Assembly: GCA_964584535.1 (NCBI GenBank)
Contig: CAZPAX010000002.1
Coordinates: forward strand, 1-33,356
Origin: an uncultured Eubacteriales bacterium
Lineage (GTDB): Bacteria > Acidobacteriota > Aminicenantia > Aminicenantales > CAZPAX01
Length of the DNA: 33,356 nucleotides
Direction: 5' to 3'
In this document: positions 1 to 33,356 of the stretch, piece by piece
How the letters are laid out: each line of letters starts with the position of its first letter
How positions within the stretch are numbered: the first letter of the stretch is position 1
Notes under the pieces: model-generated
Told to the model about the DNA's origin: nothing
What the model saw: only the letters and a program-made list of their open reading frames with translations
Databases searched by the model: none
Made by a program: the position numbers and the translations under genes

Positions 1-41
1 CATAATCATGCTCCTTTCATTCGTCTGGATGGCCTCTATTA

Positions 42-2378
42 TTAATATTTGAGATACTCCTTTGGACTTACTCTAAACCCAGAAGGCATGCGCCAGATAA
101 AGTCAGGATTGATTCGCGGCTCGTCATTCTTATGGGCTTCCATGAGCTCGATCTTACGCTTGACAAGCTCGATAAAATTTTCACCATACATGTTAAATGT
201 TTCGCCAACGCTTGAGATAGGCATGAATGTTGTCTTTGAGTTTTGGGCTAAGGCGAGAAGGTCCTGGCTATTTTGAATCTCATCCTCAGCCATCTCACGG
301 ACCATTTCGAGGAAGCTCTCTTTTTCCGAAGCGTCTTTTGCTTCAAGATAGCCATAAACGCCAGCCACCCAGGCTGCTGTGTTGCGCAGAGTCCGGAAAT
401 AGCAGAGAAGCCCGGCAAGCCTTTCCCTCTGATCAGTAAAAACTTCCTGGGCTTCCTTGTCTTTTGCTGAGGAGGGAGCATTCTTGAGGAGCTGTATGGC
501 TTCATCAAGTCTCTTCCAGATTTCTCTGTCACACTGGGCGACAATCTTCTCAGCCTGCTCTCTTGTGATCAGCGTCCAGAGGGCATCCTTGGCCAGATCA
601 ACCATGGTCGGATTGTTGAAGGTGGCAGTCATGTATTTTTCATAATAGGCACGATCCTCTTCAGGAATTTTTTCAATATCAGGGACGATTGGCCTCACCC
701 AGAGTCTGTACCAGGGGAAGGCCCAGTTGTTATTGCCGTAGAGAGGCACATCTGGAAAAGCGCGGACAGCTTCATCAGTGAGGCGCCAGGCTTTAATGAG
801 GGTTGGAGCGAGCTTCTGGCCAACCCATTTATCTGCAGTTTTCTGAATGAGCACGTCAATATCAGCTGCTCGATCAGTTTGCACAGCTTGGAGCACCTGG
901 TGATTGATGTTATGAGGAGCAAGTGAAGCCGGATCAAGAAGAGCAATTGCCCTATCAAAGCCAGCCTGAATCATAGTTTGCAATTGCTCATGACAAAGCC
1001 AGGGAAAAGGGACTCCCAGGATATAATTTCCTGCCAGTTTTGCCTCACTGAGAAGATAAGATCTTTTCTGAGGCAAGGAACGAAGCTTTTTTGCCCGCTC
1101 AGATTTATCCAGTTCCGATGGGGAAATTTTGAGGTCGATGCGGTCAGATAATCCCTCAAGCAGAATTTTTTCTTCAGCCGTGAAAGAAAAAAGATTGGTG
1201 ATCACCCGGAAGCAAGGATTTATTCCAGAGGCAGTATCGTGGAGGAGGCGGAAGTAGCGAAGGACATTCTCACCTGCAACCCGGGCTATTTCCTCGCTGG
1301 ATTTCCATTCGCGGACAAGATAGGCTCCGCCATTCCGGCCGCAATAGAGGCTTGAGGTATATTCGAAACCAGAGCCGCTATCATTTGTCCAGATAAAGAC
1401 ATAGCCAAGCTCCGGAACCTCAGCCATGATTTTTTTCATCATCTCTGCATAGTGCCAGCGAACAACAGGATGGGCGAGAGTCAAAGTGAAGCGGGGTCTA
1501 TAGCTGCGGAAGGGATGGTCGACGCGGCCGCCCCTGAGAAAAGGATACTTTTCCAAAAGTCCCTCTGGCACTGACCTTGGCGTGCAGATATTGAGCCCTG
1601 GAGTCAGGCCATATTTTATGGCCAGAGCAGCATTTTCCTTGAGAAGCTTGAGGTTAGCCTGGAGATATTCAGGAGAATAGGAGCCTTTATTGAGCTCTGT
1701 CTCGACAAACTGATCAAGGTCAGGGCTTGAGACGTAAAAACGATAATAGATTTCTCCTGGTGGGCCCTGCTCAGCCGCCAGAGGCGAGGCCAGGGCATTG
1801 ACTGCTACATGAGAGCAGCCCAGCCGAGCCAGCTCCTTGATTGTCTTTTCCGGGTCAAAAAGGCTGGCAAACATATTGCGGCTGGCAAAATAGTTATCGT
1901 TCCCTTCAAGCCAGGTAAAAGTTGTTTCCAGAATTTTTCCTTTTTCAAGCTTAGAAATATCCTCGCCCAGCCAATCAGATTTGATTTTGGAGAAGAGCGC
2001 ATAAAGAAGATGAGGCTTTGAGCTGAGGAGGTCGGCCTCTCCGCTTGCTTTTATTATAAAGAACATCCAGTCCTTTGTGGACAAAGACAAGAGGCCAGTC
2101 TTTTCCGGGCCTTGGGCAAAGTCTTCATCAGCTATAGCCACCCGCATAACTCCCTCTTTTTTGATGGAGGATCTGTTTTTTTCTGCAAGGAGCTCAGCTT
2201 GAGGAATCAATTCTTCTTTTAAAGCCTCAGCCACTGTACGGTCAACCATTCTTCCGTAGGCAGGATAGGCAATCACCTTGACATTTCGCAGGGCTTCCTT
2301 GACGGTCAATCCTTTTTTACCAGCCAAGGCAGTCATCACAGGCAGAAGGAGAAATATGAACAGAATTTTCTTGGCCAT
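42..2378 (-). CDS. Secreted protein of unknown function (~778 aa), possibly glycoside-hydrolase-like barrel
   Basis: Track ORF is 42..2534. I place the start at ATG 2378 (MAKKILFIFLLLPVMTALAG, a signal peptide). GGAGG lies 5 nt upstream (2384-2388) and a consensus promoter (2410-2438) sits inside the longer ORF. I recognise no nameable family motif. Confidence 0.8.
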   Translation of the reverse strand: MAKKILFIFLLLPVMTALAGKKGLTVKEALRNVKVIAYPAYGRMVDRTVAEALKEELIPQAELLAEKNRSSIKKEGVMRVAIADEDFAQGPEKTGLLSLSTKDWMFFIIKASGEADLLSSKPHLLYALFSKIKSDWLGEDISKLEKGKILETTFTWLEGNDNYFASRNMFASLFDPEKTIKELARLGCSHVAVNALASPLAAEQGPPGEIYYRFYVSSPDLDQFVETELNKGSYSPEYLQANLKLLKENAALAIKYGLTPGLNICTPRSVPEGLLEKYPFLRGGRVDHPFRSYRPRFTLTLAHPVVRWHYAEMMKKIMAEVPELGYVFIWTNDSGSGFEYTSSLYCGRNGGAYLVREWKSSEEIARVAGENVLRYFRLLHDTASGINPCFRVITNLFSFTAEEKILLEGLSDRIDLKISPSELDKSERAKKLRSLPQKRSYLLSEAKLAGNYILGVPFPWLCHEQLQTMIQAGFDRAIALLDPASLAPHNINHQVLQAVQTDRAADIDVLIQKTADKWVGQKLAPTLIKAWRLTDEAVRAFPDVPLYGNNNWAFPWYRLWVRPIVPDIEKIPEEDRAYYEKYMTATFNNPTMVDLAKDALWTLITREQAEKIVAQCDREIWKRLDEAIQLLKNAPSSAKDKEAQEVFTDQRERLAGLLCYFRTLRNTAAWVAGVYGYLEAKDASEKESFLEMVREMAEDEIQNSQDLLALAQNSKTTFMPISSVGETFNMYGENFIELVKRKIELMEAHKNDEPRINPDFIWRMPSGFRVSPKEYLKY

Positions 2379-2409
2379 GATTTCCTCCTTTTGATAGAAG
2401 ATTTCAAAA

Positions 2410-2438
2410 TCTATAGCACAGGGAAAAGGAGATGTCAA
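2410..2438 (-). promoter_or_regulatory. Sigma-70-type promoter for the 778-aa gene (TTGACA-N17-TATAGA)
   Basis: On the minus strand, TTGACA is at 2438-2433, the spacer is exactly 17 nt, and TATAGA is at 2415-2410. This is about 32 nt upstream of ATG 2378. Confidence 0.55.
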
Positions 2439-2445
2439 AAAGAGC

Positions 2446-3441
2446 TCAGAGGGCAAATTCCATGCCTTCTGAGGCAAGCGAGAAGCCTTTTTCCTCGATT
2501 TCTTTTCTGGCCTCTCCTTCTGGAGCAAGGCCAAGATTGGAGTGATTGAGGTGAGTGAAAAAGATTTTTGGTTTTCCTTTTTTTGCTATGTCTTTTAGAG
2601 TTTCCATACTCTTAGCAATAAAGGGATGTCCGATTTTGGAAAGGTCCCGGCCAGGATACTCCTGGTTGCTGAAAAAGGTTCCATCCAGAAGAGAGATATC
2701 AACTTTTCGGACTTCCTCTTCAATAGACTTTTCCCATACTTCCCAGCTTTGAATATCCGGGATATAAAGAAGTTTCCTTTTCTTTCCAAAAATTTTAAAG
2801 CCGAGAGTATCGGAATATTCATCCCTGTGCGGCACTTTAAAGGGGATGATGGAAACCTGGGATGTTAGAGAGAATTTTTTGTCATAGGGCAGGACAATAA
2901 GCGCTATATTTTCCAGTTTCACAAGCTGATTCCAGGGGCCATTATTGGCCAGGAAATCAGCCATGCGGGAAGAACAATAGACTGGAAGTTTCTCCGTAGA
3001 TATGGCTTCATAGCCAAAAAATATCAGGCCTGTGTAATGCCCAATATGAGCATGAGTGAGAAAAACACCATGAGGGACATCTTTTAAGTCAGATTTTTCT
3101 GGAAAAAGCCTTGCTCTGGCCATATCCATTTGAATGGAGATGTGGGGTGTGGCATCGACAAGTAAATATTTTTTTTCTTTAGAATCGAGGATGGCTAGGG
3201 AAGAAATGAGACGAGAAAATCGAGGATCTTTTCTCGCCCGGAGACAATTATTGCAGTAGCACCCTATCTGAGGAATTCCTCCATCCTGAGCAGTTCCCAA
3301 TACTTTAACAAGGACATCAGATGTTTCTTTCTGCAGGATTACCTTGTTCTCCGGAAGGTATCTGGGTTTATGGAAAGCAAAGAAATGTTTGAGACTGAAG
3401 AGGCTGGCAAAGAAAGTCTGGAAAAAATTTCTTCTCTCCAT
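2446..3441 (-). CDS. Metallo-beta-lactamase-fold protein of the PhnP/PqqB type with a Tat-like signal
   Basis: N-terminus MERRNFFQTFFASLF carries a twin-arginine RRxFF motif. GCYCNNC matches the CxCxxC structural-zinc motif of PhnP/PqqB-type MBLs. The metal motif is THAHIGHYTGL, i.e. HxHxGH rather than the canonical HxHxDH. Confidence 0.75.
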   Translation of the reverse strand: MERRNFFQTFFASLFSLKHFFAFHKPRYLPENKVILQKETSDVLVKVLGTAQDGGIPQIGCYCNNCLRARKDPRFSRLISSLAILDSKEKKYLLVDATPHISIQMDMARARLFPEKSDLKDVPHGVFLTHAHIGHYTGLIFFGYEAISTEKLPVYCSSRMADFLANNGPWNQLVKLENIALIVLPYDKKFSLTSQVSIIPFKVPHRDEYSDTLGFKIFGKKRKLLYIPDIQSWEVWEKSIEEEVRKVDISLLDGTFFSNQEYPGRDLSKIGHPFIAKSMETLKDIAKKGKPKIFFTHLNHSNLGLAPEGEARKEIEEKGFSLASEGMEFAL

Positions 3442-3481
3442 ATCTTCTTAGGCACAAACAATTGTTCGAAGAGCCTTTCGC

Positions 3482-4213
3482 TCAATTTACCACTTTTCCT
3501 GAAATAATCAAAATTACACCTTTATCTCCGCCATCCATTTTGGAAACTCCGACAACAGTTTTTTCTCCTGATTTCAGGCTGAGATGGCTGGTGAGGAGGT
3601 TGACTTTAAATCGGCCTGGAGTGGAAACTTCAGCTTGAGCTGTCTCTTGTTTCACTATTTGTCTGAGATCCACAGCCATCTGGATGATTTCCTCTTTCTC
3701 TTCTTTAGCGTATTTGGGGAAGATTCGTAGTTCGAAGTCAGCCTTTTTGCCAAGGACAAGCTCAGAGAGTTCTTTGTCAATGCCCCGGACCAAAACTGTG
3801 TCCAGTAAATTATAATTCTTGTATCTAAGGAGAGTTCTCAATTCTTTGATGATCGGATCGTTTTTCAGGGCTTCATCTGTTTTTTCTTCGCCATTTTCGG
3901 AGCCGAGCACAAGCTCAACAGTAAAGAGAAAGTTCGCAGGCTTGACATCTATTTCTTTGATGGCAGCCAGGATTTTCTCCATATTCTCAGGATAATCGCT
4001 GATTGTAATAAACTTTTCATCCTGAGGACTCGTACTGATACGACCTTCCTTGCTCAGAAATGTGTAGATTAAGCTTTGGACAGAGAGAGCTTTGACATAG
4101 TTGAGCTTGACAATCTCTTTTCTTATTTGAGGCTTTGTTTCCTCGGAGAAGGCGAGGTTGATGGAAATTAAAAAGAAAGCAAGAGCGAAAATAGTCAAAA
4201 AGAATTTTTTCAT
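3482..4213 (-). CDS. Periplasmic secretin-N (NolW-like) domain protein, a truncated secretin-like protein
   Basis: Signal peptide MKKFFLTIFALAFFLISINLAFS. LNYVKALSVQSLIYTFLSKEGRISTSPQDEKFITISDYPENMEKILAAIKEIDVKP resembles the short N-domain of GspD/PilQ secretins, followed by FTVELVLG. At 243 aa there is no room for a secretin beta-barrel. Its ATG overlaps the upstream stop as ATGA (4210-4213). Confidence 0.6.
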   Translation of the reverse strand: MKKFFLTIFALAFFLISINLAFSEETKPQIRKEIVKLNYVKALSVQSLIYTFLSKEGRISTSPQDEKFITISDYPENMEKILAAIKEIDVKPANFLFTVELVLGSENGEEKTDEALKNDPIIKELRTLLRYKNYNLLDTVLVRGIDKELSELVLGKKADFELRIFPKYAKEEKEEIIQMAVDLRQIVKQETAQAEVSTPGRFKVNLLTSHLSLKSGEKTVVGVSKMDGGDKGVILIISGKVVN

Positions 4214-4842
4214 TTTTCATTCTCCTTCCATTCGAAATTTTTATTAAAAACCCAGACAACTCTGAGTCCTGTTTCTTGAGAGACAAAAGTCACTGATAAA
4301 CTCTCCTGGCTTTCTGCTTTTTTGGGCTGAGAGGCAGCCTGCACTTTATGAGTAGGAGAAATTAAGGGCTTTTGAGCCTTGGCCATAACTTGGAGCTCGG
4401 TCGACTCCTCTTTTTCTTCCCCGGGAATAGTGAGAAGAGGCTCTCTATTTTGGACAAGGATTTCCTCCGGCCAAGGCGCTATACTTTTTTGCTTAATGAT
4501 TATGGTTCGAAAAAGAAACACGAACAATACTGAAAGTATAATGAATGCGAAACCATAAGCAGCTGCCAGTTTCGGTAAAAATCTCAAAGGGAAAGCTTTT
4601 CTCTCAATTTTCTGGGAGATAATCTGTCTTATCAAAGTCTGCCATTCAGCCTGGTCCCAATCCATGGCTTTCTCTTCTTGGACAAGGGTCTTCAACTTGG
4701 CCATAGCCAATTCAAGTTCTCTGAATTCTTTCTGGCAACTCGAGCACCTTCCGATATGGCTCTTCAAGCGTTCTTCTTTTTTCCCGGAAAGCTCCTTTCC
4801 GAGCAAAAGGGGAATTTTCTTTTTTGCTTTCTTGCAGTTCAT
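4210..4842 (-). CDS. Anti-sigma factor (zf-HC2, single transmembrane helix)
   Basis: Start set at MNCKKAKKK (ATG 4842), which overlaps the sigma-factor stop as ATGA (4839-4842). HIGRCSSC fits the H-x3-C-x2-C motif. The TM helix is LAAAYGFAFIILSVLFVFLF. The longer track ORF (to 5034) overlaps the sigma gene out of frame. Confidence 0.8.
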   Translation of the reverse strand: MNCKKAKKKIPLLLGKELSGKKEERLKSHIGRCSSCQKEFRELELAMAKLKTLVQEEKAMDWDQAEWQTLIRQIISQKIERKAFPLRFLPKLAAAYGFAFIILSVLFVFLFRTIIIKQKSIAPWPEEILVQNREPLLTIPGEEKEESTELQVMAKAQKPLISPTHKVQAASQPKKAESQESLSVTFVSQETGLRVVWVFNKNFEWKENEK

Positions 4843-5396
4843 CGCTTTTCCTCCCAGAGGTAAGGAAATTTTTCTTTTATTCTCTCTTTGATCTTTTTCC
4901 GGGCCGCAGAAAGATGGACCCGAACAGAAATGGATGAACAGCCAAGAATTTTTGCACTTTCCTCGACGCCGCAGTTTTCGATATCTCTGAGAAGAAAGAC
5001 TTCTCTTTCCCGACTGCTTAATATGTCCAGGCATTCCAAGAGCTGGGTCTTGAGTTGCTTCTGAATGTAATTTTGCTGCGGGCTGAGTTGTTCCGCGGTC
5101 TGGCTCAAGGAGTAAAAATTTTGGATCCTCTCCTTTTTCTGGCTGAAGCGCCTGGCCACATTAACCAGGATTTGGAAAAGCCAGTTCTTGAAGCTTCTCT
5201 TCGGGTCATATCTTTTCAGATATTTAAAGGCCCTCATCAAGGTTTCCTGTGAGATTTCTTTGGCGTCTTCCAAGTTTCCACTCATCCTGTAGGCAAAGCT
5301 GAGGAGAATTCTTCGATAGGGACTGACAAGGGGCTCAAAAGCATCAAGGTTTCCTTCCAGGACCATCTCCACCAGGTCTTTCTCTTTTTCAGACAT
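4839..5396 (-). CDS. ECF-type RNA polymerase sigma-70 family factor
   Basis: Region 2 (PYRRILLSFAYRMSGNLEDAKEISQETLMRAFKYL...FKNWLFQILVNVARR) and region 4 (LSSREREVFLLRDIENCGVEESAKILGCSSISVRVHLSAARKKI) are recognisable. I prefer ATG 5396 (MSEKEK) to the track's TTG at 5405. Confidence 0.85.
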   Translation of the reverse strand: MSEKEKDLVEMVLEGNLDAFEPLVSPYRRILLSFAYRMSGNLEDAKEISQETLMRAFKYLKRYDPKRSFKNWLFQILVNVARRFSQKKERIQNFYSLSQTAEQLSPQQNYIQKQLKTQLLECLDILSSREREVFLLRDIENCGVEESAKILGCSSISVRVHLSAARKKIKERIKEKFPYLWEEKR

Positions 5397-5498
5397 TTCA
5401 CACAAGAATATATCTTGACTGGCAAAGAAATGTTAAGGCAGAAGCGCTGGTTTCTATGCACTTAAAAAAGGGTTTGGTTACTATGCTGACTCAGAAGG

Positions 5499-5756
5499 CT
5501 ATTTATATATTCCCTCTCTTGGTCCAAAAGAGAAAAAAATGAGGGCTTCTCTTTCTTTCTTATAAATCACTCTTCTTGTCTGTCCTTGGACTGTATAGCC
5601 AAACGACCTCAGCTCCTTGAATTCCCCCTTTAGCTTTTTCCCTGCTTCTGGATTATCTATAATTTTTAAAATGGCCTCCTTCAATGCCTCTTTTTCAAGA
5701 TTGCTTTTAATCTTTTTTCTTAATTTTCTGAATTTAGATGTTTCAACCAGCCTCAT
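5499..5756 (-). CDS. RelE/ParE-superfamily type II toxin
   Basis: 85 aa and basic, ending in RRVIYKKEREALIFFSFGPREGIYK, a tail typical of RelE/ParE-like toxins. Its ATG directly abuts the stop of the upstream small RHH gene (TAGATG at 5754-5759). Confidence 0.7.
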   Translation of the reverse strand: MRLVETSKFRKLRKKIKSNLEKEALKEAILKIIDNPEAGKKLKGEFKELRSFGYTVQGQTRRVIYKKEREALIFFSFGPREGIYK

Positions 5757-5984
5757 CTATAAATCCTCGAGCTCCAGTTCCGAAACATTGCCCATTCTAT
5801 GATCCACCATGGCATCAATGATATCCTTTATTTCCTGGACAGTCAGCTCAGGATTTTCGACCGCCAGAAGACCGATTCGCAAGGCATATCTTAGCGCACT
5901 CGAGAAGTCACGCTGTTCTTTTTGAGCGAAAATGTCTATGTCCCTTAACAATTCTTCTTCGATAGCTACTGTTTTTCTTACCAT
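5757..5984 (-). CDS. Ribbon-helix-helix (CopG-like) antitoxin
   Basis: Start at MVRKTVAIEEELLRDIDIFAQ (ATG 5984), with GGAGG at 5990-5994. The N-terminal beta-strand plus two helices fits the RHH pattern. The track's longer start (6029) falls inside the promoter. Confidence 0.65.
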   Translation of the reverse strand: MVRKTVAIEEELLRDIDIFAQKEQRDFSSALRYALRIGLLAVENPELTVQEIKDIIDAMVDHRMGNVSELELEDL

Positions 5985-6000
5985 TCTTACCTCCGCATAT

Positions 6001-6037
6001 ATAGTATGAATATTTCTTATAATTGTCAACTAATTGT
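6001..6037 (-). promoter_or_regulatory. Toxin-antitoxin promoter (TTGACA-N17-TACTAT) with phased ACAATTA direct repeats, a putative operator
   Basis: On the minus strand, TTGACA is at 6029-6024, the spacer is 17 nt, and TACTAT is at 6006-6001. ACAATTA occurs twice with 11-bp spacing (plus-strand TAATTGT at 6020-6026 and 6031-6037), overlapping the -35 box. Confidence 0.5.
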
Positions 6038-6082
6038 TAATAATTTTAGTCTTGCTGTCTAGAAGAGAAGAAAGAATTGCAC

Positions 6083-6111
6083 TTGACACCACAATTTTTC
6101 GAACATATAAG
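6083..6111 (+). promoter_or_regulatory. Sigma-70-type promoter for the GH3 gene (TTGACA-N17-TATAAG)
   Basis: TTGACA at 6083-6088, a 17-nt spacer, and TATAAG at 6106-6111. AAGGAG is at 6127-6132 and the ATG at 6148. Confidence 0.55.
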
Positions 6112-6147
6112 AAAAGTGAAATAGGAAAGGAGAATAATAAAGCAAAA

Positions 6148-8802
6148 ATGAAAAAATCAATTATTTTTTCTATAACACTATTTTTGATTTCAGCATTCAG
6201 TTTTCTAGCTATCTCTGTTCCTCAGGCTATTAGGGAGAAGCTCCCTTATCTCGATCCATCTTTGTCCATTGAAGAAAGGATCAAAGACTTGCTCAGCCGA
6301 ATGACAATCGAAGAAAAGATCGCCCAGCTCCAGTGCGAAATCAGGGAGGTTGAGGGGAGAAATATCATTGAAGGTAAAGGAGTTGGTGGACTGGGTGTCA
6401 TTCTCAGGCCTCTTGGTCCAGCCGAGGGAGCAGAAAAAGCAAATAGAATCCAGAAAATTGCTGAGACACAGACCCAGCTTGGAATTCCGATTATCATCCA
6501 TGATGAAGCTCTTCATGGCATTTGCGCCAAGGGAGGGACAAGCTTCCCTCAGGCTATCGGCCTGGCAGCCACCTGGAATCCTGAGCTCGTGGGGAGAGTT
6601 GCCTCGGTCATCGGCAAAGAGACTCGTTCAAGAGGCATTCACCAGGTTCTCTCTCCTGTGATCAATATCGCCAGGGATGTGAGATGGGGGAGAGTTGAGG
6701 AAACATATGGTGAAGACCCCTATCTTACTTCGCGCATTGGAGTTGCTTTCTGCAAGGGGATTGAAAAGGAGGGTGTCATTTCCACTCCAAAGCACTATGC
6801 AGCAAACGTGGGTGATGGTGGACGGGATAGCAATGCTATCCATTTTTCAGAAAGGCTGTTGCGGGAGATTTATTTTCCTGCCTTCAAAGCCTGCTTCCAA
6901 GAAGCTCAGGCTGGCTCTGTCATGGCCGCCTACAACTCATTGGATGGGTTGCCCTGTTCGGCAAATAGATGGCTGTTGACTGATATTCTCAGGGATGAAT
7001 GGGGATTCAGAGGATTTGTCGTCTCTGATTATGGTTCTGTCAACGGCATCTGGAGCAAGCATTCAACGGCTGCGACAAAAAAGGATGCGGCCAAACAGGC
7101 GATTGAAGCTGGCCTTGATGTCGAATTGCCAAGTGCCGATATCTATGGAGAGCCTCTGCTTCAAGCTTTTAATGAGGGTCTTGTTTCTGAAGCAACGATT
7201 GATAAAGCAGTCTGGCGGGTCTTAGAGGCGAAATTCCGTCTGGGCTTATTTGAAAATCACTATGTTGATCCCCAGCTTGCTTCCAGTCTGAATGATACCA
7301 AGGAGCACCGGGAGCTTGCTCTCCAAGCTGGCAGAGAAGCCATTGTTTTGTTGAAGAATGAAAACAATCTATTGCCTCTAGCTAAAAACATAAAAGCTAT
7401 TGCCGTTATTGGTCCCAATGCAGATTCGGTCCGGCTTGGAGGTTATAGTGGCTCTGGCATGAAAGTTGTGACAACCTTGGAAGGAATCAAAAACAAAGTT
7501 TCCCCTGCGACAAAGGTTTATTATGCCAAGGGATGTGAGCTTGAGGCAGCCCCTCTTCCCGCTATTCCTACAGAAAATTTGATTCCAGCTGGTATCGAAG
7601 AAGGAAGCCAGGGGCTTAAGGCCGAGTATTTCAACAACATGGATTTATCTGGCGAGCCAGACCTTGTCCGGATCGATAAACAGGTCAATTTCGATTGGGG
7701 CTCAGACTCGCCTGACCCCAAGATCAAAGCTGACCAGTTCTCTGTACGCTGGACAGGAAAGCTTGTTCCCAAAAGTTCCAATGTCTATAGTTTGTGCCTC
7801 ACAACTGACGATGGCCTCCGCTTTTATCTGGATGGCAAACTCCTTGTTGACAAATGGTCTGACCGGGCTCCCACCTCAGACTATGTGAATGTGACACTCG
7901 AGGCAGGTCGGAGCTATGACCTCCGCATCGATTATTACGAGAATGGCGGCGGCGCTTTTGCCAGCCTCGGCTGGGACCTCAAGCCAAGCATTGACGTCGC
8001 TATTCAGGAAGCAATAGAAGTTGCCAAGAAATCTTCAGTCGCTTTGATTGTCGCAGGTGTTGTTGAAGGTGAGGGAAGGGATCGCTCTAGGCTTGACCTT
8101 CCCCATCCTCAGGAAGATTTGATTAAGGCAATTTCTGAGACAGGAGTGCCGACAGTCGTCATCTTGATCAATGGCAGCGCTGTGACCATGGCTAGCTGGA
8201 TCGGCGGGGTTCAGGCCATTATTGAGGCCTGGTATCCAGGAGAAGAAGGAGGAAATGCGATTGCTGATGTTCTCTTTGGCGATTACAACCCTTCTGGAAG
8301 ATTGCCAATCACCTTTCCTCAGTCTGTGGGACAGGTTCCTCTTTATTCCAATTACAAACCTACTGGCCGGGGATATGACTATGTGGAGGCGAGTGGAAAG
8401 CCGCTGTTTGCCTTTGGCTATGGGCTTAGCTACACAAGATTTGAATATAGCAACCTTCAGGTCTCCCCTCAGAAAATTGGTCCTTCAGAGGAAATAACAG
8501 TCAGTGTTGATATCCAGAATGTTGGGGAGCGGAGAGGAGATGAGGTTGTCCAGCTCTATTTGAGAGACGTGGTCTCCAGTTTCATTCGACCACTTAAAGA
8601 ACTACGAGGGTTCCAGAGAATCAGTCTTGAGCCGAATGAGAAAAAGACAGTCACCTTTATCCTTAAACCTGAAGATTTCTCTTTTCTCGACCTTCACTTG
8701 AAGAGTATTATTGAGCCTGGGGTCTTTGAAATCATGGCCGGAGCCTCATCAGAGGATATCCAATTAAAATCAAGCTTTGAAGTTTTGTCTTTAAAAAATT
8801 GA
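6148..8802 (+). CDS. Glycoside hydrolase family 3 beta-glucosidase with inserted PA14 domain and C-terminal Fn3-like domain
   Basis: Start at MKKSIIFSITLFLISAFSFLA (signal peptide). GH3 hallmarks are KHYAANVGDGGRD and GFRGFVVSDYGS (nucleophile Asp). The PA14 block is GLKAEYFNNMDLSGEP...FSVRWTGKL...YENGGGAFASLGW. The C-terminal beta-sandwich includes VDIQNVGERRGDEVVQLYL. Confidence 0.9.
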   Translation: MKKSIIFSITLFLISAFSFLAISVPQAIREKLPYLDPSLSIEERIKDLLSRMTIEEKIAQLQCEIREVEGRNIIEGKGVGGLGVILRPLGPAEGAEKANRIQKIAETQTQLGIPIIIHDEALHGICAKGGTSFPQAIGLAATWNPELVGRVASVIGKETRSRGIHQVLSPVINIARDVRWGRVEETYGEDPYLTSRIGVAFCKGIEKEGVISTPKHYAANVGDGGRDSNAIHFSERLLREIYFPAFKACFQEAQAGSVMAAYNSLDGLPCSANRWLLTDILRDEWGFRGFVVSDYGSVNGIWSKHSTAATKKDAAKQAIEAGLDVELPSADIYGEPLLQAFNEGLVSEATIDKAVWRVLEAKFRLGLFENHYVDPQLASSLNDTKEHRELALQAGREAIVLLKNENNLLPLAKNIKAIAVIGPNADSVRLGGYSGSGMKVVTTLEGIKNKVSPATKVYYAKGCELEAAPLPAIPTENLIPAGIEEGSQGLKAEYFNNMDLSGEPDLVRIDKQVNFDWGSDSPDPKIKADQFSVRWTGKLVPKSSNVYSLCLTTDDGLRFYLDGKLLVDKWSDRAPTSDYVNVTLEAGRSYDLRIDYYENGGGAFASLGWDLKPSIDVAIQEAIEVAKKSSVALIVAGVVEGEGRDRSRLDLPHPQEDLIKAISETGVPTVVILINGSAVTMASWIGGVQAIIEAWYPGEEGGNAIADVLFGDYNPSGRLPITFPQSVGQVPLYSNYKPTGRGYDYVEASGKPLFAFGYGLSYTRFEYSNLQVSPQKIGPSEEITVSVDIQNVGERRGDEVVQLYLRDVVSSFIRPLKELRGFQRISLEPNEKKTVTFILKPEDFSFLDLHLKSIIEPGVFEIMAGASSEDIQLKSSFEVLSLKN

Positions 8803-8939
8803 ATTCAAGGAGGAGATACGATTGATATCGCTCAGAAAACCTTAATGGCTAAGAGTGCAACTCGCTCCATCGGCAGTCAGGCAGGCCGGCAGATTATTCG
8901 TGTGTTTTAGGCTCTCTTCTGGGCGGTGGCCGAAGATAA
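8803..8939 (+). pseudogene. Frameshifted relic of a C-terminal tail, recalled as DUF853/HerA-like ATPase (YjgR family)
   Basis: The frame from 8803 reads ...IAQKTLMAKSATRSIGSQAGRQIIR and then hits TAG at 8908. Restoring one G after CGT (8899-8901) gives ...GRQIIRGVLGSLLGGGRR with TAA at 8937-8939. I recall that tail as conserved in DUF853 proteins. No N-terminal body is present. Confidence 0.4.
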
Positions 8940-8942
8940 ACG

Positions 8943-11285
8943 ATGAGGAAAAGAAAAAGATTTTTTCTTCAAACTTTTCTCTTTTTCTTACTTTTGACTT
9001 TAGTCAAACTCCAGGCTATCTGGGCTTTTGATTTCACTTACAGTGGCCCTGATTGCACCATCATTTACCGCTTTTCCCCTTCAACAGGGACTCTATCCGA
9101 TCTGAGGGTGATTTATAACCAGAGTTTCTCTTTCCTGCCTTCCAATTATGGAGGGATAACTCTTTTTTCCTTGGGAGGATCTCTTCTACGTCCTCGGGAA
9201 GGAAAGCAGGCGACAAAAGTCCTGGAGGAGACAAATTCCGGGGGAATTTATACAGCAAAATTCAGATGGACTTATAATGGGGAAAACTTTGACTTTGCAG
9301 TGAGTCTTCAGCTTTCAGGGAAAACTCTCAAAATAGAATATTATGCGGATCCTTTAAGCCAGAATGTCCTTGAGTTCAGTCTGGAGAGGACAGAGAAAAC
9401 TCCGGATCCGAAGGTTGTGGAAATGCCTTACGGCCACAATGTTCTTTTCACAAATGGAATTTTTATTTCTGCTATTTTAGATAGCGAGCTTTCAAATTCC
9501 TCGACGCTTTCACCCCTTAAAACTCGCTTCTCTTCTTCATCTGCATCTTTTGCTTATGCCTCCACTTACCGCCAGCTCACTGACGGAAGAAGAAACGCTC
9601 TCCAAGAGACGGTTCACCTGACTGTTTCACCTAAGATCGAGGATGTCTTTTTCAGAGTCTTGAATCCTGTCTCACCTTATAGAAAATTTTTGTCGAACAG
9701 AGTGATTCTTGATCTCTGGCGGAAGTCTTTCGCCGACTGCAAAAATGACCTTGAACTTCTTTCCTCATTTGGGATGAGAGACCTTTTTTCAATCATCCAT
9801 GTCTGGCAGAAATATGGTTATGATGATGGGCTTCCCTCCACCTATCCTGCTGGAAATGCCTACGGTGGAGATTTGGCTCTCCGAGAAGTTTCGGATCTTT
9901 GTCTGAGGAATGGATATCTATTAGCCCTCCATACAAACTATGTTGACTTTTATCCGAACTCTGATGTCTGGACTCCATCTGACCTTGCCCTCGAACCTAA
10001 TGGAGCCTGGGTCAAATCTTGGTATAATCTCTGGACTGGCACCCAGAGCTATTTGATGAAACCTTCCCGTGCTCTCTACTATTCTCAGATGTATGAGCCT
10101 TCTATCCATGATTCTTACAGCACGACTGCTTCCTTTCTCGATGTCCATACAGCTATCCTTCCTTCCTTCAAGGTTGATTATGACAGCCGGATTCCGCAGG
10201 CAGGAAAACAGAAAGAGACATTCCGCTATTATAAAGAACTTCTTTCTTATGCCCGCAATCTCCATGGAGGCCCTGTGGCTGGAGAGGGATATGGCTATTC
10301 CACAAGCACCTGGGCAGGATATGTGGATGCCATGGAGGCAGACCCCAGGTCTCTTTTTGATTCCTCGAGATTCAGGAGTGGAGCTCAAGTCCCTATTCTT
10401 GTTGATTATAAGCTGAAGGCACTGCACGGCCTTTTTGTCCCTCATGGAGCAGGCTATCTAGAACGGTTTTATCTTGATAAATTCAGCAATTACGAGGACT
10501 GGGAGCTGGAAAGATACAGGGCCACAGAAATCGCTTTTGCCAATGCTGGATTCATTTCAAACTCTTTTGACAAGGGCATATCCCTCCTTGAAGTCTTGCG
10601 GGACTATTGTTTCTTGAAACATCTTCAGTCTTATTATCTCGATGCAAGCCCCTTGGAGATACTCTACAATGTGCGAGGAGCGATGAAACCTCTTTCAGAG
10701 GCTTTGCAGGAAATTTTGCCAGGCTTATCTTTTAACAGTGTCGACGATGTCTTGCTTGAAGAGCTGGCCATGGTCAAGGTGACTTATGACAATGGCTTTG
10801 TCCTTTATGTCAACCGCTCACAGTCTGTGTCTTGGAGTGTTATTGAAGGAGGGACAAGTTACCTGCTCCCTCCAGGAGGATTTCTGGCTAGAAAAGGGAA
10901 TGAGTTTCTCGCCTATACAGCGCTGGTCAATGGAGTCAAAAGCTATTATCTCTGGCCTGCTGAAGGACCCTGTCTTGGCAACCTAATTGATATCATTTAT
11001 TCTCCTCTGAATTTTCAGGGGAAAAAAGTTATGAATAGGTCTCTTTTTCAGCTGGAATACATCAATATCCTGGCTTGGGAAGCCAATCCCGCCAACAAAA
11101 ATATCGCCAAATACAGGATTTACCAAGTGGAAGAAAAGCAGAGGATTTTCCTGGCAGAAGTCGATTCGAGCATCCTCAGCTATTGGCACCGCAAGGTGGA
11201 GAAGACAAAGCTTTACAATTACGCTTTGGTTGCTGTTAATGATGAAGGTAGAGAAGGACAGTTAGCTTTGCTCGCCGTCCAATGA
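8943..11285 (+). CDS. Secreted protein of unknown function (780 aa) with C-terminal Fn3-like domain; candidate novel glycoside hydrolase
   Basis: Signal peptide MRKRKRFFLQTFLFFLLLTLVKLQA. The central region shows barrel-like strand ends (HVWQKYGYDDG, ALHTNYVDF, ASFLDVHTA, GPVAGEGYG). The C-terminus (YRIYQVEE...YNYALVAVNDEGREG) looks Fn3-like. The gene follows the GH3 gene on the same strand. Confidence 0.8.
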   Translation: MRKRKRFFLQTFLFFLLLTLVKLQAIWAFDFTYSGPDCTIIYRFSPSTGTLSDLRVIYNQSFSFLPSNYGGITLFSLGGSLLRPREGKQATKVLEETNSGGIYTAKFRWTYNGENFDFAVSLQLSGKTLKIEYYADPLSQNVLEFSLERTEKTPDPKVVEMPYGHNVLFTNGIFISAILDSELSNSSTLSPLKTRFSSSSASFAYASTYRQLTDGRRNALQETVHLTVSPKIEDVFFRVLNPVSPYRKFLSNRVILDLWRKSFADCKNDLELLSSFGMRDLFSIIHVWQKYGYDDGLPSTYPAGNAYGGDLALREVSDLCLRNGYLLALHTNYVDFYPNSDVWTPSDLALEPNGAWVKSWYNLWTGTQSYLMKPSRALYYSQMYEPSIHDSYSTTASFLDVHTAILPSFKVDYDSRIPQAGKQKETFRYYKELLSYARNLHGGPVAGEGYGYSTSTWAGYVDAMEADPRSLFDSSRFRSGAQVPILVDYKLKALHGLFVPHGAGYLERFYLDKFSNYEDWELERYRATEIAFANAGFISNSFDKGISLLEVLRDYCFLKHLQSYYLDASPLEILYNVRGAMKPLSEALQEILPGLSFNSVDDVLLEELAMVKVTYDNGFVLYVNRSQSVSWSVIEGGTSYLLPPGGFLARKGNEFLAYTALVNGVKSYYLWPAEGPCLGNLIDIIYSPLNFQGKKVMNRSLFQLEYINILAWEANPANKNIAKYRIYQVEEKQRIFLAEVDSSILSYWHRKVEKTKLYNYALVAVNDEGREGQLALLAVQ

Positions 11286-11329
11286 TTAGTTTTTGAGAAT
11301 AATTTGTAGAGGAGATCGTTATCACTTGT

Positions 11330-12751
11330 GTGAAAGAAAACCCGGAAAAGTCAGTGACACTTCTTTCCAAGCTCTTGGATCTGGTCCGTGAAGAGATTCC
11401 TTCCAGCCGGGCCTTATTTCTGGTCATCAATAGAAAGAATGAAGTTGTTTTTAAGAAAGCTTGGAAGATGAATGAGGCAGAGAATGATGGTCTCAGTTCT
11501 ACCGTAATTAGAAGAGCCCTGGAGAAAAAGCACCCAATCCTCATCTCTAACCTCGAAGCTGATCCCTGCTTCGGTCATGACAAGAGTATTTTCAGGAAGG
11601 ACTGGGGGAGTATCCTTTGTCTTCCTCTCATCATCGAGAACAAGCCCGTTGCTGCTATTTATCTTGACCGGAAAACTGGCCTTGATCCGTTCTCGACCCA
11701 AAATCTAGAGCTCTTAACAGTCCTTTCCAGACCTATTCACTTCATTTTGGGAAATAATTTTGAGTTCAAAGATTTGAAGGAAGAGGACCCTGCTGGTGTA
11801 AAAGATTTTCTCATTGGACAGAGCAAAGCTCTTCGTCGGATTCGGAATCTCGTCGAAAGGGTGAAAGATAGCAGTGCTCCGGTGCTTATTTGTGGAGAGA
11901 GCGGCACAGGAAAGGAACTGATTGCCAGAGCCATTCATCACAGAGGAGCAAGACGTAAAGGTCAATTTGTGGCTGTCAATTGTGGAGCTATACCAGACCA
12001 TCTCCTGGAGAGTGAATTGTTCGGGCATGTCAAAGGAGCATTTACTGGCGCTTTAAGAGATAAAGCCGGACTAATTGAAGAGGCAAGCGGAGGAACATTT
12101 TTCCTGGATGAGATAGGAGATCTCACTCTGCAGCTTCAGGCGAAGCTTCTTCGACTTATCCAGGAAAAGGAGATCAGAAGGGTAGGGGAGAATCGGACTC
12201 GCTCTGTAGATGTCCGGTTCATCAGCGCTACAAACAAAGATATTGAGAAAGAGACTGAGCAAAAAAATTTTCGAGAAGACCTCTATTACCGCCTCAGAAT
12301 CGTCACCATTGAGATTCCTCCTTTAAGGGAAAGGAAAGAGGATCTCATCCTTCTCCTCGACTATTTTGTGGACAACTACTGCCAGGAGATGAAAAGGGAA
12401 AGAGCTTATTTTTCGCCGCGGTGCCTGGAGCTTCTGATAAATTATTCCTGGCCAGGAAATGTCAGAGAGCTCCAGAATGAGATCCAGAGATGTCTTATTT
12501 TTTCTGGAGAAGACAATTTTATAAGGGAAGAATACCTCTCTCCTAAAATAAATCCGCAGGGAGAAACATCACAAAACTCATCCTTTAGTTACTCTGCGGC
12601 AAAAGCGGAATTTGAAAGCCGTTTTTTGCGTGAAGCTCTCCATCGCTGTGATTATAATAAATCGAAAACAGCAGAGGAGATTGGCCTTAGCAGGCAGGGG
12701 CTATTCAAATTAATGAAAAAACATGGAATTGAAGCTAAAAGGAAGAGCTGA
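11330..12751 (+). CDS. Sigma-54-dependent transcriptional activator (GAF sensor + AAA+ + Fis-type HTH)
   Basis: GTG start. N-terminal GAF-like domain (...[21 protein letters not shown]). Walker A is GESGTGKE, the GAFTGA loop is intact ([10 protein letters not shown]), and Walker B is FFLDEIGD. The C-terminal HTH is [24 protein letters not shown]. There is no receiver domain. Confidence 0.9.
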
Positions 12752-12793
12752 TGATTTGCCTGGCTTGAGGTTTTGTGGTAGATTCAAAACAGG

Positions 12794-13072
12794 ATGGAAA
12801 AGAAAAAAGAAAAGGGAAATATTTTTGAGATAGTCTGTCCCCACTGTGCATCTGTGCTCTGGGTCGATGCTCTGAGGGAGGAAGTGATTCAGTCAGAGAA
12901 AAGAGGGGCGAAGAAAAAAGAATCTCTGGATGAGCTTCTCTTGAAGGAAAAAAAGAGGACAGAGGAATTTGAGCGAAAGTTTGAGGCAACAGCAGAGCTT
13001 GAGAAAAAGAAGCTGGAGAAAGCGAAGGAGAAATTTAGGAAAGCCCTCTCTGACCTGGATAAAGGAGATTAA
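12794..13072 (+). CDS. Small Lys/Glu-rich protein with a single CxxC knuckle and a predicted coiled-coil tail
   Basis: 92 aa: MEKKKEKGNIFEIVCPHCASVLWVD followed by a highly charged helical region. It starts 42 nt after the activator gene on the same strand. I recognise no family. Confidence 0.55.
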   Translation: MEKKKEKGNIFEIVCPHCASVLWVDALREEVIQSEKRGAKKKESLDELLLKEKKRTEEFERKFEATAELEKKKLEKAKEKFRKALSDLDKGD

Positions 13073-13084
13073 TCTCTCTCCTCA

Positions 13085-14509
13085 TCAGCTTCCAATCTGG
13101 GTCTCATCCTCTCTAATTTTGGGAGCCATAGTGAATTTTGTGAAGCCAAAAATAGCCAGGATAATCACTGAGACATAATTCATGATCGCCCAGGGAAGAT
13201 AAGAGAAAGTCGAAACCTGGATGGTTCCTGTGATGTAGACTCCAGCCATACTCCAGGGGATAAGAGGGACAATGATTCCGCCGCTTTCATCAATTATCCG
13301 GGAGAGATTTTTTGCGGCCAATTCTTTTTTCTTATAGATAGGAGAAAGAAGCTCTCCTGGAATGATCATCGACAGGTAGGAGCTTCCTGTCACCATGGCT
13401 GAGACAATGGCCGAGACAATGGTTGTCAGGACAATGCTCCAGACTTTGTTGGCAAATTTCATCACTCGGTCGAGGATGACACCCAGAAGTCCTGTCCGCT
13501 GCATAATGCCACCGAAGCTGAAAGCTGTAAAAGCGACAAGTTGCGTTTCCATCATGCTCATCATGCCACCCCGGGAAATGAGCCTGTCCACAATTTCAAC
13601 TCCTGTCTGGGCTGGATAGCCGCTATTCATGGCCGTGGCCACAGTTGTCACCGAAGCTTTCTGGAAGATGACAGCCAGCGCTCCTGCCACAAAAGAGGAA
13701 AGGAGCATGGCCGGGATGGTTGGCTTTTTGGTAAAGGCAAAATAAAAAATGATGACCATGGGAAGAAGAAGGAGAATATTGAAGCGAAAACTTAGCTTCA
13801 ACGTTTTCAGGATAAGGGTCATGGTTTCTGATTCGATCGTCTTGCCCTCGTAGCCAAGGCCGACAAGAAAATAGATGAATAATCCCACCAGCCAGGCAGG
13901 AACAGCTGACCAGAGCATGTGCTTGATGTGGTCAAAAAGGTTGGAGCCGGCGATCGCCACGGCAAGATTAGGGATATCGGAAAGGGGAGACATTTTATCC
14001 CCAAAGTAAGCGCCAGCGACAATCGCTCCTGCTGCTGGACCAAGGGGGATACCAAGTCCCATGGCAATTCCAATAAAAGCCACTCCTAGGGTGCCGATTG
14101 TTCCCCAGGATGTTCCTGTGGCTAAAGAGGTGATGCTGCAGACAACACAGGCAGTTAAAAGAAAGAACTTGGGGGAGATGAGTTTCAGTCCATAATAGAT
14201 GACCATGGGAATCGTGCCGCAGGCAATCCAGGATCCAATCAGAATTCCCACACTGAGCATGATCAGAATAGCTGGCATAGCTTTGTGGATACTTTCAACA
14301 ATCCCTCTCTCCATATCTTTCCATTGAAAACGTAAAATGAGGCCCACACAAGCTGTGATAAAGGCAGCAGCGACAAGAAGAACTTGGGGCCGTATCCTGT
14401 AGATGCCATAGCCCACTCCCAGAAGAAGGGCCATGGCAATAATGGGGATGAGGGCGACAGCAAGGCCTGGTTTTCTTGGAGTTTTCTCTTTTTTTATTTT
14501 CTCTTCCAT
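13085..14509 (-). CDS. nhaC: Na+/H+ antiporter, NhaC family
   Basis: Polytopic membrane protein of about 474 aa with an NhaC-like organisation. Start placed at MEEKIKKEKTPRK (ATG 14509) with a purine-rich RBS, 13 nt after the iadA stop. The track's longer ORF overlaps iadA. Confidence 0.75.
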   Translation of the reverse strand: MEEKIKKEKTPRKPGLAVALIPIIAMALLLGVGYGIYRIRPQVLLVAAAFITACVGLILRFQWKDMERGIVESIHKAMPAILIMLSVGILIGSWIACGTIPMVIYYGLKLISPKFFLLTACVVCSITSLATGTSWGTIGTLGVAFIGIAMGLGIPLGPAAGAIVAGAYFGDKMSPLSDIPNLAVAIAGSNLFDHIKHMLWSAVPAWLVGLFIYFLVGLGYEGKTIESETMTLILKTLKLSFRFNILLLLPMVIIFYFAFTKKPTIPAMLLSSFVAGALAVIFQKASVTTVATAMNSGYPAQTGVEIVDRLISRGGMMSMMETQLVAFTAFSFGGIMQRTGLLGVILDRVMKFANKVWSIVLTTIVSAIVSAMVTGSSYLSMIIPGELLSPIYKKKELAAKNLSRIIDESGGIIVPLIPWSMAGVYITGTIQVSTFSYLPWAIMNYVSVIILAIFGFTKFTMAPKIREDETQIGS

Positions 14510-14522
14510 CTTTCCTTTCCTT

Positions 14523-15725
14523 TTATCTTGAACTAAAAGTCCCTTTGGCCATGAGCTTCCCATCAGCCATCATCTTCTGTCCCATGGCAAAGGAGTCCTT
14601 CAACTCGTAGTCTTTATCGAGCAAGATGAGGTCAGCATCTTTTCCCACTTTGATTTCTCCTTTTTGACTGAGTTTGTAAAAGAAAGCGGCGTTTGTCGAA
14701 AAGAGTCTTGTGGCATTTTTCAGGTCAAGAATATTTTTTTTGACAAGCTGCCGGAAGTTTCGAAAAAGATTTTTTTGGGTGGCAATGGTCAGGCCGATGA
14801 GCTTTCCCTTTTTGTCAAAAACAGGAAGACTCCCGTTGCTATCCGAACTGATTGTGACATGGTCAAGGGGAACTCCTCTTTCCAGGAAAAGGCGCACGGC
14901 TTTTTCAATGCTGAATTCGCCATTGCCTTCAGATTCGGCATCAATTCCAGCAGTCAAATCGATGCTGCCACCCTGGAGGACAAACTCAATCGCCTCTTCA
15001 AGAAGGGCTCGATTGCGGTTAACATGAGTTGGGATGACCTGGGTGGCCGGGATTTCTGTTTCTTTGATCAGCCTGAAGAGCATTTCCAGCCGCCTTTCCC
15101 CATCCCCGAGGTGGAGATGGAGAACGCCAGCTTTTCCGCCAAGCATTCCTCCTACCCGGCACTCTGAGGCGAGACGGGAGATTTCTTCAAATGTCGGCTG
15201 GGAGGAGCGATGGTCGGAGATAGCTATTTCTCCTGCTCCAATGACTTTTTCGATGAGGACAAGGTCAGAGCGGACGCTTCCTGTAATTGTCTTGACCGGA
15301 ATCTCGTAGGAGCCAGAAAAGATATAGGTTGTGATTCCTTCTATTTCCAGGGCCCTGGCCTTAGCCAGGAGGGATTCCATGTGCCTGGTTACTGCATCAG
15401 TTCCCAGGCAGCCGATGAGGGTCGTGACTCCACTGGAGATAATCTCTTCCACAGTGATCTCAGGTGCCCTTGTCGCTGGCCCTCCCTCTCCTCCTCCGCC
15501 CAGAATATGGACATGAGGGTCAATTAGGCCGGGAATGACAATCTTTTCTGAAGCATGCAGAATTTCGACATCAATTCCTTTGATTGCGATTTCTCCAGGC
15601 TCGGCAATGGCCCCAATTTTGTCCCCCAGGAGGAGAATATCTTTTTTGCCAAGAGGCTCTGGTGCAAAGACTGAACCCTGGCTGATGAGAGTAATCAATT
15701 TTTCCTCCTTTTTAAAACAATTCAT
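14523..15725 (-). CDS. iadA: Isoaspartyl dipeptidase (beta-aspartyl peptidase), amidohydrolase superfamily
   Basis: GLIDPHVHILGGGGEGGPATRAPE is the characteristic IadA N-terminal metal-binding segment. Length is 400 aa. No Shine-Dalgarno sequence precedes the ATG. Confidence 0.85.
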   Translation of the reverse strand: MNCFKKEEKLITLISQGSVFAPEPLGKKDILLLGDKIGAIAEPGEIAIKGIDVEILHASEKIVIPGLIDPHVHILGGGGEGGPATRAPEITVEEIISSGVTTLIGCLGTDAVTRHMESLLAKARALEIEGITTYIFSGSYEIPVKTITGSVRSDLVLIEKVIGAGEIAISDHRSSQPTFEEISRLASECRVGGMLGGKAGVLHLHLGDGERRLEMLFRLIKETEIPATQVIPTHVNRNRALLEEAIEFVLQGGSIDLTAGIDAESEGNGEFSIEKAVRLFLERGVPLDHVTISSDSNGSLPVFDKKGKLIGLTIATQKNLFRNFRQLVKKNILDLKNATRLFSTNAAFFYKLSQKGEIKVGKDADLILLDKDYELKDSFAMGQKMMADGKLMAKGTFSSR

Positions 15726-15730
15726 TGGCT

Positions 15731-15759
15731 AAATTATCACTTCTTTTTTTCATTTACAA
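15731..15759 (-). promoter_or_regulatory. Candidate extended -10 promoter for iadA (TTGTAA-N17-TGnTAATTT), geometry compatible with a leaderless mRNA
   Basis: On the minus strand, TTGTAA is at 15759-15754, the 17-nt spacer ends in TGA, and TAATTT is at 15736-15731. Only 5 nt separate the -10 box from ATG 15725, and there is no SD. Confidence 0.35.
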
Positions 15760-15766
15760 GATTTTT

Positions 15767-15988
15767 CGGGGTCAGACTTTTCTTTTTTTTATTATTTACT
15801 GTAAAAAGGATTTCGGGGTCAGACATCTGGGATAAATTTTGGGGTCAGACATTGCCATGGAGAGGAGAACAGTGCATGCCCATGATTTGCTCTCACCCCT
15901 ATGATAATGTCTGACCCCGATTCCCCAGATGTCTGACCCCAACTCCAAGAACCTCAGTAAATAATAAAACTTTTAAAAGTCTGACCCC
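15767..15988. mobile_element. MITE-like non-coding palindromic element with six GGGGTCAGAC copies, flanked by 9-bp direct repeats AAGATTTTT
   Basis: GGGGTCAGAC starts at 15768, 15815 and 15841. Its complement GTCTGACCCC starts at 15909, 15931 and 15979. Perfect inverted blocks are 15768-15781/15975-15988, 15787-15801/15955-15969, 15815-15831/15924-15940 and 15841-15853/15906-15918. A central GCATGC lies at 15874-15879. AAGATTTTT is directly repeated at 15758-15766 and 15989-15997. Confidence 0.5.
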
Positions 15989-15994
15989 AAGATT

Positions 15995-16023
15995 TTTACA
16001 TTTTTTTTTAATTTGGCTAAAAT
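15995..16023 (+). promoter_or_regulatory. Candidate promoter for the acyltransferase gene (TTTACA-N17-TAAAAT)
   Basis: TTTACA at 15995-16000, a 17-nt spacer containing a T9 run, and TAAAAT at 16018-16023. The -10 box ends 1 nt before ATG 16025 and 7 nt before ATG 16031. No SD is present. Confidence 0.35.
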
Positions 16024-16024
16024 A

Positions 16025-16789
16025 ATGAAGATGCCGACCTTTGAAGAAGAATTGAAAAGACTCGAGCCTGCCATAAAAGGATTGTGCAATTTTGCCCTCC
16101 TCGGAAAAAAAATCGACGTCAAAGGAAAGGAAAATTTTATCAAAGAGGGGCCCAACATTATTATTGGCAATCATATCGGAAGTTTCAAAGATGTTGCCAC
16201 CTTGCTCAAGATCGTCCCTCGGCCGATTTTCTTTATGTCCAATAAAATGATCTTCAACAAAGATGAGTTCGGTTTTCTCATCCGCAAACATCTTCAGAGG
16301 CACCTGAAGAATTTTGGACTCTTCCTCAATCTCTTGCTCAATCCTTTTAAATCTCTCTTTGTCCACTACATCTCCTCCAATCTGGCCAAAGTTGGGACTA
16401 TTCCTGTAGACCTGTATCAGACAAAAAAGGAAAATATAGAAAAATGCCAGGAATATCTCAAGAATAAGAGAGCCATCATTGCCCTTCAGGGAAGAGGCCG
16501 GGTCCATAAAAAAGATCCCCACCCTTATGTGAGATCATTCAAGAAAGGCACTTCCATCATCGCTTACAATTTGTACGAGATGGAAGGAATGGTTGTTCCC
16601 GTTACCCCTCTGGCCTTCTATGGCACGCAGATTCCTTTTCTGGTTCCTGGAAGAATCAGGGTTAATGTCGGAGGCCCGATGTTTATCTCGGATTATCTAG
16701 GAGACGAGTTATCGGAAACCGTGGAGAGATTCAAGAGTGCCTTGGAGACTAGAGTCAAAAGCCTTTTCTTTGAGTTTCTCAAACGCTAG
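16025..16789 (+). CDS. Lysophospholipid (1-acyl-sn-glycerol-3-phosphate) acyltransferase family protein
   Basis: The GNHIGSFKD block resembles the acyltransferase NHxxxxD motif but has one extra residue. Size and downstream blocks are PlsC-like. The start is ambiguous: ATG 16025 or ATG 16031. The track's TTG at 16013 lies inside the putative promoter. Confidence 0.7.
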   Translation: MKMPTFEEELKRLEPAIKGLCNFALLGKKIDVKGKENFIKEGPNIIIGNHIGSFKDVATLLKIVPRPIFFMSNKMIFNKDEFGFLIRKHLQRHLKNFGLFLNLLLNPFKSLFVHYISSNLAKVGTIPVDLYQTKKENIEKCQEYLKNKRAIIALQGRGRVHKKDPHPYVRSFKKGTSIIAYNLYEMEGMVVPVTPLAFYGTQIPFLVPGRIRVNVGGPMFISDYLGDELSETVERFKSALETRVKSLFFEFLKR

Positions 16790-16806
16790 AAAGCAAAGAC
16801 TCCCTT

Positions 16807-18162
16807 TCAAGCTTCCTGATTCTGCGTCTTTTTTTTGCTGATCTTTCTCATGAAAAGGAATATGGGATAGCCTGAGCTGAAAATCGCTATTCCAAAAAGG
16901 GCAGGCCGGGTCTGGGTCAAAAGGACATTCAGTGATACACTGAAGAGAAAAAGGACAAAAATAGCGGGAAGGAGAGGATAGAGAGGTACTTTGTAGCCGC
17001 CATAGCTTCCTTCGAGTCGCGCTTTTCGGCGGAGAGAGAAGAGGGTTGAAGCAACAACAGCCAGATTCAGGCTGTCAATGAACATGACATAGTTGACTAG
17101 GTTTTCGAATGTTCCCAAGAAGTAGATCGAAAGCAAAATTGTTGCCCCAAAAAAGAGGAGGGTGAACTCCTGAACCTGAGTTTTGCTATTAACCCGTTTG
17201 AAGATATAAGGCAGAGCGCCATCTTCAGCCATGGCATAATAAGCCCTGGGGATTTGCATTAGGGTGACATTGACAAATCCCATGGCCGAGAAAAAAATGG
17301 CCAGCGAAATAAAGAGATAACCCATTTTCCCTAGGACAATGTGAGCCAATTCAGCTGCCACCAGCTTGGCCTGGGCAATCCCTGTTATTCCAAGAATCTT
17401 ATAGTAGGCGGCATTGATGAGCAGGTAGCAGGCAATAATAATGAAAATTCCGAAGAAAATGGCTGTAGGCATTTTCCGCTGAGCCCTTTTCACATCCGCG
17501 CCGAAATTGATCGTGCACTGATACCCCCCATAGGTGTAAAAGACAGAGATAAGGCCTGAAGCCAGGGCAATCCAGAAAGGCCTTGTAGCCACAGCCTCAA
17601 CCGGGCCAGGAGTCTCGATTCCTCTGGAACGGAAGGCGGCCAAGACAAGGAGGAGAATCATGCCAATTTTCATCAGGCTGAGAATGTTTTGAGCCCAGGC
17701 TCCTGTTTTGATTCCAAGATAGTTGATGACGACAAGGAAAATAATCAATCCCGTGGCTGTGAGCTGTGTTGCCAGCTGGGTCTGTAGTCTGGCTGGGAGG
17801 ATGACCGGGTTGAGATATTCTGCGCCAATCATAGCCACAGCTGCTGCTCCGGCACCATTGACAACGAGAACGCTTGCCCAGTTGAGCATGAAGGCGAAAG
17901 CAGAATGATAAGATTCTGCAACTACCTTGTAGAAAGCCCCTGGCTTTGAGAATCTGGAGCCAATCTCAGCGTAGGTCAGGGCGCCAAAGAGGCTGATCAG
18001 TCCGCCTAAAATCCAGGCTGTAAAAAAAAGGAATGGGGTCTGGGTAGAGCCGGCCACTATGGCTGGAGTTCGGAAAATACCAATCCCGATGACCAGACTG
18101 ACGACAATCATGGTTGTATCAAAAGTCGTCAGTTTTGCCTTGATGGCCATATTCTTTTTCAC
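16807..18162 (-). CDS. APC-superfamily amino acid permease
   Basis: 451 aa with about 12 predicted TM helices. The N-terminal TTFDTTMIVVSLVIGIGIFRTP segment is typical of APC amino acid transporters. Confidence 0.8.
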   Translation of the reverse strand: MKKNMAIKAKLTTFDTTMIVVSLVIGIGIFRTPAIVAGSTQTPFLFFTAWILGGLISLFGALTYAEIGSRFSKPGAFYKVVAESYHSAFAFMLNWASVLVVNGAGAAAVAMIGAEYLNPVILPARLQTQLATQLTATGLIIFLVVINYLGIKTGAWAQNILSLMKIGMILLLVLAAFRSRGIETPGPVEAVATRPFWIALASGLISVFYTYGGYQCTINFGADVKRAQRKMPTAIFFGIFIIIACYLLINAAYYKILGITGIAQAKLVAAELAHIVLGKMGYLFISLAIFFSAMGFVNVTLMQIPRAYYAMAEDGALPYIFKRVNSKTQVQEFTLLFFGATILLSIYFLGTFENLVNYVMFIDSLNLAVVASTLFSLRRKARLEGSYGGYKVPLYPLLPAIFVLFLFSVSLNVLLTQTRPALFGIAIFSSGYPIFLFMRKISKKKTQNQEA

Positions 18163-18198
18163 CAGCTGGGATTTTTATCAGGTACTATATTTATGGCA

Positions 18199-20778
18199 TC
18201 AGAATAAGAGAGAATTGAAGAGAAATTTGAAACTGCCATGGGCTTGAGCTCGATGGAGAACATTGAATCCGAGAAGAATGACTTTTCCCGCTCCGCTGGA
18301 GCATTCTATTGCAGCCGCTTTTCCCAGGAGTTTATCCTCATTGAGAATTATCCCGCTTAATAGTGGATTATAAAGGGGATAGGAAGCGATGACAGTTCCT
18401 TTTTCTACAGCAAAAACAGGGCTGAAATAGGAGAAAATAGTTCCCTCTTTCCCCATTCCGAAGCCGACCGGAAGAGAATCATTTATCTCAACTTTTAAGA
18501 GAGAGCCAGGACAATAGATCCTTTCTTTTCTTTCTTTCTCGGTCGAAGAGTCAGCAGCCCTTTCTCTTGGAGATGGAAAAGAAACAAGATTTTTCAAGGC
18601 GAGGCCAAGGTATTGGATAGCAAAATCTGAAGAATTGCCGATACAAATCAATTTGCCTCCTTTGTGGACAAAGTTTTCAAAGGAGCTGATCCCTTCTTGG
18701 CCTATTCCGCCAGCATACTGAGGAGGAGTTTCGCCTTCCTTTCTTCCTTCAATCAGGGTAGAAGTTGACATACTGGGCAGAATGATATGAGTGTAGGAAT
18801 TTTCCAGATTCCCGGCCTTTATCTCTTCATTGTGGATTGAGTTGAAAGGAAACTCAAACTGCTCCAGAACCCATCTCAGCCAGCCCTCATCAGAGTTTGC
18901 AATCCAGGATTGGTAGAGGCCAATTTTAGGCTGGAGGAGAGGAAAAAGCTTAGCTTCAGGCTTTGTTTTGCTTTGGAAAATATTTAAACCTAAGTCTTTG
19001 GCAAGGGCAGAAAGCGCTGGCTGGGTGACCTGCCCGCCATCGAGGATAATTGTTCCTGCTGGAAAAATTTTGCCTTCATGGTCGAAGGATTTCTCCGAGA
19101 AATGGATTTTCACTCCTTTTTTGTGGAGGCGGTTAAGAAGGATGGAGTCATTGTTTGCCTGGTTTGAGAGGAAGAAATAGTTTGAGCCTTTTCCCGCAAA
19201 TTTTGTCTGCGGCCTATCTATCTTAGAAAGCTGCTTCATCTCTGCCTGAAAGGGATTTGTGACCTGGATAGCTTTAACACCCATCTGGAGGGGAAGAGTC
19301 CAGCTGGCTTCGTCATAGGGAAGATCTGGGGTCCCTTCTCTGGTCGTCATCATTGGATAAGCTTTTCTTTCCATGAGGTCCTTGATAAAAGCCCGGTAAG
19401 GCTGGGCCAGGGGAATGATGAAAGTATTAGCCGGATAATTCGTTTCATCAGCGATAAAGGAGCGCTCTGCTTCATATATTTCTGCTCCTCCATCGTGAAG
19501 AATTTGGAGAAGCTTCGAGGCCGTGGGAAGGTCTCTCTGGTCAAGGGGGACGAGGTAAGCAAAAGGGGGTTCGGTTTTTCCTTTTTCGATCTGCCTTTCG
19601 GCAAATAGTCGAAAATTAGAGAGGTATTTCTCTTTATTCTGGGCAATTGTCTTAAGCAAGGAAAGGGCGGTAATCTCTTCATAGTCGATAATATCCCGGA
19701 TTCGCCACCAACCTCCAGGCCAGGGTTCAAGATAATTGGACTGAGCGCCAGACGTCTCGATTCCTTCTCCTCTCATTTGAATTTCGTTTTTTCTTATAAA
19801 GATGGGGGAAGCCAAATTTGCGCTGGCCGCCTCGGAGAGAATGCCAAAAACATTGTGGCGGAGAGGGGCCGCCCGATGGGCAGAATTGTACCAGGTGTCA
19901 AAGATGACATTGGTCGCAATTCCACTCTTTCCCTCCCTGGTGAGATCCACTGCCGCCTTGGCAAGTAGAAGATGGAGCTCCCGCAGAAGCAAAGGATCAA
20001 GATTGGGATTGACCGGGTCATCATAAGGAGGGATAAAAAAGCGGGCGCCATGAGAGCCCATTTGATGGACATCGTAGACAAGGAGGGGGAACCACTCCTT
20101 ATAAAGAACTTTGGTCACCAGCTGGGTTTCTTTTTGAGTAAGCATGAACCAGTCACGATTGTTGTCGTGGCCAACATAGTAGTGATAGAGCCAGGGCATG
20201 GGGCTTGCTTCATAGGGAGTGCCCAAATGCTTTGAATACCAATCTGAAACAAGATCAATGCCATCAGGATTTGTCGAGGGGAAAAGGAGAAGGACTGTCT
20301 CTTCCAGAATGTTTTGAATTTCTGGACTTTCTTCAGATGCCAACCGGTAGGCAAGTTCCAAAGACATCTGGGAAGCGGCGATTTCTGTGGAATGGATAGA
20401 GCAGGAGATAAGGATAACTGCTTTTCCTCGTCTGGCGAGTTCCTCCTTTTCTCCAGGAGAGAGGTACCTTGGGTCATGAAGTTTTTTCTGGATTTCTTTT
20501 ATCTCTTCTAACTTGGTCAGGTTCGAGGCAGAGCTGATCACAGCCATGATAAACCTTCGCCCCATGGTTGATTGGCCCAGGTTGATGACTTTGATTTTGG
20601 CTGAAGAAGAGGCGAGCTTATCGAAATAGCCAAGAATCTGGTTCCAGTTGGCAAGCTTAAAGTCTTCACCCACTTTAAATCCCAGAATTTCCTGAGGGGA
20701 GGGCACAGATGCGCTGAAGGCAAAGAGAGCGATAAGAAAGAAGATGCCAGCAAGAAAGGATATTTTTTTTACCTTCAT
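18199..20778 (-). CDS. Secreted M14-family zinc carboxypeptidase, large multidomain form
   Basis: Signal peptide MKVKKISFLAGIFFLIALFAFSA with GGAGG upstream. SIHSTEIAASQ provides the HxxE zinc ligands and VYDVHQMGSHG is the later His region. The long C-terminal extension looks like a GATase1-type domain. Confidence 0.75.
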   Translation of the reverse strand: MKVKKISFLAGIFFLIALFAFSASVPSPQEILGFKVGEDFKLANWNQILGYFDKLASSSAKIKVINLGQSTMGRRFIMAVISSASNLTKLEEIKEIQKKLHDPRYLSPGEKEELARRGKAVILISCSIHSTEIAASQMSLELAYRLASEESPEIQNILEETVLLLFPSTNPDGIDLVSDWYSKHLGTPYEASPMPWLYHYYVGHDNNRDWFMLTQKETQLVTKVLYKEWFPLLVYDVHQMGSHGARFFIPPYDDPVNPNLDPLLLRELHLLLAKAAVDLTREGKSGIATNVIFDTWYNSAHRAAPLRHNVFGILSEAASANLASPIFIRKNEIQMRGEGIETSGAQSNYLEPWPGGWWRIRDIIDYEEITALSLLKTIAQNKEKYLSNFRLFAERQIEKGKTEPPFAYLVPLDQRDLPTASKLLQILHDGGAEIYEAERSFIADETNYPANTFIIPLAQPYRAFIKDLMERKAYPMMTTREGTPDLPYDEASWTLPLQMGVKAIQVTNPFQAEMKQLSKIDRPQTKFAGKGSNYFFLSNQANNDSILLNRLHKKGVKIHFSEKSFDHEGKIFPAGTIILDGGQVTQPALSALAKDLGLNIFQSKTKPEAKLFPLLQPKIGLYQSWIANSDEGWLRWVLEQFEFPFNSIHNEEIKAGNLENSYTHIILPSMSTSTLIEGRKEGETPPQYAGGIGQEGISSFENFVHKGGKLICIGNSSDFAIQYLGLALKNLVSFPSPRERAADSSTEKERKERIYCPGSLLKVEINDSLPVGFGMGKEGTIFSYFSPVFAVEKGTVIASYPLYNPLLSGIILNEDKLLGKAAAIECSSGAGKVILLGFNVLHRAQAHGSFKFLFNSLLF

Positions 20779-20867
20779 CCCTTTCCTCCTTTAAATGAGA
20801 AATTTTCCCTTTTTGGCAATGATTTTTCCTTCTCTAAGATTGGCTTTAATTTTTTATGAAAAAGGAA

Positions 20868-22796
20868 CTATTCTTCTTCAAACCTGGAAAGGACATCAGA
20901 GTTGACCTTGAGGAAGAGGTCGTATTTTATCTTCACTCCCTTTTCTTCTCTTATCTTGGCTAGGTAGGAGTGGAGGAATTTGTTTTTCTTTATCTCCAGG
21001 AGATTCTCCTTTTCCGTCTTTTTGTTTTTTTCAAAATCTTCGGAAGTGGTTTCTTTCCTTTCAAGAACTCTGAGCAGGGCATACCCATTTTCAGATTCTA
21101 TGGGCTGGCTAACTTCATTCAAAGGAAGGAAAAAGGCAACCTGATCGGCTTCTGGACTCTCTCCGATAAGACTCAGATACTGTTCGCGCTTGTGTTCATT
21201 AACGGTTTTGTATTCCAGCTTATATTTTTGGGCGATATCCTCCCAATTTTTTTCTCCAAGACTTTCCCTAATCTCTTTGATTTTTTCCAGGACTTTTTCT
21301 TTTCTCTTTAACTCGCTCGCGTCTTTTTCCACTTCTTCTTTCACTTCTTCAAATGAGGCAGGCCGCGGAGCCTCTATTTTTTCCAGTTGAGCAATTCCCA
21401 CTCCTTCAAAGGCATAAATAGGAGAAGAAATCTCTTTCTCTTTGAGCTTAAAGAGGCTCTGGCTTATGGAGCCAGAGGGGTCGAAATCCTCCAAGGCTTC
21501 TCCTTCTTTGAGAAGCCCTGTAGTTTTAATTTTGAAGCCTGTTTTTTGGGATGCCACATCTAGGCTTTTCTCTTTTTTTGAACTTCGCTCCAAGCGGGCG
21601 ATCCTCTCGCCGGCCAGATTCCTTGCCTTCTGATCGAGGAGGGTGTTCTTGATTCTCTCTTTAACTTCTTCAAGTGGCTGGGTTGAGGCAGGCTCTTTTT
21701 CCGTGACTTTGAGGATCGATACTCCTCCTTCAAGCTCCACCACTCCGGAAGTCTTTCCCGCTTCCAGCTTTTGAATTTCTTCCTGTTCTTTGGAAGAAAG
21801 TGACTTCCATTCTGAAAGCCCCCAGTCTCCTCCATCTTTTGCTTTTTCATCCGCTGAATACTTTCTAGCCAATTCTCCAAAATCATCTCCTTTAGCTATT
21901 CTCTCCAGGAGGCTTTGAGCTTCGGATACGACAGCCACTTTTTCTTTGTTTCCCAGGGCGAGAAAGATTCTGCTGACTTTGATCTTTTCCGGCACTTTGT
22001 AGAGATCTTGATTATCCTTGTAATAGTCAGCGATTTCTGAATTACTGAGTTCTATTTCTTTTCTTAAGTCCGTAACTTTGAGGAAGACATAGGAGCCCGC
22101 CCTTTTTTCTGGAATCTTGTATTTTTCTCTGTTCTTTTCAAAGTAGGCTTGAACTTCTGAGGAAAGCGGCTTCTCCGGCAGTTCTATTTTGCTCTTTTCG
22201 AGAACAAGATATTCCAATTTGGCGCTTTCATTGGCTTTTTTGTATTCGCTCCAGAGTTCTTCCTGGGTACTGGTGATTCCTGCTGTGAGAACCTGAATGA
22301 CTTTATTCAAAGTGATTTCTCTTTTGAGGTTTTCCTCGAAATCGGCGATGGGAATCCGGTTCCAATCCAGAATTTTTCTGTATTCCTCAAAACCTATGAA
22401 CTTTCCGTCCTTCTGGAAGACAGGATAACTGATGATTTTTTCTCGGATCTCCTCAGCGGATGCGCTGATGCCCATATCTCTGGCCAGCTGGAGGAGGAGG
22501 ATTTGCTGAATCATCTGCTCCAGAACCTGCTGAGGAATGTTAAGCTGCTGAATGAATTCTTTTGTCAGGCTCTGATAGTTTTTTTTCAATATTTCGAGTC
22601 TTTCTCTAAGGTTCTGGTAATAGGAATCTGTCGAGATCTTTTCTCTCCCCACAAAAACGATTGTGTTGGCAGATCGGGTCTCTCCTAAACGTCCTGCTCC
22701 TCCCCAGACAGCAAAAATGGCAACAACAAAAGCGGCGATCACAATCCACAAGGTAGGAGCCAAAGATTTAACATTTTTTCTCATCGCTTTTAGCAT
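20868..22796 (-). CDS. ppiD: Periplasmic chaperone / peptidyl-prolyl isomerase PpiD
   Basis: The N-terminus MLKAMRKNVKSLAPTLWIVIAAFVVAIFAVWGG (membrane anchor) is the canonical PpiD opening. A SurA-N-like region is followed by a parvulin-like domain (KVSRIFL...GDDFGELARKYSADEKAKDGGDWG). Confidence 0.8.
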   Translation of the reverse strand: MLKAMRKNVKSLAPTLWIVIAAFVVAIFAVWGGAGRLGETRSANTIVFVGREKISTDSYYQNLRERLEILKKNYQSLTKEFIQQLNIPQQVLEQMIQQILLLQLARDMGISASAEEIREKIISYPVFQKDGKFIGFEEYRKILDWNRIPIADFEENLKREITLNKVIQVLTAGITSTQEELWSEYKKANESAKLEYLVLEKSKIELPEKPLSSEVQAYFEKNREKYKIPEKRAGSYVFLKVTDLRKEIELSNSEIADYYKDNQDLYKVPEKIKVSRIFLALGNKEKVAVVSEAQSLLERIAKGDDFGELARKYSADEKAKDGGDWGLSEWKSLSSKEQEEIQKLEAGKTSGVVELEGGVSILKVTEKEPASTQPLEEVKERIKNTLLDQKARNLAGERIARLERSSKKEKSLDVASQKTGFKIKTTGLLKEGEALEDFDPSGSISQSLFKLKEKEISSPIYAFEGVGIAQLEKIEAPRPASFEEVKEEVEKDASELKRKEKVLEKIKEIRESLGEKNWEDIAQKYKLEYKTVNEHKREQYLSLIGESPEADQVAFFLPLNEVSQPIESENGYALLRVLERKETTSEDFEKNKKTEKENLLEIKKNKFLHSYLAKIREEKGVKIKYDLFLKVNSDVLSRFEEE

Positions 22797-22829
22797 GATC
22801 TCACCTCAAATGTTGTCTCTTCCGACAAA

Positions 22830-23975
22830 CTAAAATTCTTTGAGTAGATTTCTGGCAACAACCAAGCGCTGGACTTCAGAGGTCCCTTCATAGATCGTCA
22901 GGACTCTGGCATCTCTAAAGATTCTTTCAATTAAAAATTCCTTGGAATAGCCATAGGCGCCATGAATTTGTAGGGCTTGATAGGCAATTCTGTTGGCTGC
23001 CTCTGAGGCAAAAAGCTTGGCCATGGAGGCTTCCTTGGTAAAAGGCTTCCCCTTATCATTGAAATTGGCGGCTCGATAAGTCAGCAGCCGCGAAGCTTCA
23101 AGGAGAGTGGCAATGTCGGCAATCATGAATTGAATGGCCTGGAATTCAGAAATTTTTTTGCCAAAAGCTTCTCTCTGGTTTGCGTACCTCACTGCTTCTT
23201 CCAGGGCCTGCTCGGAAAGGCCAACGCTTTGGGCAGCGATGCCAATCCGCGAGCGGTCAAGGCAGTGGAAAGCTATGGAAGCGCCCTTTCCCTCTTCTCC
23301 AAGGAGATTTTCCACAGGCACCTGGCAGTCTTCAAGGACAAGCTCTGTAGTTAGAGAAGAGTGGAGCCCCATTTTTTCTTCAATCTTAGAGGCCTTAAAA
23401 CCAGGGAAATCTTTTTCAATAATGAAGGCACAGAGCTTCTTTGAGCCAGGCTCTGGCTCGGTGAAGGCAAAGAGGATAACAGCGTCAGCTTCGCTTCCGC
23501 TGGTGACCCAGGACTTTATCCCGTTCAAAATATAAAAATTGCCGTGTCTTTGAGCTCTAGTTTTCAAATTCGTGGCATCAGAACCAGCTCCAGGCTCAGT
23601 CAGAGAAAAGGCTCCTAAGATTTCTCCTTTGGCTGACTTAGGAAGATATTTCGTCTTCTGCATCTTGGTTCCAAATTTGAGAATGGCGTAGCAGAAAAGC
23701 GAACAGTGGACGCTTACAATCACTGCCAGCGCTGGAGAGACTCTGCCCAATTCCTCCAGGACAAGGGCAAGGGAAAGAGAATCTGTTTTTGTCCCTCCAT
23801 ATTCAGGAGGGATAGACATTCCCAAGATCCCCAATGAAGCCAGCTTTTTTAATATTTCCAGAGGAAATTGGTGACTTTCCTCCAGAGTTTTGACTTGAGG
23901 GAGTATCTCCTTTTTGGCAAAATCCCTGATCATTTCCTTTAGCAACTTTTGCTCTTCGCTGAGTTCGAAATTCAT
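22830..23975 (-). CDS. Acyl-CoA dehydrogenase (short/medium-chain, butyryl-CoA dehydrogenase-like)
   Basis: 381 aa with the ACAD blocks GAFSLTEPGAGSD and QIHGAYGYSKEF, and the C-terminal catalytic-Glu segment IYEGTSEVQRLVVARNLL. Confidence 0.9.
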   Translation of the reverse strand: MNFELSEEQKLLKEMIRDFAKKEILPQVKTLEESHQFPLEILKKLASLGILGMSIPPEYGGTKTDSLSLALVLEELGRVSPALAVIVSVHCSLFCYAILKFGTKMQKTKYLPKSAKGEILGAFSLTEPGAGSDATNLKTRAQRHGNFYILNGIKSWVTSGSEADAVILFAFTEPEPGSKKLCAFIIEKDFPGFKASKIEEKMGLHSSLTTELVLEDCQVPVENLLGEEGKGASIAFHCLDRSRIGIAAQSVGLSEQALEEAVRYANQREAFGKKISEFQAIQFMIADIATLLEASRLLTYRAANFNDKGKPFTKEASMAKLFASEAANRIAYQALQIHGAYGYSKEFLIERIFRDARVLTIYEGTSEVQRLVVARNLLKEF

Positions 23976-23997
23976 TTTTTCCCTTCTCTAAATCAGG

Positions 23998-24024
23998 TTT
24001 CCTCTCTCCTCACTGGAGAGGAAA
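23998..24024. terminator. 9-bp stem hairpin between the HIT and acyl-CoA dehydrogenase genes; weak or bidirectional terminator or processing site
   Basis: TTTCCTCTC (23998-24006) pairs with GAGAGGAAA (24016-24024) across a 9-nt loop. A clean T-run follows only on the plus strand (ATTTTTTAAATTTT). On the coding (minus) strand only CCUGAUUU follows. Confidence 0.3.
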
Positions 24025-24029
24025 ATTTT

Positions 24030-24521
24030 TTAAATTTTCTCTTTTTGGAATATGGAGAGGAGTCGCTCATATGTTGTTGGCAAATCCTCAATAAGAACCC
24101 GGGTTCGGCTGACCAAGGGCATGAAATTTGAATCCCCAATCCAGCGGGGTATGACATGGAGATGGTAATGGTCGGTCACACCCGCACCAGCGCATTGGCC
24201 GAGGTTCATGCCTGTATTAAATCCGTGAGGCTTGTAGTTCCTCTTCAAGACTTTAAGGCTCAATTTGAGAAGATCTGCCATTTCGTCAGAGGTTTCCTTT
24301 TTTGTCTGCTCATAAGAAGCAAGATGTTTGTAGGGAGCGATCATCAAGTGGCCAGGTGTATAAGGGTATTTGTTGAGAATAATGAAGTTCGAGATCCCTC
24401 GGAAAAGGATAAAAGCCTTCCGGTCGTTTTTGAGCTTGAGAGCTTGGCAGAAGATGCACGCATTCATTTTTAGGACTTTCTTCACATATTCTTCTCTCCA
24501 AGGAGCTGAGATATATTCCAT
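24030..24521 (-). CDS. HIT (histidine triad) family nucleotide hydrolase/transferase
   Basis: The histidine triad is HYHLHVIPR. Length is 163 aa. Its ATG overlaps the upstream stop by 1 nt (TAATG at 24519-24523). Confidence 0.85.
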   Translation of the reverse strand: MEYISAPWREEYVKKVLKMNACIFCQALKLKNDRKAFILFRGISNFIILNKYPYTPGHLMIAPYKHLASYEQTKKETSDEMADLLKLSLKVLKRNYKPHGFNTGMNLGQCAGAGVTDHYHLHVIPRWIGDSNFMPLVSRTRVLIEDLPTTYERLLSIFQKEKI

Positions 24522-24796
24522 TATTTATTGATCAGTTCTTTGAAAAGTTTGCTTGGCTTAAAATAGAGGACTTTTTTAGGAGGAACTTTCACCGGACTTC
24601 CAGTCCGTGGATTTCTTCCGACCCGAGAAGTCCTTTTTCGGAAACGAAAACTCCCAAAACCTCTGACTTCGATCTCTTCTCCTTTCAAGATCGCATCCTT
24701 GATTGTCTTGAAAAAGAGATTTACGCCAATTTCTGCCTCTTGTTTGGGGATGTTCATTTCTTTAGAGATTTTGTTAATGAGGTCGGCTTTAATCAT
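24521..24796 (-). CDS. HU/IHF-family DNA-binding protein (IHF beta-like)
   Basis: The 91-aa segment IEVRGFGSFRFRKRTSRVGRNPRTGSPVKVPPKKVLYFKPSK matches the IHF/HU arm region. The position immediately downstream of rpsA mirrors the E. coli rpsA-ihfB arrangement. Confidence 0.85.
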   Translation of the reverse strand: MIKADLINKISKEMNIPKQEAEIGVNLFFKTIKDAILKGEEIEVRGFGSFRFRKRTSRVGRNPRTGSPVKVPPKKVLYFKPSKLFKELINK

Positions 24797-26534
24797 TTTT
24801 TTCCTCCTTTTTTGTGACTGTCTTTTTTGGAGAACTAATTTTTTTGAGCTGATCCTTCATGATATCGCCCAGGGAAAATCGATTATCCTGATGCCACATG
24901 TATTTTTGGTATTCCAGCTTTTGCATTTCCAGCTGGGCTTGCCTGAAACTGAGAGATATTTTTTTCTCTTTTGGATTCATTTTTATGATTTTTGCCACTC
25001 GCTCCTCTCCCACAGAAAAACTTTCGGCAGGGTTTTCAATCTTTTTTTCATCGAGTTCGGAGAGGAAAACGACCCCTTCAATTCCTGGAGTTATCTCGAC
25101 AAAAACTCCAAAGTCAGCAATCCGCACGATTTTGGCGTTGACAAGATCGCCTGTTTTATGCCTAGCGAAAAAATCCTCCCAGATATCTCCTTGGAGCTGT
25201 TTTATTCCCAAAGAAACTTTCTGCTTTTCGACATCGATATTGAGAATAATGGCTTCAACGTCTTCCCCAACTTTCAGTTTCTGCGAGGGATGCTTGATTT
25301 TTTCCCAAGAAATATCCGAGATATGAATAAGACCTTCGATTCCTTTTTCAACTTCCATAAAAGCGCCAAAATCGGTGATGCTAGTGATAACACCCTTGAC
25401 ACGAGAGCCAGGGCTGAATTTTTGTTTGAGGATTTCCAGTGGATGGGGTGTAGCCTGCTTGAGGCCCAAAGAGATTCTTTTCAATGAGGGATTTACATCC
25501 AGCACTGTCACCAGGACTTCATCTTCGACATTTAGAATTTTTTTAGGATGAACGAGTTTGCGGGACCAGGTGAGATCTGAAATATGGACGAGCCCTTCGA
25601 CACCTTTTTCAAGCTCGATGAAAGCGCCAAAGTCGGTTAGGCTGACAACCTTGCCCTTGACTTTTTGTCCAACTTTATATTTTTCTTCGATATTTTTCCA
25701 GGGATCGGGAGTCAGTTGTTTGTAGCCAAGGGAGATTTTCTCATCTTTCTCCGAGAAATCAAGGACCAAAACTTCGACTTCCTGACCAACCTCAAGAAGC
25801 TCTGAGGGATGATTGATCTTTCCCCAGGACATATCTGAGATATGAAGAAGCCCCTCCACTCCGCCCAGGTCCACAAAGGCTCCGAAATTGGTCAAAGACT
25901 TGACATGGCCTTTGATTTTCTGCCCTTGACTCAAGTTGCTGAAGACCCGCCTTCTTCTTTTTTCTTTTTCGTCTTGGAGAAAAAGCTTCCGGGAAAGGAC
26001 TGCATTTTCTGTTTTCCTATCGAATTTTATGACTTTGAATTTGTAATTGTTTCCGATGAGTTTTTCTGGATCCTTGACAGGTTTGACATCGGCATGGGAG
26101 TCAGGGAGAAAGCTTTTGATTCCCACGTTGACGATGAATCCATTTTTTATTTTTTCTTTGATTTTTCCAATGATCCAGCTCTGATGGATGTAGGCTCTTT
26201 CCAGCGTATCTAGGGCTTTTAAAACATCTGCCCTCTTTTTGGAGAGGACAAGATAACCCTCCCGGAAATCCGCCTTTTCCAAAAGTGCTTCGACAGCATC
26301 CCCAAGACGGATTTTGCCTGGCTCCTGGCTGTCCTCAAAGTCTTCAAGAGGGATTACTCCTTCAGATTTAAAGCCAATATCGACAAGTACATGGTTTGGA
26401 GTGATTTTAATCACCTTGCCTTTGACGATTTTTCCAGGAGCTATTTCCTTGGCACTGAATTGATACTTCTCCAGCAGGGTTTTGTAATCCTCAGAAGAGA
26501 TTTTTTCTTCTTTTCGTTTCGTTATCTCTGACAT
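24789..26534 (-). CDS. rpsA: 30S ribosomal protein S1 (six S1 domains)
   Basis: 581 aa with six repeats of the S1 OB-fold signature (G.V..I..FGAFV.L..GVEGL.HIS...). It overlaps ispH by 13 nt and the IHF-like gene by 8 nt. Confidence 0.95.
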   Translation of the reverse strand: MSEITKRKEEKISSEDYKTLLEKYQFSAKEIAPGKIVKGKVIKITPNHVLVDIGFKSEGVIPLEDFEDSQEPGKIRLGDAVEALLEKADFREGYLVLSKKRADVLKALDTLERAYIHQSWIIGKIKEKIKNGFIVNVGIKSFLPDSHADVKPVKDPEKLIGNNYKFKVIKFDRKTENAVLSRKLFLQDEKEKRRRRVFSNLSQGQKIKGHVKSLTNFGAFVDLGGVEGLLHISDMSWGKINHPSELLEVGQEVEVLVLDFSEKDEKISLGYKQLTPDPWKNIEEKYKVGQKVKGKVVSLTDFGAFIELEKGVEGLVHISDLTWSRKLVHPKKILNVEDEVLVTVLDVNPSLKRISLGLKQATPHPLEILKQKFSPGSRVKGVITSITDFGAFMEVEKGIEGLIHISDISWEKIKHPSQKLKVGEDVEAIILNIDVEKQKVSLGIKQLQGDIWEDFFARHKTGDLVNAKIVRIADFGVFVEITPGIEGVVFLSELDEKKIENPAESFSVGEERVAKIIKMNPKEKKISLSFRQAQLEMQKLEYQKYMWHQDNRFSLGDIMKDQLKKISSPKKTVTKKEEKND

Positions 26535-27400
26535 TGGACCATGTTCTCGCTTTGGATTTGCTGTTTGAAGCTATTCTTGATTTTCGCCACAGCTTCGTGG
26601 ATAGCTTCTGGTGGAGTAGATGCCCCCCCTGAAATGCCTATTTTTTTCGCTCCTTTTAACATTTTTGGAGTGATTTGTTCCGCTTTTTCAATAAAATGAG
26701 TATTGGCTAAGATTCTTTTTGAGATTTGGTAGAGTTTATTAGTGTTTGAGCTTGCCTTTCCGCCGATGATGAAAAGGGTATCGACTTCTGAAGCTAGAGC
26801 TGAAGTCAATTTTTGCCGAGTTTGAGTGGAATGGCAAATCGTGTTATAGACCTTGAGCTCCTCAGTTTTTTCGATGAGCGCAGAGACAACTTTTTCAAAA
26901 AGGAAGAGATCCTGGGTTGATTGGGCAAGAACGGCCCTCTTTTTTTTTGGAGGCAAGACACTCGCCTGGATTTCATTTTCGACAATGATCCCTTTTCCCC
27001 GACTGTATCCGACCAGGCCCTTTATTTCGGGATGTTCACGATTGCCGACAATAACAATTTCCCTTTTCTCTCTGGTTAAGCGTTCGACCAATTTCTGAAT
27101 TTTCTTGACAATCGGGCAGGTGGCATCAATGACTTTGATTTTTTTTTGAAGGAGTGATTTGTAAACATCGGGCGACACGCCGTGGCTGCGGATAATGACT
27201 GTTGCGTCTTCGATGTCCTTCAGGTTTTCGACCGAATCGATTCCTTGCCTTTTGAGGTCAGCGATAACCTGAGGGTTGTGGATTAAAGCGCCCAGCGTCA
27301 AAACTTTCCCCCTTCTTGTGCTTCTTGTCTCCCGCGCTATGCGCAGAGCTCTTTTGACTCCATAGCACAATCCGCTATTTTTGGCAGTAATGATTTCCAT
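26522..27400 (-). CDS. ispH: 4-hydroxy-3-methylbut-2-enyl diphosphate reductase
   Basis: Start at MEIITAKNSGLCYGVKRAL (ATG 27400); the first cluster Cys lies in the canonical GFCxGVxRA-type motif. Other IspH blocks are IHNPQV, DATCP and ICHSTQ. The track's longer start (27454) lies inside the -35 box. Confidence 0.9.
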   Translation of the reverse strand: MEIITAKNSGLCYGVKRALRIARETRSTRRGKVLTLGALIHNPQVIADLKRQGIDSVENLKDIEDATVIIRSHGVSPDVYKSLLQKKIKVIDATCPIVKKIQKLVERLTREKREIVIVGNREHPEIKGLVGYSRGKGIIVENEIQASVLPPKKKRAVLAQSTQDLFLFEKVVSALIEKTEELKVYNTICHSTQTRQKLTSALASEVDTLFIIGGKASSNTNKLYQISKRILANTHFIEKAEQITPKMLKGAKKIGISGGASTPPEAIHEAVAKIKNSFKQQIQSENMVQCQR

Positions 27401-27425
27401 TTCTCTAAAATTTGGATGACGCCTT

Positions 27426-27454
27426 ATACTATATAAGCCAAGGCTCTTTGTCAA
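27426..27454 (-). promoter_or_regulatory. Sigma-70-type promoter for the ispH-rpsA operon (TTGACA-N17-TAGTAT)
   Basis: On the minus strand, TTGACA is at 27454-27449, the spacer is 17 nt, and TAGTAT is at 27431-27426. This is about 25 nt upstream of ATG 27400. Confidence 0.5.
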
Positions 27455-27612
27455 TCCTAAGTGTAAATGAAACCTTGACTTAGCGTCGCTTTTCCTTTTC
27501 TCGGCAGCAGGGCTGAATTCTTATTTTCAATCTCTTTTTCAGCATCTCTTTCTCGCCGGCCAGAAATTTAGTACTGCTTATAATTTTTCTTGCAGTCGAA
27601 AGAAATTAGGTT

Positions 27613-29343
27613 CTATTTTTTCTTTGGAACGACAGGCAACAGAACATAAGAGCTGTATTTTCGGTCGTGAAAAATTCTCTGCGCCGCCTTCTGCACACGG
27701 GTTGTCTTTCCCAGCTCCTCTCCTGTGTTGGGATTACGGTCATATTTTGGAAAAGCAGAGGAGGAAATCTCAAGCCTGATGGAGTGCCCTTTTTTAAACA
27801 TCTGGCAGGTATTCCAGAGGTCAATGTCATAAGCATAGACCCTATTAGGCTCAATGAGGGAAGGCTTGTCCATACCGTCACGGAACCGGGCTCGCACCAT
27901 GCCATCTGTCAGGCGCTGGGCAAAGCCATCTGGCCACACATCGAGAAGCTTGGCCATAAAATCTGTATCAGGCCCTGAGGAGCTGGCAAAGAGCTTGACT
28001 CTGACCGGGCCGCATATTTCCGTATCCTCCGCAAGAGGCTCGCTGGTATAAACGAGGACATCATCGCGGCGCTCTACTGCCCGGTAGTCATCAGGGCCTC
28101 CAACCTGGGCAAAAGAGGGATCGGTAATGAAAGGGACTGGCCTTTCTGGATCGTAGGTATAATGATCAGCGGGCTCACTTCTGGGCTCTATCGCGGAAAG
28201 TGAGCCGTCGCCAAAGAGGCTGTTGGCCCGGCCCTCGCTGTGGAGATAGAATTTAGTCCACTGGGTGCGGGCAATTGGCCATTCGTTCTCATCTACCCAT
28301 TTATTCTCAGCCATGAGGAAGACGTGGACTGGCGGCTCCTTCATGATGCCATTGTCATTTCCTTTAAGCCAGTAGTCAAACCAGCGCAGGAAGTAGCCGT
28401 TGAGGTCCATTGAAGCCTCAGGGCCAAAGTCCACATCTCCAAGTCGCCGGGGTGCGGCCAGCACGCCATGGGGCCAGGGGCCCATGAGCAGTTTTTGGCT
28501 GCGGCGGATCTCCTCTGTTTTTCCCTTGGTGGTCATGCCAGTAAAGTTCAGAGGAGTTCCGATCTGCTCATCATCATACCAGCCAGAGATATGGAGAACA
28601 GGAACTGAGACCCGCTCGAATTTATTCTGGTAACGGAGAGGCTCCCACCACTCATCCAGCTTGGAGTGGTCGACTTCTTCCTTCCAGATATTCAACGGCC
28701 GGCCAATGGCCTCATCCATGGTATAAATCGGAAGATGGGAATGAATCTTTGACCAGTCCAAAGCTTGCATGTTCTGAAGGACACGACCTGAGGTGTAGTG
28801 ATACCAGCTGATCATAATCGGCATCGGAACACCTGTTGGTGTTTCCACAAAAGGATCAGAAGGTGTGACCATGACGATCATCGTGGCAAGATGAGGCGGC
28901 TGGAGGATGGCTGCAAGCCACTGGATGCGGCCATTGTAGGAGCCGCCGATTGTCCCCACTTTTCCAGTTGACCAAGACTGCTGGCTGCACCATTCAATGG
29001 CATCATAGCCATCAAGGCCATCGTTTCGGTAGGGGATGAAGACGCCATCAGAATCTCCCCGGCCCCGGACATCCATCTCAACATAGACATAACCGCGCGA
29101 GGCAAAGTAGCGGCCAAAGGCTAGCGTGCGTGAGCCATTCTTATTGTAGGGAGTACGGGAGAGAATAACAGGGAACTTGCCTTCCGTATCAGGGCGGTAG
29201 ACATCCGCGGAAAGCTCGATCCCATCTCGCATCTTTACTCGCACGTTGAACTCTATCTTGATTTCGTATGTTTGCTCGGCCAGGGAAATTCCGACCAGGA
29301 TAAGAATTATTCCCAAAAGAAAGAGAAATTTGTGCCTGCTCAT
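27613..29343 (-). CDS. CocE/NonD-family hydrolase (peptidase S15, X-Pro dipeptidyl-peptidase-like), secreted
   Basis: Signal peptide MSRHKFLFLLGIILILVGISLA with GGAGG upstream. VILSRTPYNK and the nucleophile elbow GGSYNG are present. The C-terminal beta-sandwich includes RIFHDRKYSSYVLLPV. Confidence 0.85.
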   Translation of the reverse strand: MSRHKFLFLLGIILILVGISLAEQTYEIKIEFNVRVKMRDGIELSADVYRPDTEGKFPVILSRTPYNKNGSRTLAFGRYFASRGYVYVEMDVRGRGDSDGVFIPYRNDGLDGYDAIEWCSQQSWSTGKVGTIGGSYNGRIQWLAAILQPPHLATMIVMVTPSDPFVETPTGVPMPIMISWYHYTSGRVLQNMQALDWSKIHSHLPIYTMDEAIGRPLNIWKEEVDHSKLDEWWEPLRYQNKFERVSVPVLHISGWYDDEQIGTPLNFTGMTTKGKTEEIRRSQKLLMGPWPHGVLAAPRRLGDVDFGPEASMDLNGYFLRWFDYWLKGNDNGIMKEPPVHVFLMAENKWVDENEWPIARTQWTKFYLHSEGRANSLFGDGSLSAIEPRSEPADHYTYDPERPVPFITDPSFAQVGGPDDYRAVERRDDVLVYTSEPLAEDTEICGPVRVKLFASSSGPDTDFMAKLLDVWPDGFAQRLTDGMVRARFRDGMDKPSLIEPNRVYAYDIDLWNTCQMFKKGHSIRLEISSSAFPKYDRNPNTGEELGKTTRVQKAAQRIFHDRKYSSYVLLPVVPKKK

Positions 29344-29389
29344 CGTTTTACCTCCATTTTAATTTTCCCTCTTCATAGACTGCCAGATA

Positions 29390-29418
29390 CTTATAGCATG
29401 GCAAAGATTGGCTGTCAA
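29390..29418 (-). promoter_or_regulatory. Sigma-70-type promoter for the S15 peptidase gene (TTGACA-N17-TATAAG)
   Basis: On the minus strand, TTGACA is at 29418-29413, the spacer is 17 nt, and TATAAG is at 29395-29390. This is about 47 nt upstream of ATG 29343. Confidence 0.55.
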
Positions 29419-29420
29419 AA

Positions 29421-29738
29421 TTATCTGAGGAAAGGAGCGAATCCCTTTTCTTTCTCCTTGCGCCAGGGAAGAATGAAGGCGCTCATGTCATGTCCAACTC
29501 TAGAGGCAATGGCTGTTGATGTCCTGGCAATTGTCAGGAAGCCGGGCTATTCGATTGAAGAATATTTGTCAAGCTCCGGGCTCCTAGCTTGGGCGAGTGT
29601 CATGAATACAGAAATGATCAATCCTTCATAGCTCCGGCCAATGCGGTGAATGATTTCTTCTTTCTCATATCCTCGGGGCTTAATGATCTGATACCGAATC
29701 AAATTTCTAAGACCTTGGCCAAAAGCTATTCGTTCCAT
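29421..29738 (-). pseudogene. TAG-interrupted 105-codon ORF whose last 15 codons are homologous to the 3' end of the AstE-like gene; probable gene remnant
   Basis: The track ORF 29547..29738 (63 aa) continues in the same frame past its TAG (29547-29549) for 41 more codons: ...PGFLTIARTSTAIASRVGHDMSAFILPWRKEKEKGFAPFLR, ending at TAA 29421-29423. Nucleotides 29425-29468 match 31041-31084 at 38/44. There is no SD, and its ATG overlaps the lipoprotein gene end by 13 nt. Confidence 0.4.
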
Positions 29739-30559
29739 TTAGACAAAAATAACAGCTCTGGCCATTGGCTAGTTTGACCTTCCGCCAATTTAACGATGGC
29801 CCAGATTTTGAGGCCTTCAGGCATTTGTGGCCCCCTTCCGAATCCGCCCATTCCTCCCCGGCCAGGCACCCCGGCCATCGGAGGTCTGCCGCCACCAGGC
29901 ATTCCGCCTGGACGCCGGGACATCTTGCCAAGATCGAGTTTTCCAGTTTCAAATCCTACCCCAATTTTCTTCCCCGGCTCAGCAGCCAAAGCAATAGGGT
30001 GCTCCTCTGTTGGGAGGAGTGGTATTTTGAGTTCATAAACAAGCATCCCGGTCGATGGCAGGGCTTTGATCTCGATCCCTTTTGCCTCAGCGATATTCAT
30101 TTTTTGGGGCTCTTCCTTTTCTGATCGGATGATCTCCAACTCTGTCATAGTCCCTCCGGGAACATTCTCAAGTCCCGGCTCCTCTTGATCCTCTCTCCAA
30201 GGCATGGGCCGCTCGGCCGCAGGCATGCCCAAGGGAAATTTGATCCCCAAGGCCTTCTTCTTTCCTCCTTGTGGATCAAACCAGACAGTCAGGCCCTGCA
30301 TCATGATCTGGTTCCGCGTAAAATTGTTTTCGGCGAGAAGGCAGACATAGAGATTTTCCTGATCATTCAGGAATCCAAGAGAGACTCGCTCGTTCTCAGC
30401 AATGTACAATTCTCCTCGCCAGTCATCGCTCTTCCCATCGATAATGATCTGGTGATCTGGTAACCGGCTATCCGTCAAAAAGGTATTGAATGTGCTGCAG
30501 CCGGCAAGCCCTAAGCTCAGGAGCAACAACAAAGATACTTTTTTTAAAATCGGATTCAT
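29726..30559 (-). CDS. Lipoprotein of unknown function with a Gly/Pro/Met-rich C-terminal segment
   Basis: Start at MNPILKKVSLLLLLSLGLAGCS (lipobox LAGC) with GGAGGAAGAC immediately upstream. The low-complexity segment is RRPGGMPGGGRPPMAGVPGRGGMGGFGRGPQMPEG. Confidence 0.8.
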   Translation of the reverse strand: MNPILKKVSLLLLLSLGLAGCSTFNTFLTDSRLPDHQIIIDGKSDDWRGELYIAENERVSLGFLNDQENLYVCLLAENNFTRNQIMMQGLTVWFDPQGGKKKALGIKFPLGMPAAERPMPWREDQEEPGLENVPGGTMTELEIIRSEKEEPQKMNIAEAKGIEIKALPSTGMLVYELKIPLLPTEEHPIALAAEPGKKIGVGFETGKLDLGKMSRRPGGMPGGGRPPMAGVPGRGGMGGFGRGPQMPEGLKIWAIVKLAEGQTSQWPELLFLSKWNE

Positions 30560-30580
30560 GTCTTCCTCCATTCCTTAAAA

Positions 30581-30598
30581 CCAAGGAAAACTCCTTGG
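30581..30598 (-). terminator. Terminator/attenuator-like hairpin about 10 nt upstream of the lipoprotein RBS
   Basis: CCAAGGA (30581-30587) pairs with TCCTTGG (30592-30598) around a 4-nt loop. The minus-strand RNA reads CAAAAAAUAUUC-hairpin-UUUUAAGGAAUGGAGG. A U/A-run flanks it on both strands. Confidence 0.35.
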
Positions 30599-30809
30599 GA
30601 ATATTTTTTGCCTATTCCTTGAGCTAGTCGTCTTTTTTCTTTAATTTAAACTTTCGATTTTTCTGAATAGTTGCAAAATAGATTTGCAGGCATAGATCAT
30701 TCAAAAAATATCAAATAAGATTATCAAGGCGCAACCTTCACCTGAGCACTAAAAAGGAAGTAGCAAAACGTTGGGGAGCGAAGGCAATAATTCATGTGAA
30801 ATCCAATAT

Positions 30810-30937
30810 TGGGCGGGATGGATGCCGCCCTGAAGCCCCCGTAGCGGAGAGGGGGCCCATCGGCTTCTCCGATGGGGGGAACCGACGGGACTGGTTCCCT
30901 CGGGGTCCGGGGGCTAGAGGCGGCTTCAGCCCGCCCA
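30810..30937. ncRNA. Candidate structured RNA (family and strand unassigned): GC-rich three-segment stem capped by two tandem hairpins
   Basis: About 74% GC by hand count (93/126 over 30811-30936) inside an AT-rich gap. Watson-Crick helices: 30810-30817/30930-30937 (8 bp), 30824-30829/30919-30924 (6 bp), 30834-30841/30908-30915 (8 bp), hairpin 30856-30863/30869-30876 (8 bp, loop CUUCU), and hairpin 30877-30883/30893-30899 (7 bp, loop GACGGGACU). Confidence 0.45.
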
Positions 30938-31015
30938 TAGAATTTAACTTCATTTATTACCTTGAAATGAGTAGCTGCGCAGTACCCCCTAAAGATTTGC
31001 TGCTTCCACTAAAAA

Positions 31016-32161
31016 CTACTTCTTGGTTTTATTGGGAGACCTTAGAAACGAAGCGAGTCCCTTTTCTTTCACCTTGCGCCAGGGTGGGATATTTTCTATT
31101 TCAATTGTCTTTTGGGGTTCGATCTCGGCAAAGCTTTTAAGAAGTGCTTCTACGGCTCCGAGATGGCGGGCAACGCGGAGCTTAAGAGGGACTCCCTCTT
31201 CTGGGTAGGGGACAAAGAGCCAGCCAAGCTTTGCAGCCTTAGTATAGTTTTTATCCTTTCCATCGACGATCAAAGAAGGAGAAGTTTTTCCTTTGAGCCG
31301 GCCATGGGAAGCATTGGGGGTTTCGAGCAGAACGACTTTAATTCCAGCATGGTCTCCCCACTCCCTGTGGCTTAAGCCGCGAAGGTTTGTCGGTGAGGCT
31401 TCAAGCCGAAACTCAAGCCCTTCCACCTGAAGCTCCATCTGGGCTAGGGCAGCCAGCTCAGCGCTATTTTCATGAAAGACAATGGCATTGATGACAGGGT
31501 ACTCTGGAGCAGACTCATGGAGATCAAGGCCTAAGTCAATTTTCTCTTCCTTTATCAATTCCATGATGGCGTAGGCCACCTTTTCTGTTAAATAACCTTT
31601 TTTTCTTCCAGGATAGCAGCGATTGAGATTTCGAATTTCTGAGCCTGTTAGGTTTTGGCCAGCCGGGTTTCGATACATAGTTGGATCGGGCCATTGGTGG
31701 ACAGGATTGGTCAGTCGCGATCCGAGCCGAAACCACCTTCTTCCACTTTGCGCTTCAAGAAAATATCTCTGAGGACTTCCTTCCTGCGGGTCGCTATGGC
31801 TGAAGCCGCTCGAATTGGCCCTTGGAATAATAACCACTTTTCCCCTTTTAACCTGAATATTTTCAATCAAAAGAACAGCCGTCACAAATCCTGCTGGTTC
31901 ATTGGGATGGGTGCCACCCAGGATAAGAAGATTTCCTCCTTCTTCCCGGCCCTCGAAAAAGTAGACCTCTGTATCTCCTCCTCTATTTTTCAATCTGGGG
32001 AAGTAGTCGCTCAGCATTTTCTGGGAAGAAAGAGCGGAACTCGGAAAAATCGGCTCTTTCTGACGCATGCTCAAGAATCTAAGACCAGAGAAAAAACAGA
32101 TGATAAGAGTCAAAAGGAAGAGAACCGATCCTGAAATTGCATTCTTTTTTAAAGTCTTCAT
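31016..32161 (-). CDS. Succinylglutamate desuccinylase/aspartoacylase (AstE/AspA) family zinc deacylase, membrane-anchored
   Basis: N-terminal TM anchor. GGTHPNEPAG carries the HxxE zinc motif typical of this M14-related family, followed by DLHES. Length is 381 aa. Confidence 0.75.
   Translation of the reverse strand: MKTLKKNAISGSVLFLLTLIICFFSGLRFLSMRQKEPIFPSSALSSQKMLSDYFPRLKNRGGDTEVYFFEGREEGGNLLILGGTHPNEPAGFVTAVLLIENIQVKRGKVVIIPRANSSGFSHSDPQEGSPQRYFLEAQSGRRWFRLGSRLTNPVHQWPDPTMYRNPAGQNLTGSEIRNLNRCYPGRKKGYLTEKVAYAIMELIKEEKIDLGLDLHESAPEYPVINAIVFHENSAELAALAQMELQVEGLEFRLEASPTNLRGLSHREWGDHAGIKVVLLETPNASHGRLKGKTSPSLIVDGKDKNYTKAAKLGWLFVPYPEEGVPLKLRVARHLGAVEALLKSFAEIEPQKTIEIENIPPWRKVKEKGLASFLRSPNKTKK
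31041..31084. repeat. 44-nt repeat, second copy at 29425-29468 (38/44 identical)
   Basis: CTTAGAAACGAAGCGAGTCCCTTTTCTTTCACCTTGCGCCAGGG versus CTGAGGAAAGGAGCGAATCCCTTTTCTTTCTCCTTGCGCCAGGG. The flanking sequence on both sides shows no comparable nucleotide similarity. Confidence 0.7.
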
Positions 32162-32163
32162 TT

Positions 32164-32307
32164 TTATTTAATCAAAAAGAGACGGAGCAAAAATAGGACT
32201 AGGACAAGAATAGTGTTCACTTGGTTCCAGAATTTTTTCTCACGAAAAAGATAATAAATAAAATTCAATGTTAAATAAAGGACGAGAATTTGGTAGATAA
32301 TCTGCAT
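32164..32307 (-). CDS. Possible 47-aa two-TM small membrane protein (below the ORF-track cutoff)
   Basis: MQIIYQILVLYLTLNFIYYLFREKKFWNQVNTILVLVLFLLRLFLIK. GAGGA sits 5 nt upstream of ATG 32307. The ORF fills the gap between the DctM-type stop (32316) and the AstE-like start (32161) almost exactly. Confidence 0.4.
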   Translation of the reverse strand: MQIIYQILVLYLTLNFIYYLFREKKFWNQVNTILVLVLFLLRLFLIK

Positions 32308-32315
32308 TTTTTCCT

Positions 32316-33356
32316 CTAAAAAATTTTGTCAAGAAAGGGTGAAAACAACAAGACTCCTATTCCCATGGTCAGAATAAAGAGCGAGGGGACGAGGCAGTGC
32401 CGCAGAATTCTGGAAAAGCGAGGCTCACCGACAATCTGGGCCGAAAACCTGGCAGCTACAGCAGCAGGGAGCATCAAATCTCCGATAGCTGCAATGGTCG
32501 ATAGAGCAGAGGTGGTGAGTATGGCGTTCTTGCCGACAAGAGCGAGGATAAAGGGAATCCCAAAAATGGAGACAGCACCAAAGCAGGAAACTCCTCCAAA
32601 AAGGGGGAGGCTCAAAGAGATTCCAAGGTAGAGAAGGAAAGAGGGAAAGGAAAGGATGGAAATAACAGTCCAGCCTCTTGCTCCAGTGAGAGTCATGATC
32701 TGGATGAACATTCCTACTCCAGCCAGGATGCAAAGAATGGGCATGGCTTCTTCTATGGCTTTCTGAGTAATCTTGAGATAATTTAGAGGCCGGCCGCAGA
32801 AGATTCCAACTAGACTACCTAAGAGGAAAATGCCGGGAATTCCGATATCAGGCATGAATTTGACCAGGATTCCCTGGCCAAGCATCAGTCCCAGGACCAA
32901 AATCAAGGGAAGATAGAGGCGAAAGCCGTATTTTGGATAAAGAGATTCAGGAAGAATGGTCATCATTTCTTCATAGTCGATTATCTTGATATCTCTGTAG
33001 CCGATCCAGAGGGAGATGATGATGGCCAGAGGAATGGAGATAGCAAGGAGAGGAAGAGCGACACCCACATAAGGCATATCAACTCCTGCTCCCATGATCA
33101 TAACCATGATGTTGACTGGTGGGGCAATCATCCCCACAATTCCGCCCATGGCCAGGAAAGCAGCGGTTTTTCCTTTGGGGAGGCCGAGTTTCATGAGTAA
33201 AGGTGCGATAAGAGGGCCTGAGGTGAGAACAGCAGCTACAGAAGAGCCGATGATCATTCCTGGAAACATGGCAATGAACATGGCCGAAAGCAAGAGAAGA
33301 AATTTTTTTTTGTAGAAAGTCCGGAGAAGAAGGGAAGTCAGACTGTCCAGGATTCC
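32316..33356 (-). CDS. TRAP transporter large permease (DctM-type), 5' end outside the window
   Basis: The reading frame stays open to the window edge; upstream of the track's TTG it reads GILDSLTSLLLRTFYKKKFLLL. GSSVAAVLTSGPLIAPLLMKLGLPKGKTAAFLAMGGIVGMIAPPVNIMV matches the conserved DctM segment (G.S.A...G.I.IP.M...GY...A......G.IIPPS). Confidence 0.75.
   Translation of the reverse strand, partial: GILDSLTSLLLRTFYKKKFLLLLSAMFIAMFPGMIIGSSVAAVLTSGPLIAPLLMKLGLPKGKTAAFLAMGGIVGMIAPPVNIMVMIMGAGVDMPYVGVALPLLAISIPLAIIISLWIGYRDIKIIDYEEMMTILPESLYPKYGFRLYLPLILVLGLMLGQGILVKFMPDIGIPGIFLLGSLVGIFCGRPLNYLKITQKAIEEAMPILCILAGVGMFIQIMTLTGARGWTVISILSFPSFLLYLGISLSLPLFGGVSCFGAVSIFGIPFILALVGKNAILTTSALSTIAAIGDLMLPAAVAARFSAQIVGEPRFSRILRHCLVPSLFILTMGIGVLLFSPFLDKIF

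Follow-up and report, generated by a model that had tools for sequence, protein, structure and literature searches.

Di Nocera et al. (2013) reported that the inverted repeats flanking TIRYT genes share the sequence GGGGWSAS (PMC3733652; the consensus is also quoted in PMC6006769), and they described many of the repeats as "organized as REPs in dimers or clusters" (PMC3733652). TIRYT corresponds to subclass 2.1 of TnpA-Y1 in the work of Quentin et al. (2018), who reported no REP-like sequences beside subclass 2.1 genes (PMC6006769). Bertels et al. (2017) assigned the TIRYT proteins to RAYT group 1, the largest and most widely distributed group (PMC5581495). The 16-mers flanking the genes of this group are moderately repeated, at about 12 per replicon (PMC5581495).

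REPINs consist of two inverted short repeats that form a hairpin, and they are non-autonomous, extragenic and dispersed (Bertels & Rainey 2011, PMC3116915; Nunvar et al. 2010, PMC2817692). REPs and REPINs are probably mobilised, with no target duplication, by an HUH/Y1 enzyme that is encoded by a single-copy gene with these repeats on either side (PMC3116915; PMC2817692). HUH/Y1 chemistry without target duplication is established for IS200/IS605 and TnpA-REP (summarised in PMC6006769). BIMEs, the REP clusters of E. coli, are made up of regularly spaced units of alternating orientation (PMC2817692).

The initial annotation of the locus described here proposed an insertion resembling a miniature inverted-repeat transposable element (MITE). 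Correia and NEMIS MITEs are small, have terminal inverted repeats and carry no ORF, and the ends of Tn7 and Mu reiterate a transposase-binding site. To our knowledge, Correia/NEMIS, Tn7 and Mu depend on DDE enzymes, and each of their copies is accompanied by a duplication of fixed length. PATEs are gene-less, MITE-like derivatives of IS200/IS605 that keep the Y1-recognised ends and have no target duplications. The IS200/IS605 ends themselves are subterminal hairpins that differ between left and right.

In this study, we analysed a nested palindrome located in a window of 33,356 bp, which is the whole stretch of DNA that was examined. The element is probably a gene-less "mini-TIRtron", REP/REPIN-like, that is moved in trans by an HUH/Y1 enzyme.

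Structure of the nested palindrome and its genomic setting

The whole nested palindrome is 221 bp long (15768-15988). It consists of three GGGGTCAGAC-headed units on the plus strand followed by three on the minus strand, with GGGG pointing outward (+ + + - - -). Exact copies of GGGGTCAGAC start at 15768, 15815 and 15841 on the plus strand and at 15909, 15931 and 15979 on the minus strand. The left arm and the reverse-complemented right arm match without error over four stretches, which start at 15768 (14 bp), 15787 (15 bp), 15815 (17 bp) and 15841 (13 bp), and the overall identity of the arms was 70% with gaps counted. The centre of the palindrome is GCATGC at 15874-15879. The six motif copies, the four arm blocks, the centre and a 9-bp flanking repeat had all been described in the initial annotation, and every one of them proved exact in position. 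It had also noticed no 10-mer elsewhere in the window, and no further exact copy was indeed present in the 33,356 bp. With up to one mismatch, GGGGTCAGAC occurred nine times in the window compared to 1.17 +/- 1.16 in shuffled sequence, and none of 100 shuffles reached nine.

The units differ in length and degree of pairing. Unit A, GGGGTCAGACTTTTCTTTTTTTTATTATTTACTG (15768-15801, plus strand), is 85% complementary to unit A' (15955-15988), which reads GGGGTCAGACTTTTAAAAGTTTTATTATTTACTG on the minus strand; a degenerate A-like unit is left at this site in the 90% relative L122, and 34-nt units nearly identical to A' occur elsewhere, in L149 (4242-4275) and L246 (15-48). Unit B, GGGGTCAGACATCTGGG (15815-15831, plus strand), forms a perfect 17-bp arm with its inverted partner B' (15924-15940, minus strand) and is also found in L162/L253 and L135. 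The core C-C' (15841-15918) is an imperfect hairpin of 78 bp with two GGGGTCAGACATT heads 58 nt apart. Together, B-C-C'-B' (15815-15940) makes up a module of 126 bp, which occurs as a unit at the miaB locus described below.

All six units start with GGGGTCAG, which fits GGGGWSAS (W=T, S=C, A, S=G). The window units GGGGTCAGACAT and GGGGTCAGACTT, which belong to an A+T-richer lineage, form poor hairpins singly, unlike the GGGGTCAGACCCC units found elsewhere. The self-pairing of GGGGTCAGACATC/ATT/TTT in the window is weak, whereas its inverted copy in the far arm pairs with it strongly. In single-stranded form, the region folded into one long hairpin of -121.5 kcal/mol, compared to -55.6 +/- 4.25 kcal/mol for shuffled sequences (z = -15.5). 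The palindrome contained no convincing ORF, only spurious ORFs of at most 50 aa and the tail of an antisense ORF. A search against Rfam 15 gave no family at the gathering score; sub-threshold matches were confined to miRNA-precursor hairpin models (22-38 bits against 85-150). The six heads are perfect (60/60 bases) and the spacers are divergent, which suggests that the heads are still constrained.

The structure is not an assembly artefact, because homologous nested palindromes are present at the orthologous locus in independent assemblies (L124 from ENA and L125 from Logan), and because a second locus has the palindrome in seven assemblies from different samples.

The left neighbour is iadA on the minus strand (14523-15698), the gene for a metallo-type beta-aspartyl (isoaspartyl) dipeptidase, and the right neighbour is an acyltransferase gene on the plus strand, starting at 16025. 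The nearest named homologues are from Candidatus Aminicenantes. The two genes are divergent in all eight orthologous loci fetched from other assemblies, and each of these loci has conserved boxes for both promoters. The putative iadA promoter (15733-15759, minus strand) has a -35 box TTGTAA (reverse complement of 15754-15759), a 15-nt spacer and a -10 box GATAAT (reverse complement of 15733-15738), and TTGWAA-N15-GATAAY is found at the same position in L121, L122, L124, L247, L248 and L250. The putative acyltransferase promoter (15995-16023, plus strand) reads TTTACA, 17 nt and TAAAAT, with 10/12 matches in a consensus scan, and its equivalent in the relatives, TTGAAT/TTGAAA ... TAAAAT, is conserved. 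Two conserved back-to-back promoters are thus plausible, with their function inferred. The window element is placed exactly between both -35 boxes, which are about 235 bp apart in the window compared to 10-34 bp in element-free relatives. The position between divergent -35 boxes, which the initial annotation had proposed, was borne out by the conserved promoters of those relatives. We infer that the element sits harmlessly between them.

The head motif in other phyla and its association with Y1 genes

The distribution of the head was examined in two scans. The genome scan, with one genome per GTDB species and two heads required 10-40 bp apart, yielded at least 120 loci from many phyla, and the metagenome scan for two A/T-followed heads yielded at least 120 matches. 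Both scans required the exact 10-mer and give lower bounds on the number of loci, so that the figures for family breadth and enrichment are rough; the source metagenome probably holds copies beyond those listed. Viral contigs scanned with two patterns gave one match and no match, respectively, and no phage link was seen. In most other families among the matches listed, the head extends to a palindrome, GGGGTCAGACCCC, with complementary A/T-rich feet. Units of this type form arrays, both tandem and inverted, in the immediate vicinity of genes but outside them, and more than one locus came from some of the genomes (among the matches listed). A full-text literature search for the 10-mer, 11-mers and 9-mers returned primers and unrelated matches and none in REP/RAYT papers.

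All-versus-all clustering of the ORFs from the first 120 loci gave housekeeping families and one recurrent family, IS200-like Y1_Tnp proteins of about 240-340 aa. Against the NCBIfam model NF047646 (REP-associated tyrosine transposase; cut-off 80), these proteins scored 27-81 bits: one reached the cut-off, four scored 68-77, the C-terminally truncated protein of L088 scored 51 and a fragment in L013 scored 27. An HMM built from the Y1 proteins found about 20 carriers among about 240-245 pattern-selected loci (among the matches listed). The motifs seen in these proteins, NH[VLFY]H, W[EQ]/FQ and Y[VI]xLNP, are the ones listed for subclass 2.1 in Table 1 of PMC6006769.

Inverted GGGGTCAGAC copies were present on both sides of the Y1 gene, plus on the left and minus on the right, in L093, L096, L189, L165, L184, L244, L170 and L159; for the other Y1 carriers, the sequence covers one side of the gene only. 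The Y1 gene of L096 is surrounded by 13 + 6 units. The proposal that the reiterated terminal motif represents multi-site ends agrees with such gene-carrying relatives. Among the matches listed, clusters with both orientations were head-out in 79 cases, mixed in 10 and head-in in 1. The window polarity is head-out, the same as around the Y1 genes. The element resembles a TIRtron without its gene, since its heads point outward as they do around TIRYT genes.

No subclass 2.1 Y1 gene was found in the window, consistent with the earlier remark that the window holds no transposase, nor in sequence from related loci of the lineage totalling about 255 kb, which is a small fraction of a genome. The initial annotation had proposed a search for an insertion sequence with motif-bearing ends. 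In other phyla, a Y1 (TIRYT/RAYT) gene lies between such ends, and none was found in the 255 kb from the lineage. A partial gene in L231 was considered as the lineage Y1 gene and rejected; it lies at the edge of an unrelated contig of 40% GC and was the only low-GC match.

Presence and absence of the element at the orthologous locus

The element was absent at 5/8 Aminicenantes-like orthologous loci, and the promoters are conserved there. Even with one mismatch, GGGGTCAGAC was not found in L121 (81% protein identity), L247, L248/L249 or L250/L251 (76-77%). In L122/L123, the closest relative (90%), all that is left at this position is a remnant of 27 bp, GGGGTTAAACTTTTCTTTTTTTGCCCC. A two-pair version is present in the 79% relative L124/L125, where GGGGTCAGACC ... 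GGGGTCATAC and GTATGACCCC ... GGTCTGATCCC are separated by 58 nt between GGGGTCATAC and GTATGACCCC; this head spacing is the same as that of the window core. We also considered whether L124 carries its inner 78-bp unit in the opposite orientation to that of the window. The identities of 68% flipped and 61% unflipped are too close for a quasi-palindrome, and the idea was dropped. Judged from these alignments, the site pattern fits an old insertion that has undergone decay, shrinkage and loss.

Dispersed modules in the lineage

The 126-bp module is 90% identical (113/126) to positions 3553-3678 of L253 (= 4472-4597 of L162), between a C_GCAxxG gene and miaB, and the miaB-locus module is present in seven independent assemblies. 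The core C-C' of the window is 92% identical to the miaB-locus core (L253) and 88% identical to a partial copy in L149. In L149, an A'-type unit is followed by a C unit upstream of queH, and in L135 a B'-type unit is followed by C upstream of another amidohydrolase gene. Contigs L149 and L135 both break off within the repeat, which is typical of assemblies where a sequence is present in several copies. Among the matches listed, L135, L149 and L162 are low-GC contigs of one JGI sample, Ga0129297. Modules are thus present at four distinct loci (iadA, miaB, queH and another amidohydrolase gene), which are on metagenome contigs and not in one closed genome. All four lineage copies are directly 5' of start codons.

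The miaB protein, like the iadA neighbours, is closest to Aminicenantes proteins. The miaB site has no element in two relatives: in L260 (83%), both genes overlap (taATG), and in L261/L262 (75%), they are separated by an unrelated spacer of 88 bp. Arm C is distinct from arm C', but each of them is conserved between loci; therefore whole modules were copied and not re-created locally. A protein-database search with the spurious 50-aa ORF that spans the element gave a single match, L246. It was set aside as further evidence, as its extra left-hand units differ from the seven assemblies of the same locus and it may be chimeric. The initial annotation had taken the palindrome for a non-autonomous, dispersed mobile element, and this is upheld by its absence or reduction in most orthologous sites and by the modules of about 90% identity at three unrelated loci.

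Among the other explanations, the best surviving one is a decaying relic, that is, an old REP-like insertion that is no longer mobilised, whose arms self-homogenise and which has no cis function. We regard it as unlikely. The missing Y1 gene in about 255 kb of lineage sequence is consistent with it, as is the age implied by a diverged form in common with the 79% relative. The apparent copy density is also low, with one copy in the 33-kb window, none in 21 kb of L121 and none in 59 kb of L247-L251. However, a relic does not account well for six heads that are all perfect. Copies of 90% identity at different loci of the same metagenome, on contigs that break inside them, suggest recent copying, and the conservation of the asymmetric C and C' between loci points to the copying of whole modules.

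The flanking 9-bp direct repeat

The outermost units are flanked by two plus-strand copies of AAGATTTTT. The left copy (15758-15766) has one extra C before GGGG, and the right copy (15989-15997) directly adjoins the element and shares bases with the -35 box of the acyltransferase promoter. This repeat is an argument for a classical MITE, a deletion derivative of an insertion sequence with a DDE transposase, in which GGGGTCAGAC would form the ends, AAGATTTTT the 9-bp duplication and the internal motifs extra binding sites. The terminal inverted repeats, the absence of an ORF and the dispersed copies are also as expected for a MITE.

We compared the flanks of 74 head-out clusters by the longest direct substring common to the two 14-nt flanks, with 1,480 mismatched flank pairs as the null. 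The perfect 9-bp repeat of the window was the sole flank repeat longer than 6 bp, and no mismatched pair (0/1,480) reached 9 bp. The other 73 of the 74 clusters, however, had repeats of 2-6 bp, as in the null (among the matches listed). Target-site duplication was therefore rejected as a family feature on these 73 clusters among the matches listed, in agreement with HUH/Y1 chemistry.

The individual copies gave the same picture. No direct repeat abuts the miaB-locus copy, where an imperfect 8-mer pair, TATTATAA and TATAATAA, lies 6-7 nt outside the ends. For the L124 copy, the flanks have no more than ATCTT in common, which lies 1 nt from the left end of the element and is shifted by 7 nt at the right end. 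The repeat matches at 7/9 positions in L122. Further copies, each with its own 9-bp duplication, had been anticipated; the copies exist at the miaB, queH and amidohydrolase loci, and the duplication fails at miaB, where none abuts, and in L124, where ATCTT is displaced. Removal of the element and one repeat had been predicted to restore an empty site, CATTTACAAGATTTTTACATTT. This site was not seen, and the sequence in the closest relative with an empty site is ...tttcaaaaatctcatcttgtaaat... The empty-site relative L121 already has both half-sequences next to each other, with aaaaatctc directly followed by atcttgtaa, which counts against the MITE reading. No DDE gene was recurrent between such ends in the ORF clustering of the first 120 loci, where Y1 was the only family that was; the HMM search that extended to L126-L245 was directed at Y1 alone.

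These results make a classical MITE improbable, more so than a relic. The signature of terminal inverted repeats plus target-site duplication, on which the first interpretation was built, does not extend to the family, as among the matches listed 73/74 clusters have no flank repeat beyond chance and the only gene found between such ends is an IS200-like Y1. The 9-bp repeat of the window is a real, statistically unusual one-off beyond the family mechanism. It may have arisen by chance in the A/T-rich DNA of back-to-back promoters or by a locus-specific event.

Discussion

In this study, we found a gene-less array of outward-facing GGGGTCAGAC heads whose modules are dispersed in an Aminicenantes lineage and whose head motif brackets Y1 genes in other phyla. 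The element is likely to be a cluster of "TIR repeats" that belongs to the TIRtron/TIRYT type, has no gene of its own and is copied by a Y1 enzyme encoded elsewhere. The enzyme of this type (TnpA-Y1 subclass 2.1, RAYT group 1) is an IS200-like HUH tyrosine endonuclease. The weakest alternative, which had been offered as an operator array, is a six-site operator or enhancer for a dimeric regulator of iadA and the acyltransferase, for example the sigma-54 activator encoded at 11330-12751; although the six perfect 10-mers with differing spacers, the position between two divergent promoters, the related palindrome at the same site in the 79% relative and the synteny of the activator gene in relatives would fit such an array, we find it very improbable, as five relatives lack the element although both promoters, the order of the genes and the gene for the activator are retained in them, modules lie at unrelated loci (miaB, queH, another amidohydrolase gene), and the 10-mer is found in arrays across many phyla and on both sides of Y1 genes. 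Binding of the sigma-54 activator was rejected on the same relatives. The presence of the element is variable, and it is therefore unlike an operator required by these promoters.

For the TIRYT-type cluster, the following mechanism can be proposed. A Y1 enzyme from elsewhere in the genome would recognise the heads on single-stranded DNA, where the arms would fold into one long hairpin. The enzyme would cut and rejoin the DNA without a target duplication, and whole modules of 78, 126 or 221 bp would be copied into permissive intergenic sites and occasionally be lost. The lineage Y1 gene would be expected to encode about 240-340 aa and to lie head-out between GGGGTCAGACWT units. A Y1 enzyme may move this copy, and the family may still be active in the lineage.

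A broader reading is offered tentatively. Subclass 2.1 may have a cognate site that is near-invariant across phyla, an A/T-rich foot plus GGGGTCAGAC(C), which would build strictly head-out nested hairpin arrays able to expand, to contract and to be copied module by module. In that case, the window would hold a gene-less Aminicenantes array kept perfect by an active enzyme. If this is true, an orphan enzyme class would gain a defined and directly testable DNA substrate.

The locus is a new example, in an uncultivated phylum, of a known and thinly studied class, and not a new class. The most useful by-products are the constancy of the head motif across phyla and the 79-to-1 polarity (among the matches listed). 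The poorly characterised TIRYT/subclass 2.1 Y1 enzymes gain a concrete and widely shared DNA motif, together with a fixed array polarity (79 to 1, among the matches listed) and examples of module gain and loss at orthologous sites, including those from a candidate phylum. Assays of binding, cleavage and population-level mobility are thereby easy to design. For annotation, it would be tempting to misread the six-site palindrome as a regulatory operator or a structured RNA. It is neither, and promoter and RNA predictions should treat it as a repeat to be masked. The insertion parts two back-to-back promoters by about 220 bp and replaces their upstream A/T tracts, which makes it a natural experiment on promoter context.

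Comparison with known systems

MITEs with terminal inverted repeats and target-site duplications differ from the present family, as a fixed-length duplication was sought across 74 head-out clusters and not found (among the matches listed). The element is also unlike PATEs, as the window has reiterated inverted copies of one motif. Like the present element, BIMEs combine a number of REP-type units into a composite cluster within a single intergenic region. They differ in the order of units, as all plus units precede the minus units here, and clusters among the matches listed were 79 head-out, 10 mixed and 1 head-in.

The likeness to REPs and REPINs (RAYT groups 2 and 3) lies in the inverted short repeats that form a hairpin and in the non-autonomous, extragenic and dispersed nature of the copies. 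However, the window units start with GGGG and have no GT[AG]G (GTAG/GTGG) foot, a criterion taken from PMC6006769. The window units appear not to be self-contained palindromes, as canonical units of 20-40 nt are (imperfectly), and the clusters are nested and head-out, unlike single doublets. Canonical REPs and REPINs occur in tens to hundreds of copies per genome; the 33-kb window holds one copy of the element. The partner enzyme is also longer here (about 240-340 aa), with a C-terminal extension.

The closest counterpart is the TIR repeats of TIRtron/TIRYT. The window copy differs from them in being gene-less, in its three nested pairs and in its 9-bp flank repeat; its units are A+T-shifted, with GACAT/GACTT instead of GACCCC, and no TIRYT gene was seen in about 255 kb of lineage sequence. 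The two share the GGGGWSAS head, the intergenic dimers and clusters, the polarity found around the Y1 gene, an apparently low to moderate copy number and a wide phylogenetic spread.

Module copy between the C_GCAxxG gene and miaB

The 126-bp module B-C-C'-B' of the palindrome was also found at the miaB locus of other assemblies (L253 3546-3701, and L254-L259), where it follows the stop codon of the C_GCAxxG gene and precedes the miaB ATG. The same two genes overlap (taATG) in an 83% relative (L260 1516-1520). The overlap indicates that C_GCAxxG and miaB probably formed a translationally coupled pair before the insertion, and that the module therefore split such a pair. A TATAAT occurs 14 nt before the miaB start codon, and the flank in which it lies looks like an A arm that has been truncated.

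One miaB-locus assembly carried additional units on one side (L246 1-110), namely an A' unit and the degenerate heads GGGATCAGAT and GGCGTCAGAC, and its outer flank was unlike that of the seven other miaB-locus assemblies. Either this assembly represents a genuinely variant strain, or it was joined chimerically across the repeat. The Nextera adapter TCGTCGGCAGCGTCAGATGTGTATAAGAGACAG was found at the start of ENA contig ERZ781360 (L256 1-46), and this stretch is untrimmed adapter remaining in a public assembly.

Reading frames and other features of the window

At the start of the acyltransferase gene (window 16018-16033), 1 nt separates the first ATG (16025) from the end of TAAAAT, the putative -10 box of the promoter, and the gap to the second ATG (16031) is 7 nt. 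Since the putative box is so close to both ATGs, the acyltransferase mRNA may be leaderless, starting at the second one.

Open frames also read through the repeat units, giving peptides such as NWGQTPI, IGVRPQ, and GSDI. Such frames were observed in the N-terminal part of a predicted ORF in another assembly (L091 489-1292) and on the minus strand of the window (15796-15948), and the public protein collection holds a 57-aa product of such a frame (P0121). Spurious gene calls are created by repeats of this type.

A 92-aa ORF on the plus strand (window 12794-13072), between the Na+/H+ antiporter and sigma-54 activator genes, gave no match in Pfam. A gene equal in length and position was called at orthologous loci of relatives (L121, L249, L250, and L251). 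The ORF apparently encodes a small conserved protein of unassigned function. Inside the GH3 glycosidase gene (window 7698-7719), GGGCTCAGAC and GCCTGACCCC face each other with 2 bp between them, each with one mismatch to the motif; this pairing is probably due to chance.

Repeat arrays and Y1 loci in other organisms

The bare 11-mer GGGGTCAGACC occurred in spacerless head-to-tail arrays of up to 8 copies in Acidobacteriota and Vicinamibacterales MAGs (L004, L006, L023, L057, L080, L112, and L115); at L057, the order was inverted, with 3 + 3 copies. In an Isosphaeraceae MAG (L096 358-2893), 13 units precede an IS200-like HUH/Y1 transposase gene and another 6 follow it. The upstream array also contains a second Y1 fragment, a partial one (L096 880-1125), which suggests local duplication within a TIRtron, that is, a transposase gene of this kind flanked by inverted head units.

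Follow-up and report, generated by a model that had tools for sequence, protein, structure and literature searches.

The GC-rich island that lies between an AstE-like gene and a lipoprotein gene in the 33,356-nt stretch of DNA analysed here (hereafter the window) is very probably the conserved apex of a non-autonomous, MITE-type mobile DNA repeat. The element that contains it is small and non-coding (251-252 bp), carries terminal inverted repeats and is flanked by a target-site duplication, for which an empty site was found in a related locus. As judged from sequence comparison, it is one copy of a large, dispersed and unnamed repeat family of the Aminicenantes, a phylum that to our knowledge has no cultured representatives. 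The preliminary description had presented the island as a candidate structured RNA, possibly a regulatory element of one of the adjoining genes. A conserved, highly base-paired element was confirmed by our analysis, the regulatory link to a gene was not, and the pairing that reaches outward into the flanks had been overlooked.

The AstE-like gene (31016-32161, Pfam PF24827) and the lipoprotein gene (29726-30571) are co-directional on the minus strand and are separated by a gap of 444 bp. Within the gap, positions 30810-30937 have a GC content of 72-74%. In 100-nt windows, the segment 30806-30944 is one of just two places above 68% GC in the 33-kb window, and its peak of 0.74 against 29-39% in the flanking windows bears out the GC-rich island in an AT-rich gap that had been described. 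The sequence from 30800 to 30947 was predicted to fold with -85.1 kcal/mol on the plus strand (z -4.3) and -78.3 kcal/mol on the minus strand (z -4.5), and none of 200 dinucleotide shuffles was as good for either strand. The 8-bp hairpin, the 7-bp hairpin and the segmented long stem that had been drawn by hand were all recovered. The pairing extends past 30810 and 30937 into the AT-rich flanks, and the entire 252 nt from 30756 to 31007 forms a single end-to-end hairpin under DNA parameters (z -5.8). When the whole window was searched against Rfam 15 at the gathering level, no match to the island was obtained, and a permissive search of the gap (E up to 10) gave unrelated sub-threshold matches, the best at E of about 0.65, in agreement with the earlier view that the island belongs to no known RNA family.

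Several other readings of the island were considered. The coding reading of two ORFs across it (53 and 114 aa) was dropped, as neither has a Pfam match and the lengths are variable; the length of the core is indivisible by 3 in most copies of the family, the three classes modulo 3 counting 38, 21 and 20. An integron attC site was dropped because no GTTRRRY core sites were seen by eye and a cassette array is absent. A search for an intrinsic terminator, as a hairpin with a T/U run, found no terminator-like site on either strand of 30756-31007. No promoter-like site was found in the window copy of the element, and BLAST detected no further copy elsewhere in the window. The sole other island above 68% GC (29809-29938) is part of the lipoprotein gene, where it specifies a low-complexity stretch rich in Gly, Pro, Arg and Met, GGMPGGGRPPMAGVPGRGGMGGFGRGPQMP. 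Between the gene for a DctM-like permease and the AstE-like gene, a hydrophobic ORF of 47 aa (32164-32307, minus strand) probably encodes a real small membrane protein, because a gene of the same size was called at the equivalent position in the loci L001, L002, L004 and L206.

The insertion was recognised by comparison with L206 (reads SRR22388255), the nearest informative homologous locus, in which the AstE protein is 90% identical, the same lipoprotein gene lies downstream and the element is absent from the gap. L206 aligns with the window on either side of 30756-31009, and in BLAST its two flanks meet with an overlap of 6 nt. At the target, L206 has a single TTTTTACT against two occurrences of TTTTTAGT(G) in the window, so that the L206 gap holds an unoccupied target site. 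An empty site with one copy of the repeat indicates that the window carries a transposon-type insertion. The inserted element is an imperfect palindrome of 251-252 bp at 30756-31006/7; it is assigned to the minus strand, on which the core reads 5' to 3', and this orientation is set by the asymmetry of the core. The terminal inverted repeats (I1; 21 nt, 81% complementary) are GGAAGCAGCAAATCTTTAGGG of the minus strand on the AstE side (30987-31007) and GGAAGTAGCAAAACGTTGGGG of the plus strand on the lipoprotein side (30756-30776). The target-site duplication is an exact 9-nt direct repeat (D2), located at 31007-31015 on the side of the AstE stop codon (CACTAAAAA on the plus strand, TTTTTAGTG on the minus strand) and at 30747-30755 on the lipoprotein side (CACTAAAAA, plus strand). 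In L001 (ERZ27245483), where AstE is 99% identical, the element occupies the same site and has an additional module of about 115 nt within hairpin 2, and the contig ends there. L002 (AstE 85% identical) has neither the element nor the lipoprotein gene. The lipoprotein gene (29726-30571) is itself variable among close relatives, as seen when window positions 29344-31015 are set against L002:3658-3804: in L002, AstE leads straight to an X-Pro dipeptidyl-peptidase gene across an AT-rich gap of 147 bp, and in L003 (AstE 75% identical) lytB follows AstE.

The conserved GC-rich region (30810-30937), represented by covariance model R1, consists of two outer stems and a core on the minus strand. Outer stem Pa pairs 30930-30936 with 30811-30817, outer stem Pb pairs 30919-30924 with 30824-30829, and the core of about 80 nt (30835-30914) is a three-way junction. 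In minus-strand order, the outer stems are followed by the inner stem (GCCCCCG at 30908-30914 with CGGGGGC at 30835-30841), which encloses two hairpins. Hairpin 1 (30877-30899) has 7 bp, GGGAACC with GGTTCCC, and a 9-nt loop, AGTCCCGTC. Hairpin 2 (30856-30876; inverted repeat I14) follows directly and has 8 bp, its arms CCCATCGG (30869-30876) and CCGATGGG (30856-30863) being joined by the loop AGAAG. After it come the unpaired 3' junction strand (30842-30855), which is CCCCCTCTCCGCTA in the window and nCCCCCCTCCGCTA in the family consensus, and the closing strands. The core is asymmetric because of this conserved unpaired strand, and model R1 scored the window at 127.3 bits on the minus strand (E 6e-35) and at 16.2 bits on the plus strand.

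The structure is supported by the family alignment. Among 100 model hits, the columns of the core are 80-99% conserved and those of the unpaired strand 90-99%, against 30-70% in the outer stems; both the C-rich 3' junction strand CCCCCCTCCGCTA and hairpin 1 lie in the range of 80-99%. Trimming of the alignment of 79 copies to its conserved, paired part left the window with exactly 30810-30937, the boundaries that had been proposed from the window alone. In this alignment, 87.5% of the cells are paired and both sides change in 22 of the 37 pairs; none of 500 shuffles reached the observed values, and slid partners were only 40-55% paired. The covariation thus agrees with the proposed helices as real structure, and the hairpin architecture is maintained by compensatory changes. 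The inner stem occurs in compensated variants (GCCCCAG/CTGGGGC, GGCCCGC/GCGGGCC and CATGGCG/CGCCATG). Hairpin 2 is the variable one: across copies, G-C is swapped for A-T, whole stems are replaced and the length ranges between 7 and 28 nt. Hairpin 1 is nearly invariant, and the exceptions found with the model, a compensated GAAACC/GGTTTC and one replaced loop, are both in L161; its conservation is inflated, because the copies were collected by an exact 21-mer inside this hairpin. Likewise, the conservation of CCGCTA in alignment A4 was raised by the alignment filter and still holds in the model-based set. On the plus strand, GTAGCGG is conserved beside the palindrome, and one class has ATAG in place of GTAG.

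The 21-mer used as the query, GGAACCAGTCCCGTCGGTTCC (30878-30898, minus strand), was found exactly in at least 120 metagenome contigs, and the copies number 127 in total among the matches listed. Some contigs have three or four copies, as in L161; in L111, four core elements at different stages of decay stand in tandem at 10678-11234 with a period of about 145 nt. About 30 of the 127 copies are found no more than 170 nt from a contig end, which makes the repeat a frequent assembly breakpoint in Aminicenantes metagenomes; L088, L122, L127, L132, L136, L137, L163, L165, L167 and L185 are among the contigs in which this was seen. Viral contigs gave no match, either to the core or to the end pattern. 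The same outer ends occur in L001 (two copies), L009, L132 and L190, and the terminal inverted repeats are conserved in L001, L009 and L190. L009, from a different species (AstE 71% identical), has a full copy between different genes. The second copy in L001 is a short, core-less one upstream of a gamma-glutamyltranspeptidase gene. The hosts identified as Candidatus Aminicenantes are the window, L009 and the 66%-GC locus L121, in which the protein adjoining the copy has its best hits in Aminicenantes. The host contigs have 41-66% GC, which is the range of the 80 Aminicenantes genome loci. Among the 80 AstE loci of species-representative Aminicenantes (1.34 Mb), the covariance model found a copy in one and none in the other 79; nhmmer on the 80 Aminicenantes loci gave matches in L001 and L009 only, apart from a weak match in L032 that was judged to be noise.

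The same core is carried in outer shells that differ in sequence, in their ends and in the type of duplication. A shell of about 199 bp has the ends (C/T)TAATA...TATTA(G/A) without a long flanking repeat, and looks, by analogy, like elements that target TA, of the IS630/mariner type. The G(T/G)AAGCA-type shell has the ends G(T)AAGCATCTCC...GGAGATGCTTCC, and five of its 15 scored copies are flanked by 9-bp repeats that agree at 9 of 9 positions (L188, L125 and L198) or at 8 of 9 (L092 and L148), the null rate for at least 8 being 0.2%. The shell of the window, with ends GGAAGCA... and a duplication of 8-9 bp, is related to this type. The end motifs of the family are GTAAGCATCTCCGTTTGTGTGATT, GGAAGCAGCAAATCTTTAGGGGG and CTAATATCAACGCAATAAAT. 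Similarity between shell classes fades gradually from the apex outward, with no single sharp boundary. Core-less short forms exist in two shell types (L186:4120, 84 bp; L144:10681, 92 bp; L001:137-290). They retain one GGGCGGC...GCCGCCC arm that belongs to the core-bearing form, and so appear to have arisen by deletion from one arm to the other, with the reverse direction also possible.

In other copies, one of the two hairpins or the junction strand is broken by extra structured modules of about 90-230 nt; at hairpin 2, this was seen in L001, L097 and L132. Where an interruption could be bridged, it adds about 60-150 nt, so that the gap to the 3' junction motif is 91-181 nt compared with about 30 in intact copies, and a type C insertion in L149 was estimated at about 230 nt. 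Large cargo was looked for in the interrupted copies and not found, and none of these insertions has an ORF. Type A, another structured repeat, about 115 nt long (...CCAGGGGG....CCCCCTGGTCGCAGG...CCGAGAAGGGGAGGCAG...TTGGAAGGGG...CCCCTCCAA), is nested inside hairpin 2 at L132:48-166, L097:6886-6993 and L001:5522-5571 and stands alone at L048:4073-4156 and L157:282-372. Type B, a third nested module, contains GGAGGGGGTAGGGGGTGG and was seen in several shell types (L117:3000-3122, L148:1359-1481, L195:2243-2357 and L196:9403-9477); the interruption starts within hairpin 2, and a second CCTCCG is part of it. L087, L203 and L178 are interrupted in a related way after CCTCCG. The loci with nested modules of types A and B had no relevant match in Rfam. 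L157 also has a near-perfect AT-rich palindrome of about 90 nt at 5427-5519, which matched the plant family MIR405 of Rfam below threshold on both strands (44 bits; gathering score 102); it is unrelated to the repeat and is probably another small inverted-repeat element of the same genome.

These results show that, in the window, the palindrome of 251-252 bp has inserted directly behind the stop codon of the AstE-like gene and has duplicated 8-9 bp of the target. For its movement, the following model is proposed. A transposase acting in trans would recognise the terminal repeats and make a staggered cut, which would fit the 9-bp duplications seen in five of the 15 G(T/G)AAGCA-type copies scored. 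We can only infer mobilisation in trans, because no autonomous element, as a matching pair of ends enclosing a gene, was found in the 2.3 Mb of collected loci. The core may be kept as a service to the element itself or as a carried module, and would most plausibly act as a folded single strand or as a protein-binding platform. We infer that it has no role specific to the genes of the window, and the local effect of placing a very stable hairpin between two co-directional genes is likely incidental. The conserved part speaks against a simple MITE, as it is the centre (80-99%) and not the arms (30-70%), the reverse of a typical MITE, and simple end recognition by a transposase does not explain a common core in shells with unrelated ends. 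The family is also patchy, with a copy in just one of the 80 representative loci. The candidate reasons for the conservation of the core are a requirement for mobility in cis, a function of its own as RNA or folded DNA, and invasion of palindrome tips.

The alternatives to the MITE model differ in how they account for the core. The preliminary description had suggested that the island could act as a cis-regulatory RNA, be it as a riboswitch or leader (lipoprotein gene) or from the 3'-UTR (AstE-like gene), and it does lie between both genes with its core oriented in their direction of transcription. This reading is effectively refuted: L206, with a single target copy, and L002 lack the element, and absence from homologous loci had been named in that description as a ground for refutation. 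In addition, more than 120 other copies have unrelated genes as neighbours, all four orientation contexts are represented, and Rfam holds no match. The contexts were divergent for 20 copies, co-directional for 16, convergent for 14 and anti-directional for 9, as called by a crude ORF heuristic that also placed 26 copies 'inside' spurious ORFs running through the GC-rich element, and no clear orientation bias relative to genes was seen. When the ORFs within 4 kb were clustered, no recurrent neighbour such as a transposase, RAYT or integrase emerged; the top clusters were histidine kinases, response regulators, kinases, radical SAM enzymes and peptidases, the largest being a generic histidine kinase at 6 of 120 loci. 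Together, the unoccupied site at the orthologous locus and the missing association with genes rule out the riboswitch, leader and 3'-UTR roles. It is rather improbable that the core is instead a functional structured RNA (an sRNA, a protein-binding RNA or an undescribed ribozyme) under selection at the RNA level and spread by the shells. The excess of conservation in the core over the arms, the compensatory changes and length variation of hairpin 2 and the inner stem, which are typical of functional RNAs, and the asymmetry given by the unpaired strand (127 against 16 bits) would suit such an RNA, which would be new given the empty Rfam search. However, the wobble pairs have no strand bias, with 86 forward G-U against 116 A-C (G-U on the opposite strand), the copies have no clear orientation bias to genes, the window copy has neither promoter nor terminator, and the shells are too variable for a shared promoter. 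That the repeat carries an independent small RNA is thus possible, although these data lend it no support.

Another reading, which we consider unlikely, is that the core is itself mobile and invades the tips of pre-existing palindromes, so that unrelated MITE shells would have acquired it independently. The occurrence of one core in shells with different ends and duplication types, the core-less short forms (L186:4120, L144:10681 and L001:137-290) and the nesting of other small modules at the apex, of which type A also occurs alone (L048, L157), are all compatible with it. On the other hand, the gradual fading of similarity from the apex argues against a sharply bounded unit, the short forms with one GGGCGGC...GCCGCCC arm look like arm-to-arm deletions, and the core has no flanking insertion signature. 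Elements of the REP/REPIN type, which a RAYT or an IS200/IS605-like tyrosine transposase moves in the form of folded single-stranded DNA, resemble the family in being long hairpins with conserved sub-hairpins. In REPs, GTAG adjoins the palindrome, as the conserved plus-strand GTAGCGG does here, and compensatory upkeep of the hairpins would fit a single-stranded intermediate. That origin is nevertheless very unlikely, since the window and five of the 15 copies with related shells have duplications of 8-9 bp, which do not arise by that mechanism, GTAG is replaced by ATAG in one class, and none of the ten most recurrent neighbour gene families is a transposase. More generally, it would be a possible but doubtful proposal that the core of about 80 nt, with its inner stem, an invariant hairpin (GGGAACC-AGTCCCGTC-GGTTCCC), a second hairpin that varies and the unpaired CCCCCCTCCGCTA, is a self-contained module (an undescribed catalytic or protein-binding RNA, or a tip-invading unit) that at least two transposition classes of shells acquired independently.

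In annotation, the label appropriate to this region, and to over 120 similar ones, is that of a mobile repeat and not of a putative riboswitch. With about one copy in four at a contig end, the repeat is also a cause of breaks in Aminicenantes metagenome assemblies. The family is unusual among small bacterial repeats in that the core is nearly constant while the stems, the ends and the apparent type of transposition change. If the core acts as RNA or as folded DNA, it would represent a new class of modules carried along by transposons.

Among the small bacterial repeats reviewed by Delihas, Correia/NEMIS of Neisseria, RUP of pneumococcus and ERIC of enterobacteria are treated as MITEs (PMC2229807). 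The present elements share with bacterial MITEs that they are small, non-coding, intergenic and dispersed, that they have terminal inverted repeats and a target-site duplication, and that they form a long stem-loop. Longer variants of ERIC arise by internal insertions, and longer variants arise in the same way here. In contrast to those MITEs, conservation is highest not at the ends but at the apex, an asymmetric three-way junction, and one and the same apex is found in shells that differ in their ends and in duplication length. The core is rich in GC, whereas AT-rich sequence is usual in those elements, and no cognate insertion sequence was found in the 2.3 Mb of loci. BOX and BIME are modular, as is this family, in which the core, the shells and modules A, B and C combine variously. 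BOX and BIME are not known to have target duplications of the kind found here, and the present family differs from them in this respect. REP/REPIN elements with RAYT are likewise multicopy, hairpin-forming, GC-rich extragenic palindromes, whereas the present element has a target-site duplication, is much larger and had no associated RAYT gene in the loci seen. RUP is mobilised by IS630 and has TA at both ends (PMC2229807), a feature shared by one shell type here. The CIR repeats of Caulobacter and Brucella are intergenic and have a predicted structure that exposes a strictly conserved GANTC in a loop (PMC2229807). The present family is also an intergenic repeat that exposes a conserved short unpaired motif, which differs in being CCCCCCTCCGCTA together with the loop AGTCCCGTC in a three-way-junction architecture. 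Our search of the literature on Aminicenantes with MITE or structured RNA found no description of these repeats; the family itself is new, its kind is that of the known MITE-like palindromic repeats of bacteria, and it is atypical among them in its conserved structured apex and modular nesting.
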